From positions 20,559-84,558 of the forward strand of contig JBLNCA010000006.1 of assembly GCA_050260375.1 (NCBI GenBank): a DNA stretch of 64,000 bases, given 5' to 3'. The notes beneath the pieces are model-generated. The model made no database searches, was not told the origin of the DNA, and worked only from the letters and a program-made list of their open reading frames with translations. The position numbers were made by a program, and so were the translations under genes. The stretch is from Burkholderiales bacterium (GTDB taxonomy: Bacteria > Bacillota > Clostridia > Christensenellales > SZUA-584). Positions 1 to 64,000 of the stretch are shown one piece after another; the first letter of the stretch is position 1; each line of letters starts with the position of its first letter.

Positions 1-1854
1 GGCGGCAATGCGTATGTGGTATACACCGAAGAGGAGGTTAATTCGCTGCCCGAAATGCGCGAGGCGGTAGTAGTCGCGCAGACAACGATAACAGAAGAAA
101 AATGGAACAGTATAGTTTCTGCGCTTAAAGCAAAAGTTGAGCGTATAATACCTTTTTTGAGCATATGCTCGGCTACAAAAACAAGGCAGGACGAGGCCGA
201 AGAGATAGCAAAGAAGGCCGACGCGGTGATTGTCGTAGGAGGGAAGAAAAGCTCGAATACGCAAAAGCTATATGAATTATGCAGGAAATACTGTAAAAAA
301 GTCTTCTATGTTGAACAATATAAAGAACTATTACTTGAAAAAATGCGTTTTGGTGATATAATAGGCATTGTCGCCGGTGCATCAACTCCGGATTCGATAA
401 TTAGGGAGGTTTTTGACTACATGACAGAAAACGAGAAAGTGCTGCCCATCGAGAGCGAAACAGCTACGGAGATGGTTGCAGCCGCCGACACGGCAGAGGA
501 GGCTACCACCGGAGCTGTTGATACTGCCGCAGGAGAGCCTGAAGCGGCCTCCGAAACAACCGCAGGTAACGTAGAGGCAAATACCGGGGACGAAACAGTA
601 TCGAACGAAGCGGAAGGCGCAGCAACGGTTGAGGCGGATGACGAAGCGCCGGTCGAGGAAACTGAAGAGGAAAAACCTCCGACAGAAAAGGATGAATTCT
701 TAGAAGGGCTTGAAAAGGTAGTCCGTTTAAAGAAGGGTCAAATAGTAAAAGGCAATGTCGTTCAGATAACCGATGAGGATGTAAGCTTAAACATAGGTTA
801 TAAGACCGATGGCATAATACATAAAAGCGAGCTTTCGCTTCACGATGTTAACCCGAAGGATATGTTCAACATAGGGGACGAAGTGGAAGCGGAGGTTATT
901 AACCTCAACGACGGTGAAGGCAACGTTCTACTTTCAAGAAAGCGCATAGAGAAGAAGCAGAATTGGCTTAAGATGAAGGAGAACGTAGGCTCCGACACCG
1001 TTTACAAGTGCGTAGTAAAGAAGGCGGTAAAAGGCGGAGTAACTACGAAAATAGAAGGGTACAGCGCTTTTATCCCGGCTTCGCACCTCGCTTTGAAGTA
1101 TATCGAAGATTTAAAGCAGTTTGAGGGCAAGGAGCTCGAGGTAACCATAATAGACGCGGACAAGAGGCAAGAGCGCCTTGTAGCGTCCCATAAAAACGTG
1201 CTGCTCAAGGAAAAGCGCGAAAAAGAAGAACAGCTCTGGAACAGCTTTGCGAAGGGCGACCGCGTAAACGGCGTCGTAAAAAGGCTCACCGATTTCGGGG
1301 CGTTTGTGGACGTAGGCGGCGTGGACGGGCTGCTGCATATATCCGACCTCGCGTGGTCAAGAGTTAAGCATCCGTCGGACGTCGTTACCGAAGGCCAGGA
1401 GCTTGAGCTAATAATACTCAACGTAGACCCGGCCAAAAAGAAGATAGCGCTCGGGTACAAGCAGCTGCAGCCCAAGCCTTGGGATCTTGTGCCTGCCAAG
1501 TATCATGTGGGCGACGTCGTTACCGGTAAGGTCGTGCGCATTGTGCCGTTCGGAGCGTTCGTTCAGCTTGAGCCCACGGTAGACGGGCTGGTGCATATAT
1601 CGCAGGTTTCGAAGCACAGGCTCGAAAAAGTGGAAGACGAGCTGCGCCTCGGCGATGAGATAGAAGTCAAGATTCTCGAGGTGAACGCCGACAAGCGCAA
1701 GATAAGCCTTTCGAGAAAAGCGCTTCTCGCGGACGAGCCGAGCGCGGAGAAGAAGGAAAAAGTCGAAAGCGAAGAGGACTTCACTTACGAGATTCCTCCC
1801 GTACAGGAGTCCACGGTATCGCTCGCAGATTTTTTTCCTAAAAAGGAAGAATAA
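1..1854 (+). CDS. ispH-rpsA: Bifunctional IspH (LytB) / 30S ribosomal protein S1 fusion, 5'-truncated by the window edge
   Basis: Frame is open from base 1. IspH motifs AQTT, ICSAT..RQ, GGKKSSNT and AGASTP are followed by an acidic linker and four S1 repeats (e.g. DFGAFVDVGGVDGLLHISDL). Confidence 0.93.
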   Translation, partial: GGNAYVVYTEEEVNSLPEMREAVVVAQTTITEEKWNSIVSALKAKVERIIPFLSICSATKTRQDEAEEIAKKADAVIVVGGKKSSNTQKLYELCRKYCKKVFYVEQYKELLLEKMRFGDIIGIVAGASTPDSIIREVFDYMTENEKVLPIESETATEMVAAADTAEEATTGAVDTAAGEPEAASETTAGNVEANTGDETVSNEAEGAATVEADDEAPVEETEEEKPPTEKDEFLEGLEKVVRLKKGQIVKGNVVQITDEDVSLNIGYKTDGIIHKSELSLHDVNPKDMFNIGDEVEAEVINLNDGEGNVLLSRKRIEKKQNWLKMKENVGSDTVYKCVVKKAVKGGVTTKIEGYSAFIPASHLALKYIEDLKQFEGKELEVTIIDADKRQERLVASHKNVLLKEKREKEEQLWNSFAKGDRVNGVVKRLTDFGAFVDVGGVDGLLHISDLAWSRVKHPSDVVTEGQELELIILNVDPAKKKIALGYKQLQPKPWDLVPAKYHVGDVVTGKVVRIVPFGAFVQLEPTVDGLVHISQVSKHRLEKVEDELRLGDEIEVKILEVNADKRKISLSRKALLADEPSAEKKEKVESEEDFTYEIPPVQESTVSLADFFPKKEE

Positions 1855-1917
1855 TAATAATTATTCTGGTAATAATTATTAATGACCTCACAAAATATAT
1901 TAAGACCCCCTTTACAT

Positions 1918-1949
1918 TGGTCGTGATGAAAAATCGCGACTATTTTTTT
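1918..1949 (+). terminator. Probable intrinsic terminator after rpsA
   Basis: tggtcgtgat-gaaaa-atcgcgacta hairpin followed by a T run. Confidence 0.6.
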
Positions 1950-1975
1950 ATCACCGCGGCGGCCGGGCTTTAGTA

Positions 1976-2004
1976 TTGCATACCTTTTGATTTTACACTA
2001 TACT
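1976..2004 (+). promoter_or_regulatory. SigA-type promoter for the polA operon
   Basis: TTGCAT-17 bp-TATACT, with an AAGGAG RBS downstream. Confidence 0.55.
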
Positions 2005-2025
2005 TGAAATTACAAAGGAGTTAAG

Positions 2026-4587
2026 ATGGCAAAGACGTTGATGGCTGTCGACGGCAGCAGCCTTTTGCACAGGGCGTTTTACGCCCTGCCGATACTTACA
2101 AACTCGAACGGCGAGTACACAAACGCAGTGTACGGCTTTTTTTCAATGCTGATAAACGCGCTTGGCACGTTAAAGCCCGATTATCTCGCAGTGGCGTTCG
2201 ACAAAAAGGGCAAGACGTTCCGGCACGATATGTTTGAAAGCTATAAGGGAACGCGCAAGCCTACGCCCGACGAACTGATCCCGCAGTTCGATTTGTTAAA
2301 GGAGTCTCTTAAGGCGGTGGGCATACCGACGCTCGAGCTCGAGGGCTACGAGGCGGACGATATACTGGGAGTGCTCTCCAATCTTGCTGCAAAAAACGGC
2401 ATGCAATCCGTGCTGCTTACCGGGGATAAAGACGCGTTTCAGCTTATATCCGAAAGCTGCAGGGTTATGCTCACGCGCAAGGGCGTAAGCGAGATAGAAG
2501 TATACGATATGCAGAAGCTGAAAGACGAGTACGCGCTTGTGCCGCAGCAGATAGTCGATTTAAAGGGCTTTATGGGCGATTCTTCTGACAACATACCCGG
2601 CGTGCCGGGCGTAGGCGAAAAGACGGCGCTTAAGCTGCTGCAGACTTACAAGAGCATGGACGGAGTTTACAGCAACATAGGCGAGATTTCCGGCAAGCTT
2701 AAAGAAAAGCTCGAGGAGAATAAAGAGCTTGCGTTCCTGAGCCGCACGCTCGCCGAGATTGATAAAAACGCTCCCGTTGAGGTTTCGCTTCCCGAGCTGG
2801 AATTTAAGGAGCTTAACGTAGACAATGCTCGCGACGTATTTCAAAGGCTGGGCTTTGTGTCGCTCATTAAACGCCTCGGCGGCAGGGAAGCGGCCGCAGA
2901 GGAAACCAATGCGCCAAAGGTTGATAAGACCGAGATAAGCGATATGCAGCATTTAAACGAGGCACTGTCCGAACAAAAGAGCAAGGAGCATGTCGCCGTC
3001 TATTTCGGAGACGATATTTCGCTGGCGTATTCGCCCGAAAAGGAATATGTCGTAAAATCCGAGCATTCGCTGCTCAACACGGAATTTTCCCGGGATATGG
3101 TGATAAAGGAATTAAAGCCTTTATTGGAGGACGAACATACACCTAAATTGATGCATGACGCAAAGCAGGCGATATATATGCTCAAAAGCTACGGCGTCAA
3201 CGCAAAAGGCATATTGTTCGACACAAAGCTCGCGCAGTACGCGCTCGATCCGGGGTCAGGTTTTGAGCTGGACGCGCTGAAAGAAAAGTACGGCTTAGGC
3301 GGCAGCGCTGCGGCGATAGTCAGCCTTTACAGCGCGCAAAAGGAGCAGCTTAAAAACGACGGGCTGTGGTACGTATACAACGATATTGAAATGCCGCTTA
3401 TGGAAGTGCTGCTCGATATGGAGGAGACGGGCTTTAAGATAGACCTAAAGGAGCTCGAGGCGTATACGGCAAAGCTGTCCGCCGAGATAGACGCGCTCAC
3501 GGCTTCTATATACGAGCTTTGCGAATACGACAACTTCAACATAAACTCTACAAAGCAGCTGGGGCAGGTGCTGTTCGAACGGCTCGCGCTGCCCGCCGGC
3601 AAAAAGAAAAAGACGGGGTACTCAACGGACATAGAAGTGCTCGAAAAGCTTTCCGGCAAGCATCCGGTGATAGACAAGATAATAGAGTACCGCCGCCTTA
3701 CGAAGCTAAAAAGCACGTATCTTGACGGGCTTAAGAGCATAGCGGACAAGAACGGCTTCGTACATACTACGTTCATGCAAATATCGACCGTGACGGGAAG
3801 GATATCGAGCAAGGAGCCCAACCTGCAGAACATACCGATACGCACGCAGGAGGGCAAGGAGATACGCAGGCTGTTCCTTCCGTCGTCGGACGCAAGGAAG
3901 CTCGTTACCGCAGACTATTCCCAGATAGAGCTGCGCATACTCGCTTCGATATCAGGCGACAGCGTTATGAAGAGCGCGTTCCTCTCGGGCGTGGACATAC
4001 ACGCGCGCACCGCCTCCGAGGTGTTCGGTGTGCCGCTTGAGCGCGTGACGGAAGAGATGAGAAGAAGCGCGAAAGCGGTCAACTTCGGCATAGTATACGG
4101 AATAAGCGATTTCGGGCTTTCGCGGAACCTCGGCATACCGGTAAAGGTGGCGGCCGAGTACATAAGGCGTTACCTTGCGCGTTTTTCGGGCGTAAGAGAA
4201 TATATGGAGATGATAAAGGAAAAAGCGAAGGCGGACGGCTACGTAACCACGCTGCTGGGCAGGCGCAGATACCTTCCAGAGCTTAAGTCAAAGAACTACA
4301 GCATCCGTTCGTTCGGGGAACGCGCCGCTCTCAATACGCCGATACAGGGTACGGCTGCGGATATAATAAAGCTTGCGATGATAGAAGTATCGAAACGGCT
4401 GAAGCAGGGGGGTTACCAGTCAAAGCTGATATTGCAGGTTCACGACGAACTCATAATAGACGCCGCGCCGGATGAGATAGAGGCGGTAAGCTCGCTGCTT
4501 AAAGACTGCATGGAGAACACATACAAGCTCGACGTGCCGCTGACGGCGCAGGTATCGGTGGGCGACAACTGGCTGGACGCGAAGTGA
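2026..4587 (+). CDS. polA: DNA polymerase I
   Basis: 5'-3' exonuclease motifs (DGSSLLHRAFYA, EADD, GDSSDNIPGV) and polymerase A motifs (DYSQIELR, KAVNFGIVYG, QVHDE). Confidence 0.98.
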   Translation: MAKTLMAVDGSSLLHRAFYALPILTNSNGEYTNAVYGFFSMLINALGTLKPDYLAVAFDKKGKTFRHDMFESYKGTRKPTPDELIPQFDLLKESLKAVGIPTLELEGYEADDILGVLSNLAAKNGMQSVLLTGDKDAFQLISESCRVMLTRKGVSEIEVYDMQKLKDEYALVPQQIVDLKGFMGDSSDNIPGVPGVGEKTALKLLQTYKSMDGVYSNIGEISGKLKEKLEENKELAFLSRTLAEIDKNAPVEVSLPELEFKELNVDNARDVFQRLGFVSLIKRLGGREAAAEETNAPKVDKTEISDMQHLNEALSEQKSKEHVAVYFGDDISLAYSPEKEYVVKSEHSLLNTEFSRDMVIKELKPLLEDEHTPKLMHDAKQAIYMLKSYGVNAKGILFDTKLAQYALDPGSGFELDALKEKYGLGGSAAAIVSLYSAQKEQLKNDGLWYVYNDIEMPLMEVLLDMEETGFKIDLKELEAYTAKLSAEIDALTASIYELCEYDNFNINSTKQLGQVLFERLALPAGKKKKTGYSTDIEVLEKLSGKHPVIDKIIEYRRLTKLKSTYLDGLKSIADKNGFVHTTFMQISTVTGRISSKEPNLQNIPIRTQEGKEIRRLFLPSSDARKLVTADYSQIELRILASISGDSVMKSAFLSGVDIHARTASEVFGVPLERVTEEMRRSAKAVNFGIVYGISDFGLSRNLGIPVKVAAEYIRRYLARFSGVREYMEMIKEKAKADGYVTTLLGRRRYLPELKSKNYSIRSFGERAALNTPIQGTAADIIKLAMIEVSKRLKQGGYQSKLILQVHDELIIDAAPDEIEAVSSLLKDCMENTYKLDVPLTAQVSVGDNWLDAK

Positions 4588-5192
4588 GAAAAGCAATGAA
4601 AGACAATATACTTATTGGAATCACGGGCGGTATAGGCTCGGGTAAATCTACGGTGAGCGATTATCTGTCCGGCCTTGGCGAACACGTGATATATTCCGAC
4701 GAGGTTGCAAGGCAGGTCGTGCTGCCCGGAACGCGCGGGAATGAGCTGATAAGGCAGGAGTTCGGCGGCGAATATTTCCATGTGGACGGCACGCTCGACA
4801 GAAAAAAACTCTCCGAGCATGTTTTCAGCGATAAGGAAAAGCTTGAAAAGCTAAACTCCATACTTCACCCGCTTATAATCGAAAAGATTTTCCGCGAAGC
4901 GGAAACGCTCAAAGGCAGGGTGTTTATTGAAGTCCCGCTGCTTATAGAATCGGGCATGCATAAAAAAATGGACTATGTCTGGCTTGTCACCGCCGATAAG
5001 AAAACGCGCATAGAGCGCGTAAAAAAGCGCGACAACCTAAGCGCCCGCGATGTTGAGCAAAGGATACAAAGCCAGTTGAGCGACGAGGAGATGGCGGTGT
5101 ACGCCGACGAGGTAATAGACAACAGCGCAAGCCCCGAGGAATTGCGCAGACGTATAGGCATGTTGCTCAAAAAAGCGGAGTATGCGAGGTAA
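4584..5192 (+). CDS. coaE: Dephospho-CoA kinase
   Basis: GITGGIGSGKST P-loop, LDRKKL and VPLLIE motifs; follows polA. Alternative ATG at 4596. Confidence 0.95.
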   Translation: MRKAMKDNILIGITGGIGSGKSTVSDYLSGLGEHVIYSDEVARQVVLPGTRGNELIRQEFGGEYFHVDGTLDRKKLSEHVFSDKEKLEKLNSILHPLIIEKIFREAETLKGRVFIEVPLLIESGMHKKMDYVWLVTADKKTRIERVKKRDNLSARDVEQRIQSQLSDEEMAVYADEVIDNSASPEELRRRIGMLLKKAEYAR

Positions 5193-5194
5193 AA

Positions 5195-5764
5195 ATGGCA
5201 AAACGCTACGGACACAGGATAAGCAAGGATAGCTTAAAATTATGGACGATACTATGCCTCGTGCTGGTATGCGTCGCGGCAGTAGCTCTTAGGGGATTCA
5301 TTGTTTACAGCGTCTATCCTCTGGAGCACAAGGATGAGATAAAGGCTGCGAGCGAAAAGTATTCGCTCGACAAATATATGGTTTGTGCCGTAATATATAC
5401 GGAAAGCCATTTTGACGAGCAGGCGGTGTCCGGCCGGGGAGCGATAGGGCTGATGCAGGTGATGCCCGACACCGGCGCATGGGCCGCCGAAAAAATGGGG
5501 CTGGAAGGTTTTTCCCAGGATAAGCTTTCGCAGCCTGGCGTAAATATCGATATCGGCTGCTGGTATCTTAAATATTTGACCGAACTCTTTAACGGGGATA
5601 TGTACAAGGTGCTTGCAGGATATAACGCCGGACCCAACAGGGTGCAAAGCTGGATAAACAGCGAAGGCGCACTTATCGACATACCCTACGATGAAACCGA
5701 GAAGTATCTGGAAAAAGTACTGAGGTATTATGAAATATACAAAGGGCTGTATACGGATTTTTAA
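5195..5764 (+). CDS. Membrane-anchored lytic transglycosylase (SLT domain)
   Basis: N-terminal TM segment; ES, GAIGLMQVMP, YNAG and ET..Y motifs. Confidence 0.92.
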   Translation: MAKRYGHRISKDSLKLWTILCLVLVCVAAVALRGFIVYSVYPLEHKDEIKAASEKYSLDKYMVCAVIYTESHFDEQAVSGRGAIGLMQVMPDTGAWAAEKMGLEGFSQDKLSQPGVNIDIGCWYLKYLTELFNGDMYKVLAGYNAGPNRVQSWINSEGALIDIPYDETEKYLEKVLRYYEIYKGLYTDF

Positions 5765-7463
5765 AACCGTACTGTCCGCTGCTTTATGCTGCATGCTCGT
5801 TTTGCTCGGCGCGTGCGGAGACGTGCCCGTAATAGAGCAGGCGGACACAAACATAGTTCAGTATACGCTGCCTCCCGTCGTGGAATCGCCAGTGCCCGCA
5901 CAGGGAGGCGAGCTTAAGTTTCCCATACCCGACAGCACCGTTTTGTCGGACGATTTTGCTACCGATGCGCAGGACGACGATACGTCGGATACCCAGAATA
6001 CCGGCTTCACGCTCAATCCGCTCAAAGTAAAGAACATAGAGATGTACAACCTTTTTTCGCTTATATACGAACAGCCGGTGAGAATAGACGTCGACGGCAC
6101 GGCGGCTCCCGAGCTTGCCGAAACGTGGGAATCGGACGCAACCGGCACGGTATGGACGTTTCGTTTAAGAAAGGGCGTTAACTGGCAGAACGGCAACGGC
6201 GAGTTCACGTCTGCCGACGTAATATATACCATCCAGCAGATAAAAAGCTATACCGAAGCGGAATCGAAATACGCCCAGCTGAGCGGCATGGTGAGCGGGT
6301 TTACCGCGCCCGACGCGTACACCGTGGAAATAACACTTTCCGAGCCGGGGAACGCGGCGCTTTATTTCATGACGTTCCCCGTAATATGCAAGGCTTACTT
6401 CGAGGCAAACAGCATAGACACGGCGACGCCGATGGGAACGGGGCCGTATGTCGTGGCAAAGTATATAAAGGACCAGCACATGTCGCTGAAGGCAAACGAG
6501 GCCTGGTGGAAACAGGCGCCGTATATACAGTCTCTTACCGCGGTGTGCTACCCCGACCATATAAGCGAATTAAAAGCGTTCAGCGAAGGGGAAATAGATT
6601 TTATAACGACGTCTACGATAAGCGTCGATATGTATAAAAAATACGGGGTGTCAAAGTCGGTTGACTACCTCACTCAATACTATGACTGCCTCGTGCCCAA
6701 CACCGCAAGCGGCTTTTTCAGCGACATAAACATGAGGCGCATGCTGGCGTTTGCGCTCGATAAGCGCGCAATAGTCTCACGGGCACTTTTGGGCCACGCG
6801 GTAGCGGCGGATTATCCCGTTGCGCCGGATTCGTACCTTTCGGGAGGCGCCGACAGCGAATACGAATACAACATACAAAACGCTTTTGCGCTGCTTGAAC
6901 AGGCGGGCTGGGAAGACAGGGACGACGACAAAATACGCGAAAGAGTGGACGGGACGCAGATAATCGACCTTAAGATACAGCTGCTAATACCGTTGAACCG
7001 CGAGGACACGTACAGGCGCGACGTGGCCGACAACATTGCCGATCAGCTTCTTCAGTGCGGAATAGACGTAGAAGTAGTGCAAAAGCCCTATGAGGAATAC
7101 AAGAGCAGCTTGGAGTCGGGCGCGTTTGAGCTGGCGCTGTGCTCGTTCTATATCGGACAGAACCCCGACGTATCGTTCATGCTTTCCTCTTCGGGGGCTT
7201 CGAATTATGGCAGATTTGCCGACGCTGAATTCGACGCGCAGCTTAAAAACTGCACAACCGCGTTAAGCGAAGACGAAATGAAAAGCGCATACAGCGCTAT
7301 GGAGAAGGCGTTTATCGAGCGCCTGCCGCAGATAAGCCTGTATTTCAGGACAAACGCGCTTTTATACAACGCTTCCATCAATATACCAGGGAACTTACGG
7401 GATATGAATGTTTTCAACACTTTCCCGCAGTGGTATATTTACACAAAGCAGCCGGGGACATGA
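5730..7463 (+). CDS. Family 5 (peptide/nickel-type) ABC substrate-binding lipoprotein, with no adjacent permease genes
   Basis: Lipobox LLGAC; PELAETWE..WTFRLRKGV and PMGTGPY motifs. Confidence 0.85.
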   Translation: MKYTKGCIRIFKTVLSAALCCMLVLLGACGDVPVIEQADTNIVQYTLPPVVESPVPAQGGELKFPIPDSTVLSDDFATDAQDDDTSDTQNTGFTLNPLKVKNIEMYNLFSLIYEQPVRIDVDGTAAPELAETWESDATGTVWTFRLRKGVNWQNGNGEFTSADVIYTIQQIKSYTEAESKYAQLSGMVSGFTAPDAYTVEITLSEPGNAALYFMTFPVICKAYFEANSIDTATPMGTGPYVVAKYIKDQHMSLKANEAWWKQAPYIQSLTAVCYPDHISELKAFSEGEIDFITTSTISVDMYKKYGVSKSVDYLTQYYDCLVPNTASGFFSDINMRRMLAFALDKRAIVSRALLGHAVAADYPVAPDSYLSGGADSEYEYNIQNAFALLEQAGWEDRDDDKIRERVDGTQIIDLKIQLLIPLNREDTYRRDVADNIADQLLQCGIDVEVVQKPYEEYKSSLESGAFELALCSFYIGQNPDVSFMLSSSGASNYGRFADAEFDAQLKNCTTALSEDEMKSAYSAMEKAFIERLPQISLYFRTNALLYNASINIPGNLRDMNVFNTFPQWYIYTKQPGT

Positions 7464-8245
7464 ATGAGCCGGCGGATTTTCAGGGGGACGCATTGGACGT
7501 AATAAGAAGCAGCGGCAACGAATACATAAAATACGCGCGCGGTCTTAAAACCAAAAAAGGCAGGAGGGAGAGCGGTGCATTTTTGGTTGAAGGGGAAAAG
7601 TGCGTAAAAGAGCTCGTTTCGTTTATGCCCGGCAGCATACAAAGCGTAATTATAGCGGACGATAGATACGGCGGCATTGCGGGTGAGGCAGAATTAAAAG
7701 GCGCCCGCATATACCGCGTGACGGAAAGCGTGCTCGAATCGGTCTGCGACTGCAAAACGCCGCAGGGCATAGCCGCCGTGGCGGCGCAGCCGCGGCATGG
7801 CGAAATATACTCCGGGTTCATTGTGATGCTTGACGACGCGCAGGACCCGCAGAACGTAGGCACGATAATACGGACGGCGGACGCCGCGGGCTGTTCGTGC
7901 GTCGTGCTGTCGCCGGAGAGCGCGGACTGCTTTTCGCCCAAAGCGGTGAGAGCTTCAATGGGCAGCATTTTTCATATACCGGTTATAAAGGCTGAGCTTA
8001 CAGGCTATATAGAAAAACTTATGTCTCTTGGTTACGATATAGCCTGCGGGCATTTAAAAGGGGATATAGATTTTGCGCTCGATCATAACAAAACGTGCCT
8101 TGTGATAGGCAACGAATCGAGAGGCGTGTCCGAAGATATTGCGCGGGTTTCAACGAAGCTCGTTAAGATACCTATATACGGTAAGGCCGAAAGCCTGAAC
8201 GCAGCGGTGGCAGCGGGCATACTGATATATAAAATACGCACTTGA
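7460..8245 (+). CDS. TrmH/SpoU-family RNA methyltransferase
   Basis: QDPQNVGTIIRTADA, GNESRG and ESLNAAVA motifs; ATGA overlap with the previous stop. Confidence 0.93.
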   Translation: MNEPADFQGDALDVIRSSGNEYIKYARGLKTKKGRRESGAFLVEGEKCVKELVSFMPGSIQSVIIADDRYGGIAGEAELKGARIYRVTESVLESVCDCKTPQGIAAVAAQPRHGEIYSGFIVMLDDAQDPQNVGTIIRTADAAGCSCVVLSPESADCFSPKAVRASMGSIFHIPVIKAELTGYIEKLMSLGYDIACGHLKGDIDFALDHNKTCLVIGNESRGVSEDIARVSTKLVKIPIYGKAESLNAAVAAGILIYKIRT

Positions 8246-8271
8246 AGTTTTTGCATGGATTATGCTATAAT
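8242..8271 (+). promoter_or_regulatory. SigA promoter of the T-box/pheST leader
   Basis: TTGAAG-18 bp-TATAAT with extended -10 TG. Confidence 0.6.
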
Positions 8272-8277
8272 TCAGTG

Positions 8278-8530
8278 CGTAAAAGCGATGAGGCTTGAAC
8301 AGTATCCTTGCAGGCCTGCGGGTAAAGAGACATGGCGTCGCCGGCTGAAAGCGCCTGACCGTATGCAGGGAGAACATTCGCAAGCTGAGCTGCCCGAAAC
8401 TGGGACGGCACGTTCCGTTATAACGAAAAAGACTTCGCTAACCGAGCAATTCAATGAAGTTATTGGCGGCGGCGCGGAGCGAATTTGGGTGGTACCGCGG
8501 ACTTTCGCCCCATGGCGAAGGTTTTTTTAT
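8278..8530 (+). ncRNA. T-box riboswitch, Phe specifier
   Basis: Stem I with AGTA, AGAGA and GGCTGAA motifs; TTC specifier at 8377-8379; T-box AATTTGGGTGGTACCGCGG at about 8482-8500; terminator hairpin and T run before pheS. Confidence 0.93.
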
Positions 8531-8560
8531 TTGTACTGATACTATTGGAGGGAAAAACTG

Positions 8561-9589
8561 ATGGATTACGGCATTGACCTTGAGAGCATCGGCAAAAAGG
8601 CGCTGGAGGATATAAAAGCTTCCAAAACTATTGCCGGGCTCGAAAGCATACGCGTGCGCGTGCTCGGCAAAAAAGGCGAACTTACCGCCGCGCTGAGAAG
8701 CATGAAGGATATACCCGAGCAGCAGCGCCCGGCGTTCGGCAAGCGCGTGAACGAGCTGCGGGACCTGATTACCGGCGCGCTTGATACAAAACAAAGCGAA
8801 GTGGAGATGCTGGAGAGAGAGCAGCGGCTCAAAGAGGAGACCGTAGACGTAACGCTGCCCGGAAAGAAGCGCGATATTGGGGTGCTGCATCCTCTCACAA
8901 AGACGTATTACGAGATACGCGACATATTCGTAAGCATGGGCTTCGAGGTGATGGACGGCCCCGAAGTCGAGCTCGAGAAGTACAACTTCGAGATGCTCAA
9001 CATACCAAAGGATCATCCGTCGAGGGATATGCAGGATTCATTTTACATCTCCGACGATATAGTGCTCAGGACGCAGACGTCGCCGGTGCAGGTAAGGACG
9101 ATGCTTGCCCAAAAGCCGCCGATACGGATGATATGCCCCGGCAGGGTTTACCGCAGCGACGACCCTGACGCGACGCATTCGCCTATATTCAACCAGATTG
9201 AAGGGCTTGTAGTCGACAAGGGCATTAGCCTTGCTCATCTTAAGAGCACTCTCGATACGTTCCTAAAAGAGCTGTACGGCGAAGAGACGGCGACCAAGTT
9301 CCGGCCGGGGTTCTTCCCGTTTACGGAGCCGAGCGCCGAGGTGGACGCTACGTGCGCGAAATGCGCGGGCAAGGGCTGCACCGTATGCAAGGGCACGGGC
9401 ATGATAGAGGTTTTGGGCTGCGGCATGGTGCACCCAAACGTCTTGCGGGGCTGCGGCATCGACCCGGAAGTATATTCGGGCTTTGCGTTCGGGCTCGGGC
9501 TGGACAGGATAGCTACAATTAAGTACGGCATTACGGATATAAGGCTGTTGTTTGAAAACGACATCCGCTTCTTAAAGCAGTTCAGATAG
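8561..9589 (+). CDS. pheS: Phenylalanyl-tRNA synthetase alpha subunit
   Basis: [16 protein letters not shown] and [10 protein letters not shown] motifs. Confidence 0.98.
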
Positions 9590-9602
9590 GGAGGAATAAA
9601 GA

Positions 9603-11984
9603 ATGATAGCGCCATACAAATGGCTCTGCGATTACGTTGATATGGATATAGCGCCCGAGGAATTAAAGCGCAAGCTCATAATGACAGGCTGTCAGGTGGA
9701 GGGCTACAGGGACTTAGGCGCCGGGCTTCACGGCGTGGTGGTAGGAAAGATACTCACGATACAGAAGCATCCGGACGCCGACAAGCTTTCCATCTGCTCA
9801 GTGGACGTCGGCGAAGAAACGCTGCAGATAGTCTGCGGCGCTAATAACATATTTGTGGGAGCGTACGTGCCCGTCGCAAAGATAGGCGCGGTGCTTCCGG
9901 GCGGCATAACGATAAACAAGAGCAAGCTGCGCGGCGTGTTTTCGTGCGGCATGCTTTGCTCGGGCCGAGAACTTGAACTTGGGCCCGAAGACTACCCGGG
10001 GGCGGACGTTGACGGCATAATGATATTGCAGAATGAGCCTAAGCTCGGCACGCCGCTGATTGACTTGCTGGGGCTTGACGATACGATATTCGAGATAGAA
10101 GTCGGCGCGAACAGGCCGGATTGCCTTTCGATGATTGGCGTTGCGCGCGAATGCGCGGCCGCTCTTGATAAGGGAATAAAGCTTCCCGATACGTCTTACA
10201 GCGAAAAAGGCGGCAGTATATACGATTACGTAAAGGTGACGGTAAAAGATACAGACCTGTGCGAGAGGTATATAGCGAGGGCCGTAAGGAACGTAAAAAT
10301 AGGCCCGTCGCCCGAATGGCTAAGCAAGCGTCTTAAATCCGCGGGCGTGCGCTCAATAAACAACATAGTCGATATAACGAACTTCGTGATGCTCGAAACC
10401 GGGCAGCCTATGCACGCGTTCGATTATAAGGATATACGCGGCGCAGAGATTATCGTGCGGCGCGCAAACGACGGGGAGAGCATTGTTACGCTGGACGGCA
10501 AGGAGCGAGCGCTTACAAACGATATGCTGCTTATATGCGACGCCGAGGGGCCGATAGGCATAGCGGGCGTCATGGGCGGCGAAAACTCGGGAATAAAGGA
10601 CGACACGACGACCGTGATATTCGAGTCGGCAAAGTTCAAACAGGGCAACGTAAGAAGAACGGTGAGGGCACTCGGGCTCCCCACCGAGTCGGGGATGCGG
10701 TTTTCAAAGGGCGTCGACGCGGCGGGTTGTAAAGCCGCTATGGACAGGGCGCTGCACCTCGTGGAACTTCTGGGCGCGGGCGAGATAGTGTCCGGCGAGA
10801 TAGACATACTTTCGGCCGATTTGACGCCGCGTAAGGTGACGGTGTCGGCGGACAGCATTAACGCAAAGCTCGGAACGGACATAAAAGCGGAAGACATGGC
10901 CGCGCTTTTAAGGCGGGTGTTCATAGACGTTAGCCTTGAGGACGGCAAGCTCATATGCGACATACCGAGCTTCAGGGGCGATGTAACGATAGGCGAGGAT
11001 ATTGCCGAGGAAGTCGGGCGCATGTACGGGTATGACAATATACCTCTTGTGAAGATGACCGGCGAGGTGATAAGAGGGGTAATTTCCGCAGAGGAAAAAG
11101 GCACGGACAAAATAAGGACGCTGCTTACCGGGCTCGGGTACAACGAGTGCGTAACGTATTCTTTTGCTTCCGCCGTGGATATTGAAAAGCTGAAAATACC
11201 CGAAGGCGATGAGCTGCGTCGCATGGTCAGAATAATAAACCCATTAGGGGACGAGCAGGGTTATATGAGGACGTCGCCTTTGCCGGAAATGCTCAAAGTC
11301 GTAGCCAACAACATCAACAAAAAGGTAAAGGACATAAAGCTGTTTGAAACAGGCAGGGTATACCTGAAAAATGACGAAGGCCTACCCGACGAGCGCAAGT
11401 ATGTCTGCATAGCGCTTTGCGAGGACGACGGCTTCTTTACGCTTAAAGGCGCCGCAGAGAACCTGCTCGAAGCTTTCGGCATAAGAAAGCCGAGGTTTGC
11501 CGCCGAGGGCGCCGCATATTACCACCCCGGCCGCAAAGCCGCAATATACGCGGGAAATAGCAAACTCGGCGAGATGGGCGAGGTACACCCCGAAGTGGCG
11601 GAAGCGTTCGGCATAGAAAAGCGCGTATGCGTTGCGGAGTTAAGCCTTGCGGCATTGTGCGCCGCGGCGGACGATACCGCAAAATACGAGCCGCTTCCCA
11701 AGTTCCCGGCGGTGGAAAGGGATATCGCGCTGATAGTCGACAAAAGCGTCGCGGCGGCAGACCTTCTTGACTGCATAGAAAAGCATGCGGGGCAGTACTT
11801 CGAAAGCGCCGAGCTGTTTGACGTGTATACCGGCGACCAACTCGGAATCGGCAAAAAAAGTCTCGCGTTCAAGATAGTTTTCCGTGCAAAAGACAGGACG
11901 CTGCTCGATTCTGAGGCGAACGATGCAAGGGATGCTATCGCCGACGCGGCCAAAAAGCATTTCGGAGCGAAAATTCGAGAATAA
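9603..11984 (+). CDS. pheT: Phenylalanyl-tRNA synthetase beta subunit
   Basis: HPDADKL, NRPDCLS, DITNFVMLETGQPMHAFD and C-terminal FDX-ACB domain. Confidence 0.98.
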   Translation: MIAPYKWLCDYVDMDIAPEELKRKLIMTGCQVEGYRDLGAGLHGVVVGKILTIQKHPDADKLSICSVDVGEETLQIVCGANNIFVGAYVPVAKIGAVLPGGITINKSKLRGVFSCGMLCSGRELELGPEDYPGADVDGIMILQNEPKLGTPLIDLLGLDDTIFEIEVGANRPDCLSMIGVARECAAALDKGIKLPDTSYSEKGGSIYDYVKVTVKDTDLCERYIARAVRNVKIGPSPEWLSKRLKSAGVRSINNIVDITNFVMLETGQPMHAFDYKDIRGAEIIVRRANDGESIVTLDGKERALTNDMLLICDAEGPIGIAGVMGGENSGIKDDTTTVIFESAKFKQGNVRRTVRALGLPTESGMRFSKGVDAAGCKAAMDRALHLVELLGAGEIVSGEIDILSADLTPRKVTVSADSINAKLGTDIKAEDMAALLRRVFIDVSLEDGKLICDIPSFRGDVTIGEDIAEEVGRMYGYDNIPLVKMTGEVIRGVISAEEKGTDKIRTLLTGLGYNECVTYSFASAVDIEKLKIPEGDELRRMVRIINPLGDEQGYMRTSPLPEMLKVVANNINKKVKDIKLFETGRVYLKNDEGLPDERKYVCIALCEDDGFFTLKGAAENLLEAFGIRKPRFAAEGAAYYHPGRKAAIYAGNSKLGEMGEVHPEVAEAFGIEKRVCVAELSLAALCAAADDTAKYEPLPKFPAVERDIALIVDKSVAAADLLDCIEKHAGQYFESAELFDVYTGDQLGIGKKSLAFKIVFRAKDRTLLDSEANDARDAIADAAKKHFGAKIRE

Positions 11985-12008
11985 TACAATATTTTGTATA
12001 ATGATGTG

Positions 12009-12037
12009 TTGAAATATTCTTTATCTTGGTATATAAT
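12009..12037 (+). promoter_or_regulatory. SigA promoter for zapA
   Basis: TTGAAA-17 bp-TATAAT. Confidence 0.6.
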
Positions 12038-12071
12038 AACACTCAGAAAGTTGGTTGGGGTGTTATGAATT

Positions 12072-12419
12072 ATGGAAAAGACACGTACTATGGTTAAAAT
12101 TTGCGGTAAAGAATATGTTATGGCGGGTTATGAGAGCGAAGAATACATACACCGTGTCGCCATATATGTGGACAGGAAAATGACAGAGCTAAAAGGGCAG
12201 TATGTTAACCTCAATCCAAGTACGCTCGCTGTCCTCACGGCAGTAAATATTGCCGACGATCTTTTAAAGCTGCACGACCAGTTCGACGCGTTGAACAGGG
12301 AATACCAGTATGTAAGCGACGAAATGAAGCGTATCAAGGACGCGTCGAAAGAACCGCTTTCCAACGTTTCTTCCATAAAAAAGCCGGGGAAAAGCCAGCT
12401 CTTTGACAGTTACAAGTAA
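12072..12419 (+). CDS. zapA: Cell division protein ZapA
   Basis: VKICGKEY, VAIYVDRKM and AVLTAVNIADD motifs; usual position after pheT. Confidence 0.9.
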   Translation: MEKTRTMVKICGKEYVMAGYESEEYIHRVAIYVDRKMTELKGQYVNLNPSTLAVLTAVNIADDLLKLHDQFDALNREYQYVSDEMKRIKDASKEPLSNVSSIKKPGKSQLFDSYK

Positions 12420-12436
12420 GACATAATACCATGCTG

Positions 12437-12467
12437 TAAGGCGCGCCTTGTTAGGTGCGCTTATTTT
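12437..12467 (+). terminator. Probable terminator after zapA
   Basis: gcgcgcct-tgtt-aggtgcgc hairpin followed by TTATTTT. Confidence 0.55.
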
Positions 12468-12509
12468 ATACCGTGGTATATATCGGGTTATACCGTGGTA
12501 TATATCGGG
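12466..12509. repeat. Exact 22-bp tandem duplication of a palindromic unit
   Basis: TTATACCGTGGTATATATCGGG at 12466-12487 and 12488-12509; internal palindrome TATACC-GT-GGTATA. Confidence 0.9.
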
Positions 12510-12629
12510 GTCTCATAAAGCCGCGGAAAATCGATTATACGGCACGCCGCATGCTTTCGACACATTGCGGCGTTGAAAAAACTTCAAGCTTAATATATAC
12601 TGAATAAAGCACCTGAATTGGAGATGTTT

Positions 12630-13304
12630 ATGAACTTTTTAACTCGGAGCCCGTTATTTCTGCTGATGAACGGAGACTTTAAAGGATTCCTGTTAAGTCT
12701 TCTCTATCTGCTGCCCGCGCTCGTAATAGCCATATCGTTCCACGAAGCGGCGCACGCATGGATGGCAAACAGGATGGGAGATCCCACGGCGAAAAATATG
12801 GGGCGCATTACGCTCGACCCAACCAAGCATTTCACTCTTTGGGGAATAGTGATGATGGTGCTTATAGGCTTTGGCTTCGGCAAGTCCGTGCCTACGAACC
12901 CGAGAAACTACTACAACTATAAAAAAGGCAATATACTCGTTGCAATAGCGGGAGTAACGACGAATCTTATATTGTCGTTCATATTCTATGGAATATACGT
13001 ACTTATTTTTGCAGTGCTAAAGGTAAACAGCGAGCCGCTGTTCTATATAATATTCAACGTCGTACTGGTGAATATCGTACTTTGCTTCTTTAACCTTATA
13101 CCTATATCTCCGCTGGACGGGCATCATCTTATAAAAGGCTTTATTGCAAGGCGCAGCCCGGACTTTTATTTGGCATACCAGAGATACGGCTTTTTCGTGC
13201 TGATGGCAATTTTGGCGTTTACGGATTATGTACAGATCGTGCTCGGCTTTCTGACAAGCCAGGTGCTGAATCTATACGCATTATTCTACGGGTTGTTTGT
13301 CTGA
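12630..13304 (+). CDS. Site-2 (M50) membrane metalloprotease
   Basis: HEAAH and FNLIPISPLDG motifs, multiple TM segments; promoter TTGAAA-17-TATACT at 12573-12601. Confidence 0.92.
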   Translation: MNFLTRSPLFLLMNGDFKGFLLSLLYLLPALVIAISFHEAAHAWMANRMGDPTAKNMGRITLDPTKHFTLWGIVMMVLIGFGFGKSVPTNPRNYYNYKKGNILVAIAGVTTNLILSFIFYGIYVLIFAVLKVNSEPLFYIIFNVVLVNIVLCFFNLIPISPLDGHHLIKGFIARRSPDFYLAYQRYGFFVLMAILAFTDYVQIVLGFLTSQVLNLYALFYGLFV

Positions 13305-13305
13305 T

Positions 13306-14052
13306 ATGGACGATAACGAATACAAGGTACAAATTGAACAGTTTGAAGGGCCGCTTGACCTGCTGCTCCACCTCATAAACAAAGCGTGTATAGACATAGA
13401 GGATATATTCGTATCCGAGGTGACGGGGCAGTATCTTTCCTATGTTTCGTCCATACCCGGGCTGTCGATGGACAGCGCGAGCGAGTTTATCGAGATGGCG
13501 GCGCTGCTCGTATATATAAAATCGCGTATGATACTTCCCTTTGGCGACGGCGACGAGGAAGACGAGGAAGAGGAAGACCCGGAGCAGGAGCTTATAGAGC
13601 GTCTTAAGACATACAAGATGTTCAAAGACGTCTGCCCCGTTTTGAAGGAATACGAGGAGAAGGGCCTTAGGGTCTACTACAAGCTTCCCGAAGAGCTTGC
13701 GCTGTTTGGCGAAAGAATCGAAATAGAGGAGATACAGCTTCAGGACCTTGTTGACGCTTACGCCGGAGTGATGGAGCGCATACCCGACGGTAACGTAGAG
13801 CGCATTGAAGAGGTCGAAATACGGCAGGACTCTTTCACGATTAAAGAGCGCACGGCGTTTATACTGAAAAAATTAAGCGAGATGAGCACCGCGACGTTTT
13901 TCTCGCTGTTTTCCGAAGCGCGCTCAAGGATGGAAGTCGCGGTAACGTTTGTGGCGCTGCTCGAACTGGTGCATCAGAGCGTTGTAAGGATAAGCCAGAA
14001 AAACAGCTATGAAGATATATATATTACAAAGATAAGCGAGGAAGCGAGTTGA
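13306..14052 (+). CDS. scpA: Segregation and condensation protein A
   Basis: FEGPLDLLLHLI, ASEFIEMAA and TFVALLEL motifs. Confidence 0.95.
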   Translation: MDDNEYKVQIEQFEGPLDLLLHLINKACIDIEDIFVSEVTGQYLSYVSSIPGLSMDSASEFIEMAALLVYIKSRMILPFGDGDEEDEEEEDPEQELIERLKTYKMFKDVCPVLKEYEEKGLRVYYKLPEELALFGERIEIEEIQLQDLVDAYAGVMERIPDGNVERIEEVEIRQDSFTIKERTAFILKKLSEMSTATFFSLFSEARSRMEVAVTFVALLELVHQSVVRISQKNSYEDIYITKISEEAS

Positions 14053-14564
14053 ACGCGGAAACTGTCAAAAAAGCTGTGGAGAGCATACTGTTTGTCGCGG
14101 GCGACGCTGTCGAAGTGTCGGATATCGCGAATGCTCTGGAATTAAGCGCCGAGGAGCTTAACGCCATTATCGACGAGATGATAAGCGAGCGGCAGGAAAA
14201 CGGCTGCGGAGTGCTGTTAAACAGAGTTGAGGGCAAGATACAGCTTTGCTCCAACCCTGAATATACGCAGTATATCGAGAAAGTGCTGCAGCCTGTCAAA
14301 AAGACGAGGCTATCGCAGTCGCTGCTTGAAACGCTCGCGATAATAGCGTATAGGCAGCCTATAACGAGGTTTGAGATAGAGCAGATAAGGGGCGTAAAAT
14401 GCAACTATTCGATAGCGGCGCTTATAGAAAACGGCATGATACTGCGCGCCGGGCGCAAGAAAGCTCTTGGCAACCCTATGATGTACGTTACAAGCGACGA
14501 GTTCCTGCGCCACTTCGGGCTGTCGTCTCTCGACGAGCTGCCGGCGTTAAACGAAGCCGAATAA
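14049..14564 (+). CDS. scpB: Segregation and condensation protein B
   Basis: ESILF, LETLAIIAYRQPITR..IEQIRGV and FLRHFGL motifs. Confidence 0.96.
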   Translation: MNAETVKKAVESILFVAGDAVEVSDIANALELSAEELNAIIDEMISERQENGCGVLLNRVEGKIQLCSNPEYTQYIEKVLQPVKKTRLSQSLLETLAIIAYRQPITRFEIEQIRGVKCNYSIAALIENGMILRAGRKKALGNPMMYVTSDEFLRHFGLSSLDELPALNEAE

Positions 14565-14605
14565 TAACGGGAACGGCAAGACACGAGACTTGCCGGGGTA
14601 TGTAT
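14565..14605 (+). repeat. Degenerate copy of the ~42-bp palindromic repeat family
   Basis: taacggg..cggcaag-acacgaga-cttgccg-gggtatgtat. Confidence 0.6.
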
Positions 14606-14691
14606 TTATTCCCATGAATTAGATAATAATAACAACGTCACTTATTAAAAGCCCGTTAATCCCACGGGATTGGGGCTGCAGTGAAAGGACG

Positions 14692-15327
14692 TTGTTTTTT
14701 ATTATCATATTAATGATCATAGCGTTAATACTGGTACTGATTTTTGTAGTCAGGATAAAAGCTGTTGTCGTTGCCGATAACGGCAATATTAATGTAAGCG
14801 TTTTTCTGTTGGGGATAATCAAACTGCAGAAGAAGTACGTAATAAAACGCGAGCCGGACGTGGTATTAAGGCTATACCTTATAACCCGCAAGGGCTTAAA
14901 GCCGGTTATCACATTGCCTGAAATAGTCAAAAAAATCAAAGAGACGGTGGCTACCGATATAGCGGTTATCGATATTATAACCGTGATACTTCAGTCGCTG
15001 CGTAAAAAACAGAAGAACAGCGCGTTCAGTTATATATACAGGAAAGCAAAATACAATATAGCCGTTGATATAAAGCTAGGGTTGGAAGACGCTTTTTTAA
15101 CCGCTATTGTCTGCGGCATATTAAACGCCGCCTCGGGCGCCGCCGGCGCGGTATTTAACAATAAAAAACATCAGGTACGGGCAAAAGCAACCCCGGAATT
15201 TTCAAAACTGTTTTTTTCTGCACATATTAACTGCATAATAGCTCTGACTCCGGCAGATATTATTATTGGATATGCAATATACAAGAAAAACAAAAAACAG
15301 GCGGTGAAATCTTATGCATCCAATTGA
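14692..15327 (+). CDS. YtfI-like (DUF2953) membrane protein
   Basis: N-terminal TM segment, GLEDAFLTAIVCG motif, directly upstream of ytfJ. Confidence 0.75.
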   Translation: MFFIIILMIIALILVLIFVVRIKAVVVADNGNINVSVFLLGIIKLQKKYVIKREPDVVLRLYLITRKGLKPVITLPEIVKKIKETVATDIAVIDIITVILQSLRKKQKNSAFSYIYRKAKYNIAVDIKLGLEDAFLTAIVCGILNAASGAAGAVFNNKKHQVRAKATPEFSKLFFSAHINCIIALTPADIIIGYAIYKKNKKQAVKSYASN

Positions 15328-15703
15328 AAATATCATGCAGACTGCGATGGCGGAGATTAAGGACATGGTCGACGTAAACACCATCGTCGGCGACCCTATC
15401 ATCTCTACGGACGGCGCCACGATAATACCAGTTTCAAAGGTGTCGTTCGGGTTTGTCGCGGGCGGCGGCGAGTACGGAACCAAGGCAAACTCTCAGGACG
15501 CGCAGTCGCAAAACCCGTTCGCAGGCGGAGCAAGCTCAGGCATTTCGATATGCCCGGTGGGTTTCCTGGTAGTGAATGAGAACGAAGTGCAACTGCTGTC
15601 CGTGGGCGGAAAACAAATGCTGGAGAAGGTCTTTGAAACAGTGCCTAAAATAATAACGGAATTCAAAAACGCTTTTAAGGACAAGAGCAAAGAGGTGGAA
15701 TAA
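15314..15703 (+). CDS. ytfJ: Sporulation/germination protein YtfJ (GerW family)
   Basis: HPIENIM..MVDVNTIVGDPI..IIPVSKVSFGFVAGG. Confidence 0.93.
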   Translation: MHPIENIMQTAMAEIKDMVDVNTIVGDPIISTDGATIIPVSKVSFGFVAGGGEYGTKANSQDAQSQNPFAGGASSGISICPVGFLVVNENEVQLLSVGGKQMLEKVFETVPKIITEFKNAFKDKSKEVE

Positions 15704-15706
15704 GCT

Positions 15707-16867
15707 TTGAAAACAAGGTTTTTCCGGATTACGGCGGTTATGCTGGCAATGGCCGCCGTATTCGCTTATAATACTGGCATAGCAAGCGCGGATAAAAAAG
15801 AGGAAGATATTAAAATAACGGCGGAGTCGGCGATACTTATCGAAGCGTATACCGGCAGGGTGCTTTACGAAAAGAACGCTTTTGAAAGGATGCCCATGGC
15901 GTCGACGACAAAAATAATGACCGCCATACTGGCGATAGAGAACTGCAACCTTGACGATATCGTGGAAGTAGGACCCAACGCAAGCGGGGTGGAAGGTTCG
16001 TCCATTTGGCTGTCGCCGGGGGAAAAGCTGCAGCTTTGCGATATGCTTTTCGGGCTCATGCTGGCGTCGGGAAACGACGCGGCTATCGCCATCGCGGAAC
16101 ACGTGGCGGGCAGCGTGGATAAGTTCGTCGAGATGATGAACGCTAAGGCAAAAGAGGTAGGGGCGTACAATACGCATTTTTGCAATCCGAACGGGCTAAC
16201 TGAAGACGACCATTATACCACCGCTTACGACCTCGCCTTAATATCCGCATACGCTATGAAGAACGATTTTTTCCGCGAGCTGGTGAAAACGCAATACAAG
16301 ACAATACCGTGGGAAGGCCACGATTGGGACAGAGTCGTAAAAAACAAGAACAAGATACTCTGGCAGTATGAAGGCGGAAACGGCATAAAGACTGGTTTTA
16401 CAAAGGCCGCCGGCAGGTGCCTCAGCGCATCTGCGCAAAGGGACGGGCTTCAGCTTATATCCGTAGTGCTGGGCGCTCCCGATATGTTCAATGACTGCAT
16501 GAAGCTTATGGACATGGGGTTTGAGAACTATTCGAGCAAACTCATTGTCAAGGCGGGAGAGTATATCGGCGACGTTGAAGTCAAACACGGCGTGAAAGAC
16601 GGCTTTACGGTATATACGCAGGAGGATGTTTACTATCCGCTCACGGAAGAAGAGTTCGGGCTGCTGGATAAAAGGATCTATCTGAAGGATGAACTGGACG
16701 CGCCCGTAGCCGAAGGGGAGAACGTAGGCTATATAGACATATGGCTGGGCGGCAATCAAATATGCTCGGTGGCGCTTACGGCACCCGAAACGATAGGCGA
16801 GAACTCATATAAATATAACCTCGGAAAAGTACTAAACGGATGGCTCGGGGGAATGCCGAATATGTAA
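15707..16867 (+). CDS. dacB: D-alanyl-D-alanine carboxypeptidase (S11, DacB-like)
   Basis: MASTTK (SxxK), SGNDAA (SxN) and KTG motifs; signal peptide. Confidence 0.85.
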   Translation: MKTRFFRITAVMLAMAAVFAYNTGIASADKKEEDIKITAESAILIEAYTGRVLYEKNAFERMPMASTTKIMTAILAIENCNLDDIVEVGPNASGVEGSSIWLSPGEKLQLCDMLFGLMLASGNDAAIAIAEHVAGSVDKFVEMMNAKAKEVGAYNTHFCNPNGLTEDDHYTTAYDLALISAYAMKNDFFRELVKTQYKTIPWEGHDWDRVVKNKNKILWQYEGGNGIKTGFTKAAGRCLSASAQRDGLQLISVVLGAPDMFNDCMKLMDMGFENYSSKLIVKAGEYIGDVEVKHGVKDGFTVYTQEDVYYPLTEEEFGLLDKRIYLKDELDAPVAEGENVGYIDIWLGGNQICSVALTAPETIGENSYKYNLGKVLNGWLGGMPNM

Positions 16868-16894
16868 GTGCCGGGGTGATAGCGGGAGGTTTTT

Positions 16895-18738
<1,844 letters not shown>

Positions 18739-18751
18739 GAGCAAAAACAAA

Positions 18752-18790
18752 GAATAAAGAGTGGTTGGTGTACAGCCGCTCTTTTTTATT
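18752..18790 (+). terminator. Intrinsic terminator after gap
   Basis: aaagagtggttg-gtgta-cagccgctcttt hairpin followed by T-rich tail. Confidence 0.75.
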
Positions 18791-18797
18791 ACAGGGG

Positions 18798-18936
18798 TAC
18801 GGTGTCTACGGCAAGCCGTGAGGCTTGATGGGGTGTATAGAGCGGTGCACGCGCGTATACAAAAACGCGAGGGCAAAGCAAGGCTTGAATAAATACGGGG
18901 TCCCCGGCAAGCCGTGAGGCTTGATGGGGTGTGTAT
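18798..18936 (+). repeat. Two copies of the ~42-bp palindromic repeat (18798-18839, 18894-18936)
   Basis: Shared cggcaagccgtgaggcttgatggggtgt core; the second copy begins tacggggtcccc. Confidence 0.88.
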
Positions 18937-19138
18937 GGCAGGTAAGAGAACTTTAAACAAACGTTAAACAATGTCGGCGCCGATTGTTGCAGAATAATGT
19001 ATATGATATACTCAAACAGATAATAAAAGCATTTTTATATTAAACGTAACTCCTGACTTAAGAACGGATAACATATGGTTTGTGACAATACAAAAAACAG
19101 TATATAATACTGTAGATAAGAAAACGTAAGGAAATGCG

Positions 19139-22099
19139 ATGAAGACGTTTAAAAAAATATTGATGATATTATTTATTGGCGCGGTATTAGCGGGAGTCAT
19201 ATTCTTACTGCCTGATTTGAACGGGCCGGCCGACGCGAGCCCCGCTCCTGCTTCCGAAGTGTCGGGAGTGATCATAAACGAGGTGATGACCAGCAACAAG
19301 GGCATATACCCCGACGACAACGGCAACAGCAGCGACTGGGTTGAGTTTTACAATACTACTGACAACGATATCAGCCTGAATAACTGCGGGCTTTCGGACG
19401 ATGAAACAAAGCCGAACAAATGGCCGTTTCCAAACGTAACCATTAAAGCGCACGGCTATCTTGTCGTGTTTCTTTCCGGCAATTCCAGATACAGCCCCGA
19501 AAATGGCGTGATACACAGCTCGGTTAAATTGAGCTCTCAGGGCGAAAAGCTGATAATGTCGAACGTCGCCGGTAAACCTTTGGATTCCGTCGATATACCC
19601 CAGATGCCCGATAACGTATCCTACGGGCTGGTAAACGGCGAGTGGCAGCAGATGAGCAACATCACGCCCGGCTTTGAAAACAGCGACGCCGGGTATCAGG
19701 CGTTCAGGGCAACGATGACGGTGCCGGATTCGCCTGTAATTATAAACGAAGTAATGCCGTCTAATTACATGACGATAGCGGATTCAAACGGCGTATATAC
19801 CGACTGGGTTGAGATAATCAACAAAAGCGGCGAGGACGTTAATTTATACGGGTACGGGCTCTCCGACGACGTAAACGACCCGCTAAAATGGCGCTTCCCC
19901 GATATTACGCTGAAAGCGGGGCAGCCCTTGCTTGTGTTCTGCTCGGGCATAAAAGCCCCTTACAGCGGAGAAGGGCCTCTTTATGCGGATTTTAAACTGT
20001 CTTCGGCCGGTTCGGCTATAGTGCTTTCCGATATGCAGGGTCGCCTTATGGATAGCGTAGCCGTAGGCGACGTGCCCGCAGACTGGTCGTACGAGCGCGG
20101 CTTAAAAGACGGCGCGCCTTCGGGCGAATGGGCGCAAGGCTGCCAGCCGACGCCGGGCTATCCCAACACGGAGGCGGGGTTTGCCGAGTTCTTAAACAAC
20201 AACCAGCTCGCGCTCGGCGATATCGTTATCTCCGAAGTGCTTACGTCCAATAACGCGGTAGACACGGGCGAGGGTAGCAATAACGATTACATTGAGATAG
20301 AAAATCGCGGAGCTAGCGCCGTAAACCTTAAGGGATACGGCCTTACGGATAACGCGTCCAACCCTGCCAAGTTCCGCTTTCCGGACGTAACATTGCAGCC
20401 GGGAGCCCAGATAAAAGTGCTTGCGACGGGAGTTGACGTAACGGTCGGCCAGGAATTGTGCGCGCCGTTCAAATTAAGCAGGCTGGGTACGACGGTAGCG
20501 CTGTTTAACGCGCAGGACCAGCTTATTGACAGGTACTTTATAGGAACGCTTCCGCAGAACGTTTCAATAGGCAGGGAAGCGGGGCAGACCGCGCTTGCTT
20601 ATTACACGACGCCCACGCCGGGCGCTGCGAATACCGGCGGCAAGGCAGGGTTTGTGGGCAATGTGCAGTTCGACCAGCAGCCCGGCAAATACGACGGGGC
20701 CATACAGCTGTCGCTCTCTTCCGCGGAAGGGGCCGACATATACTACACTACGGACGGCAGCACTCCGTCGCAGAGTTCCAATAAGTACTCGGGGCCTATA
20801 ACGATAGACAAGACGACGCCAATAAGGGCCAAAGCGTTCAGGGAAGGCTACATAGAAAGCCCGGTGGCTACGGGCACGTATTTCATAAGCGCGGCGCATA
20901 CGCTGCCCATTGTTTCGATTGCAACGGATGAACATTTGCTGTTTGACCCGACGACCGGCATATACATGCCGGGGCCTAACGCTACCAAAGACAGCAATGG
21001 TTTTTACAAAAACGCAAATTTCCAGAGCGATAACGAAGTACCCGCATCGTTTGAGGTATACGACGAGGGCGGACAACGGGTGTTTCAGCAGGATATAGGC
21101 CTCGCTATGACAGGAGGGCTGACGCTTTCCCTGAAGGAGCAAAAGTCTTTCGCTATATACGCGCGAAGCCAATATGGTAACAGCACGATGGCGTACCCGT
21201 TCTTCCAAAACCGCGATTTCACCGAGTATAAGTCGCTGATACTGCGCACAGGCGGGCGCGAGGGCTCAATGGTAACAAAGCTTAACACATACGTCGCGCT
21301 GAGCCTTGTGGATGGCAAGATGAACGTACTGACGCAGGCAGCCAAGCCTTGCGTGGTATACATCAACGGCAGATACTGGGGCGTGTACTACATGATGGAG
21401 AAACGCAACAAGTACATGGTAGCGCAGCACGAGGGCGTCACGGACGAGAACGTAATTGACGCAATCAACCTTGCTAAAGGCTTCACTCAGGTTAACAATG
21501 GATCGAGCGAAGGGTATAAGGAGATATACAATTACATAAGCACGCATGATCTGTCGGCAAAGGAGAACTACGATTGGGTCGCCGCGCGGCTTGATACCGA
21601 CAGCTTTATGGACTTCATTATAAACGAGATATACATCGCCAACAACGATGTTGGTAATGTTCAGTTCTATCAGATACCACCGGACGGAAAATGGAAACAG
21701 ATATATCAGGACCTCGATATCTCATTCTATTCGTTCGACACGGTTGCGAAGCGTATGGATCCGAAAACCACCGGGTCGGATATTTTCAACGCGCTGCTGA
21801 AATACAAGCCGTGGAAGGACGCGTTTATAGAGAGGTTCGCCTGGGCGCTTAAGGAAATATATAATACCGAGCGAGTGACCTCTATGATAGACGAAGCGGC
21901 GAACCTGTTGCGCGGTGAGGTTGCGGCGGAGCATCAGCGCTGGAGCGGCGAGCGGCCGACGCCCGAAAAATGGGAAGAGGGCGTGAAAGCTTTGAAGAAT
22001 TTTGCTGCAATACGAGGAAAGGCGGTTGTCAACGATCTGAAGAAGAATCTTTCACTGACGCCGGAGCAGATACAGATGCTCGAGAACGCGGTGAAATAA
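19139..22099 (+). CDS. Membrane-anchored CotH-family kinase with three lamin-tail domains and an Fn3-like domain
   Basis: Three (V/I)I(N/S)EV..SN...DW/YVE repeats, IYYTTDGSTP, YINGRYWGVYYMME, NNDVGN and QDLD motifs. Confidence 0.85.
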   Translation: MKTFKKILMILFIGAVLAGVIFLLPDLNGPADASPAPASEVSGVIINEVMTSNKGIYPDDNGNSSDWVEFYNTTDNDISLNNCGLSDDETKPNKWPFPNVTIKAHGYLVVFLSGNSRYSPENGVIHSSVKLSSQGEKLIMSNVAGKPLDSVDIPQMPDNVSYGLVNGEWQQMSNITPGFENSDAGYQAFRATMTVPDSPVIINEVMPSNYMTIADSNGVYTDWVEIINKSGEDVNLYGYGLSDDVNDPLKWRFPDITLKAGQPLLVFCSGIKAPYSGEGPLYADFKLSSAGSAIVLSDMQGRLMDSVAVGDVPADWSYERGLKDGAPSGEWAQGCQPTPGYPNTEAGFAEFLNNNQLALGDIVISEVLTSNNAVDTGEGSNNDYIEIENRGASAVNLKGYGLTDNASNPAKFRFPDVTLQPGAQIKVLATGVDVTVGQELCAPFKLSRLGTTVALFNAQDQLIDRYFIGTLPQNVSIGREAGQTALAYYTTPTPGAANTGGKAGFVGNVQFDQQPGKYDGAIQLSLSSAEGADIYYTTDGSTPSQSSNKYSGPITIDKTTPIRAKAFREGYIESPVATGTYFISAAHTLPIVSIATDEHLLFDPTTGIYMPGPNATKDSNGFYKNANFQSDNEVPASFEVYDEGGQRVFQQDIGLAMTGGLTLSLKEQKSFAIYARSQYGNSTMAYPFFQNRDFTEYKSLILRTGGREGSMVTKLNTYVALSLVDGKMNVLTQAAKPCVVYINGRYWGVYYMMEKRNKYMVAQHEGVTDENVIDAINLAKGFTQVNNGSSEGYKEIYNYISTHDLSAKENYDWVAARLDTDSFMDFIINEIYIANNDVGNVQFYQIPPDGKWKQIYQDLDISFYSFDTVAKRMDPKTTGSDIFNALLKYKPWKDAFIERFAWALKEIYNTERVTSMIDEAANLLRGEVAAEHQRWSGERPTPEKWEEGVKALKNFAAIRGKAVVNDLKKNLSLTPEQIQMLENAVK

Positions 22100-22181
22100 C
22101 TTGTGAGGCGTATACAGCGCGTCTTTTCAATCAAGGAAGATAATTGGGCAAAATTGGGTAGTGGTGAGAATGTAGGAGTGT

Positions 22182-22991
22182 ATGAGTAAGCAAAAGCCGC
22201 AGGAGAACTCGAAGAACGGGAGGAACGGCCAGAAAAAGCGTTACCGGTTTAACGCGAAAAAGTTTGCCACCACAATGTCGGTGCTGTGTTTTATAGTGGC
22301 GGGCGCAATTATCGCGGCGCATTATATAGGCGAAAGCGGCGGTATCGGAGCTATAGCGGCTCTTGACAACCCGCAGCGGACGGCAAAGGCAGGCGCGCAG
22401 GCGAGCGGCGAAGCTGCGAAAGGGCTTGCAGGCAAAAGCGTAGTCGTAGACGCCGGGCACGGGGGATTCGACCCGGGCACTATAGGCTCAAACGGCGCCG
22501 AGGAGGACGATGTCAACCTCGCCGTCTCTAAATTCTTAAAGGCCGAGCTGGAAGACAGAGGCGCCAAAGTTATAATGACGCGCAGCGACGAAAACGCTAT
22601 TGCGGATACAAAGGACGCCGACATGGAAAAACGGCGCGTAATAATACGCGACAGCGGATCGGATATAGTCGTCAGCGTGCATATGAATTCCTTTAAGGAC
22701 GAAAGCGTGTCCGGCCCGCTGGTATTGTTCATGACTGGCTCCGCTAAGGGAAAAGCGCTTGCGGAATGCATACAGCAGCGCTTAAACGACGAGCTTGGGC
22801 CGGAATCAAAGGGAGCAGCGCGCTCCGAGAACTTGCATGTTTTAAGAGCGGGAAGCCAGCCGAGCGTGTTGGTGGAGTGCGGCTTTTTAAGCAACCCGGA
22901 AGAAGAGAAAAAGCTGCTTACCGAGGATTACCAGAAAAAAGTCGCAAAAGCGATATGCAACGGCATAGAAGACTATTTTGGCAATCAATAG
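22182..22991 (+). CDS. N-acetylmuramoyl-L-alanine amidase (Amidase_3, CwlD-like)
   Basis: VDAGHGGFDPG, SVHMNS and VLVECGFLSNPEE motifs; N-terminal TM segment. Confidence 0.9.
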   Translation: MSKQKPQENSKNGRNGQKKRYRFNAKKFATTMSVLCFIVAGAIIAAHYIGESGGIGAIAALDNPQRTAKAGAQASGEAAKGLAGKSVVVDAGHGGFDPGTIGSNGAEEDDVNLAVSKFLKAELEDRGAKVIMTRSDENAIADTKDADMEKRRVIIRDSGSDIVVSVHMNSFKDESVSGPLVLFMTGSAKGKALAECIQQRLNDELGPESKGAARSENLHVLRAGSQPSVLVECGFLSNPEEEKKLLTEDYQKKVAKAICNGIEDYFGNQ

Positions 22992-23000
22992 CTTTTAAAA

Positions 23001-23891
23001 TTACATATTAGTACTTGTCTTTAGCTTGAGCATCACGACTTCGGGAGGGTCGAATATCCTCAAAGGAAACAGGCTGTTGCCTAGGCCTCTGCTTACAACC
23101 AGCGCCATGCCGTATTTATGATACATTCCGCTCGTATACTTTGGAAGCACGCCCTGCCCGGGAGCGTACAGCCCTCCTAAAAACGGCAGCCGCATCTGTC
23201 CGCCGTGCGCGTGGCCGGACAAAACTATATCTATGCCGCAGCCGGAAAACAGTCTTATAAGCTCAGGCCGGTGCGTCAGCAGTATGTTGAGAGAGGATTC
23301 ATGCCCTGCCGTCAAATCTTTAAGCGCACTCTGCAGACGCAGTTTTGCCTTTTCCTTTTCCGCCGCTGTTTCATAGCCGTAATACGATATGTCGGGCAAG
23401 CCGAAAAGCCTTATGCAGCCGCCTTCTTGGTTTATTGCCACAGACTTGGCGTCAAGCATGTTTACGCCCGCTTCTTTCAGCTGAGCAAAAAGCTCTTTGC
23501 ATCTGCGCGATTTTATCTCGTGATTGCCCGTGACAAAATATACTGGGGCGAGATTTACGGCTCCGCGTATGAAATCCATAGCTGTTTTTATATCCGTACG
23601 CCGCCGGTCTATCAAATCTCCCGTGACGGTTATTATGTCGGGTCGCTCTTTTTTTACAAGGCGGATAAGCCTCGATTGCCTGCCGCCAAAATCGTGGTTG
23701 TGCAGGTCGGATATGTGCGCTATCTTAAAGCCGTAAAGCTGCTGAGGCACTTTCGCGCCCGTGTATTCGATATTCGTGACGTTAAGGGAGTTGTTGCCGA
23801 TATAGGCGTAAGCGCGCCTGTGCAAAACGTTGCGGCTTAGGGCATCGGGCTTTATTTTATTGTCGATGAAAATGCTGTCGTTCTTAACCAT
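23001..23891 (-). CDS. Calcineurin-like metallophosphoesterase (YkuE-like)
   Basis: SDLH, TGDLID, GNHE and SGHAHGGQ motifs; start chosen at ATG 23891. Confidence 0.88.
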   Translation of the reverse strand: MVKNDSIFIDNKIKPDALSRNVLHRRAYAYIGNNSLNVTNIEYTGAKVPQQLYGFKIAHISDLHNHDFGGRQSRLIRLVKKERPDIITVTGDLIDRRRTDIKTAMDFIRGAVNLAPVYFVTGNHEIKSRRCKELFAQLKEAGVNMLDAKSVAINQEGGCIRLFGLPDISYYGYETAAEKEKAKLRLQSALKDLTAGHESSLNILLTHRPELIRLFSGCGIDIVLSGHAHGGQMRLPFLGGLYAPGQGVLPKYTSGMYHKYGMALVVSRGLGNSLFPLRIFDPPEVVMLKLKTSTNM

Positions 23892-24127
23892 TCCCAATAT
23901 TATATTACAAAAACATCTATTTGTGAAACAGCTGAAAATAAACTGCACGCCGGCGGGAAGGCCGTGAAAGAACTTGCCATGGATCTCGCCCGGTTATATA
24001 ATCGGATTATAATAAAATCAATCATTTTTGATCCACGCTAACAGGCATCATATAAGGCTAAGCTGCTAAATACATAAAGACAGCGATAATGACCCTTTCA
24101 TTTATAAAACGAAAGGAGGAGATATTA

Positions 24128-24766
24128 ATGTGGTTTGGTGCATGGGATAACGCGGGCGCGGCCGAACGGGCGAAAGAAGCGGTGAGAAGCGTCGGAAACT
24201 TCAACTGGACTTTCATTGCGCTGCTGGCTTTTGTATTTTACGTGTACGCAACGGAGCTGTCGCGCAAGAACTACCGGGCGATAGTAGCAGGGCTTGCACT
24301 TTATATGGTGCACTGGTTTTACGAGATAATGAACGCCGTTATATGTGCGGCCACCGGCTATGCGCTGTGGACGGTCTCCCCAGAAAGTACCAGTTTCATA
24401 TTGCTTATAGGGGTAAGCTGGGAGCTGTCGATGATGTTCGCCGTAGCGGGCGTGATAACGAGCAAGCTGCTTTTGGACGATCCGAAAAAGAAGATACTGG
24501 GCATAAACAACCGAATATTCTTTGCGATTGTCAACGCCGCGTTTTTCAGCGCCGTGGAAATCTTTCTGGCAACCACGCCGGCGTTTATATGGGTATATCC
24601 CTGGTGGGGCGCAATACCGGTATTCATCACCACCTATATACCGTTTTTTCTGGCGGCATTTCTGGTGCCCGACGCAAAGCCGCGTACGCAGAAGATATTT
24701 GTGGGCGGGCTGGCGGCGGTAAACGCGCTGCTTTTGGCTGTGCTGATACCGCTCGGGATAATATAA
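24128..24766 (+). CDS. Polytopic membrane protein of unknown function
   Basis: AAGGAGG RBS, about 6 hydrophobic segments, downstream hairpin at about 24788-24822. Confidence 0.75.
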   Translation: MWFGAWDNAGAAERAKEAVRSVGNFNWTFIALLAFVFYVYATELSRKNYRAIVAGLALYMVHWFYEIMNAVICAATGYALWTVSPESTSFILLIGVSWELSMMFAVAGVITSKLLLDDPKKKILGINNRIFFAIVNAAFFSAVEIFLATTPAFIWVYPWWGAIPVFITTYIPFFLAAFLVPDAKPRTQKIFVGGLAAVNALLLAVLIPLGII

Positions 24767-24789
24767 GTCCTTTTTGGCTCATAAACGAT

Positions 24790-25440
24790 AAAAGTACCTT
24801 TATGACGAAAGGGGCTTTTATTGTTTTGCTTCAGCTTAAGCCTATTACGCCCGTTGTAAACCAACGTTCCGGTATTTGCGTCCGGAGTATCGATGCATAC
24901 CGCAATAATGTAATATCCCGCGCTGTCCAAAAGCTCTATATTGCCCTGCTCGTCCGGCTTTATTACTGGCATTGAAAAATCCAGACTGCCGGTTTTTTGT
25001 AAACATCCCATGAGTCTTTCGTCAAATGTGAAAAATAACACCGGATCTCAGCATCTTCGGGAAAGCCCTTCTCTGAAGCAAGGCTCACTATGACGCCTGC
25101 CGGAAGACGCTGGCCTTCATATATAAAGTTAGAACACAACGCATAAACGCTTAAAGACTTAAACAGCTCTTGAGGCGAAACGTCCTTGAAAAAGCCAGCA
25201 AAATCAAATGGCAGTTCATTTTCACCGTATTGCAGCGATATCATGCCGATCTTTTCACCGGCGCTTACCTCTTCCGGCCCCGTCATCGGGTTGTACTGGC
25301 TCAACGAGGCCTAGCGGACACCCGGGTCTTCCACATCCTTATAAGGGGGTATAGACATGCTTTGAAGCATCTCGGCGGCATAGTCTGCGTATTTACCGCC
25401 TTCGTTATTCAGCCCGAAGGAGGCGGGCATATCCTTAAGC
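24790..25440 (-). pseudogene. Probable degraded gene remnant (in-frame TAG plus apparent frameshift)
   Basis: ORFs 25311-25601 and 24963-25304 share a frame and are separated by one TAG; protein-like sequence continues in another frame (ORF 24634-25041). Boundaries are approximate. Confidence 0.5.
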
Positions 25441-25470
25441 GTTGCTTCGTGAGGAGAAGGAGGAAGCAAC

Positions 25471-25498
25471 CGGGGCCCCGTACGGTTTGGACGGGGTG
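25471..25498 (+). repeat. Shortened copy of the palindromic repeat family
   Basis: cggggccccgt-acggtttgg-acggggtg. Confidence 0.55.
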
Positions 25499-25615
25499 GA
25501 AGGAAACGGTACGGAAAATCACGTAAAGGGTATGCTTTTCCCAAAAAAGAAAGAGCCTTTTTTAAGACTCTTTTCTTTTGTAAATTTATATTTCCAGGCA
25601 TTAAAGCTTGCCCTG

Positions 25616-27142
25616 TTAAATATTCTGCAGCCTCTCAAAGAACCCATGCAGTTCAACCATATACTTTTCATAGATATCCATGTATTTCGCATAGATTGCC
25701 TTTTTATTCATGTCGGGATTGAATTCCTTTTCAACTTTTACATGGGCCTTTGCCGTCTCCTTTAAATCGCTGAACACGCCAATGGCATTTCCGGCGAGCA
25801 ATGCCGCGCCCCACATGGCCACATCTTCCCTGTTAAGCACATGATACGTCTTCCCCTGTACGTCTGCGCAAATTTGCGTCCATACAGGCGACTTTGCGCC
25901 TCCGCCAATGATGCGTATCACATCCAGTTTATATTCCGGATACAGCCTTTCGATGCTGCGAATGGCAAGCGCAAAATCATAGGAAAAGCTCTCCAGCAAA
26001 GCGCGATAGAAATGTTCCTTTTTGTGGCTCCAGTCGTGTCCCATCCAAAGCCCTCTTAAAGCCCCGTCCAGCGGCATGCTGCTTCCGCCCAGAAGCCCAA
26101 GCGCCATCACGCCGTCGCAGCCGGATGGAATTTTGGCGACTTCTTCTTCCATCTGGGCATACATTTCTTTTGTGCTGACGCCTTCCTGCCTGACAAACGT
26201 ATTCATAAACCAGTCGAGGGTAATGCCCGAGCCTGCCACGAAATGAGTCGCAAAGTATTCGCCCGGGACCGCCGAAGGTATAACATCCAAACGCCTTTCC
26301 TCGAAGTCAGGGCGGTATTCCTCTACGCAGCAGCTTACCTCGCCGTATGACGACGCTTCAAAAATCATGTCCCCAGGCGTTACTATAGCCGAACCCAGAC
26401 AACCGGCCGGCTTGTCTCCCGCGCCTGATACCAATGGAATACCCGCCTTTAATCCGGTCTCTTTTGCGCTGCTTTCCGACAGGTAACCGCAGATGTCATT
26501 CGAATTTACGATTCTCGGCAGATATTTTGTATCCAGCTGTATGGCGTCGCATATTTCTTCAGACCATTTATCTTTTCTCACATCCGCCAGACCGGTCCAT
26601 TGCGTAAATGTACGGTCTATTACGGCGTCCTCTATCGGCAGATCCCCCAGTTTGCCTATCACATAGCCCGAAATCATCAAATACTTTGCAATTCTTTTGC
26701 TCTCAGCCGGGAACTCCGTTTTGAACCACTCGTATTTCGGAGCCATCTGCGGGAAGTTTGTTCCGCTGATCCCCAGGAATTGATCCTTCAATTGTGCCAT
26801 CTGGCGCTTTGCATAAGGCATATACCGGCTGTCCAGAGAGCAGGACCATGTTGTGATATCGTTCCAGTGTTCGTCAACGCCCATAAAACCTGACATCTGG
26901 CCCGTAAATGCCATTGCTCCAATATTTTTTGCTTTGTCCCCGAGTATCGCGGCCACTTTTTTAATGCATGCAAGAACGGATGCAAACAGCTCTTCACCCT
27001 TTTGAATAAACACGCCCGGACTTGGACGGTAGTCTTTTACAGGTTCAATTTCCACTGCGATGCATTCGCTGTCTGTATTATAAACACCCACCTTGATAAA
27101 GCTTGTTCCCAGGTCTACAGCCATAAGCAATATGTCTTTCAT
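25616..27142 (-). CDS. FGGY-family carbohydrate kinase (xylulokinase-like)
   Basis: AVDLGTSFIK, FTGQMSG, GAGDKPAG and IGGGAKS..WTQICADV motifs; AGGAGG RBS. Confidence 0.9.
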   Translation of the reverse strand: MKDILLMAVDLGTSFIKVGVYNTDSECIAVEIEPVKDYRPSPGVFIQKGEELFASVLACIKKVAAILGDKAKNIGAMAFTGQMSGFMGVDEHWNDITTWSCSLDSRYMPYAKRQMAQLKDQFLGISGTNFPQMAPKYEWFKTEFPAESKRIAKYLMISGYVIGKLGDLPIEDAVIDRTFTQWTGLADVRKDKWSEEICDAIQLDTKYLPRIVNSNDICGYLSESSAKETGLKAGIPLVSGAGDKPAGCLGSAIVTPGDMIFEASSYGEVSCCVEEYRPDFEERRLDVIPSAVPGEYFATHFVAGSGITLDWFMNTFVRQEGVSTKEMYAQMEEEVAKIPSGCDGVMALGLLGGSSMPLDGALRGLWMGHDWSHKKEHFYRALLESFSYDFALAIRSIERLYPEYKLDVIRIIGGGAKSPVWTQICADVQGKTYHVLNREDVAMWGAALLAGNAIGVFSDLKETAKAHVKVEKEFNPDMNKKAIYAKYMDIYEKYMVELHGFFERLQNI

Positions 27143-27304
27143 TTGTCCTTTCCTCCTACAAAAAAGATATATTCTGCTGATTAATGCCCTGCAGTCTTGA
27201 CAGCGCATGATCAGTTAATCCTGGGTTCTCTCAATCTCCGCACCGCTATGGTCAGCAATCGGCATCACCACCATGCCGTTTTAGCTGCTCAATTGCGGTC
27301 CGTT

Positions 27305-28945
27305 TTACATTGAAAGGCGCATTGCGTTACTAGCCTCATCGTTTGCCGTTACGTACCCCGAACGATACTGTGACGGCGTCACACCTTCCAGATTCTTGAA
27401 CACCGTGGAAAAATACTGGACATTGGTATATCCCACGGCGGAAGCCACATCGTAAAGTTTCATGGATCTGTCGGCCAGCAGCCGTTTGGCGTTGTCCACG
27501 CGTACGCGCATAAGGTAATTGGTAAATGTGACGCCTGTTTCCTCCTTAAACAGCTTGCAGAAATAAGAGGCGTTCAGGTAGAAAGCGGCGGCAACGTCGC
27601 TCATAGAAAGAGACTGCGCGTAATTTTCGTTGATGTAAGCGATTATCTTGTCTATCAACCAATGGCGCTTGCTGTTGAAAAAGCTCTGATACTGTTCGAT
27701 CAATATGTTGAGCAGGCTTTGCAGCTGGCTTTGCATTTTATCCGTTGAATGCAAAGCGGACGCCTGGTCAATGTAATCCAGACAGATTTTAATCACTTCC
27801 TCCGATACCGGCAGGAAGGGCAGACACCCTTTAAACAGGCTGTTCAGCACATTAAGGTACAGAAGCTTTATTTGGAGCGACGTCGGCGTGCCTTCGGACT
27901 GGTTCAAAAAGTCGGCAATAAGGTCTGCCAGCAGCGATGTTGACTCACCGGCGTCGCCCTTGCGTATCGCTGCGATCAGTGATTTTAAATTGTATTCCTC
28001 GTACACCACCTGAAAGCTGTTGGCGTGCTCTTCGGATATGCCCGCATCCGTCTGCTGAGAGCGGCACAGGTTGATGTTGTAGCGCGCCTTGCGGTAAGAC
28101 TGGCACAGGTCCGACAGCTTGCCTGCAACGGAACCGATGCCATAGGCGATGCGTACGGCATGCAGCTCCTTGATCTGCTTTTTGGATATGTTCAGCGCGT
28201 TGGCCGCGGCTGCCGTAAAATCTTCTGCGGGAAGGTCGCTGAACACCAGATAGACGTTAACCTCGTCCACCCAGAAATCCATCACTTCCCCGAAACAGGC
28301 GCTCAGCTGGTTTTTAATGATTTTGCTGACGCTGAAGCCTACCAGCGTCTCTTCCACATCGCTTTCGGAACCCGCATGCTGCACGGGGTGTATGTGCGCG
28401 ATGATACACATCGCGGAGCTGGTGGGGAACACGACCCCCAGCTCGTACAAATGCGATTCCGACACCTTGTTGAAGTCCAGCTTGCCCAACAGCAGGTCAA
28501 TATATATCTTTTCGCGGAGCAGGTTAGAAGAGCTTGATAAGAGGTCGAGCACCTGCTGGTTGTATTTCTTCTTTTCCAGCGTGGCGATACACTTGGACAC
28601 GGCTTTTTTAAGATCGTCCTCCTCGATGGGCTTGAGCAGGTAGTCCACCGCACCGAAGCGTACAGCGCTCTGCGCGTACTCAAATTCGTTGTAGCCGCTT
28701 ATAAGTATGATCTGCGGGAACATACCGCTTTCGTTCAGTGTTTTCATCAGCTCGATGCCGGAGAGCTCAGGCATTTCGATGTCGGTGATTATGATGTCCG
28801 GCTCATGGGCCGAAGCCAAGGCGAACGCCTTAGCGCCGTCTTCCGCTTCATATACCTCCGATATGCCCAGCTTTTCCCAATCTATCGTCAGAATAAGCCG
28901 CTTGCGGAGCCATGGCTCGTCATCGGCAATCAGCAGTTTATACAT
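27305..28945 (-). CDS. YesN-like response regulator (receiver plus AraC HTH)
   Basis: IADDE, TDIEMP and DYLLKP motifs; C-terminal YFCKLFK..G and VGY.NVQYFSTVFK. Confidence 0.93.
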   Translation of the reverse strand: MYKLLIADDEPWLRKRLILTIDWEKLGISEVYEAEDGAKAFALASAHEPDIIITDIEMPELSGIELMKTLNESGMFPQIILISGYNEFEYAQSAVRFGAVDYLLKPIEEDDLKKAVSKCIATLEKKKYNQQVLDLLSSSSNLLREKIYIDLLLGKLDFNKVSESHLYELGVVFPTSSAMCIIAHIHPVQHAGSESDVEETLVGFSVSKIIKNQLSACFGEVMDFWVDEVNVYLVFSDLPAEDFTAAAANALNISKKQIKELHAVRIAYGIGSVAGKLSDLCQSYRKARYNINLCRSQQTDAGISEEHANSFQVVYEEYNLKSLIAAIRKGDAGESTSLLADLIADFLNQSEGTPTSLQIKLLYLNVLNSLFKGCLPFLPVSEEVIKICLDYIDQASALHSTDKMQSQLQSLLNILIEQYQSFFNSKRHWLIDKIIAYINENYAQSLSMSDVAAAFYLNASYFCKLFKEETGVTFTNYLMRVRVDNAKRLLADRSMKLYDVASAVGYTNVQYFSTVFKNLEGVTPSQYRSGYVTANDEASNAMRLSM

Positions 28946-28978
28946 AATTCTAACCTCCAAACTTAAAGAAGCGCGGCG

Positions 28979-30781
28979 TTACCCGCGGGTTGTTTTGCGC
29001 CCGGCCAGATTCAGCCGGATCACGACTTCGGTGTATTCTCCGTAAACACTGTTAAGACGTATGCCGGATTCCTCTCCGAATTTCAGCTTGATCTGGTAGT
29101 TCAGGTTGCGGAGCGCGTATCCTTTTCCGAGGGTGCTGTCCTCAAAGTTGAAATTCTCCACGCGGCGGTTCAGACGCTCCAGCGTGGCGTCGTGTATGCC
29201 TATACCGTTGTCCCGGACAATCAGCGTCACACAGCCTTCATCCTCCTTGACGGTGATGCTGATGCGCCATTCGCCGCGCTTGTTCTGAAAGCCATGCATT
29301 ATGCAATTCTCTATAACCGGCTGCAGCAGGAACTTGGGCACGCTTAAGTCGTATATGTTTTCGGGGATATCGTAAGTGAACAGTATCTTATGGTTAAGGC
29401 GTATGTTCTGAACGGTGACGTACTGCTTGGCCAGCTCGAACGCTTCGCGGAACGGCACCAGATGCTTGCCGCCCGAGAGCGCGATCCTGAAAAACCGCGA
29501 CAGCGCCATTACCAGATTGGCTATCTCCTCCTGATGATTGATCTTGGCGATACTGTATATGGACTCCAGAGAGTTGTAGAGCATATGCGGGTTTATTTCG
29601 GTTTGCAGCATCTGTATCGTGGCGATGATTTTATGGTTGTGCTCTTCGGACACGTTGCGCATCAGCGTGGATATTTCTGCCGCCATCTCGTTGAATCCCG
29701 CATATATGCTCTGGAACTCGGCATTGGGCTTTTCCAATAGCTTCACGTTGTAGTTGCCGTTTTTGATCTCCGTCATCGCCTGGGACAGCTCCCTTAACGG
29801 ATGGACCGTGGAGTAAGTGAGGAGCAGCGTGATGCCGAAGGACAAAACAATAAGGCACAACGATATTATAGGCAGCATGATGAAAATGGGGGTGATCCCT
29901 TGTACGACCGAAACAGCGTCGGTGGCGATAATATAATACCATTCGTTGCCCTGCGAATATGTCCAGTTGAGCAGGTAGTTTTTACCGTTTATCGCCAGCT
30001 CGGTATTGCCCGAATCCTGGCCGTCCAGCGCAGCAAGTATATCCCTGTACTGCGGCAGCGACTGGCCGATCTCCCCGTCTTTCATAGAGGATATCAGATT
30101 GCCGTGCCTGTCCATAATGACGGCATATGTGGGGCTTATCTGCAGGCCGGAAACGAGCAGCTGATTGATATACTGTTCCTTGACGTTGGTGGTCAGTATA
30201 ATTTCATTGTCCTCGTTGTCCGACATATAAAAGTTCTTCGATATGTTCTTCTCCTTGAAGGTGGCGCCCACCGTGGGGTTGCAGATCACATGCTCATAAT
30301 GCGTGGAAACGCCCCATTTGTTTCTGGGGAGAAAGTGGCAGTCCAGAACATTGGGGTTGATGCCTTCGAAAAAGGTCATTCTTGAGACAAGGAGCATGGA
30401 CCGGGAGGGGATGTAGAGGTAAAAGTGGTTGAACCCCCCGATGCTGTAGGTATCCACTATAAGGGAACTGTGGACGGTCACTGGATATTGCGCCACTTCA
30501 AACAGTTCAGCCCCCGTCATGTCCAGCGTGGGGTCAACAATTTTGGGCAGCTTGGCCAGAGCGATCAGCAGCGACGTGCTGGCGCCTTCCATAACCGCCA
30601 GCTTGGATTCTATGTTCTTGAAATTGGATTCAAGCGTATCCTGAATGTTGCGGGAGGCGTTTTCTTTAAGCGTATTCTGGGTGGAAGTAAACAAAACTAT
30701 ACTAAAAACCAGTACCGGAACCAATATCAAGACAGATGTGAGAACAAATAGACGGACACGGAATGCGTTAATTCTCATCAC
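28979..30781 (-). CDS. YesM/LytS-like sensor histidine kinase
   Basis: Two TM segments around an extracellular domain, HAMP, INPHMLYNSLE, LQPVIENCIMHG and DNGIGI motifs. Confidence 0.92.
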   Translation of the reverse strand: MMRINAFRVRLFVLTSVLILVPVLVFSIVLFTSTQNTLKENASRNIQDTLESNFKNIESKLAVMEGASTSLLIALAKLPKIVDPTLDMTGAELFEVAQYPVTVHSSLIVDTYSIGGFNHFYLYIPSRSMLLVSRMTFFEGINPNVLDCHFLPRNKWGVSTHYEHVICNPTVGATFKEKNISKNFYMSDNEDNEIILTTNVKEQYINQLLVSGLQISPTYAVIMDRHGNLISSMKDGEIGQSLPQYRDILAALDGQDSGNTELAINGKNYLLNWTYSQGNEWYYIIATDAVSVVQGITPIFIMLPIISLCLIVLSFGITLLLTYSTVHPLRELSQAMTEIKNGNYNVKLLEKPNAEFQSIYAGFNEMAAEISTLMRNVSEEHNHKIIATIQMLQTEINPHMLYNSLESIYSIAKINHQEEIANLVMALSRFFRIALSGGKHLVPFREAFELAKQYVTVQNIRLNHKILFTYDIPENIYDLSVPKFLLQPVIENCIMHGFQNKRGEWRISITVKEDEGCVTLIVRDNGIGIHDATLERLNRRVENFNFEDSTLGKGYALRNLNYQIKLKFGEESGIRLNSVYGEYTEVVIRLNLAGRKTTRG

Positions 30782-30850
30782 TGAAACCCCACAGTCAAGC
30801 TAAACAAACAAAGGGTAGAACATCACACCGGTTGCCGGACTTGCATAAAT

Positions 30851-30879
30851 AGCATATATTAGCCGGAGTGGATTGTCAA
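30851..30879 (-). promoter_or_regulatory. SigA promoter of the kinase/regulator operon
   Basis: TTGACA-17 bp-TATGCT on the minus strand. Confidence 0.6.
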
Positions 30880-31020
30880 CAACAGCAGCGGCAAATAGGG
30901 AGGCAGATGTGCGGTATAAAAACAAGAAGCAAAAATAATGTAATAAAAACAAAAATAGCACGTTTACAAATATAAGTGCCATAATTAAAGTGAAGATACC
31001 GGTGTATCTAACGGATCGCG

Positions 31021-31073
31021 CTGCATACGGTCAAGTGCAAATGCTTGACCAATATGCAGACGTACCTTACACT
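31021..31073 (+). promoter_or_regulatory. Promoter TTGACC-17-TACACT overlapped by a long inverted repeat
   Basis: -35 at 31045-31050, -10 at 31068-31073; inverted repeat ctgcatacggtcaag-N8-cttgaccaatatgcag at 31021-31059. Confidence 0.55.
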
Positions 31074-31253
31074 ATACGTAAGCGGGGTGGTCAAATGCCG
31101 GCTTTCACATTACCGCCCTGCAGGCAGGGCACAATATCAATATGCCAAAGGCCTGCAACAATACTTCGTTTTCTCATTGCTCGCAGACGTTAAGGAATAA
31201 TGGGTTTTAAGTGAGCGCACAGCCTCAGCCGCTCGGATTTTCATGGAGGATAT

Positions 31254-32261
31254 ATGGGGATAAAGCTTGTTTTACTGGCCGGTTTGATACTTGTTATATC
31301 CTTGACGGCGCTGGGATGCAATCAACCCTTGTCGCCCATCGCTGAGGACGTACCTCCGGCGCGTGAGCTCGATGACTTAAGCGGCAAGAAAATCGCGGCC
31401 GTTGTGCTGATTAAGGACCAGTTTCAGCGAATGCTCCAGCTCACGATGAAAAAGACGGCGGAACGCTACGGCGCGACTGTGATAGAGGGCCAGAGCGGCG
31501 GCGAACTGGACACCGAGGTCGAGCTTATAAACCAGTATGCTTCTGGCGACGTCGACGGCATATGCATATTCCCGGTCAGCCCGACGGGGTCGGCCGCTGC
31601 GCTGGAGAACGCGGCAAAGAACGGTATCACTATCTACTGCGCCAACATGAACATGGACTATGAGTGGCAGACCGGCTATGCCAAGATGGACCAGTATAAT
31701 ATCGGCGAGATCGTCGGCGAATTCTGTGCCGACTATATCAGAAAACATTTTCCGGGAAAAAAGCCCAAGACGGCCATCATACAGTTCACCGCGCTGCTGC
31801 CGGAAATGAGCGCACAGCGCACCGGCGGATTTCTGTCCAAAACGGCGGATCTGATTGAAATCGTCAAGGATGTGGACGCCTGGAATGCCGATGATTCCGT
31901 CATCGTCGCGGCGGAGATAATCAACGCGTACCCCGACCTTGAACTTATATTCTGCGCCAACGAGGGAGGCACCGTGGGCACGGTGATGGCGGTTAAAAAC
32001 GCGGGCAAATCCATTCCGGTATTCGGCATAGACATCAGCGAGCAGCTGGTAAACATGCTGCTTAATCCGGACAACATACTGCAAGCGCTGGGCGGGCAGG
32101 ACCCTATAGCGCTGGGTGAGACTTCAATGAAGAACTTGTGCCTTGCCATGATGGGCAAGGAGTATGAAACCGGGGTGGTGCTTCCCGGCATACCGCTTAC
32201 AAGAGAGGATCCGCAAGGTGCGAAGGATTATCTGAACGAGCTGCTGGGCGCGTTGAAGTAA
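31254..32261 (+). CDS. RbsB-like sugar-binding lipoprotein, possibly a sensory partner of the kinase
   Basis: Lipobox ALGC; VDGICIFP, IFCANEGG and VFGID motifs of periplasmic binding protein type I. Confidence 0.85.
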   Translation: MGIKLVLLAGLILVISLTALGCNQPLSPIAEDVPPARELDDLSGKKIAAVVLIKDQFQRMLQLTMKKTAERYGATVIEGQSGGELDTEVELINQYASGDVDGICIFPVSPTGSAAALENAAKNGITIYCANMNMDYEWQTGYAKMDQYNIGEIVGEFCADYIRKHFPGKKPKTAIIQFTALLPEMSAQRTGGFLSKTADLIEIVKDVDAWNADDSVIVAAEIINAYPDLELIFCANEGGTVGTVMAVKNAGKSIPVFGIDISEQLVNMLLNPDNILQALGGQDPIALGETSMKNLCLAMMGKEYETGVVLPGIPLTREDPQGAKDYLNELLGALK

Positions 32262-32274
32262 AGCGCGCTTCTTA

Positions 32275-32358
32275 TACGGGGGCCCCAAAAAGACATGATA
32301 CTTTTTGGGGTGTAAATACGGGGTCCCCGGCAAACCGTTAGGTTTGATGGAGTGTGAA
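32275..32358 (+). repeat. Tandem pair of the palindromic repeat, 42-bp period
   Basis: tacgggggccccaaaaag-acatgata-ctttttggggtgtaaa followed by tacggggtccccggcaaaccgttaggtttgatggagtgtgaa. Confidence 0.88.
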
Positions 32359-32456
32359 TATAAACTAAAAACTGTTATTCCGAGCCTGCCCAGGAATCCC
32401 ATAAAAGTACTGACGCCTCAATCAGAATGACAGGACAGGACACCATTTTTTTATGT

Positions 32457-32487
32457 GGGCGCACCTTAATAAGGTGCTCTTTTTTTT
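32457..32487 (+). terminator. Intrinsic terminator
   Basis: gggcgcacctt-aat-aaggtgctct followed by a T run. Confidence 0.65.
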
Positions 32488-32528
32488 ACGGGGTTCCAAA
32501 ACGACATAAGACTTGCAGAGGTGTGTAT
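32487..32528 (+). repeat. Degenerate copy of the palindromic repeat family
   Basis: tacggggttccaaaacgacataagacttgcagaggtgtgtat. Confidence 0.55.
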
Positions 32529-32589
32529 AACGGAGTGTGTATTGGGCAGGGATTCAAGCAAATAGGAAATATAAGTTTAAGAAAAATAC

Positions 32590-32710
32590 TCTAAAACAAA
32601 TATAGCAAACAAAAAACAAATTCCGCGTAATTGTAAAAAGTCTATAGCAAATATAACAAACAAAAAACAAATCCAGCCTGATTGTATAAAACGAGGCTTT
32701 ACTCTAAAAT
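32590..32710 (+). promoter_or_regulatory. Two ~51-bp tandem units with CAAAT motifs 20 bp apart, abutting promoter TTGTAT-17-TAAAAT
   Basis: Units at 32590-32640 and 32641-32692; CAAAT at 32597/32617 and 32648/32668; -35 at 32682-32687, -10 at 32705-32710. Confidence 0.6.
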
Positions 32711-32907
32711 GGTATCGTTCCAATAGAAAATAATTTCACCCTCTGAAATATTTGTCCTTGCAGAAATACGGGCGACCCGTATGTGTGATTAGTGTTGCAA
32801 AAAACCCGAATAAGCCGGAAAGGCGATGAAAAGTACAAAAAATGACAGGTGTTGAATCGCGGCAGCCTATAGCCGTTTCAAAATAACTAAAAGGAAGGAG
32901 CCAAGAG

Positions 32908-34434
32908 ATGCCCGAAAGTGATTTCTTAATTGAAATTAAGAACGTGACAAAGACTTTCGGCGGGGTCGTCCGCGCGCTTGATGATATCAGCCTGGGCATA
33001 CGTAAAAATGAGATTGTCGGCGTTGTCGGGGAAAACGGGGCGGGAAAATCGACGCTGATGAAGATACTCGCGGGGGTATTCCCGCCTGACTGCGGAAAGC
33101 TGTTGTACAAGGGGAAGGAGGTGCCTTTTCCCAAGAGCCCAAAGGAGGCCGCCAAGAGAGGTATAGGCATCGTTTATCAGGAAAAAGGCGTGGTGTCGTG
33201 TCTTAAGGTTTATCAGTTTCTGTTCCTGGGGAATGAGGAATGCTTTAAGAAGGCCAAGACGCTGCAGATCAAAAAAATGAAAGAGTATGCCGCGGAAGTG
33301 ATCAAGGAATTCCGCATCCGCTGCTCCATAGACGATTATATGTATGCGTTGCCGCTGTCGACCCAGAAGATGATCGAGATAGCCCGTGCTATAGTAAGCC
33401 TCCGGCTGGAGCACGGCGAAGGGGTGGATATGGTGATCATTCTGGATGAGCCGACCGCCCCGCTGACGATAGAGGAACGCCAGGAGCTGTTCAAGCAAAT
33501 AATCGCCATGAAAAGCAGCGCTTCCTTCGTATTCGTCTCCCATATCATGAACGAGGTCATGGAGTTTACGGACAGAATACACGTGCTGCGGGACGGCAAG
33601 GTGGTCGCCGGCTACGACATGAAGAAGGAGAGCCTGTCGGAGGAGGACCTGTTCAGGGTCATCGTCGGCAAGGAGTCGGTGGATCTGGAGAAGGGCAAGG
33701 TCCGTAAACCGGTTGAGTCAGGCGAGGTAATGCTCAAAGCGGATAACCTTACGAAGGATGGCAGCTATTATGACGTTTCTTTCGAGCTGCATAAAGGCGA
33801 ATGCATCGGGCTGTTCGGACCGACGGGCGCAGGGCAGAGCGAGCTGCTGCGCTCGATAGCGGGGCTTACAGGCTTCGATAAAGGCGTGCTGCATATAAAC
33901 GGCAGGAGAGCCAGGGCTAAGGAGCCGCCGCATGTACGGCTGAAAAGAAACGTTGGTTACTTTTCGGGCGAGACCGGAAAAGAGCTCTTCTTAAACTGGT
34001 CCATCGCCAAGAACATCTCGATACTCAACATCCACAAAATAAGACGGAAGCTGACTCGCATCATCAATTTCGGGGCGGAAAAGAAGATGGCTGAGGAGAT
34101 CATCGGCAACCTGCGGATCAAGGCGCCCAGCTATCGCTCCGAGTGCTACTCGTTAAGCGGCGGCAACAAGCAGAAGGTGTCCGTCGGCAAATGGTTTGAA
34201 AGGAACCCGGATATATTCCTGATGGAAGGCCCGACCATCGGTATCGACGTGGGCGCCAGAACGGATATATATGAAGCCACGCTGAAGATGAAGGAGCGGG
34301 GGATATCCATGATACTGGTGAGCGACGATCCCAAGGAATATTCCCTGCTGTGCGACAGGATCATCTATTTCCGGAACGGCAGAATAAACTCCGTCCTCAG
34401 CATGGAGCAATTCAACGAGGTGATATCGATATGA
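32908..34434 (+). CDS. Sugar ABC transporter ATP-binding protein (CUT2, two NBDs)
   Basis: GENGAGKST, LDEPTA, LSGGNKQKV and GIDVGA motifs. Confidence 0.93.
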   Translation: MPESDFLIEIKNVTKTFGGVVRALDDISLGIRKNEIVGVVGENGAGKSTLMKILAGVFPPDCGKLLYKGKEVPFPKSPKEAAKRGIGIVYQEKGVVSCLKVYQFLFLGNEECFKKAKTLQIKKMKEYAAEVIKEFRIRCSIDDYMYALPLSTQKMIEIARAIVSLRLEHGEGVDMVIILDEPTAPLTIEERQELFKQIIAMKSSASFVFVSHIMNEVMEFTDRIHVLRDGKVVAGYDMKKESLSEEDLFRVIVGKESVDLEKGKVRKPVESGEVMLKADNLTKDGSYYDVSFELHKGECIGLFGPTGAGQSELLRSIAGLTGFDKGVLHINGRRARAKEPPHVRLKRNVGYFSGETGKELFLNWSIAKNISILNIHKIRRKLTRIINFGAEKKMAEEIIGNLRIKAPSYRSECYSLSGGNKQKVSVGKWFERNPDIFLMEGPTIGIDVGARTDIYEATLKMKERGISMILVSDDPKEYSLLCDRIIYFRNGRINSVLSMEQFNEVISI

Positions 34435-35402
34435 AAAACAATGTTTTCCGGAATGTATTCTCGGCCGTGTTCAAATCGTTTAAGGCTTATCCGGTGCTGC
34501 TGATTTTCATAATATTGTTCGCTGGCTTTTCGGCATTGTATTCGGATAGGTTTCTGACAGGACTGAACATAGAAGCCATGCTCAAGCAGTTCGTCAGGCT
34601 GATGCTGTTTGCGATAGGGCCGTCCATCGTAATGACCACCGGCTCGCTTGACCTCACGTTTGTGGGTATATGGATGCTGGGCGGCGCGCTCGTGTGGCTG
34701 CTGGGCCCGGTCGTCGGGCTCGCTGCCATACTCGCGTTTCCTATACTGGGCGTGCTCACGGGGCTGATGGTCGGTGTGATACAGGCCAAGGCCCGCATCC
34801 CCTCGTTCATACTCACGCTGAGCGTGATGATCACCTACTGGGGCGTCACTGCGCTGCTGTCCGAAGGATACTCGCGGTCCGTAACAGGGTACGAATTCCT
34901 GACGGCTAAACTGATGCCCGTGATACCCACCGCGCTGCTCTGGACTATCCCGATACTGGCAGTCGCCATATTCCTGATGAAGCGGACCGTGCTGGGGCCG
35001 TACTTCTACGCGATAGGCGCCAATGAAGAGGGCGCTCACATGGCAGGCATACGGGTGAACAGGTTCAAGATGCTCGTGTTCACGATAAGCGGTCTGTTCA
35101 CCGGCATCAGCTCTATAGTGCTGTTCCAGCATCTGGGCGGTTCGATACCGGTCGAGCTGAACTTAAGCACGATGAACGAACCGCTTGTGGCGATCATACT
35201 GGGCGGTACGCCGCTGATGGGCGGCACCGGCGGCCCGCAGCGTACTATACTCGGCGCAATCACATTAACTGTGCTCATGCGCGGGCTGAATGTCGCGATG
35301 CTGCCGCCTCAGGCCATAGAACTGCTGGTGGGCCTGATGCTTATAGTATCGATAATCGTGGGGTCGAGAAGCCTCAATAAAGCAGGGACGGAGGTAACAT
35401 GA
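34431..35402 (+). CDS. Sugar ABC transporter permease
   Basis: GSLDL, IPSFILTL, YAIGANEEGAHMAGI and AIILGGT motifs. Confidence 0.9.
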   Translation: MKNNVFRNVFSAVFKSFKAYPVLLIFIILFAGFSALYSDRFLTGLNIEAMLKQFVRLMLFAIGPSIVMTTGSLDLTFVGIWMLGGALVWLLGPVVGLAAILAFPILGVLTGLMVGVIQAKARIPSFILTLSVMITYWGVTALLSEGYSRSVTGYEFLTAKLMPVIPTALLWTIPILAVAIFLMKRTVLGPYFYAIGANEEGAHMAGIRVNRFKMLVFTISGLFTGISSIVLFQHLGGSIPVELNLSTMNEPLVAIILGGTPLMGGTGGPQRTILGAITLTVLMRGLNVAMLPPQAIELLVGLMLIVSIIVGSRSLNKAGTEVT

Positions 35403-36379
35403 TGAAACAAGCGGCATGCGACGGCAAACCCGTTAAATTAAGGCGCTGGACCGAAGACAACATGTCTCTCATCATTTCGATTGCAGCGATGTTCGTGCTT
35501 ATAATCGGCTTCCAGCTCATTAATCCTTACTTCCTGCAGTATCAGGGCATAATTTCGCTTGTCTATGCGATGTCCTACTTCCTGATCGCTGCGTGCGGGC
35601 TCACCTTTGTGATAATGATGGGGTCTTTCGACTTCTCTGTGGTGAGCGTACTGAAATTCTCGGCGCTGCTGTGCGTCACGTACATTGACAAGATAGGCCT
35701 GTGGGTGGTGCCGGCGGCGCTGCTTGTGAGCGTGCTTATAGGCTTTATCAACGGCATCATATTCACAAAGCTGAAAGTCCCTTCCTTCCTGGTCACACTG
35801 GGCATCTCCATCGTGATCGACGGCGTGGCGCTGTATATGTCCCAGGGCTTCCTGCTAATGATGGAAAACGAGGTGTTCAGAAGCCTGTCCATTACGTTTA
35901 TCGGCGGTCTGCCGTCCATATTCTACTGGGCGATCGCGGTGCTTATTATCTGCACGCTAATCACGCTGATCACTCCGTTCGGGCGGCGCATATTGGCAAT
36001 AGGCGGAAACCCGGTGGCGGCTGCACATTCAGGCATCAACGTCGGCCGTATGCGCGTTGCAGTGTTTATGCTGTCCAGCCTGCTGGCGGGCCTGGCCGGC
36101 ATACTCTACATGGCGCAGTGGGGGGGCGGTTCCGTGGCTATCGGCGCGGACATGACGCTGCCGCTGTTTGCCAGCGTCGTGGCCGGCGGAACAGCGCTTT
36201 CCGGCGGCGTGGGCGGGCCTCACAGAACGCTGCTTGGCGTCATCATCATCACGTGGACGCAGACCGGCCTGCTGACGATGGGTTTCGGGCAGGATATTCA
36301 GGTCATCGTCTTCGGGGTTATAGCCATCACAATGAGCATCGTGACCACCGACAGGAAGAAAATCAAGATAATCAAATAG
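35399..36379 (+). CDS. Sugar ABC transporter permease
   Basis: GSFDFS, VPSFLVTLG, AIGGNPVAAAHSGI and VVAGGTALSGG motifs. Confidence 0.9.
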   Translation: MMKQAACDGKPVKLRRWTEDNMSLIISIAAMFVLIIGFQLINPYFLQYQGIISLVYAMSYFLIAACGLTFVIMMGSFDFSVVSVLKFSALLCVTYIDKIGLWVVPAALLVSVLIGFINGIIFTKLKVPSFLVTLGISIVIDGVALYMSQGFLLMMENEVFRSLSITFIGGLPSIFYWAIAVLIICTLITLITPFGRRILAIGGNPVAAAHSGINVGRMRVAVFMLSSLLAGLAGILYMAQWGGGSVAIGADMTLPLFASVVAGGTALSGGVGGPHRTLLGVIIITWTQTGLLTMGFGQDIQVIVFGVIAITMSIVTTDRKKIKIIK

Positions 36380-36452
36380 CGGTACATCAACAGGCACAAC
36401 GATTGTCCGTCCTGCAAAAGGCAGACGGCTAAAATAAATACGGAGGTGGACA

Positions 36453-37985
36453 ATGAAAAAGAAATTGCTTTTGTTGGTTGTCATGCTGTTGGTCGTCAGC
36501 ATGGTCGTGTCCTTCATGGGCTGCACGCCCCAGCCGGCGGAAACCCCGGCACCGGCGGATACGTCAGCGGGAGATAAACCCGCTCCGGCAGATCAGCCCA
36601 CTTCGGCAGATCAGCCCGTAGACGAAGAGATTGATTTTAACAATCTCGTGGTACCCGAGGACGAAGCCGGCAAGGAAGAGCTGCGCATGAAGCTGGCTCA
36701 AAAGTATAAAAATGCAGAGCCCGGCGAGAGCTTCCTCGTGGGGCACATCACGTTCCAGCTTGAGCAGGAATACGCCATGATGGTGCTGCAGGCCAACAAG
36801 CAGGCTGCCGAGCAGCTGGGCCTCAAATTCCAGAGCGCTCTGGCTACCTCAGACGCGGAATGGATAGAGATCACCCAGAGCATGATCGCGTCCGGTGCGA
36901 AGGCACTTACGCTGAACTGCCCGTCGATGACGGCGATGCCTGAGATCGCACGGCTTTGCGAGGAAAATAAGGTGTTCCTCGCCACTTACTTCGGTTATAC
37001 GGCCGACATTTTCCCCGGCGACTTTGGTCCGTACTGGGTGCTGGACAACACGCCGATGTCGGATGAGCAGACGTTCTATCCGCTGATGGTGCTGATGGAG
37101 AAAATGAAGCAGAACGGCAAGACCAAGCTGCTGCATCATCAGGCCAGCAAGACGGCGGCGACTGTGTCCACGGTGTACATCAATCTGGGCGTCTACCAGG
37201 CGTGGAAACATTATCCGGAAATCCAGCTGCTGGGGCATCAATACGGTGAGTGGGGCTACGAAGGCGGACGCGCCGCGGCGGAAGCTTCCCTGGCTGTTCG
37301 GACTGACTATGAAGGCTTCTGGGGCGCCAACGACTCGCAGACCACCGGTGCTCTGAGGGCGCTGGAAGACCGCGGCCTCAACATCGGAACGTATACAGTC
37401 TCCCGTGATATGGAGATGACGACGGCACAGGATATCATCGATAACAAATTCCTCGCCACCTGCGGCTTCGCGATTCCGTACTTCGGCGGACGCATGGTCT
37501 CCATGCTGTACGATATGTGCGTGGGCGAGTGGTATCCGCTGCCTGACGAGCGGCTCCAGACAGCGAAAATGGATGTTTACGGCAATGACGAGCTCGCGGC
37601 TTTGGCGACGGCATCCGGCATCGACAAATATCCTGGCTATAACGCCGGACCGACCAAGGACAATCTTGAAAAGATATTGACCCAGATGAAGTCGAGCAAT
37701 CCGCAGTACCCGTACGACTTCAGGCTGATATCGCTGTCCAAATGCAAGGAGGAAGGTCTGACATATGACCGTCACGCCGGCGGCGGAACGGAGCTCGGAC
37801 AGCACGATTACTATTACGTGCTGCAGCTCAAGAAATTCGGCGATCTGGATACTCTTAAAGCGCACCTGGCGGCGTTGTACGAGCATTTCCTCGACTTCAG
37901 CTGGGCGACCACCTGGGAAGAGGCTGAGGAGTATTCCAAGAAATTCCCGCCGACGCTGAAAATCGAACCCAACTGGGAGAGTTAG
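36453..37985 (+). CDS. Unusually long sugar ABC substrate-binding lipoprotein
   Basis: Lipobox FMGC, Pro/Ala/Asp-rich tether, GFWGANDSQTTGALRAL motif; last transport gene of the operon. Confidence 0.78.
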   Translation: MKKKLLLLVVMLLVVSMVVSFMGCTPQPAETPAPADTSAGDKPAPADQPTSADQPVDEEIDFNNLVVPEDEAGKEELRMKLAQKYKNAEPGESFLVGHITFQLEQEYAMMVLQANKQAAEQLGLKFQSALATSDAEWIEITQSMIASGAKALTLNCPSMTAMPEIARLCEENKVFLATYFGYTADIFPGDFGPYWVLDNTPMSDEQTFYPLMVLMEKMKQNGKTKLLHHQASKTAATVSTVYINLGVYQAWKHYPEIQLLGHQYGEWGYEGGRAAAEASLAVRTDYEGFWGANDSQTTGALRALEDRGLNIGTYTVSRDMEMTTAQDIIDNKFLATCGFAIPYFGGRMVSMLYDMCVGEWYPLPDERLQTAKMDVYGNDELAALATASGIDKYPGYNAGPTKDNLEKILTQMKSSNPQYPYDFRLISLSKCKEEGLTYDRHAGGGTELGQHDYYYVLQLKKFGDLDTLKAHLAALYEHFLDFSWATTWEEAEEYSKKFPPTLKIEPNWES

Positions 37986-38057
37986 TAGCTTTTTAAACAA
38001 CCACCAGCAAAAGGCAAGCGCTCCCCCTCTGTATTAAGAGGGGGGGGAGCCTTGCAA

Positions 38058-38100
38058 TATGGGGTCCCCAGAAAGACGTGAGGCTTTTTGGGGTGTGAAT
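38058..38100 (+). repeat. Copy of the palindromic repeat family
   Basis: tatggggtccccagaaag-acgtgagg-ctttttggggtgtgaat, just after a GC-rich hairpin at about 38013-38055. Confidence 0.88.
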
Positions 38101-38136
38101 TTGTGTTCGTAAACCTATTAGTTGGAGGATAATACG

Positions 38137-38901
38137 ATGGCGAGAAATGTTGTTATTACTGGCGCGGCAAGCGGGATCGGCAAGGCCACGGTAAAAGCTT
38201 TTGTGTCGCTGGGCGACAGGGTGTTTATGACGGACTGGAAAGAAGAAACGCTCGAAGCAGCCTATGCCGAAATGCTGCCGCTGGCACAGGACGGTATGCT
38301 TCATAAAATTGCGGCCAATGTGGTCGTTTCGGAAGAAGTGGCCGGCATTGAGGCGTTGGTCAGCAAATTCGGCGGCTGTGACGTGCTGGTGAACTGTGCG
38401 GCGGTTTTCAGAGTCGGGTTGCTGCACAATGCTCCGATGGACGATTATGATTTTCAGTTTGATATCAACGTACGCGGTATTTTCAATACCTGCAAAGCTC
38501 TCATACCTCATATGCTTAAGAAGCAGAAAGGCGCGGTAGTCAACATATCGTCCGTTTCGGGAATGGGCGGCGATTATAATATGTCGCTCTATTGCGCCAC
38601 AAAGGGAGCAGTCATTGCGATGTCCCGCGCAATGGCGATGGACTATTCAGCGCAGGGCGTCCGTGTCAATATCGTGTCGCCGTCCGCCGTCAAAACCCCG
38701 ATGTTCCTGACCGGATGCTCGGAGGCGGTGCTGGAGAGCTTCAGAAAGAATATGCCGGACAAGAAGCTGTGCGAACCCGAGTGGTGCGCCAACGTGATCG
38801 TCTATCTGGCTTCGGATAACGCCGAGCACCTCTGCGGCGTCAACATCCCCGTAGACGGCGGGCTGACGGCTTGGAACGGCCAGCCCAATCAGGAGAAGTG
38901 A
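38137..38901 (+). CDS. Short-chain dehydrogenase/reductase (SDR)
   Basis: TGAASGIG, LVNCAA, YCATK and VDGG motifs. Confidence 0.93.
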   Translation: MARNVVITGAASGIGKATVKAFVSLGDRVFMTDWKEETLEAAYAEMLPLAQDGMLHKIAANVVVSEEVAGIEALVSKFGGCDVLVNCAAVFRVGLLHNAPMDDYDFQFDINVRGIFNTCKALIPHMLKKQKGAVVNISSVSGMGGDYNMSLYCATKGAVIAMSRAMAMDYSAQGVRVNIVSPSAVKTPMFLTGCSEAVLESFRKNMPDKKLCEPEWCANVIVYLASDNAEHLCGVNIPVDGGLTAWNGQPNQEK

Positions 38902-39183
38902 GGCGCAATCACATCATAACAACCATATAATATGGCGCGGAAGGCCGGACTTAAAGTACTTCAACAGGGGAGCCATTTGCAAGGCTCCCTTTAACATACC
39001 CGTTATTGCCCGTTGCCTGCTTACGGTGGTTAGCAATACACGACAAGAGCAAAGCGAACTTTGAAATCTTAATACAAGGCCCCCCGCAAAGCCTGAAGCT
39101 TTGTGGGGAGAAGGAGGAGCAAGGAAGCGTGCGGATGTTTTGCTTAAAAAGCAAAACGGAGCAAAGCGAACTTTGCTCCGACG

Positions 39184-39270
39184 TGGTGCGAGAAACAGGA
39201 CTTGAACCTGCACGGGTTTGACCCCACTAGAACCTGAATCTAGCGCGTCTGCCAGTTCCGCCATTCTCGC
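39184..39270 (-). tRNA. tRNA-Leu (CAG)
   Basis: Reverse complement GCGAGAATGGCGGAACTGG...CTAGA-TTCAGGT-TCTAG...GTTCAAGTCC...CACCA, with long variable arm. Confidence 0.95.
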
Positions 39271-39285
39271 ACGGCTTGCTAAATA

Positions 39286-39370
39286 TGGTGGAGGGAGGTG
39301 GATTCGAACCACCGAAGTCATTGACAACAGATTTACAGTCTGCTCCCTTTGGCCGCTCGGGAATCCCTCC
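39286..39370 (-). tRNA. tRNA-Tyr (GTA)
   Basis: GGAGGGATTCCCGAGCGG...CTGTAAA...GTTCGAATCC...ACCA. Confidence 0.95.
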
Positions 39371-39373
39371 ATA

Positions 39374-39449
39374 TGGAGCTGATGATGGGACTCGAACCCG
39401 CAACCTGCTGATTACAAATCAGCTGCTCTACCGGTTGAGCTACATCAGC
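39374..39449 (-). tRNA. tRNA-Thr (TGT)
   Basis: GCTGATGTAGCTC...GCTGA-TTTGTAA-TCAGC...TCCA. Confidence 0.95.
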
Positions 39450-39504
39450 ATTTTATCACCTCGAAGCAGACGCAGGGGCTTAAAAGGTGATATATCGAAA
39501 AAAA

Positions 39505-39580
39505 TGGTGCCTCAGGACAGAATCGAACTGTCGACACAGGGATTTTCAGTCCCTTGCTCTACCAACTGAGCTACCGAGGC
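39505..39580 (-). tRNA. tRNA-Phe (GAA)
   Basis: GCCTCGGTAGCTCAG...CTGAAAA...GTTCGATTC...ACCA. Confidence 0.95.
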
Positions 39581-39620
39581 AAGTTGTACCCCAAACAACT
39601 ATTGATCGTTTGGGGTATGC

Positions 39621-39697
39621 TGGCGACCCGGAACGGGCTCGAACCGTCGACCTCTAGCGTGACAGGCTAGCGTTCTAACCAACTGAACTACCGGGCC
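39621..39697 (-). tRNA. tRNA-Asp (GTC)
   Basis: GGCCCGGTAGTTCAG...CTGTCAC...GCCA. Confidence 0.95.
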
Positions 39698-39734
39698 ATT
39701 ATTTGCCCCAAAAGCGTAAGCCCTTGGGGTTAAC

Positions 39735-39811
39735 TGGTGGGGCCTCAGGGACTCGAACCCCGGACCGATCGGTTATGAGCCGACTGCTCTAACCAACTGA
39801 GCTAAGGCCCC
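39735..39811 (-). tRNA. tRNA with CAT anticodon, probably Ile2 (lysidine-modified) rather than Met
   Basis: GGGGCCTTAGCTCAGTTGGTTAGAGCAGTCGG-CTCATAA-CCGAT; paired 1:72 base and no GGG/CCC initiator stem. Confidence 0.85.
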
Positions 39812-39815
39812 AAAA

Positions 39816-39890
39816 TGGTGACCCCTAGGAGAATCGAACTCCTGTTACCGCCGTGAAAGGGCGATGTCTTAACCGCTTGACCAAGGGGCC
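39816..39890 (-). tRNA. tRNA-Glu (TTC)
   Basis: GGCCCCTTGGTCAAGCGG...CTTTCAC...ACCA. Confidence 0.95.
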
Positions 39891-39908
39891 ATTTGTTAAA
39901 CGTGACGC

Positions 39909-39985
39909 TGGTCGGGGTGAAGGGACTTGAACCCCCGGCCCCATGCTCCCAAAGCACGTGCGCTACCAAACTGCGCTACACCCCG
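39909..39985 (-). tRNA. tRNA-Pro (TGG)
   Basis: CGGGGTGTAGCGCAG...TTTGGGA...ACCA. Confidence 0.95.
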
Positions 39986-40007
39986 AGAATTTTACGCGAC
40001 GAACTAT

Positions 40008-40036
40008 AATATACAGTATTTAAACTGCAATGTCAA
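40008..40036 (-). promoter_or_regulatory. SigA promoter of the tRNA operon
   Basis: TTGACA-17 bp-TATATT on the minus strand. Confidence 0.75.
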
Positions 40037-40190
40037 CCCATTTTTGCCGCCCAGATTCCGTTTTTTAATGGTGAAATAAGACTGTATTTTTATGGTGAAA
40101 AAATAAAAATCAGCTTGCCGAAGTTGAATAAATAACGCCCTTTTACTATAATGATTATAACACTGCAAAACGAAAGGTTACATACAACAA

Positions 40191-41552
40191 TTGAACGAGG
40201 CATTGAAAAAACACATAACCGAAAACGGCTTGAAATATTATATCGAGACATACGGCTGCCAGATGAACGACCACGAAAGCGAAAAGCTTTCCGGCGTTCT
40301 TGAATATTTAGGATTCGCTCCGGCGGAGGATAAAACAAGCGCCGACCTTATTATATTCAACACCTGCTGCGTGCGCGAGCATGCCGAGGCAAAGCTGTAC
40401 GGAAACGTAGGCGCGCTGAAAGAGCATAAAGAAAACGTACCCGGCTCGGTTATAGCGGTCTGCGGCTGCATGATGCAGCAGGAAGACGCGGCGGCTAAGC
40501 TGCTTCGGCGTTTCCCGTTTGTAGACATCGCTTTTGGAACAAATCATATACACAAGCTGGAAGACATGCTTTGCAAAGCTATGCTCGGGCGCGGGCGTTC
40601 GGCATATGTCGAACCTGACGAGGAAATAATTGAAGGGCTCGATGTAAAAAGGAACAGCGCGCACAGCGCGTATGTAAACATAATATACGGATGCAACAAC
40701 TTCTGCTCGTACTGCGTAGTGCCGTACGTGCGCGGAAGGGAGCGCAGCCGCAAGCCTGAAGACATATTAAAAGAAATAAGCGGGCTCTGCGATACCGGCG
40801 TAACGGAAGTAACGCTGCTTGGGCAGAACGTGAATTCATACGGCAAGGACCTTGATGTACCCGTAACGTTTACGCGGCTGCTGGAGAGGATAGACGGCGA
40901 AACGGGTATAAAGCGCATAAGGTTTATGACGTCGCACCCTAAGGACTTAACGGACGAGCTTATCGGATGCTACGGGCGACTTAAAAGTCTATGCGAGCAT
41001 ATACACCTGCCGGTGCAGTCGGGCAGCGACCGCATACTGAAGGCTATGAACAGGCGATATACGGCCGCACATTATCTTGAGCTCGTCGACAAACTGCGCT
41101 CGCGAGTGCCCGATATAGCGATAACGACGGACATAATCGTTGGTTTTCCGGGCGAAACGGAAAGCGATTTTGAGGATACTTTGAGGCTCGTGGAAAAAGT
41201 ACGCTATGACGCCGCGTATACTTTTGCGTATTCAATCCGCAAGCTGACGAAAGCCGCGAAGATGCCTGGCCAGATAGAAAAGAGCGTAAAAGAGCAAAGG
41301 CTTTTAAAGCTCAATTCGCTGGTGTCGCAATGCATGCATGAGCGCAACAGCGCTTATCTTGGCAGGGAAGTGGAAGTGCTGGCAGATTCGGCGAGCCGCC
41401 GCAACGAGCGGGAGATTTCCGGCAAAACGCGCACCGCCAAGACCGTAACATTCAGCGGAGACACTTCCGAGATAGGGAAATACGTTACCGTGAAAATAGA
41501 CAGCATAAAGATGCACACGCTGCACGGAGTGCGGGGGGAGGCGACGCTTTGA
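40191..41552 (+). CDS. miaB: tRNA i6A37 methylthiotransferase MiaB
   Basis: TYGCQMN, NTCCVRE and radical SAM CNNFCSYC motifs, TRAM domain; promoter TTGAAT-17-TATAAT at 40124-40152. Confidence 0.96.
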   Translation: MNEALKKHITENGLKYYIETYGCQMNDHESEKLSGVLEYLGFAPAEDKTSADLIIFNTCCVREHAEAKLYGNVGALKEHKENVPGSVIAVCGCMMQQEDAAAKLLRRFPFVDIAFGTNHIHKLEDMLCKAMLGRGRSAYVEPDEEIIEGLDVKRNSAHSAYVNIIYGCNNFCSYCVVPYVRGRERSRKPEDILKEISGLCDTGVTEVTLLGQNVNSYGKDLDVPVTFTRLLERIDGETGIKRIRFMTSHPKDLTDELIGCYGRLKSLCEHIHLPVQSGSDRILKAMNRRYTAAHYLELVDKLRSRVPDIAITTDIIVGFPGETESDFEDTLRLVEKVRYDAAYTFAYSIRKLTKAAKMPGQIEKSVKEQRLLKLNSLVSQCMHERNSAYLGREVEVLADSASRRNEREISGKTRTAKTVTFSGDTSEIGKYVTVKIDSIKMHTLHGVRGEATL

Positions 41553-42862
41553 CGGCAAGGCACAGTCGTAAAAAAGGCCATGTAATATGGCTGCTTGTTG
41601 TGCTGCTCTTTCTGGCCGCGGGCGGAGCGGTATATTTCTATCTGGACAGGGAAGTTAAGTCAAACGAAATAGCGGCTATCGATTCCGCCGAATTCTACGG
41701 AATGACAATGCAAAAGGGCGCGCAGCCCGAGCCGAAAGGTTACCCTTTAGCAGCGGAAACGGGCGAGCAATTAAGCGACAGGGTATACAATACCCCGATG
41801 GGCTTTTCGATAGTCAGCAACTCGGAAAAGTGGACGGGCGAAAAGCTCGTGGATATATACAACGAACTGTTAAACAATAAACACGACGACGAAGTAATGT
41901 ATGTCGGCGAGGTGGAAATATTCCCCGGCGCTTCGGACATGGATTCGGAAAACACGGTCGTTGCGGGAACGCAGACTTCGAAGCAGGAGAATTACCCCGT
42001 GTTCTTCAACATGCCTGGCTTAGTGCCGGATTCGTTGAAGTATACGATAGACCCCAAGGTCAGCATCATTAAGCTTTTTAATATGGACAAATATTCGAGC
42101 GCCGCCGAAGCCGCGAGAACGATTGCCCACGAATACGGCCATCATTACACTATGTTCTATTTCCTTCAGAACAACGAAGCGGCGTTGAATTCGGAATACT
42201 ATAAGCTGAGAAACTTAGGCAACGTAGGCCATGACGTAATATTCGAAAACTGGGATTCGTATATGGAAAACTACGACTGGGACATATATGAGATAGCGGC
42301 GGAAGATTATGTTCAGCTTATGGGCAGCCCGAACGCACGCGTCATAGAGCACTATAAGGACGTAAACGACATACTCGAGACGGGCAAGGACGGCTATAAG
42401 GTCGCGGCGGACGACAGGACCGTCAACCTGTTTCCGCAGAAGAACATATTCATACCGCTCGCGGACGATGTGGCCGGCCTTCGCGATTATTTTTACTCTT
42501 TCATAGGCCTGGAAAACGACTTGCCCGAGCTGCAGCCCGCAGATTTCAACCTTAGGATGAGCAGGCATACCAAGAACGGGTATACGTATTACAACATAAC
42601 GTGGACAAAGACGTCAGTGGATAAAGACGCGCTGTATACGCTTGTATGCTACGATTCGAAAGGGAATGTTTTCTGGCCGGTAAAGACGGTTTACGGGGAC
42701 GAGGAGCCGTTGGCAACGGTGGGCACCGCGTCCACGATAAGGGGAGATTACATATATTCGATGTCCGATGACGTTCCCAAGGAAGACAGGATATTCAAGC
42801 TTTATCTGCTGCTGCCCGACGGGCGCATGCAGGCTTCGGAACCGTTTAACGCCGGCTTTTAA
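41549..42862 (+). CDS. Membrane-anchored putative zinc metallopeptidase of unknown function
   Basis: N-terminal TM segment; AHEYGHH with downstream EIAAEDY. Confidence 0.65.
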   Translation: MTARHSRKKGHVIWLLVVLLFLAAGGAVYFYLDREVKSNEIAAIDSAEFYGMTMQKGAQPEPKGYPLAAETGEQLSDRVYNTPMGFSIVSNSEKWTGEKLVDIYNELLNNKHDDEVMYVGEVEIFPGASDMDSENTVVAGTQTSKQENYPVFFNMPGLVPDSLKYTIDPKVSIIKLFNMDKYSSAAEAARTIAHEYGHHYTMFYFLQNNEAALNSEYYKLRNLGNVGHDVIFENWDSYMENYDWDIYEIAAEDYVQLMGSPNARVIEHYKDVNDILETGKDGYKVAADDRTVNLFPQKNIFIPLADDVAGLRDYFYSFIGLENDLPELQPADFNLRMSRHTKNGYTYYNITWTKTSVDKDALYTLVCYDSKGNVFWPVKTVYGDEEPLATVGTASTIRGDYIYSMSDDVPKEDRIFKLYLLLPDGRMQASEPFNAGF

Positions 42863-43613
42863 CCCCGCGGGCTCTGCGCACCAACACGGCGATCAGTATA
42901 ATAAGGACAATGAGCCCGGCGGCGACGCCGCATATCTTTAAGAGAATGTTGTCCCTGTTTATTGTTTCATGTAGTTTCGCGTATTGCGCGACGTTTTCTT
43001 CGAACACCTGCTTTGAAGCGATTTCTATTTCTTTTGTTTCGTCGTATTTTAGAAGCCACGTGCAGGTTTGGCCGCTTTGCTCATCGGCATTGGTATTCGT
43101 TATCTCGCCGGGCAGCGAAATGGAAAGCCTGTATTCGCCTTTACCGGCGCTCGCGGTAAGCGCCCGCACTTCTGCGGCGGGTATCGAGCGGTCTTCGCTT
43201 TTCCTTATTATATCCTCAAGGGAAACCTTTGCGGTAAAGCTGTAATTGTCCTCGAAATACGAAGGAGTATACTTGAATTCCGCGTCATGGAAAATCGACT
43301 TTTCATCCGTCAGCATCGAGGAAAACTGCGCCGCGGCGGCGCTGCGCGAATCGCATTCGAGCGTCTTGCTGCCGCTTAGCACTAACGTTCCGTCATCCTC
43401 GTTTGAACTTACGGTAAAGCCCATATGCTGCCAGTAGTCTGCAATTGCGCCGGTGTACGCGCTTACGTCCTCGACCGAGGAAATTTGAAGGCTGTAATCA
43501 ACGCTTATAGTATTGTCGTCATTAAGCTGATACGACACGGCGGCGTCGGCGCACGCGCACAGCGTAAGCGCAAGCAGCAATGCGGCAAGCGACAATACCC
43601 ATTTCTTTTTCAT
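42846..43613 (-). CDS. Putative lipoprotein with C-terminal TM helix (LppM/DUF3153-like)
   Basis: Signal peptide ending LCAC, ISLPGEITNTNAD..TCTW motif, C-terminal TM segment and basic tail. Confidence 0.6.
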   Translation of the reverse strand: MKKKWVLSLAALLLALTLCACADAAVSYQLNDDNTISVDYSLQISSVEDVSAYTGAIADYWQHMGFTVSSNEDDGTLVLSGSKTLECDSRSAAAAQFSSMLTDEKSIFHDAEFKYTPSYFEDNYSFTAKVSLEDIIRKSEDRSIPAAEVRALTASAGKGEYRLSISLPGEITNTNADEQSGQTCTWLLKYDETKEIEIASKQVFEENVAQYAKLHETINRDNILLKICGVAAGLIVLIILIAVLVRRARGVKSRR

Positions 43614-43718
43614 CGCAGCTCCTTCTTGGCCGGACTGTTCCGACCTGTTGAAAATTATATTTCAACGCGTTACTTTTTTCAACACATAAGCATTTGTGTG
43701 TTATAATATTACAGATAA

Positions 43719-43760
43719 ACACCCATAAAGCATTACGATCTTTTTTGGGGGACCCCGGTA
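43719..43760 (-). repeat. Copy of the palindromic repeat family between the mutS promoter and RBS
   Basis: acacccataaagcattacgatcttttttgggggaccccggta (reverse orientation). Confidence 0.7.
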
Positions 43761-43773
43761 TTTGGAGGACAGT

Positions 43774-46359
43774 ATGCAGCAGTTAACACCTATGATGAGA
43801 CAATACGTAGAGCTTAAGGAAAAATACAAAGACTGTTTGCTGATGTTTCGTCTTGGGGATTTTTATGAATTGTTTTTCGACGACGCTGTTTGCGCGTCCC
43901 GCGAATTGGAGATAACGCTTACCGGCAGGGACTGCGGCTTGCCCGAGCGAGCGCCCATGTGCGGAGTACCGTACCATTCGGTTCAGGGGTATATAGACAA
44001 GCTTATAAAGAAGGGCTACAAAGTTGCGATATGCGAACAGCTCACCGACCCCGCGCAGTCGCCCGGGCTTGTCGAGCGGGATGTGATAAGGGTTATAACG
44101 CCGGGCACCGTTACCGAGAACACGATGCTAAGCGATACCGACAACAACTACATACTCGCGCTGCATCGCGAAGGCGGCAGCGTCGGGCTCGCTTACGCCG
44201 ACGTTTCCACCGGCGCGTTTTTTGCAGGCGAGTGCGCCGCTGACGAGGAATACTCCGCCGTAATCAACGAGATATCGAGGATACTGCCCAGCGAGATAAT
44301 ATACTGTTCGGACGATAAGGATATAATAGGCAAGCTCGAAAACATTATAAATGAGCAGAGCATATTCATAAGCGAGTATCCCGGGTTCACGTTTGAGCGC
44401 GATACGGCGCTTGAATCGATAATGTCGCACTTTAATGTCACAGGCGTTTCGGGCTACGGCATAAGCGAGCAGAGCCCGGCGGTATGCGCGGCGGGCGCGC
44501 TTATCGACTACTTAAAAGAAACGCAGAAAAACGCGCTATCGCATATAAACAGCATACGCGTGATAGGCTCGAGCGATTTTATGGCGCTCGACGTGTTCAC
44601 GCGCAGTAACCTTGAGCTTACAAGAACGCTGCGCGAAGGCAAGGTTAAGGGTTCGCTTTACGGCACGCTTGACCGCACTAAGACGGCGATGGGGGGGAGG
44701 CTGTTAAAACGCTACATCAACGAGCCGCTTCAGGATATAAACGAGATACAGTTAAGGCTGGACGCCGTCGAGGAGATAAAAGGCGACCTGCGGCTTGCGG
44801 ACAGCATAGGGGAGGCGTTGGACGGCGTATATGACTTAGAAAGGCTTATATCGCGCATTTCATACTCAACGCTGGACGGGCGCAACTGCCTCTCGCTTAA
44901 GAGCTCGCTTGCAAGGCTGCCGCTGCTAAAGGACGCTATAAAAAACTGCAAGTCAACGCTGCTTATGCGCCTTTACTCGGGCCTCGACTGTATGGAGGAT
45001 ATATACGCGCTGCTTGACACCGCAATAGAAGAGGACGCCCCGGCTGGCATAACGGAAGGCGGCATAATAAAGAAGGGCTACAATGCCGAGATAGACGAGC
45101 TAAAAGAAGCCTCAAAGAAGGGAAAGTCATTCATAGCGTCGCTGGAGAGCACGGAGCGCGAAAGCACAGGCATAAAGAACCTGCGCGTAGGCTACAACAA
45201 GGTGTTCGGCTATTACATAGAGGTCACGAAATCGTATCTCGAGCTCGTCCCGTACAGATACATAAGAAAACAGACGCTTGCCAACTGCGAGCGTTTCGTG
45301 ACGCCCGAGCTTAAAGAGATGGAAGAAAAGCTGCTTGGCGCGGAGGAAAAGTGCGTTGCATTAGAGTACGAATGCTTCGTAGAGATAAGAAACAGGCTTT
45401 CGCAAAACATAAGCCGCTTCCAGAACGCCGCGAGGATAGTGGCCGAGCTCGACGTTTTACGCAGCCTGGGCGTAATAGCGTATGAAAACAACTATACAAA
45501 GCCTGTTATGTCGCAGAACGGCAAAATAAGCATATCGGGCGGCAGGCATCCCGTCGTCGAGACGTTTGTCAAGCAGTCGTTCGTAAAAAACGACACGCTG
45601 CTTACCGATGAAGAGAGCATAATGATACTCACAGGCCCAAACATGGCGGGCAAGAGCACGTACATGCGGCAGGTGGCGCTCATTGTGCTTATGGCGCATA
45701 TGGGAAGCTTCGTGCCCGCGGACAGCGCCCATATTTGCATCGTTGACAAGATATTTACGCGCGTGGGCGCTTCGGACAACCTTGCGTCCGGGCAGAGCAC
45801 GTTCATGGTGGAAATGAACGAGGTTGCGAACATACTCAACAACGCGACGCCGAGGAGCCTTCTGATTTTGGACGAGATAGGCAGAGGCACGAGCACGCTT
45901 GACGGGCTGTCTATCGCGTGGTCCGTCGTCGAGTTCATAAGCAAAAACATAAAGGCAAAAACGCTGTTCGCGACGCACTTCCATGAGCTCTCCGAACTGG
46001 AAGGCGTTGTGCCCGGCGTAAGCAATTATTCGATAACGGTGAAGGAAATGGCCGACACCGTAATATTCCTGCACAAGATTGTGCGCGGCGGAACGAATAA
46101 GAGCTTCGGCATAGAAGTCGCAAAGCTCGCCGGCGTACCCGAAGACGTGACGTCTCGGGCTAAGGCCATAATGAAGGCGCTGGTTGAAAAGGACGACAGC
46201 GTACTAGTCGTGCGCCGAAGCCGGCCGGAAAAGGAGTACGGCAGGGACGACCTTATCGCACAGCTTGCAGCCGTCAACCTCGACAACATTACACCGCTCG
46301 ATTCGCTCAAGCTGCTGAGCGAAATAAAGCACAGAATAGGCGGGAAGCGGCATGAATGA
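43774..46359 (+). CDS. mutS: DNA mismatch repair protein MutS
   Basis: TPMMRQY, GDFYELF, TGPNMAGKST, STFMVEM and DEIGRGTST motifs. Confidence 0.98.
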   Translation: MQQLTPMMRQYVELKEKYKDCLLMFRLGDFYELFFDDAVCASRELEITLTGRDCGLPERAPMCGVPYHSVQGYIDKLIKKGYKVAICEQLTDPAQSPGLVERDVIRVITPGTVTENTMLSDTDNNYILALHREGGSVGLAYADVSTGAFFAGECAADEEYSAVINEISRILPSEIIYCSDDKDIIGKLENIINEQSIFISEYPGFTFERDTALESIMSHFNVTGVSGYGISEQSPAVCAAGALIDYLKETQKNALSHINSIRVIGSSDFMALDVFTRSNLELTRTLREGKVKGSLYGTLDRTKTAMGGRLLKRYINEPLQDINEIQLRLDAVEEIKGDLRLADSIGEALDGVYDLERLISRISYSTLDGRNCLSLKSSLARLPLLKDAIKNCKSTLLMRLYSGLDCMEDIYALLDTAIEEDAPAGITEGGIIKKGYNAEIDELKEASKKGKSFIASLESTERESTGIKNLRVGYNKVFGYYIEVTKSYLELVPYRYIRKQTLANCERFVTPELKEMEEKLLGAEEKCVALEYECFVEIRNRLSQNISRFQNAARIVAELDVLRSLGVIAYENNYTKPVMSQNGKISISGGRHPVVETFVKQSFVKNDTLLTDEESIMILTGPNMAGKSTYMRQVALIVLMAHMGSFVPADSAHICIVDKIFTRVGASDNLASGQSTFMVEMNEVANILNNATPRSLLILDEIGRGTSTLDGLSIAWSVVEFISKNIKAKTLFATHFHELSELEGVVPGVSNYSITVKEMADTVIFLHKIVRGGTNKSFGIEVAKLAGVPEDVTSRAKAIMKALVEKDDSVLVVRRSRPEKEYGRDDLIAQLAAVNLDNITPLDSLKLLSEIKHRIGGKRHE

Positions 46360-48268
46360 GATAAGGCTGCTCCCGAAAAGCATATCAGACAAGATAGCCG
46401 CGGGCGAGGTGGTAGAGCGGCCTGCTAGCGTAGTCAAAGAGCTGGTTGAAAACGCGATAGACGCTAAAGCAAGCGCCGTCAGCATAAGCATTTCGGGCGG
46501 CGGTATAAGGGAGATCTCAGTCGCCGACAACGGCGTGGGCATAGCCTCGGACGACGTGCGGCTCGCGTTTGAAAAGCACGCGACGAGCAAGCTGTATACG
46601 CTTGGGGACTTAGAATATATAAGCACTCAGGGCTTCCGCGGTGAAGCGCTTTCCAGCATCGCGGCCGTGTCGATAGCGGAGATGAAGACAAAGCGCAGGG
46701 ACGAAGAGACCGGCACTCAAATACGCGTAAGCGGCGGGCGTCTGGATTATGCGAAGCCCGCTGGGCTGCCCGACGGAACGTCGGTGAACGTCAGCAATCT
46801 GTTTTACAATGTGCCCGCGAGGCGCAAGTTTTTAAGGAAAGAGTCGCAGGAAGCGGCGTATGTATCCGACCTTGTGTCGCGCTACATACTCGCGTTCCCC
46901 GAAATATCGTTCCACTATACGTCGGAAGGAAAGACTATATACCACAGCCCCGGCAACGGCGACCTCTCTTCGGCGATCTACTGTGTTTACGGAAGCGCTG
47001 CTCTGGACACAATTGTGTTTGTGCAGCATCAAACAAACGATATACAAGTATCAGGTTACGTGTCGCGTCCGGGCGCTATTATGAAAAACAGGAAGGCGGG
47101 CAGCGTTTTTGTGAACCGGCGCTATGTGAGGAACACGGCACTGCATGATATGGTAAAAAGCGCGTACGGAGAGACACTCGTAAAGGGCGAGACGCCGTTT
47201 TTCGTGCTAAATATAGAGCTGCCGTTTTCGGCGGTGGACGTAAACGTGCACCCCAATAAGCTGCAGGTGCGCTTTAAAGACACTTCGGCCGTTGAATACG
47301 TAATAAAGGAAGCGGTGTCAAAAGCGTGCGCCGCGCCGCGCGGCAGCGTGTTTACTGACGCTGCGGAGCCGCAAAAGCGCAGCGTCGTAGAGATGCGCGC
47401 GCCCGAAGGCGTGCAGGAAGGCTTCTTTTCCGGGTTTAATAACGGGGCCCCCATAAAGCCAAAAGCTTTATGGGGTGATAACAGCGGGGCCCCCATAAAG
47501 CCAAAAGCTTTATGGGATGATAGTAGCGGGGCTCCTATACTCAATACTTTTTGGGATGAAAACAGAAATGTTCTGAAAGAGCAGGAAACGGCTAACGCGG
47601 ACGCAAACGCTTACGATATTAGCGCGCAAAGTTCGGCCGAGCCGGAGCTTCAAAAGCATGAACAGCCGGAAAGCCCGGCAGCCCAAACTGAAGCCGCTAA
47701 GATAAGCGTTCAAAGCTACAGGTTGATAGGCTCGTTCGGCGCCACGTATGCGCTTGTAGAACAGGGCGACGACCTGCTTATAGTCGACCAGCACGCCGCG
47801 CACGAGCGGCTGCTTTACGAGAAATTCAAGAGCAGCAAAGCGCCTCTTTCGCAGGCTCTTTTATACCCTTACGTGTTTACGGCGTCGCATGAACAGAAAA
47901 ATGTGCTCGATGACAACATGGAGGCTTTTATCGCGGCGGGGTTCGATATAGAGCCGTTTGGCGCGCTGGAGTACAAGATAAGCGCAGTGCCCTCCATAGC
48001 GTCCGGCGCCGCCCCCGGCGAGCTGATAAACGACGCCCTTGCCGAAATACAGAGCGGGGGAGACGTAGTGCTGAAGCGCGAAGCGATAATTAAAGCGGCG
48101 TGCCGAAGCGCTGTAAAGGCGGGCGATAAGATGAGCGAAGCCGAGCTTAAAAGCCTTGTGGACAGCTTTCTTACATCGGGCGTAATGCCTACGTGCCCGC
48201 ACGGGCGGCCTGTGATATCGGTAATATCCAGAAAGCAGATAGAAAAGAGCTTTAAAAGAACAGTATGA
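46352..48268 (+). CDS. mutL: DNA mismatch repair endonuclease MutL
   Basis: IAAGEVVERP, GFRGEAL, DQHAAHER and CPHGRP motifs. Confidence 0.97.
   Translation: MNEIRLLPKSISDKIAAGEVVERPASVVKELVENAIDAKASAVSISISGGGIREISVADNGVGIASDDVRLAFEKHATSKLYTLGDLEYISTQGFRGEALSSIAAVSIAEMKTKRRDEETGTQIRVSGGRLDYAKPAGLPDGTSVNVSNLFYNVPARRKFLRKESQEAAYVSDLVSRYILAFPEISFHYTSEGKTIYHSPGNGDLSSAIYCVYGSAALDTIVFVQHQTNDIQVSGYVSRPGAIMKNRKAGSVFVNRRYVRNTALHDMVKSAYGETLVKGETPFFVLNIELPFSAVDVNVHPNKLQVRFKDTSAVEYVIKEAVSKACAAPRGSVFTDAAEPQKRSVVEMRAPEGVQEGFFSGFNNGAPIKPKALWGDNSGAPIKPKALWDDSSGAPILNTFWDENRNVLKEQETANADANAYDISAQSSAEPELQKHEQPESPAAQTEAAKISVQSYRLIGSFGATYALVEQGDDLLIVDQHAAHERLLYEKFKSSKAPLSQALLYPYVFTASHEQKNVLDDNMEAFIAAGFDIEPFGALEYKISAVPSIASGAAPGELINDALAEIQSGGDVVLKREAIIKAACRSAVKAGDKMSEAELKSLVDSFLTSGVMPTCPHGRPVISVISRKQIEKSFKRTV
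47441..47563 (+). repeat. Three in-frame tandem copies (42+42+39 bp) of the palindromic repeat inside mutL
   Basis: aacggggc-ccccataaagc-caaaa-gctttatgggg-tgataac and two diverging copies; encodes GAPIKPKALW twice and GAPILNTFW. Confidence 0.88.
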
Positions 48269-49179
48269 GCAGGTTCATAGTTATAACTGGGCCGACGGCT
48301 TCCGGCAAGACATACGTTTCCGTGCAGGTGGCAAAAGCGCTGGGCTCCGAAATAATCTGCGCCGACAGCATGCAGATATACCGGGGCTGCGACATAGGCA
48401 CGGCAAAAGCGACAAAAGAAGAGCAGCAGGGCGTGCCGCATCACATGCTGGATATTGTAGATCCTAACGAGGAATATTCAGTCGCCGAGTTTCAGAAAGA
48501 AGCGTTTTCGCTGATAGAGCTGATAAATAACAAGGGAGTAGTGCCTATCGTTTCGGGAGGAACAGGGCTGTATATAAACTCCCTTGTATATAGGCTCGAT
48601 TTCGGCGCAGTCAAAAATGATGCGCTTCGACAAAAATACGCACAACTTAGTGATGACAAAAGCACCGCGTACCTGTATAATACTCTTAAGGAAAAAGACC
48701 CAGAATATGCTAACATAATTTCCGGCAACGACGCGAGGCGCATAATAAGAAGGCTGGAGATTATTGAAGCGCAAGGGCGCTCAGCATATGATTTCAGGAA
48801 GTACAACGACGAACACGAATATATACTGATAGGGCTGACCATGCCGAGGGATATGCTCTATAAGCGTATAGAAGCCCGAGTAGACGCCATGATGGACGCC
48901 GGCCTGCTGGATGAAGCCAAAGCGCTGTACGAAAAGTACGGCAACGTTAACGCACTCAAAGCCATAGGCTATAAGGAACTGGTATCGTACATAAACGGAG
49001 AATACAGCCTTGAAGAAGCGGTAAGGCTTATAAAGCGTAACACAAGGCGCTTTGCGAAAAGGCAGTTTACCTGGTTTAAAAGAGATGAAAGGATAAACTG
49101 GTTTGATATTTCAGTGTATACCTGTATAGAAGATACCATTAATGATATAATCATATATATTAAAGGAAAGGGGTTTTAG
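48265..49179 (+). CDS. miaA: tRNA dimethylallyltransferase
   Basis: [20 protein letters not shown] and AKRQFTW motifs. Confidence 0.97.
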
Positions 49180-49180
49180 T

Positions 49181-49432
49181 ATGCAGAAATCCGTCATCGT
49201 ACTGCAGGACGTCTTTTTGAACCAGGTGCGCAAAGAAAAGGTCCCCGTCACTATTCATCTTACAAACGGGTATCAGATAAAAGGTTCGGTAAAAGGCTTT
49301 GACAACTTTACCATTATACTTGACAGCGAAGGAAAACAGCTTATGATATACAAGCACGCCGTTTCCACGATTGCGCCCGTAAAATCGGTTTTCTTTACAT
49401 TCTCAGACAAACAGAAAGAAACGCAAGAATAG
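49181..49432 (+). CDS. hfq: RNA chaperone Hfq
   Basis: LQDVFLN and IYKHAVSTI motifs; follows miaA. Confidence 0.95.
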
Positions 49433-49435
49433 TTT

Positions 49436-50707
49436 ATGCAGATACTCAAAAGTTTCGGGATAAGCGATAGTATACTATCGCTTGTCGCCGACGCCGAATC
49501 TTCGCTTTTTAAGATTTTCCGCGACGTGGAAGCGACAGCGGAATACAATCAATACAAGGTAATAGACGCATACAGGCAGGAAAACATATCTCCGCGCCAT
49601 TTTGCCCCGTCCAACGGATACGGTTATTCCGATGAAGGCAGGGAGGCGCTCTCAAGAGTGTTCGCGCGCATAACGAAAGCCGGAAGCGCAGTTTTAAGCC
49701 CGCATATCGCGTCGGGTACGCATGCGATATCGCTGGCTTTATTCTCTGTACTGCGCCCCGGCGATACGCTTATAAGCGCTACGGGACGCCCGTATGATAC
49801 CTTAACGGGAATAATAGGCGACAAGCGCACAAAGGATACGGGCTCGCTTGCGGACTACGGCATCGATTATAAGGAAACCGCGCTTCTTCCCGACGGAAAT
49901 ATAGATATGGAAAGCCTGGAAGCGCTGCTTAGACAATGCAAACGGCCAAAGGTAGTAATGATGCAGCGCTCGCGCGGCTACGCGTGGCGCAAGGCGCTGA
50001 GCATGGCGGATATTAAAGACGCCGTTACGAAAATAAAGAACAAGTTCCCGAAAATAATTGTATTCGTCGATAACTGCTACGGGGAGTTCTGCGAGAAAGA
50101 AGAGCCTACAGAATGCGGCGCCGATTTGATGGCGGGCTCGATGATAAAAAACCCCGGAGGCGGGCTTGCGCCCACCGGCGGATACGTGGCGGGAAGGGAA
50201 GATTTGATAGAGCTTGCGGAAAACAGGCTTACGTGCCCCGGGCTGGGAGCGGAAGTAGGCTCGTACGAAGCGTCGTACAGGACGTTCTTTCAGGGGCTGT
50301 TTATGGCGCCGCACACCGTCGGCGAGGCGCTGAAAGGCAGCATATTGTCCGCAAAGGTGTTCGAGACGCTCGGGTTCGACGTATATCCCAAGTTTGACGG
50401 GCAAAGAAGCGATATCACGCAGTCTATAAAGCTCAATGACGAAAAGCTGCTGCTCGCATACACGAGGGGCATACAAAAAGCCGCGGCTATTGACAGCCGG
50501 GCCGTGCCCGTGCCCTGGGATATGCCGGGATATGACGACAAGATAGTCATGGCCGCGGGTACGTTCGTCCAAGGGGCTTCCATAGAGCTCTCAGCCGACG
50601 CTCCGGTAAAGCCGCCTTATATCGTGTACGCTCAGGGCGGTCTTACATACGCCCACATGAAGCTGGGACTTATGGTAGCGCTTGCTGAGATGAACATAGT
50701 GGATTAA
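49436..50707 (+). CDS. YnbB-like PLP-dependent methionine gamma-lyase family protein
   Basis: SGTHAI, QRSRGY, DNCYGEF, GSMIKNPGGG and MAAGTFVQGASIELSAD motifs. Confidence 0.9.
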   Translation: MQILKSFGISDSILSLVADAESSLFKIFRDVEATAEYNQYKVIDAYRQENISPRHFAPSNGYGYSDEGREALSRVFARITKAGSAVLSPHIASGTHAISLALFSVLRPGDTLISATGRPYDTLTGIIGDKRTKDTGSLADYGIDYKETALLPDGNIDMESLEALLRQCKRPKVVMMQRSRGYAWRKALSMADIKDAVTKIKNKFPKIIVFVDNCYGEFCEKEEPTECGADLMAGSMIKNPGGGLAPTGGYVAGREDLIELAENRLTCPGLGAEVGSYEASYRTFFQGLFMAPHTVGEALKGSILSAKVFETLGFDVYPKFDGQRSDITQSIKLNDEKLLLAYTRGIQKAAAIDSRAVPVPWDMPGYDDKIVMAAGTFVQGASIELSADAPVKPPYIVYAQGGLTYAHMKLGLMVALAEMNIVD

Positions 50708-50814
50708 AGCCGTAAGACCTTTCTATCAAAAAAACCCCATATTAAGATTCTGTATGTGCTCTGAATCATCATGCGTTATACGCACTATAAAAAAACGAAT
50801 ACTGTAAAAATGGT

Positions 50815-50841
50815 CGGAACGACACGGAGGTCGTTCCCTAC
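50815..50841 (-). repeat. GTAG-type REP-like palindrome
   Basis: Minus strand GTAG-GGAACGAC-CTCCGT-GTCGTTCC-G, a perfect 8-bp stem after GTAG. Confidence 0.7.
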
Positions 50842-50926
50842 AAAATATCGTTATTATTTTGTATTAATAGTGAATAATAAAAGCAACTAATACCGAAAAA
50901 CAAGCTTTTATAGACGAAAGCTCATA

Positions 50927-50959
50927 TGTCATTCAGAGGACCGAAGGGACGAAGAATCT
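50927..50959 (+). repeat. TGTCATTC...GAATCT REP-like element
   Basis: tgtcattcagaggaccgaagggacgaagaatct; resembles (T/C)GTC-class REPs; single copy in this window. Confidence 0.5.
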
Positions 50960-50974
50960 TTGCCAAATGCGGTT

Positions 50975-51057
50975 GGCCCCAAAAAGCCTCATGCCTTTTT
51001 GGGGACCCCCGTTATTTACACCCCAACAAGCCTTACGTCTTGTTGGGGACCCCGTTA
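50975..51057 (-). repeat. Tandem pair of the palindromic repeat, about 43-bp period
   Basis: ccccaaaaag-N8-ctttttggggacccccgtta and tttacaccccaacaag-N8-cttgttggggaccccgtta. Confidence 0.9.
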
Positions 51058-51084
51058 TTAAGCAAGCCGCTTACAGGGCCCAAT

Positions 51085-51107
51085 AAAAAACGCCCCTTGA
51101 AGGGGCG
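51085..51107 (-). terminator. Intrinsic terminator after lexA
   Basis: cgcccct-tga-aggggcg hairpin with an A run on the + strand. Confidence 0.7.
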
Positions 51108-51127
51108 GATGATCACTGAGTTAAAAG

Positions 51128-51733
51128 TTATCTGAACATGCGCAGCACTCCGATAACTTTGCCCAGTATATTCATATCCTTTGTATATATAGGCTGATAT
51201 TTATCGTTTTCGGGCTGCAGCTTTACGAAGCCGTTCTCGAGATAAAACCTCTTTACAGTAGCCTCGTCGTCTATCATAGCGACGACTATGTCGCCGTTTT
51301 GCGCGTAGTCCTGCTTTTTGGCGATTATCCTGTCACGGTCCAATATCCCCGCGCCGATCATGCTGTCCCCGCTTACGTTGAGTATAAAAACGTCGTCGGT
51401 GCCGAGCAGCGAATAGGGGAGAGATATGTATTCCTCCACATTTTCAACGGCCGTTATAGGTACGCCCGCAGCCACCTTGCCGACTACGGGTATCTGCACG
51501 AAGCGCTCCTTTGTCTGGCTGCCGTCCAGTATCATGATTGTCCTCGGCTTGGCGGGATCCCGGGATATATAGCCCTTTTTTTCAAGCTTGGTAAGGTGCG
51601 CGTGCGCCGTGGACGTAGACTTTAAGTTGAGCGCGCAGCATATATCACGCACGCACGGAGCGTATCCGTTGTCAGCGATATAGTCTTTTATGTATTGGAG
51701 CACGTCGTTCTGGCGCCTGGACAATCCTTCCAT
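51128..51733 (-). CDS. lexA: SOS repressor LexA
   Basis: N-terminal HTH, VAAG cleavage site, GDSM serine and ATVKR lysine. Confidence 0.97.
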   Translation of the reverse strand: MEGLSRRQNDVLQYIKDYIADNGYAPCVRDICCALNLKSTSTAHAHLTKLEKKGYISRDPAKPRTIMILDGSQTKERFVQIPVVGKVAAGVPITAVENVEEYISLPYSLLGTDDVFILNVSGDSMIGAGILDRDRIIAKKQDYAQNGDIVVAMIDDEATVKRFYLENGFVKLQPENDKYQPIYTKDMNILGKVIGVLRMFR

Positions 51734-51753
51734 GATACTATCACCTCGGGTTC

Positions 51754-51803
51754 ATGATAACAAATATATACGTGCATGTCAACGACATACAAACAAATGT
51801 TCG
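51754..51803 (-). promoter_or_regulatory. lexA promoter with SOS (Cheo) box
   Basis: TTGACA (51777-51782)-17-TATCAT (51754-51759); CGAACATTTGTTTG at 51790-51803 fits the GAAC-N4-GTTY consensus. Confidence 0.8.
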
Positions 51804-51809
51804 TAAAAT

Positions 51810-52853
51810 TCAAGTCTTATTCCGCTTGTCGCGGAAGCTTACCGCGCCCGAAGCGGATCTGCGGCGCTCCTCGTCTATGGCCGCGTAATGCTTTCTTGTT
51901 GTGTTTACGTCTTTATGGCCGAGCACGTCAGCGACGAGATATATGTCGCCCGTTTTTTCGTACAGCATAGTGCCGTACGTGCTGCGCAGCTTGTGGGGGG
52001 AAATGTTCTTAAGCGGCACGGCGATGCTTGCGTATTTCTTAACGAGCTGCTGCAATGCGCGAACACTCATTCGTGTATTTTGCAGCGAGAGGAACATGGG
52101 GGAGTCCTGGCTGAAATTGGCATTTTCCTTGCGCTCTTCGATATAGCGCTCTAGAGCCGCTTTAGTCTCGTCGCCGAAATACAGCAGCACTTCGTTGCCG
52201 CCTTTGCGCAGAACCTTAAAAGCCTTGTTTTTAAAATCGAAATCGCTGACGTCGAGCGCGCATAATTCGCTGATGCGAATGCCGGTTGTCAGAAAAAGCG
52301 TGAATATTGCGATATCGCGTATTTTCGTTTTTTCGTGAAATTCGCGCTGTTTGGGTGATAACCCGGCGCCCGTTTCGATTATGTTCAAAAGCGATAATGC
52401 TTCATTGTTATCGAGCCGTATTATTGGCTTTTCGTGTATCTTGGGAGTTTCGAGCTTTGTAGTGACATTGGTGTCTATAAAGCCTTTTTTATAGTAATAT
52501 TTATATAGAGACCTTACCGACGAGAGCTTGCGAGCGATGCCTTTTTCGCCGTTTTCCACGACGGCGTCGTCCTTATAATACAGTGTAAGGTACTCTAAAA
52601 ACATCTCAAAATCGTTCATAGTGATGCTTTCGAGGTCTTTTGCCTTAAAATGCTTAGTATCCATGCCGAGCTCGTTTTCCAAAAACGAGAAGAACAATCT
52701 TAAGTCGTAAGCGTAATTTATGCGCGTGAGCAGCGAAGTACGAGGTTCGATGCCTCTGAAATAATCAAGGCAGAACGGAGGGAGCGTTGAAAGCACATTC
52801 TTGAGTTTTTCAGTTTTCTGAGCACTTAACTCGGTTTTGCTTGATTTGGACAT
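51810..52853 (-). CDS. Stand-alone Xer-like tyrosine recombinase (347 aa)
   Basis: ARKLSSVRSLY, TGIRISEL, RKGG, PHKLRST and LGH..VNTTRKHY motifs give a complete catalytic set. Confidence 0.92.
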   Translation of the reverse strand: MSKSSKTELSAQKTEKLKNVLSTLPPFCLDYFRGIEPRTSLLTRINYAYDLRLFFSFLENELGMDTKHFKAKDLESITMNDFEMFLEYLTLYYKDDAVVENGEKGIARKLSSVRSLYKYYYKKGFIDTNVTTKLETPKIHEKPIIRLDNNEALSLLNIIETGAGLSPKQREFHEKTKIRDIAIFTLFLTTGIRISELCALDVSDFDFKNKAFKVLRKGGNEVLLYFGDETKAALERYIEERKENANFSQDSPMFLSLQNTRMSVRALQQLVKKYASIAVPLKNISPHKLRSTYGTMLYEKTGDIYLVADVLGHKDVNTTRKHYAAIDEERRRSASGAVSFRDKRNKT

Positions 52854-52866
52854 TCCCTACCCCCAA

Positions 52867-52896
52867 CTATGCGCAAAACATGTCTTTTACGCATAG
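52867..52896. other. Candidate dif-like recombination site
   Basis: CTATGCGCAAAA-CATGTC-TTTTACGCATAG: 12-bp inverted arms with 1 mismatch and a 6-bp asymmetric spacer, 14 bp upstream of the recombinase ATG. Confidence 0.6.
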
Positions 52897-52900
52897 ATAT

Positions 52901-53389
52901 TTATATCGCCGAAGGCTCCTCTTTTTTGGAAGGCGCTTCTTTTTCGCCATTTTTGGTATTCTCTTTGATGGCCCCTCTCGCGAGCTTGTCGCACAGAGTG
53001 TTGTATTTATCGCCCGCGTGGCCTTTAACCTTTTTCCACGAGACGTTGTGACGCCGCGACAATTCCAATATATCCTGCCAAAGCTGCCGGTTTTCCACCG
53101 GCTTTTTAGCGGCGGTTTTCCAGCCGTTCGCAATCCAGTTGTCTATCCAGCGCTTTTCAAACGCGTTATGTATATATGAACTGTCGGTGTATAACGTTAC
53201 GTTGCACGGCTCTTTAAGCGCTTTTAGCGCCTCCAAAGCAGCTTTTAATTCCATGCGGTTGTTGGTGGTATCCGGCTCAAAGCCGCTTATCTGCTTTTCA
53301 TTGCCTTTATATATGAGCACGGCCGCCCAGCCGCCCGGGCCGGGATTATTGGAGCACGCTCCGTCCGTATATATCGTAACGTTCTTCAT
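52901..53389 (-). CDS. rnhA: Ribonuclease HI
   Basis: YTDGACSNNPGPGG, TTNNRMEL and KVKGHAG motifs. Confidence 0.97.
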   Translation of the reverse strand: MKNVTIYTDGACSNNPGPGGWAAVLIYKGNEKQISGFEPDTTNNRMELKAALEALKALKEPCNVTLYTDSSYIHNAFEKRWIDNWIANGWKTAAKKPVENRQLWQDILELSRRHNVSWKKVKGHAGDKYNTLCDKLARGAIKENTKNGEKEAPSKKEEPSAI

Positions 53390-54183
53390 TGCGCAAGCGC
53401 CTTAGATTTTTTTGCGCATTGTTCAACCGCTTTGATGACCGCTCCCCTGAATCCATCCGTTTCCAGCGATTTTACGGCCTCTATAGTCGTGCCTCCCGGC
53501 GAACAGACTGCGTCCTTGAGAGCTCCGGGGTGCTTCCCTGTTTCTATCACCGTTTTAGCCGCGCCGAGCACGGTCTGCGCCGCAAGTGTGGCCGCGACGT
53601 CTCTAGGCAGCCCGCACAGCACGCCGGCATCGGAAAGCGCTTCTATGAACATATAAACGTACGCAGGCCCGCTGCCCGAAACGGCGGTGACCGCGTCCAT
53701 CAGCTTTTGCGGCGCGTGTTCTATTCTTCCCAGCGCGGAGAATATGCGTTCTATAAACTCCCTGTGTTCGTCCGAAAAGTTGCTGGGCGACTCGAATACG
53801 CTCATGCCCTCCCCCACCAATAGCGGCGTATTGGGCATAAGGCGCAGCACGCGTCGATCCTTTCCTATAACGGCTTTTATCATGTCGGCGCTCCACCCGG
53901 CCGCAATCGAAACTATGGGCTTATCAAAGCTTTTTATCTCGGTTAACACAGATTCCATCACATTGGGCTTAACCGCGAGCAGTATTATGTCGCTTTCCTC
54001 GCAAAGCTCGCTTAAGCTGCCCATAGCTTTTATTCCCAAGGCCTTCAAAGCTTCAAGTTTTGTTTTGTCGATATCGAACACACGTACGCTATCAGAGCTT
54101 AAAACGCCCTTTTTAATGGCGCCGTTTATAATCGCCGACGCCATATTGCCAGCGCCTGCAAACCCGAGACGGTATTCCGACAT
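53386..54183 (-). CDS. proC: Pyrroline-5-carboxylate reductase
   Basis: GAGNMA, MPNTP, SGSGPAY and CSPGGTT motifs. Confidence 0.97.
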   Translation of the reverse strand: MSEYRLGFAGAGNMASAIINGAIKKGVLSSDSVRVFDIDKTKLEALKALGIKAMGSLSELCEESDIILLAVKPNVMESVLTEIKSFDKPIVSIAAGWSADMIKAVIGKDRRVLRLMPNTPLLVGEGMSVFESPSNFSDEHREFIERIFSALGRIEHAPQKLMDAVTAVSGSGPAYVYMFIEALSDAGVLCGLPRDVAATLAAQTVLGAAKTVIETGKHPGALKDAVCSPGGTTIEAVKSLETDGFRGAVIKAVEQCAKKSKALAQ

Positions 54184-54241
54184 TTCGTATCCTCCTATTG
54201 ACGTGGGTTACTAAATTTATTATAATTACATTTGTCACTTT

Positions 54242-54316
54242 AGGGGAGTGGCTCAATGGTAGAGCATCGGTCTCCAAAACCGACGGTTGCGTGTTCGAAT
54301 CGCGTCTCCCCTGCCA
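54242..54316 (+). tRNA. tRNA-Trp (CCA)
   Basis: AGGGGAGTGGCTCAATGG...CTCCAAA...GTTCGAATC...GCCA; promoter TTGACG-17-TATAAT at 54198-54226; terminator at about 54328-54353. Confidence 0.95.
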
Positions 54317-54351
54317 TACTGCTTTATACGCCGCTAAGCGGCGTTTTATTT

Positions 54352-55782
54352 TTATACGCGAACGTCGTCCTTTATGTCAAGGCGCCCTTCGTACTGCCGC
54401 AGCACAGGCGCTACATGGTCGTTTATAAAGTCCTGCGTCTGTACTGACGCGCAGCCCGTAAATTTATTGGGGTCCATTATCGCGTCTATCTCGGAAGGAG
54501 ACATCATAAAAGCGCTGTCCGACTTTATCTTATCGAGCAGGTCGTTGCGTTCGCCGCGTATCTTTACGCGCTCTGCCGCCTGCATAGAATACCTGCGTAT
54601 TTTTTCGTGGAGATCCTGCCTGTCTCCCCCGCGCTTCACGGCCTCCATTAGTATAGTCTCGGTAGCCATAAAGGGAAGCTCCTCTTTTATTCTGCTGCTT
54701 ATTACGTTCTCATAGACGACTAGGCCCGAAGCAACGTTAAGGTAAAGGTTAAGTATCGCGTCCGCCGCAAGAAAGCTCTGAGGCAGCACGAGCCGCCTGT
54801 TCGCGGAATCGTCGAGCGTTCTCTCAAACCACTGCGTGGAAGCCGTTACGGCGGCGTTTATTGGCATTGAGAGCAGAAACCTCGCAAGTGCGCCTATGCG
54901 TTCGCTGCGCATAGGGTTGCGCTTGTATGCCATTGCAGACGAGCCTATCTGATTCTTTTCAAACGGCTCTTCTATCTCCTTAAGGCTTTGCAGCAGCCGC
55001 AGGTCGTTGCTGAACTTATAAGCGCTCTGTGCTATTAAAGCAAGGGCATTCAGCACTATGGTGTCGAACTTTCTCGGGTATGTCTGTCCCGTGACGGCAA
55101 ACGAATCTTTAAATCCCAGCTTTTCGCATACCATTTTATCGAGCTTTTTAACTTTTTCTGCGTCGCCGTCAAACAGCGAAAGGAAGCTCGCGCCCGTGCC
55201 TGTCGTGCCTTTAGCGCCTCTTAATTTAAAGTTTTTCTTAATGTCTATTATTGCGCTTAGGTCCATCAGCAGGTCCTGTATCCATAATGTCGCGCGCTTG
55301 CCAACGGTTGTGAGCTGCGCAGGCTGAAAATGCGTAAAGCCAAGGCAGGGCATGTCCTTATAACGGAGCGCAAAGCTTGAAAGCCTGTCTATTACGCCTG
55401 CAAGCTTTATTTCAATTATGCCGAGCGCTTCGTATATTGCTATAAGGTCGGCATTGTCGCCCACGTAACAGCTCGTCGCGCCGAGGTGTATTATAGGCTT
55501 TGCCGCCGGGCACTGCTCGCCGTAAGCGTATACGTGAGCCATCACGTCGTGACGCACGGCTTTTTCCCTCTCGGCGGCGACTTCGAAGTTTATATCGCTT
55601 TCATAGCTCTTAAGCTCGGCTATCTGCTCGTCCGTTATATTGAGGCCGAGCTCTTTTTCGCATTCCGCCAGTACGATCCACAGCTTTCTCCACGTTTTGA
55701 ACTTGTTTTCGTCCGAAAAGACTTGAGCCATCTTTGTGGACGCGTACCTGGTTATCAGCGGATTTTCATATATATCATTCAT
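54352..55782 (-). CDS. purB: Adenylosuccinate lyase
   Basis: RHDVMAH, FTHFQPAQ and SSAMAYKRNP motifs. Confidence 0.97.
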   Translation of the reverse strand: MNDIYENPLITRYASTKMAQVFSDENKFKTWRKLWIVLAECEKELGLNITDEQIAELKSYESDINFEVAAEREKAVRHDVMAHVYAYGEQCPAAKPIIHLGATSCYVGDNADLIAIYEALGIIEIKLAGVIDRLSSFALRYKDMPCLGFTHFQPAQLTTVGKRATLWIQDLLMDLSAIIDIKKNFKLRGAKGTTGTGASFLSLFDGDAEKVKKLDKMVCEKLGFKDSFAVTGQTYPRKFDTIVLNALALIAQSAYKFSNDLRLLQSLKEIEEPFEKNQIGSSAMAYKRNPMRSERIGALARFLLSMPINAAVTASTQWFERTLDDSANRRLVLPQSFLAADAILNLYLNVASGLVVYENVISSRIKEELPFMATETILMEAVKRGGDRQDLHEKIRRYSMQAAERVKIRGERNDLLDKIKSDSAFMMSPSEIDAIMDPNKFTGCASVQTQDFINDHVAPVLRQYEGRLDIKDDVRV

Positions 55783-55850
55783 AATATCACCTTAACCCCG
55801 TAAAACGCCGCGGCGTATTAAACCACGTCAAAGGCCCCCGTATAAAGCTA

Positions 55851-56756
55851 TTACAGGAATTTTAATATATATTTCTCTAAATTGCCATAGCAAATTTGAG
55901 ATATCAATGTATCGTTGTAATTGCGCCGGGCCATCTCCTCGGGCAGCTTTTGAAAATCCGCGACTGAGTCAAGGCCTTCCGGCGTGCGCGCCGCTCCGCA
56001 GAAATCCGAGCCGAATCCTACGGCATGCTGTCCGCCCAGTGACAGTATGTATTCCATATGCCTCATTATATCACTTATTGAGGCTTTTATCCCTTTTAAA
56101 AACTCCGCGTAGAAGTTTATGCCGATAAACCCGCCGCAGCTTATGATGTATTCAATCTGGCTCCTCAATAGATTCCTCGGGTTGGGACGAAGCTCGTAAA
56201 CACAGGAGTGCGAAGCGCAGGGCGGATATTTGTAGATTTCAGTCGCTTCCCAGAAGCCCTGCTCGTTTATATGCGATAAATCAAGAGCCATGCGCAGTTT
56301 TGTAAGCTCTTTTATTGCCTCAATACCTTTGGGCTTTAGCCCGCCTTTGCTTAAAGCCCCATGTGCAAAATCGTTTTCCGCGTTCCATGTAAGGCTCATC
56401 ATCCTCGCTCCAAGGCCGAAAACGTGCTCTATCATATCCGTTCTGCAGTCTATAGTTTCTCCGCTCTCTACGGCAAGCACGGCCTTTATACCGGGCTTTG
56501 AAAGATGCTCTTTGCGGGTGCATAGTATCACGCGGCCTTTTGAGCAGTTTATAAAGCTGTGCATGAAGTAAAGCTGCTTCAAGCCGTTTGCGAGCCCGCC
56601 CGGATAACCCGGCTGCACGCACGCGGCGAATATCTGAAGCGCAATTCCGCCTTTCTCCATACGGTCAAGGTCCGCATGGTCGTATTCGCTGCCGTATTGA
56701 TCGGGCGTTACGTTGAATCCCGCGAAGTCGGAATGGGCGTCCGCAATCCGAAACAT
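55851..56756 (-). CDS. Membrane dipeptidase family (M19) protein
   Basis: DAHSD, SLTWN, DLSH, ASHS..RNL and GSDFCG motifs. Confidence 0.88.
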   Translation of the reverse strand: MFRIADAHSDFAGFNVTPDQYGSEYDHADLDRMEKGGIALQIFAACVQPGYPGGLANGLKQLYFMHSFINCSKGRVILCTRKEHLSKPGIKAVLAVESGETIDCRTDMIEHVFGLGARMMSLTWNAENDFAHGALSKGGLKPKGIEAIKELTKLRMALDLSHINEQGFWEATEIYKYPPCASHSCVYELRPNPRNLLRSQIEYIISCGGFIGINFYAEFLKGIKASISDIMRHMEYILSLGGQHAVGFGSDFCGAARTPEGLDSVADFQKLPEEMARRNYNDTLISQICYGNLEKYILKFL

Positions 56757-56804
56757 AATATCCCCTTTATAACCTTTCGCTTAAAGATTATATGTATCAG
56801 GCAT

Positions 56805-56841
56805 AATTAAAAGAAGAGCCAATCTTGGCTCCTCTTTAATT
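56805..56841 (-). terminator. Terminator-like hairpin after rny
   Basis: aaagaagagcca-atct-tggctcctcttt. Confidence 0.6.
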
Positions 56842-58378
56842 ACTTCGCATAATCTACCGATCTTGTTTCCCGGATAACGTTTACCTTTATCTGTCCGGGG
56901 TAATCCAGATCCTTTTCGATCTTCTTTACTATGTCCTTTGCCATAAGATGCATTCCTGCATCGTCCACGTCTTCGGGTTTGACGAGTATTCGTACTTCTC
57001 TGCCCGCCTGTATGGCGTAGCACTTTTCAACACCCGCAAATGAATTAGCGATTTCTTCCAAAGCTTCCAAGCGTTTTATGTAATTTTCGAGAGTTTCCCT
57101 TCTTGCACCCGGCCTTGCGGCTGAAATTGCGTCAGCCGACTGAACAAGCACAGCTTCAACTGTCTGAGGCTCAATATCGCCGTGATGCGCCTGTATGCAG
57201 TGCACGACGTCGTTGCTTTCCCTGTATTTTCTCGCAAGATCGGCGCCTATCTGTATATGAGGCCCTTCAACCTCGTGGTCGACAGCCTTTCCTATATCAT
57301 GCAATAGACCGCCGCGCTTTGCGAGTTTTACGTTCGCGCCGAGCTCGGCTGCCATCACAGCCGCGAGATGCGCCACTTCCAGCGAATGCTTAAGCACATT
57401 CTGGCCATAGCTGGTACGGTATTTCAACCTGCCGAGCAATTTAATGATTTCCGGATGAAGGTTATGTATTCCCGTCTCAAAAGCGGCCTGCTCGCCGGCG
57501 TCATGTATCTCTTTTTCAACTTCTTTTTTGGCTTTCTTCACCATCTCCTCAATGCGAGCCGGGTGAATTCTGCCGTCGATAATCAGTTTTTCAAGAGCGA
57601 TCCTTGCTATTTCCCTGCGTATAGGATCGAACCCGGATAGTATAACCGCTTCCGGAGTATCGTCTATGATAAGATCTATTCCCGTAGCCGTCTCCAGAGC
57701 GCGTATGTTGCGACCTTCTCTTCCGATTATCCTGCCCTTCATTTCGTCGCTGGGCAGCGACACAACCGATACCGTGTTTTCAGCGACATGGTCTGCCGCG
57801 TACTTTTGTATAGCGTTGGATATTATCTCACGCGATTTCCTGTCGGCTTCTTCTTTTGCCTTCGCCTCGATTTCCCTCACGTAAACGGCCATTTCGCGCC
57901 TTGTTTCCTGCTCGACCTTCTCAAGCAAAATCTCTTTTGCTTCGTCTGACGTCATGCCGGAAATTTTCTCAAGCTGTTCTATCTGCTGCTTGATTATTTG
58001 ATCAATATCTTCTTTGCTTTTCGTTACTTCTTTAAGCCGCTTATTGACCTGCTCTTCCTTCGCTTCTACGCTTGCAATTTTTTTGTCCAGCATTTCCTCA
58101 CGCTGGACGAGCCTTCTCTCGATCCTTTGTATCTCGTTACGCCGTTCCTTGGACTCTTTTTCAAATTCGCTTCTCAAAACGTGGATTTCTTCTTTGGCTT
58201 CAAGAACTGTTTCCTTCTTTACCGCTTCAGCCTTCTTCTGAGCTTCCGACAAAAGCTTTTTAACGGAATCTTCGGCTCTGCCAACCTTTGCTTCAGCAAC
58301 GTTTCTTCTGTATATATAACCGATAAACGTTCCGATAACTATCGCGGCTAGAGGCAGTACTATCAGCAAGATGTCCAC
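56840..58378 (-). CDS. rny: Ribonuclease Y
   Basis: N-terminal TM segment, coiled coil, KH domain ([13 protein letters not shown]), HD domain (LLHDIGK); promoter TTGACA-17-TAAAAT at 58571-58599. Confidence 0.98.
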
Positions 58379-58600
58379 TTAAATTGATGCACCTCCTTAT
58401 TAAGTTTTCATGCAAATATCCCGTCTTTATACGATATATCTGCGCATAGCCGCCGCTTTCAAAAACCTTTATAATAAAAAAGATTCCCTGAATGCGGCAT
58501 AGAGATTGCTAATTATGAAAAATCTACAAAATGAAAACAATAATAAATCCTCATAATAGAAACCCTTTTAATTTTATTATCAACGGTGAGTTTTGTCAAG

Positions 58601-59473
58601 TCAGCCTGCGCCTGCATCCGAACTTTCATCGTACTGTTTTGATTTTTTGTATGTGATTAACGCCATCGCGAAACAGGCTATAGCAATTATCGGGTAATAA
58701 ATCCTAAAACCTGTTACCAGCGGCCATGCGGTTACCACCGCCCCGCATATTATATAGCCTTTAACTTTTGCCCTGCTGAACGCGGATTCCTTGACTTTTT
58801 CCAGCGTCACTATCGTTGCGTTCATCTCTTTCTGGGCGTTTTCCTCCGCCTCGGCTTCGTTGGGAAGCATGCCCTTTTCTTCCGCTATCTCTAAAAGGCG
58901 CATCCCACCTATTATTTCGACGCTTTTTGGCGCTGCGGAAAGCATCGTTTTCGCTTCGCCGCTGAATTCGGCGAGAGAAAGCAGCATGAACTTATCTTCA
59001 TTTTCAAATAGCCGGTATACTTTTAATGCGACGTTTACTGAACATTCCTTGCCCGGATGGTTGTGCAGCGCATAAAGCGCCTCTCCCTCATACGACCCGT
59101 AAAAGCCGTCTTCGGCCTTGTTTATGTTTGTGATTTTCCCGTCAAACATGCTGTTTATGTAAGCCGCATATTCGTCAGGCCCCATAAACGTCAGCTTTTC
59201 AAGCAGGCATTTTTGCTTGATTCTCAGCAGGTCTTTAGCTATATACTTCTCGACTTTTTGTTTGTTGTATACCGCAGCCGCCAAACTGGCCGCCGCGTTG
59301 AGAAAAAACGAAATAAGCAATGCCACGGTAGTAGAAAGGCTTAGGTACAATACTATCACGAATATGATAAAAAACAGGAACGCCCTTAAAAATATGAAGT
59401 CAACTGTTCTTGCGACAAGCGTTCTTCCGCCGCGCATTTTCTTTTTATAGTATTTTAATAGCCTTGTGTTCAT
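58601..59473 (-). CDS. Hypothetical membrane protein
   Basis: GAGGGG RBS before ATG 59473; TM pairs at both ends around a soluble domain. Confidence 0.7.
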   Translation of the reverse strand: MNTRLLKYYKKKMRGGRTLVARTVDFIFLRAFLFFIIFVIVLYLSLSTTVALLISFFLNAAASLAAAVYNKQKVEKYIAKDLLRIKQKCLLEKLTFMGPDEYAAYINSMFDGKITNINKAEDGFYGSYEGEALYALHNHPGKECSVNVALKVYRLFENEDKFMLLSLAEFSGEAKTMLSAAPKSVEIIGGMRLLEIAEEKGMLPNEAEAEENAQKEMNATIVTLEKVKESAFSRAKVKGYIICGAVVTAWPLVTGFRIYYPIIAIACFAMALITYKKSKQYDESSDAGAG

Positions 59474-59581
59474 ACTATCACCCCTCGTAAATATTGTTGC
59501 CACAATATTATTTTGTATACTTGCACAACTTGTCATAAATTTGCAGGCGGTGTATAATAATAAAAACATGAAAGGGGTTCT

Positions 59582-60253
59582 ATGGAGTATTTTTCCGAGT
59601 TCTCCGGGCTGGAAACGGAGAGCGCTCTGCTTAAACAGAATAGAATAGGCATACTCGGCGGCACGTTCAACCCTGTGCATAACGGCCACATTGCGATAGC
59701 CAATATCGCTTTATACGAGTTTTTGCTGGGAGAAGTCGTATTCCTTCCGTTAGGAACACCCCCTCATAAAAAAGATGAATATATAGCCCCGCCTGAGCAC
59801 CGGCTTGAGATGGTAAAACTCGCGATACAAGGCGAGCCGCGTTTTTCGGTAAGCACACTGGAAATTTTCCGCGAGGGATATACTTATACCGTCGATACGC
59901 TGGAGATACTCGCGCGCGAAAACAAAAACGCCGAATATTATTATATTATAGGCGCGGATACTATTTTTGAGCTTAAATCCTGGAGAAACTACGAGCGCGT
60001 TTTCTGCCTTACGAATTTTATCTGCGTGCTTCGCCCCGGCCAGGACGATAAGCGCGTTAAGGCGTACGCCGACGCTCTTAACGAAACTTACGGGTATAAG
60101 TTTTTTGTCGCGCAGGAGAAAGGCCCCGATATATCTTCGTCGTACATAAGGGAAATTGCCGCAACGCGCAGGCCGAACGGCCTTGTTCCGGACAGCGTGG
60201 CAAGGTACATCGAAATGAACCGCGTATACGCTAATACCTTTCAAAACGAATGA
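59582..60253 (+). CDS. nadD: Nicotinate-nucleotide adenylyltransferase
   Basis: GGTFNPVHNGH, YTVDTL, IIGAD and ISSSYIR motifs; promoter TTGTCA-17-TATAAT at 59530-59558. Confidence 0.95.
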   Translation: MEYFSEFSGLETESALLKQNRIGILGGTFNPVHNGHIAIANIALYEFLLGEVVFLPLGTPPHKKDEYIAPPEHRLEMVKLAIQGEPRFSVSTLEIFREGYTYTVDTLEILARENKNAEYYYIIGADTIFELKSWRNYERVFCLTNFICVLRPGQDDKRVKAYADALNETYGYKFFVAQEKGPDISSSYIREIAATRRPNGLVPDSVARYIEMNRVYANTFQNE

Positions 60254-60280
60254 CGATTAATATTATAGCAAGAGGAACTG

Positions 60281-60859
60281 ATGGAACAAAACATTGACAG
60301 CCTGACATTGTTCGTTAAAAATAGGATAAATGAAAAGCGTTATCTGCACTCCCTGGGAACCGCAAAAGAGGCCGCCGAGCTGGCAAGGAAATACGGCGCC
60401 GACGAAAACAAGGCTTATATAGCAGGATTATTGCACGACGTCGCCAAAGGCCTGTCCGCAGATTCTTTAAAGGCGATAGCCGCTGAAAACGGAATTGAAG
60501 TGGACGAACACGAGGCAAACAACCCCGAACTCTTGCACGGTAAAGTGGGAGCCGCTATAGTAAGCAGAGAACTCGGCATAAATGACGAAGCTATACTGTC
60601 GGCGATAAAATGGCATACCACCGGCCATAGAAATATGACGCTTTTGGAAAAGATAATATATCTTGCGGATATAATAGAACCCGGGAGGAACTTTCCCGAA
60701 ACGGACGCGCTCAGAGCGCTGGCGTATAAGGATTTGGACGAAGCGATGCTTAAAGGGCTAGGGCATGTAATGCGGTTTGTAAAAGCAAGAGGCCTGACGC
60801 TGCATCCAAACAGCATCGAGGCATATGAATTTATCAAAATGGCGGAGGAGAAAAAGTAG
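60281..60859 (+). CDS. yqeK: HD-domain Ap4A hydrolase YqeK
   Basis: RYLHS, LLHDVAK, HTTG and YLADIIEPGR motifs; lies between nadD and rsfS. Confidence 0.93.
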   Translation: MEQNIDSLTLFVKNRINEKRYLHSLGTAKEAAELARKYGADENKAYIAGLLHDVAKGLSADSLKAIAAENGIEVDEHEANNPELLHGKVGAAIVSRELGINDEAILSAIKWHTTGHRNMTLLEKIIYLADIIEPGRNFPETDALRALAYKDLDEAMLKGLGHVMRFVKARGLTLHPNSIEAYEFIKMAEEKK

Positions 60860-60860
60860 T

Positions 60861-61271
60861 TTGAAGTATAGTGATAAAGTGATTAATATCGCAAAACAGC
60901 TGTTTATGAAGAAGGCTGAAGACGTTAAGGTAATCAATGTGTCTGACTTGACGATAATAGCCGATTATTTCATTATCGCCAGCGGCCGGTCGGACGTGCA
61001 TGTAAAGTCGCTGTGCGACGAAGTGCAGAAATACATGTTTGAAGCGGGCGCCACGCAGCTGCGTCTGGAGGGCTACCGCGAGGGCAGATGGATTGTCATA
61101 GATTATGGAGATATATTGATACACATTTTCCACAGGAACGAAAGGGAGTTTTACGGGCTTGAACGCCTTTGGACTGACGGAACCAACTCGCTCGATATAA
61201 CCGAAGAGATGGTGGCGGATGAGGCAGCCGTATCGAATAAAAAGCAGGCCGCGGTAAGTCTGCACACATAA
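60861..61271 (+). CDS. rsfS: Ribosome silencing factor
   Basis: KKAEDV, ADYFIIASG, WIVIDYGD and REFYGLERLW motifs. Confidence 0.95.
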   Translation: MKYSDKVINIAKQLFMKKAEDVKVINVSDLTIIADYFIIASGRSDVHVKSLCDEVQKYMFEAGATQLRLEGYREGRWIVIDYGDILIHIFHRNEREFYGLERLWTDGTNSLDITEEMVADEAAVSNKKQAAVSLHT

Positions 61272-61304
61272 GTATTATGGCTTGGTTTTATGGGGACTTC
61301 CTGA

Positions 61305-61346
61305 TTTACACCCCAAAAAGCCTCACGCCTTTTTGGGGACCCCGTA
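61305..61346 (-). repeat. Consensus-like copy of the palindromic repeat family
   Basis: Minus strand tacggggt-ccccaaaaag-gcgtgagg-ctttttgggg-tgtaaa; partial copy at about 61287-61304. Confidence 0.9.
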
Positions 61347-61351
61347 TATAT

Positions 61352-61386
61352 AAAAGAGCGCGCAAGCTGCGCGCTCTTTGCTTTTT
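61352..61386. terminator. Bidirectional terminator
   Basis: aaagagcgcgca-agc-tgcgcgctcttt between convergent genes. Confidence 0.75.
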
Positions 61387-61418
61387 ACAATAGCTTACTA
61401 TTACATGAACCGGCCTGT

Positions 61419-62888
61419 TTAAAATACTCTTCTTGCTAAGACGAAGTGCGACTTCCAGTAGGACGTTGTGCATGAGCGCAACACTACTTTTCCTGCGCCG
61501 GACGACGCGTCTATCATCTGCCCGTTGCCTATGTATATGCCCACATGGTGCGGCTTAAAGTACATTATATCGCCGGGCTGGAGATCGCTCATGCTCGAAA
61601 TCTTTGGCAGCGAACTATCCCTCCATCCCGCGGAAGTCATATATCTTATCTTGTAGCCTACGCTGTTGAGGCAGTAGTATACGAATCCCGAGCAGTCGAA
61701 CTGGTTCGGGCCTTTGCCCCCGCGCACATACTTCGAGCCCTGCAGCGTTTTTGCGAACTCGATAAGAGCGCTGACGGACGCCCCGTCCGGATTGGGCACG
61801 AACGTAGGTTTGCTCGGTGGAGGATCTGCAGAACCCGAGCCGGAGCCGCCGGAACTTGTACCCGGTTTCGAGGTTTTAGTCGCAGGCTTGGGCTTAGGCG
61901 CCTCTTTTGCGTCTTCCGAGAAAAGAACTTCACGAGTCATCGAGCCTACCGAACCGTCGGCGGTCAGCCCGTTTCTTTTCTGGAAATCCTTAACGGCTTT
62001 TTCCGTGTCGGTGCCGAAATAGCCTGAGGCTTTTGCTTTAAGATACCCGAGCTCCTTAAGGCGCTCCTGAAGGAGTTGGACGTCAGATCCCCTGTCGTCA
62101 AGCTTTACGGTGTAAGGCTTTGCGTCGCTTGAAAACAGCACGGTCAGCGTATTGGCGCCGGCAATGCCGTCCACCTGAAGGTTGTGCTTCCTCTGGAAAA
62201 GCTGAAGCGAATAAGCCGTGATTGGCCCGTAATAATCCGTCGGTTCATCGGGCTCCATATAATCCAGCTCCATAAGGCGTTGTTGTATCTCTATTATCCT
62301 TACATCGTGGCATCCGGGCACAAGATCGGGTATATCGGGCGCCGTTGTCGGTATTGGCGTCGGGGAAGGCGTTATTGAAGGCTCGGGCGTTTCGGAAGGC
62401 TCGCTTATAAGGCCTGATTCTGCGCCGCTTACCCCGCCCTTAACGCTCTCGGCAACGTTTAAGGAAACATATTGGGGGGTATTTGCGGGCTCTTCGCTGC
62501 CGGGAGCCGTTCCGTCGCTCGATGCGTATACGTTGTTGCCTTTGCCGGGCAAAGATACTGAAAGCACTACGGTGATTAAAACGACCAAAGCGCAGGCGCT
62601 TATAATTACCCGCCTGTCTTTCCATAAAGGCTTTTTATTTGCGTTAACCCGCGTTTCGGCCGCGCTTTCTCCGGCCGGCTTGACGAACGGAATCCGCTTG
62701 TTTCTGCCGCGGTTTTTAAGCTCCATCCTGCTGGTTACAGGCTGGGTTTTGACGATATTTGCGGCTTTTTTGGGCCGCTGAGATTTATATGCTGCCCTTA
62801 AGCGCTTGACAATATTACGCTTGGCTTTAACCAGCGGATATATGGCTTTTATAATAAATCTGCATACGGCGATCAGGGTTTTTTTCAT
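61419..62888 (-). CDS. Membrane-anchored NlpC/P60 peptidoglycan endopeptidase with two PG_binding_1 domains
   Basis: TM segment, two FQ(R/K)..L..DG repeats, FDCSGFVYY and HVGIYIG motifs. Confidence 0.9.
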   Translation of the reverse strand: MKKTLIAVCRFIIKAIYPLVKAKRNIVKRLRAAYKSQRPKKAANIVKTQPVTSRMELKNRGRNKRIPFVKPAGESAAETRVNANKKPLWKDRRVIISACALVVLITVVLSVSLPGKGNNVYASSDGTAPGSEEPANTPQYVSLNVAESVKGGVSGAESGLISEPSETPEPSITPSPTPIPTTAPDIPDLVPGCHDVRIIEIQQRLMELDYMEPDEPTDYYGPITAYSLQLFQRKHNLQVDGIAGANTLTVLFSSDAKPYTVKLDDRGSDVQLLQERLKELGYLKAKASGYFGTDTEKAVKDFQKRNGLTADGSVGSMTREVLFSEDAKEAPKPKPATKTSKPGTSSGGSGSGSADPPPSKPTFVPNPDGASVSALIEFAKTLQGSKYVRGGKGPNQFDCSGFVYYCLNSVGYKIRYMTSAGWRDSSLPKISSMSDLQPGDIMYFKPHHVGIYIGNGQMIDASSGAGKVVLRSCTTSYWKSHFVLARRVF

Positions 62889-63023
62889 TAGTTATGCCTC
62901 ATAGATTTCTTGTCGGTTGTAACACTATTGTAACATTCGTAATTTATTAATAATATTATACAACGAAACGGCGATTATGCAACCCCTTTTTATATATTAC
63001 TATAAAAACCCAATTAAATCAAA

Positions 63024-63059
63024 GCCCCAGGCAAACCGCAAGACTTGCCAGGGCGTAAA
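63024..63059 (+). repeat. Degenerate copy of the palindromic repeat family
   Basis: gccccaggcaaacc-gcaa-gacttgccagggcgtaaa. Confidence 0.55.
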
Positions 63060-63071
63060 ATAAAACTCATA

Positions 63072-63740
63072 TTACGAGTCGTTCCGGTACTTTTCCATCA
63101 GATGCCTGAAAATCTCGGCAGTCGAGGGCGGCGTATATGTGATAGCGTTTGCCCCGGCTTCTATCGTATTCATAATCGTTTCGTCGTCAGGCCCGCCGGT
63201 AGCTATTATGGGCACATAAGGGAAGTTTTCGCGTATCTTCCTTACAACGGCGGCAGTCCTGGACGCGCAGGAGACATTCAATATCGTTGCGCCCGACTCC
63301 AGCCTTTGCTCGACATCCATATCGGCCGTAGCTACGGTTACGACTACGGGTATGTCTATCCTGTCGGCAAGCTTCCTTACTATATCGTTGGCAGTCGGCG
63401 CGTTTACCACAACACCTATTGCCCCCTGAAACTCCGCGTCCATCGCAAGGTTAACCACCCGTTTGCCCATAGTCGTTCCCCCGCCTACGCCACAGAACAC
63501 AGGGACGTCGCTTGCCGATATTATCGCATGCGTTATTATGGGCTGAGGCGTAAACGGATAAACGGCCAGTACGGCGTTCGCATTGCAGTTCTTTATCAGC
63601 GCGACGTCCGTCGAAAACAGCAGCGACTTTATCAGCCTGCCGAATATCCTAATACCGCTGGCGCTGTTTATTACTTCCGGAACCTTCACCATGTGCTTGC
63701 GCAGGTTTCCGTATATTTCAGGCGTGTAGCTATCCGGCAT
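63072..63740 (-). CDS. Conserved hypothetical phosphate-binding TIM-barrel-like protein
   Basis: AVYPFTP, GVGGGTT and PIIATGG..AGANAITY motifs; GGAGG RBS. Confidence 0.65.
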   Translation of the reverse strand: MPDSYTPEIYGNLRKHMVKVPEVINSASGIRIFGRLIKSLLFSTDVALIKNCNANAVLAVYPFTPQPIITHAIISASDVPVFCGVGGGTTMGKRVVNLAMDAEFQGAIGVVVNAPTANDIVRKLADRIDIPVVVTVATADMDVEQRLESGATILNVSCASRTAAVVRKIRENFPYVPIIATGGPDDETIMNTIEAGANAITYTPPSTAEIFRHLMEKYRNDS

Positions 63741-63832
63741 ACATACCTCCTGTTATCCGACTACCCGGATATTTAATCTCAGCAAGGCAAAAAAAGCTAT
63801 ACTCTAAAAGGATACCACAAACGCGTCGAGAA

Positions 63833-64000
63833 TCAACTGTTGAAAATTGAGGATTGTTGTATATATATGTCGTAATCTCTTTGGCTGAAACAAACGAAGT
63901 AAACTTTTTGAAGAACGCTTTGCGGATATTTTTCGAGCATGCGCTTTACCGCGCCGCACGCCACTGCCGCCGCCTTTTCAATGGGATATCCGTATACTCC
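63833..64000 (-). CDS. Macro-domain protein (O-acetyl-ADP-ribose deacetylase-like), 3' part only
   Basis: Hand translation GVYGYPIEKAAAVACGAVKRMLEKYPQSVLQKVYFVCFSQRDYDIY...stop; GVYGYP and VYFVCF are macro-domain hallmarks. Not in the supplied ORF track. Confidence 0.8.
   Translation of the reverse strand, partial: GVYGYPIEKAAAVACGAVKRMLEKYPQSVLQKVYFVCFSQRDYDIYIQQSSIFNS

Follow-up and report, generated by a model that had tools for sequence, protein, structure and literature searches.

Dispersed palindromes that lie between genes and also occur in frame within unrelated protein genes, where they add a peptide, are known from Rickettsia (PMC10969869, PMC3184786). RPE-1, one of the Rickettsia palindromic elements (RPEs), is about 150 bp long, and nearly half of the RPEs are intragenic (PMC10969869, summarizing Ogata et al. 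2000, 2002). The GTAG/CGTC REPs are hairpins of 20–40 bp that reach high copy numbers, are mostly intergenic and often contain stop codons; intragenic copies are sometimes in frame, DNA-repair genes included, and the idea of mutators has been raised on this account (Di Nocera et al. 2013, PMC3733652). The 6-bp repeat in mutL of Salmonella and Escherichia coli belongs to the native coding sequence of the ATP-lid, and losing it inactivates the protein (PMC2955026). Since in-frame palindromic insertions are already known, the phenomenon itself is not new. In this work, we describe a 42-bp hairpin repeat in mutL of an uncultured soil bacterium, which we read, with a probability of about 0.8, as a tolerated in-frame insertion of a dispersed element, altered stepwise in copy number and carried as a nearly neutral passenger.

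The window, that is, the whole stretch of 64,000 nucleotides analysed, belongs to a genome of 2.88 Mb in 57 contigs (96% complete); 17 sequencing runs contain the stretch, 15 of them labelled soil metagenome. In the window, mutL (46352..48268, plus strand, 638 aa) is intact and part of an operon mutS-mutL-miaA-hfq, in which the gene downstream of miaA is presumably hfq, judging from its sequence. Positions 47441–47563, codons 364–404 of mutL, consist of three in-frame tandem units of 42, 42 and 39 bp that encode three peptides, and both coordinates and translation agree with the original prediction. Unit 1 (47441..47482, plus strand, codons 364–377) has the perfect 11-bp stem that had been predicted, at 47449–47475, closing a 5-nt loop (−11.8 kcal/mol, z −4.1, with none of 200 shuffles equally stable); the motif ACGGGG reported before the stem is present, but one extra C separates the two. 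Unit 2 (47483..47524, plus strand, codons 378–391) shows three differences from unit 1, all non-synonymous, has an identical core of 32 bp in common with it and folds into a 10-bp stem (z −3.0). Unit 3 (47525..47563, plus strand, codons 392–404), of 39 bp, is decayed and without hairpin, its folding being lost (z +0.9). TRF detects the array with a period of 42 and 2.3 copies.

These units belong to a family dispersed over the genome, with a layout of A/T-rich lead, CGGGG(T/C)CCCC, variable stem-loop and GGGGTG. A strict pattern found 213 copies in the genome versus none in a base-shuffled genome. An HMM trained on 118 copies that overlap no ORF of at least 100 aa recovered 423 units with a threshold of 12 bits, whereas nothing in the reversed genome reached 10 bits. 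The 423 units form 261 arrays, 96 of them with 2–7 units and a modal period of 42; neighbouring units are head-to-tail in 154 of 162 cases, and the period is 42 in 72 of these 154. Scored with this non-coding HMM, units 1 and 2 stand far above background (38.6 and 26.7 bits), and unit 3 has no match. On a two-arm weight matrix built from 114 of the 118 training copies, unit 3 stands out weakly with 12.9 bits; because this score was reached at only 3 of 4,036,252 background coding positions, we regard it as a decayed member of the family. Six unit-free linkers scored −2.6 or lower on the matrix.

Six further sites of the family lie in the window. Two are tandem pairs between called genes, at 32274..32356 (plus strand, 35.5 and 43.3 bits) and at 50977..51060, the latter within a decayed stretch resembling an IS200 right end. 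The mutL array had been thought to share layout and period with both pairs; they are indeed of the same family, but the second is on the minus strand and has a period of 44. The remaining copies are two units at 18809..18933 (plus strand, 27.1 and 52.3 bits), single units at 38061..38097 (plus strand, 44.8 bits) and 61306..61349 (minus strand, 51.2 bits), and a partial unit directly upstream of mutS at 43722..43761 (minus strand, 19.5 bits). Unit 1 and its nearest intergenic copies are of the same subfamily, and 12 of its 13 copies are open in the frame used in mutL, versus 66 of 200 other copies, which explains why this subfamily could land in mutL in that frame.

The stem pairs covary over 155 distinct copies: pair 7 is Watson-Crick in 144, versus 71.7 after shuffling (maximum 90), a count in which kinship among the copies is uncontrolled. 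At pair 5, G-T occurs 38 times versus twice for A-C, so that one strand, as written, is the folded one; G-A pairs also point to the written strand.

Denoting the genome of the window G000 and five congeners G001–G005, a partial pattern located the family in all five congeners, with 98 copies in G003, 44 in G005 and 2–6 in G001, G002 and G004. With a short-gap pattern, 13 of the 18 genomes examined in the bacterial family proved positive, an undercount resulting from too short a gap, which was mended for the genus alone. The repeat was found in none of 200 other genomes sampled from the class. Rfam recognized only tRNAs in the window, and nothing came near the gathering score at five repeat-rich loci. 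No description of the family was found in Rfam or in the literature covered, which left most subscription papers aside, and it is apparently undescribed. One repeat copy with foreign flanks occurs in an RNA run (X15), and another run (X9) has a foreign copy.

Like the RPEs, the repeat is both intergenic and in frame inside protein genes: mutL and seven other intact, unrelated genes have an in-frame copy and an empty orthologue. It differs from the RPEs in unit length (42 bp), in the small share of strong arrays that lie inside genes (9 of 218), in its head-to-tail growth inside genes and in its phylum; the likeness is one of behaviour. With the REPs it has in common short hairpins, high copy number, occurrence as singletons and in clusters, stop codons, and in-frame gene copies including repair genes. 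REPs, however, form inverted dimers, whereas the repeat described here is arranged head-to-tail, and no RAYT gene flanked by units was found. Membership of the GTAG/CGTC class was rejected: among 355 units of at least 20 bits, GTAG was found at 2 and CGTC at 6, while GGGT precedes the stem in 247. The BoxC/PIT/TMECO triplex motif with its 9-nt stems (PMC4666352) has no match in the genome, and a third strand in our unit would have 4 G versus the 6-nt minimum for TMECO (PMC4666352). At most 2 of the 355 units match the degenerate SRM pattern of the SRM/NTS repeats (PMC11893778). SRM-like repeats do occur in the genome as a separate family, sometimes adjacent to units. The unit is not a MITE either, being asymmetric (no terminal inverted repeats) and lacking a fixed target-site duplication. 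Yeast mitochondrial GC clusters (GC42) resemble it as G+C-rich palindromes of about 40 bp whose presence and absence change rapidly and for which no mobiliser is known; they are organellar and have a putative 2-nt target duplication, whereas our repeat has no fixed duplication, and we claim no homology (PMC4478555).

The history of the mutL insertion can be followed in relatives. A search with MutL residues 335–460 returned four proteins among 244 candidates, to which their clusters added six (P0002–P0010 come from both), and these proteins were aligned with eight genome relatives. The insertion site lies after FFSGF. No unit is present in P0004 (87% core identity), in G001, G002 and G004 (78–79%) or in four members of the bacterial family; one unit (+14 aa) occurs in all six P0003-cluster proteins (93–94%), two units (+27 aa) in G003/P0002/P0005 (96%) and three (+41 aa) in the MutL of G000. 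The clean insertion of some 41 residues proposed beforehand thus appears as a graded series of 0, 1, 2 and 3 units at the site, and the peptide is absent from relatives lacking the repeat, so that reading it as an insertion stands. In the tree, the proteins with one, two and three units fall together in a single clade (94/91 support), with P0004 outside. The copy-number variation envisaged in the prediction is likewise seen, among these relatives and among alleles in the reads. Its word "amplified" describes the overall course from 0 to 1 to 2–3 units, but individual steps may be contractions. No mutL was found in G005 (84% complete) with the query used, and a metagenome scan for close MutL relatives returned distant ones alone (80 loci, 25–36% identity), without a unit at 10 bits.

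The reads were consulted as assembled contigs of runs. Two runs, X1 and X3, come from the same study, possibly the source of the assembly itself. Each has exact contigs for the left flank, the junction of units 1 and 2, and units 2 and 3 with the right flank, at depths of 28, 24 and 28.1 in X1 and 30.6, 36.1 and 28.8 in X3. Junction contigs at similar depth in two runs indicate that the three-unit allele is no assembly artefact. Both runs also contain a second allele with one unit, in which 37 bases resembling unit 3 replace 118 (net −81 bp, in frame), at depths of 18.8 (X1) and 18.4 (X3). In X3, this allele has five differences from the window in 73 bases of left flank, and with these further differences it represents a sister strain, not a clone-mate. 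In X5, a run of another study, contigs cover unit 1, the junction and a last unit like that of G003; if they came from one strain, they would put three units in the G003 lineage, and the two units of G003 may then be a contraction.

In the protein, Pfam places HATPase_c at residues 22–125, DNA_mis_repair at 210–326 and MutL_C at 460–593. The ATPase, clamp-binding and endonuclease motifs were located in MutL and coincide with invariant columns of a 58-sequence alignment. The inter-domain linker (47342..47707, plus strand, about residues 331–452) is predicted to be disordered, and the repeat insert lies inside it. A single-sequence AlphaFold model was unusable (pLDDT 34); in the AlphaFold2 model built from 58 sequences, the domains are confident and pLDDT is below 50 over residues 331–430 and 432–452, to which low alignment depth in the linker contributes. 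Lying outside the Pfam domains and within this low-pLDDT linker, the insertion site in MutL is compatible with the host fold as modelled. The linker has 131 residues here versus 86–108 in unit-free close relatives; among 57 other aligned MutL proteins, it ranges from 86 to 186 (median 128) and reaches at least 131 residues in 27.

Codon changes relative to G003 number 4 synonymous and 10 non-synonymous in the insert, 73 and 20 in the MutL domains (p 0.0004 against the insert), and 10 and 12 in the remainder of the linker (p 0.48 against the insert). The insert peptide is thus not visibly constrained, and on this comparison, which covers 27 codons with uncertain unit-to-unit orthology, the mutL insert appears to evolve like neutral DNA, relaxed at the protein level. 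The unit 1 peptide is nearly identical in part of the P0003 cluster; this may reflect low divergence, gene conversion or weak constraint.

The gene mutL is not special in harbouring the repeat, for a scan of the coding sequences found in-frame copies in eight other genes. Genes were called with a hexamer script (2449 genes) and not with a standard annotator, and two weak gene-internal HMM matches (14.6 and 15.3 bits), probably due to chance, were removed ahead of the host count. Gene-internal arrays make up 9 of 218 strong arrays, in nine hosts including mutL. With 80% of the genome taken up by called genes, this amounts to a strong depletion of the repeat in coding DNA, presumably because insertions were mostly removed, or because coding DNA is avoided through an A/T-rich target preference. 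Orthologous sites are empty for a GH4 glycosidase (+14 aa), DprA (+11), IF-2 (+14), a MocA-like/HD protein (+13) and two unnamed proteins (+14 each), as well as for a metallophosphoesterase that has gained 42 residues from three tandem antisense units and whose site is empty in all five congeners. The unit of the ninth host, which from our reading of its sequence we take to be a cell-wall-hydrolase-like protein, is common to G003, and an empty site was not seen. Among the eight other hosts whose inserts are clearest, four have the unit antisense; the repeat is read in several frames and on both strands. Only two of the nine hosts, MutL and DprA, are related to DNA. Another 11 arrays overlap gene ends, with a stop codon inside 9 of them. 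Among 69 mappable G003 arrays, a small sample, there was no frame-breaking insert.

Could the insert be useful to its host? One possibility is that unit number sets the length of the linker and the reach of repair, longer alleles being selected. In E. coli, cutting the MutL linker from 100 to 60 residues left incision intact and abolished roadblock bypass in vitro (10.1101/463133), and from the effect of this 40-residue deletion linker length may have a subtle effect here too; moreover, the linkers of unit-free close relatives are short, and three insertion-bearing states persist in lineages 4–7% apart in their core. We nevertheless consider such selection unlikely, since the shortened E. coli MutL was fully functional when the roadblock was absent (10.1101/463133), nearly half of the other aligned linkers are as long as this one or longer, the same insertions occur in unrelated genes, and the insert has no synonymous excess. 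Similarly doubtful is a broader scheme in which a 42-bp mini-element without a transposase of its own, carried by IS200-type enzymes at the replication fork, would serve as a 14-codon linker cassette, having lengthened the MutL linker from about 95 to 131 residues, a span in which linker length controls roadblock bypass in E. coli, as a heritable repair rheostat, and in which the mutL linkers of many phyla would have been captured because longer ones were favoured. Less probable still is a contingency locus at which slippage toggles repair within a clone. The Salmonella mutL repeat provides the precedent (PMC2955026), mutators have been speculated upon for REPs in DNA-repair genes (PMC3733652), and the identical core of units 1 and 2 is a substrate for slippage; like that switch, the array is a tandem repeat of mutL whose copy number varies. 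The Salmonella repeat, however, is in the ATP-lid, while here a foreign insert occupies the linker, nothing suggests that MutL is inactivated, and every change is in frame: as the units are whole codons, their gain or loss cannot switch mutL off. Besides, the one-unit allele of X1 and X3 belongs to another strain, DNA-related genes are few among the hosts, and core branch lengths from the common node do not track unit number (0.088 for the unit-free P0004, 0.080 for G000 and 0.048 for P0003), although this search for a mutator lineage had low power. The suggestion in the original prediction that instability of the array could produce mutators is accordingly not upheld, given whole-codon units, intact domains and motifs, an insert that shows no constraint on its peptide, a linker within the length range of the 57 other aligned MutL proteins and a one-unit allele from a diverged strain.

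It is just as improbable that the unit is kept, in mutL as elsewhere, for a nucleic-acid structure acting in RNA stability, pausing or protein binding. The covariation of the stem and the excess of G-T over A-C agree with such a role, as does the first unit of G003, which retains its stem through an altered inner pair; a terminator-like hairpin directly precedes 38 of 217 arrays versus 24 of 1500 random intergenic positions. Against it, unit 3 has lost the hairpin, half of the other clearest hosts have the unit antisense, orientation tracks replication at least as well as transcription, and selection on mobile source copies predicts the covariation equally well. An assembly artefact or a chance resemblance has next to no probability: the assembly is in 57 contigs and no contig spans the whole array in the runs examined, but two runs have exact contigs across the junctions, with depths that agree, and independent proteins have one and two units, both of which speak against an artefact, and none of 4.0 million background coding positions reaches 20 bits on the weight matrix.

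The tolerated, nearly neutral insertion is thus the reading that we retain. Most probably, a single insertion into the linker, predicted to be disordered, occurred in the ancestor of a small clade, and slippage or unequal recombination then altered the copy number. Loops of 39–42 nt, as formed by such changes, would be too large for MutS correction. The insert may have survived because both unit lengths, 42 and 39, are divisible by three and the frame of the subfamily has no stop codon. The prediction that a non-coding repeat has been turned into protein-coding sequence is supported by the match to the non-coding HMM, the open frame and the empty relatives, and none of the three refuting conditions attached to it was borne out.

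How the family spreads is a separate question. Repeat turnover is fast: when G000 is compared with 1.07 Mb of the roughly 2.7 Mb of G003, the other genome lacks the repeat at 24 of 72 and 28 of 79 orthologous sites, and most of the clean single inserts measure 41–45 bp. In the flanks of 67 singletons there was no fixed target-site duplication but weak A/T microhomology (best 4-mer z about 3; exact matches 11 versus 4.8 expected; no exact 7- or 8-mer at the offsets tried); one filled/empty pair has an 8-nt duplication. The folded strand is the leading-strand sequence, or lagging-strand template, in 128 of 175 arrays, with the leading strand inferred from GC skew and 12 ambiguous arrays and 31 on contigs below 25 kb left out. 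The bias holds where transcription does not predict orientation (48/70, p 0.0025) and is not significant where transcription predicts the opposite (15/22, p 0.13). IS200/IS605 elements transpose single-stranded at the lagging-strand template (PMC5027513). Two IS200 copies of G005 have units no more than about 10 nt from their right-end hairpin; in G000, 4 of 25 right-end-like fragments are preceded by units at a distance of 2–8 nt, within composite miniature elements derived from IS200.

A hairpin on one defined strand, the lagging-strand-template bias and units beside IS200 right ends are points of likeness to IS200/IS605 (PMC5027513, 10.1101/279083); unlike these elements, the unit is one hairpin with no pair of left and right ends, no transposase and no fixed target tetranucleotide established, and the likeness is a mechanistic analogy only. 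Y1 transposase (PF01797) has 5 matches in G000 and 15 in three of the five congeners, none of them unit-flanked on both sides in these incomplete genomes, and no match in G001 (89% complete) or G002 (82% complete). A RAYT/REPtron as dedicated mobiliser is therefore unsupported; the nine genes of G000 that units flank on both sides look like ordinary genes. Two other candidates are not supported either: GIY-YIG (Ssn), with units at 1 of 15 loci, about 1 kb away and on one side, and DUF559, with unit-like flanks at 2 of 15 loci, both in G005, and at none of the five nuclease loci of G000. A scan of viral contigs (20 loci) showed no recognisable transposase beside the motif among the loci listed. 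We tentatively suggest that the repeat may spread in single-stranded form on the lagging-strand template, with an IS200-type HUH transposase acting on it in trans, an idea we hold with a little less than even confidence. A shared preference for T-rich post-terminator sites could give the same adjacency to IS200, and mobilisation by TnpA is for this reason offered as a hypothesis.

What is new here is a natural graded allele series, with 0, 1, 2 and 3 units, in one repair gene of close relatives. Two of the mutL alleles, with three units and with one, share the same soil samples. The gene of the metallophosphoesterase, a second case, gained its 42 residues after the split from the nearest congener. 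The graded series and this second gene make two questions directly testable, namely whether repeat inserts in repair genes affect mutation rate, as has been speculated for REPs (PMC3733652), and by what means repeats with neither tag nor transposase spread. For the bacterium itself, the repeat in mutL is likely tolerated selfish DNA of the kind known from Rickettsia, rather than a switch of its mutation rate.

Insertion of family units in frame was not restricted to mutL. In the genome under study (G000), we found three units, lying antisense, within a metallophosphoesterase gene (G000:C45:132098-133090, L306), where they add 42 aa in frame near the C-terminus. All five congeners lack this three-unit insert, which makes it a more recent counterpart of the one in mutL. 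In the congener G005, a subtilisin-like ORF begins with two further in-frame units at its N-terminus (G005:C9:190611-190694; L029, L310), both from the subfamily to which mutL unit 1 belongs. A signal-peptide-like stretch follows them, and the true start of this ORF may lie downstream of the called one.

Family units also overlap the final codons at 11 gene ends in G000 (e.g., G000:C45:81649-82347, G000:C31:3073-4101 and G000:C7:40474-41796), with the stop codon inside the repeat in nine of them. In the window, a partial unit (43722-43761, minus strand, 19.5 bits) adjoins the start of the mutS ORF. As for mutL itself, G017 carries two near-identical copies (G017:C4:20730 and G017:C1:1107087), and the mutL match of G020 (L021) contains stop codons.

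Units were also found as parts of larger structures. Composite miniature elements of G000 consist of IS200 end fragments, a hairpin repeat resembling the Ssn-related motif and one to four family units (G000:C37:54170-54450, G000:C37:149560-149914, G000:C43:100-358, G000:C16:6145-6330, G000:C20:60-305 and G000:C52:30221-30723). Another is present in the window (50940-51113), where a tandem pair of units splits a fragment resembling an IS200 right end. The intergenic region holding the window pair at 32274 also contains an A/T-rich 51-bp tandem pair with 84% matches (32590-32691).

The core of the unit was found as a module nested within other hairpin repeats at four loci (L326, G005:C37; L327, G012:C36; L328, G006:C5; L373, G005:C9), and these host repeats are similar to sequences flanking nuclease genes of the GIY-YIG and DUF559 types. 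Short genes of both nuclease types are bordered by hairpin repeat families of their own (L372, L377 and L359 in G000, and further loci), distinct from the 42-bp family. Weak Y1_Tnp matches (G000:C3:21197-21433, L035; L145-L151) resemble RAYT-type proteins that stand alone and are in part degenerate, and they are not flanked by the 42-bp family.

Among the IMG/VR matches listed, prophage-like contigs carry an intergenic hairpin with both G/C-run ends as in the unit and a different stem (L341, L343-L347, L350-L352), which suggests that the unit layout extends beyond the studied lineage.

Follow-up and report, generated by a model that had tools for sequence, protein, structure and literature searches.

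The window, by which is meant the whole stretch of 64,000 nucleotides that was analysed, belongs to contig C6, which is 194.7 kb long and part of a draft genome, G000, of 2.88 Mb in 57 contigs and 96% completeness. It contains the gene of a 347-aa protein with the Pfam domains Phage_integrase and SAM-like, a Xer-type tyrosine recombinase, the same-strand neighbours of which are rnhA upstream and lexA downstream (Table 1). Between rnhA and the recombinase gene there is a gap of 47 bp (52854-52900), and within this gap lies a 30-mer inverted repeat, whose two 12-bp arms are set about a 6-bp spacer, CATGTC, that is itself non-palindromic. The arms pair at 11 of their 12 positions, the sole mismatch being at arm position 8, where it reads C·A on the plus strand and T·G on the minus strand. 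A preliminary description of this DNA, made from its letters, had reported the repeat, its one mismatch, its asymmetric 6-bp spacer and the length of the gap, all of which are present as described, although the arms that it gave as 11-6-11 in its title are in fact of the form 12-6-12. It had also remarked that the site abuts the ribosome-binding site; indeed, the 13 bp that separate the 30-mer from the recombinase ATG hold a purine-rich one.

Table 1. Features of the recombinase locus, in positions of the window
Feature	Position	Strand	Remarks
Dif-like candidate recombination site, arms consensus CTAT[G/T]CG[C/T]AAAA, 6-bp spacer	52867..52896		Single copy; at 30/30 best orthologue loci
Xer-type tyrosine recombinase, 347 aa	51810..52853	-	Only PF00589 match in genome
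Purine-rich leader and ribosome-binding site, 13 bp, site to start codon	52854..52866	-	From sequence
rnhA (RNase HI), upstream neighbour	52901..53389	-	In fetched locus of 28/30 orthologues
lexA, downstream neighbour	51128..51733	-	lexA in 27/30 loci
GGGGGAG, last forward copy ahead of site	52098..52104	+	C6:72656
GGGGGAG, first reverse copy past site	53809..53815	-	C6:74367

Some features of the surroundings may be recorded alongside. A strong promoter-like site for lexA (51782-51754) and an SOS-box-like sequence stand directly after the recombinase stop codon (window 51754-51801), and an SOS-box pattern is found ahead of lexA in 19 of 30 orthologue loci. Convergent with lexA is an operon (window 43762-50707) of mutS, mutL, miaA, hfq and a methionine-gamma-lyase-like gene, the first four being named from their translations. 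A short peptide repeat, GAPIKPKALW-like, occurs in three near-copies in the MutL linker (window 47100-47250), and proC and purB are separated by a tRNA gene (window 54242-54313).

The general properties by which a dif site is recognised are that it is intergenic, palindromic, present in single copy and lower in GC than the genome (Carnoy and Roten 2009), and the 30-mer has all of these. G and C account for 12 of its 30 bases, as against 51% for the contig, and it occurs once in G000, in the window itself, with the next-best arm match at 19/24. No joint or substitution is listed inside it in the contigs of the sequencing run, which also gave no RNA evidence of use. The genome contains in total 107 inverted repeats of the form 12-N6-12 with at least 11 of 12 pairs; in other words, the palindrome by itself is unremarkable, and what goes beyond chance is its uniqueness, its distance of 18 bp from the skew maximum and its conservation at 30 of 30 orthologue loci. 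The AAAA-N6-TTTT core of the site is present in none of the ten other 11-6-11 repeats at C6:60-90 kb.

The R-K-HxxR-H-Y residues of the recombinase, which had been described as intact, are R193, K217, H287, R290, H313 and Y323, and all six are invariant in an alignment of 74 sequences. The protein is the only tyrosine recombinase found in the genome: a PF00589 search gave one match among four candidates, which is this gene, and tblastn with eight Xer queries (E. coli XerC and XerD, firmicute XerC and XerD, XerS and others) matched only the recombinase locus. A pair of XerC and XerD was not found in the 96% complete draft, and the canonical dif consensus has no match in G000 at one or two mismatches, with 1 of 41 relatives matching at one mismatch. 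A canonical dif elsewhere was rejected as a candidate, the loose regular expression returning scattered chance matches only and the strict one nothing under three mismatches. The preliminary description had named a canonical XerCD/dif in another place as counter-evidence, and profile, tblastn and dif-pattern searches found none in G000. One same-genus draft without the gene has, near other integrases, a match resembling canonical dif and, 1 kb from it, a degenerate version of the site (G005:C21:92675-93685).

A position at the skew shift, opposite the origin, is a further general property of dif. The cumulative GC skew of C6 has its maximum at 73407, 18 bp from the site (C6:73425-73454), and the distance from dnaA to the orthologous gene is 0.45-0.56 of the rounded genome length in all five near-complete relatives. 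When contigs are oriented by skew and words of at least 60 copies are compared, the most strand-biased 8-mer is GGGGGAGA, which has 73 leading copies versus 1 lagging, and 19 versus 0 inside lagging-strand genes, in which GGGNAGGG (25:25) and GAGAAGGG (8:7) are unbiased in G000. Along C6 the word GGGGGAG is forward up to the last copy ahead of the site and reverse from the first copy past it (Table 1), with a single exception, a reverse copy at 58579. The same switch brackets the site in the near-complete relatives G007, G008, G014, G028 and G033, and among the copies listed within 300 kb of it in these five, with those of G033 listed in part, 76 of 79 point toward the site by hand count. The terminus position and the single copy near the skew inflection that the preliminary description had envisaged are both borne out, the former by the skew peak, the flip of the polar word and the distance from dnaA alike.

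Polarity that is independent of gene direction and that flips at dif is the mark of a KOPS, and GGGGGAG(A) has both properties. A single FtsK is encoded in G000, with 4TM, alpha, ATPase and gamma domains. On the evidence of its polarity, GGGGGAG(A) is a candidate clostridial FtsK guide word (KOPS), though it may instead be a Chi-like or otherwise leading-strand-selected word. The SRS of B. subtilis is an octamer. Like the KOPS and SRS words, GGGGGAG(A) is a purine-rich 8-mer that is oriented with the leading strand and flips at a dif-like site; it differs, however, from the KOPS GGGNAGGG in the accessible text of PMC13342612, a word that is non-polar in lagging-strand genes here. In L. lactis the polar words are A-rich heptamers (accessible text of PMC5357621). 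No description of GGGGGAG as a KOPS was found in the literature searched, from the coverage of which subscription journals mostly fall outside.

The association of site and gene is conserved among relatives. Of 41 such genomes, 37 have a full-length orthologue and one more has a contig-end fragment, the related genomes being non-independent observations. At the best 30 orthologue loci, the window's own included, the site stands upstream of the gene in every case and always with a 6-bp spacer, with 21-24 of the 24 arm letters matched and 13-634 bp from site to start. Two genomes of 95-96% completeness that are without the gene are also without the site at up to three mismatches. In the reverse direction, a scan of GTDB by the site pattern, in which spacers of 3-10 were allowed, gave at least 120 independent matches, and the spacer is 6 bp in 118 of the 120 listed; the matches listed bear Clostridia titles, including Christensenella, Christensenellaceae, Lachnospiraceae and Oscillospiraceae. 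The conserved arms and fixed spacer anticipated in the preliminary description are, as such, found in both directions. Among 85 gene-linked sites (four of them duplicated between two sets) there are 43 different spacers, and a spacer of fixed length with variable letters is again a general property of dif; palindromic spacers number 0 of 85 where some 1.3 would be expected, a difference that is not significant.

With regard to linkage, the gene lies within 2 kb of the site at 48 of 80 loci with fetched flanks, the site being 5' of the gene in all 48, and no such gene lies within 2 kb at 23 of the 62 loci that have at least 1.5 kb on both sides. The distance from site to gene reaches 1.7 kb in some genomes, and in others the gene is not within 2 kb. 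Linkage is, in other words, common but not obligatory. Beyond the order, a one-mismatch site pattern matched 75 of 251 class genomes and gave many control matches too; this class-wide count was dropped as too noisy, and the arm sequence is not demonstrably class-wide.

The region between the site and the gene bears upon expression of the recombinase. A generic promoter pattern, TTG-N3-N16-18-TANNAT, used with an opposite-side control after an earlier regular expression fitted post hoc had been set aside, starts 0-5 bp past the gene-facing arm at 13 of 30 orthologue loci and at 0 of 30 past the other arm; among the 52 loci of a second set the counts are 5 gene-facing versus 1 opposite. The window's own leader leaves no space for a promoter, and none was called in it; transcription of the gene therefore probably comes from rnhA and passes through the site, with rnhA and the recombinase gene likely co-transcribed in this genome. 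Autoregulation through the site, also raised in the preliminary description, is plausible: bound recombinase would likely damp its own expression, by overlap with the promoter in relatives and by a block to read-through from rnhA here.

Sites of this type are also found on mobile elements. A search of plasmid DNA with the site gave one match (L322:745-774), which consists of perfect copies of the same 12-bp arm and stands 26 bp upstream of a xerS gene on a Peribacillus plasmid. Among three more plasmid xerS loci, sites similar to it are present in two (L330:445-474 and L328:399-428) and, at the threshold used, absent from one. The plasmid xerS genes that have such 12-6-12 arms, identical or alike, immediately upstream belong to Peribacillus and Niallia; no description of these plasmid XerS sites was found in the literature searched. 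The likeness of the arms fits an old shared target sequence, or convergence. A homologue on a Butyrivibrio plasmid (L323:662) has a related site.

The site is carried by 23 IMG/VR phage contigs, with a 6-bp spacer in 21 and a 7-bp spacer in 2; no complete match to it came from the phage collection of GenBank. None of the 23 has the window-type recombinase in its fetched flank, and a tyrosine recombinase of their own is present in 6 of the 22 phage records searched, most of which are fragments. A terminase gene was identified beside the site in at least 11 of the 23, among the 67 and 30 ORFs scanned. In one contig, L158, a rolling-circle Rep, a Zot-like ATPase and small hydrophobic ORFs lie on one side of the site and the host genes dtd and PP-loop on the other, a layout, with one end seen, that suggests a filamentous prophage integrated at the site. 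Within this contig (L158:4960-5070) the site is nested in a longer inverted repeat that is reminiscent of a folded single-strand attP. The tailed-phage contigs L153, L156, L157, L160-L163, L167, L169, L172 and L173 have a full copy of the site next to terminase genes, and L166 and L172 encode FtsK-like proteins. In four AT-rich phage contigs of 37-126 kb (L152, L155, L168 and L170) the site is beside genes for a thermolysin-like protease and a dUTPase, and in one of these a Rep3 initiator is 5 kb from the site; the four are possibly phage-plasmids that use the host Xer.

The overall emerging interpretation is that the 12-6-12 palindrome at the terminus and the adjacent 347-aa recombinase probably form a one-enzyme chromosome-dimer resolution (dif) system. 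This is the reading that the preliminary description had put forward, and it draws support from the recombinase being the only tyrosine recombinase found in the genome and from a site that is conserved at the terminus; the phage-like element of L158, which ends at such a site, speaks indirectly for crossover there. By extension from Xer biology, each arm would be occupied by one recombinase protomer. Where the chromosome is a dimer, septal FtsK would translocate along GGGGGAG(A) to the site and unite both copies, upon which a recombinase tetramer would cleave at either end of the 6-bp spacer, with strands exchanged via a Holliday junction to give two monomers. The letters of the spacer would be free to vary between species because the spacer need match only its sister copy. 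Phages with the same arms would, in turn, borrow the host enzyme.

Other readings of the repeat need to be weighed against a one-enzyme dif system. That it is an RNA hairpin, either a terminator or a processing stem, ending the rnhA transcript is extremely unlikely: a fold of -15 kcal/mol is possible and in the window the sense strand has a G-U wobble at the mismatch, but the 6-nt loop is kept in 118 of the 120 matches listed while its letters vary, and no Rfam match or terminator call falls on the site. Moreover, in the 85 gene-linked sites, in which most other arm positions are fixed by the search pattern, the position-8 pairs on the gene sense strand are T·G in 35, C·G in 21, C·A in 18 and T·A in 11, which places a C·A mismatch on the sense strand in 18/85 and on the other strand in 35/85. 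Arms that vary separately, with C·A mismatches on either strand, are expected of a protein half-site and not of an RNA stem. The hairpin or terminator was rejected on these grounds, and the objection that the preliminary description had raised against itself, namely that the mismatch is a wobble and the loop might vary freely, does not stand. It is improbable, though less so, that the palindrome is only an operator for self-repression of the recombinase, with dimers resolved at another site or nowhere. Such a role would accord with a site that is always 5' of the gene and that abuts the -35 box in 13 of 30 orthologues; it sits poorly with a site 18 bp from the skew peak and within the switch of the polar word, with genomes in which the gene is up to 1.7 kb away or not within 2 kb, and with a phage-like element (L158) that ends at the site. 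Nor do the ten other repeats of C6:60-90 kb, which are without the AAAA-N6-TTTT core, or the searches for a canonical dif offer another site.

Two further alternatives concern the enzyme. The recombinase could join a XerD-like protein in a heterotetramer, this partner having escaped assembly in the draft or being too divergent for detection, and here the 96% completeness of the genome leaves some room, as does the single base by which the arms differ in the window. XerD scores above cut-off in 2 of 41 relatives, and these two same-order genomes carry the recombinase gene and the site too; a partner is therefore possible in those two. This heterotetramer is nevertheless highly improbable for G000, since none of 24 family members has a XerD over the cut-off, many relatives have arms of full symmetry, and xerD is missing from its usual place: deoB, which comes after xerD in the two relatives that retain xerD, is interior to contig C37 and has no xerD ahead of it. 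There is a similarly slight chance that the pair comes from a mobile element since domesticated, the gene as its integrase and the site as its attachment site, and that it persists at the terminus without taking part in dimer resolution. Genes related to it, accompanied by similar sites, occur on plasmids of Bacillales and Butyrivibrio, and 23 phage contigs have the site, both of which speak for such an origin. Against it are a full-length orthologue in nearly all relatives (37/41, and the one contig-end fragment), a genome with no other Xer candidate and a fixed neighbourhood with rnhA at 28 and lexA at 27 of 30 loci, which is the housekeeping setting that had been described at the outset.

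As to family, the best NCBIfam model for the recombinase is XerS (NF003462), at 183 bits and under the cut-off of 267, a model on which a difSL-linked XerS scores 554 bits; identity to difSL-linked XerS is 27-29%. A careful tree (34 of 61 rows, LG+G4, midpoint root) and a quick-search tree (61 rows) were built, neither with XerH or XerL, the XerS sequences being drawn from difSL-bearing metagenome contigs. In the careful tree ten clostridial proteins and the Butyrivibrio plasmid protein form a clade of their own (98/99), and the XerS of streptococci, Paenibacillus and the Peribacillus plasmid form another (100/100), without the window recombinase. These two clades and one further row unite at 94/87, a node that is not starred, apart from XerC/D, and the quick tree concurs. 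The protein would thus work in the manner of XerS and XerH. The recombinase clade is probably sister to XerS, and judged by sequence the recombinase is XerS-like, not XerS proper. Its predicted model, made with the 74-sequence alignment, has a pLDDT of 88.6 (35 for the single-sequence fold) and gives Z 23.1 and rmsd 14.3 against XerA and Z 21.1 and rmsd 4.1 A over 285 residues against XerH, in fold searches that are unable to separate XerA, XerH and other tyrosine recombinases. Among other firmicutes, Paenibacillus chromosomal xerS genes (L182:568, L184:464) have a symmetric canonical-type dif-like sequence some 2 kb away or nearer and no A-tract site, and firmicute Xer proteins of 311-342 aa outside the recombinase clade (L192, L194, L197, L198, L200, L201) have, next to the gene, perfect palindromes of the type CGCAAAA- or CACAAAA-N6.

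No description of a clostridial single-Xer system was found in the literature searched, subscription journals being mostly outside its coverage, and none appears in the accessible text of PMC3025954, PMC5357621, PMC1914069, PMC2731167, PMC8138268, PMC5241119, PMC13342612 or PMC9765430. In the accessible part of the work of Kono et al. 2011 (PMC3025954), supplement S2 has 19 'Clostridia' rows, of which 7 are Clostridium or Anaerocellum, and in all 7 dif was either not detected or placed 66-175 degrees away from the skew shift. Dimer resolution in core Clostridia has, in this sense, been a gap until now, for which a site, an enzyme and a candidate FtsK guide word are named here, with a scope that takes in a large group of Clostridia from gut, soil and digesters. 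One enzyme that acts on a near-symmetric site with a free spacer would amount to a natural Cre/lox-like tool, and the site could serve as a neutral landing site at the terminus for bacteria of the group; the phage copies of the site point to elements that exploit the host system. A wider proposal, to which we would give somewhat less than an even chance, is that this is a distinct single-recombinase segregation system that replaces XerCD across Christensenellales-type Clostridia, in which a XerS-sister enzyme acts on a symmetric 12-6-12 site (with arms as in Bacillales plasmid XerS, possibly the ancestral site of the XerS family), with a new FtsK guide, GGGGGAG(A), with self-repression at the site and with filamentous and tailed phages borrowing it.

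The known systems, so far as the accessible text of the papers cited describes them, share different parts of this arrangement. XerC/XerD (CodV/RipX)-dif, of Bacillus, E. coli and, by prediction, Desulfotomaculum-type Clostridia (PMC3025954), has the same fold, catalytic residues, 6-bp spacer and terminus position, and FtsK is present; it consists, however, of two enzymes and arms of the TAAT-N6-TTATGT type, in contrast to one enzyme and symmetric A-tract arms here. XerL/dif of Legionellales (PMC9765430), compared by description only, is alike in its single enzyme, its long uninterrupted inverted repeats, its exploitation by mobile elements and its homologue on plasmids, but the XerL gene and dif are >400 kb apart where here the two are adjacent. 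XerH/difH of Campylobacterota (PMC2731167, PMC5241119; PDB 5jk0, 5jjv) likewise works as a single enzyme on a site close to the skew shift, with an AAAA-N6-TTTT core and a variable hexamer, and the predicted model resembles the XerH fold; identity is, however, some 20%, the outer arms are different and the sequence scores of the recombinase to XerH are below those to XerD or XerA. XerS/difSL of streptococci and lactococci (PMC1914069, PMC5357621) differs in that difSL is an asymmetric 31-mer with other outer sequence, where here the 12-mer arms are near-symmetric and only the A4-N6-T4 core is common, and in that xerS is described as a stand-alone module, as opposed to the conserved rnhA-xer-lexA neighbourhood. 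It is alike in having one recombinase of about 350 aa (XerS is ~356 aa) with its site immediately upstream and at the terminus, in the AAAA-N6-TTTT inner core and in its place in the tree, on the side of the recombinase and apart from XerC/D (94/87). Indeed, autoregulation has been speculated for difSL as well, in the accessible text of Le Bourgeois et al. (PMC1914069).
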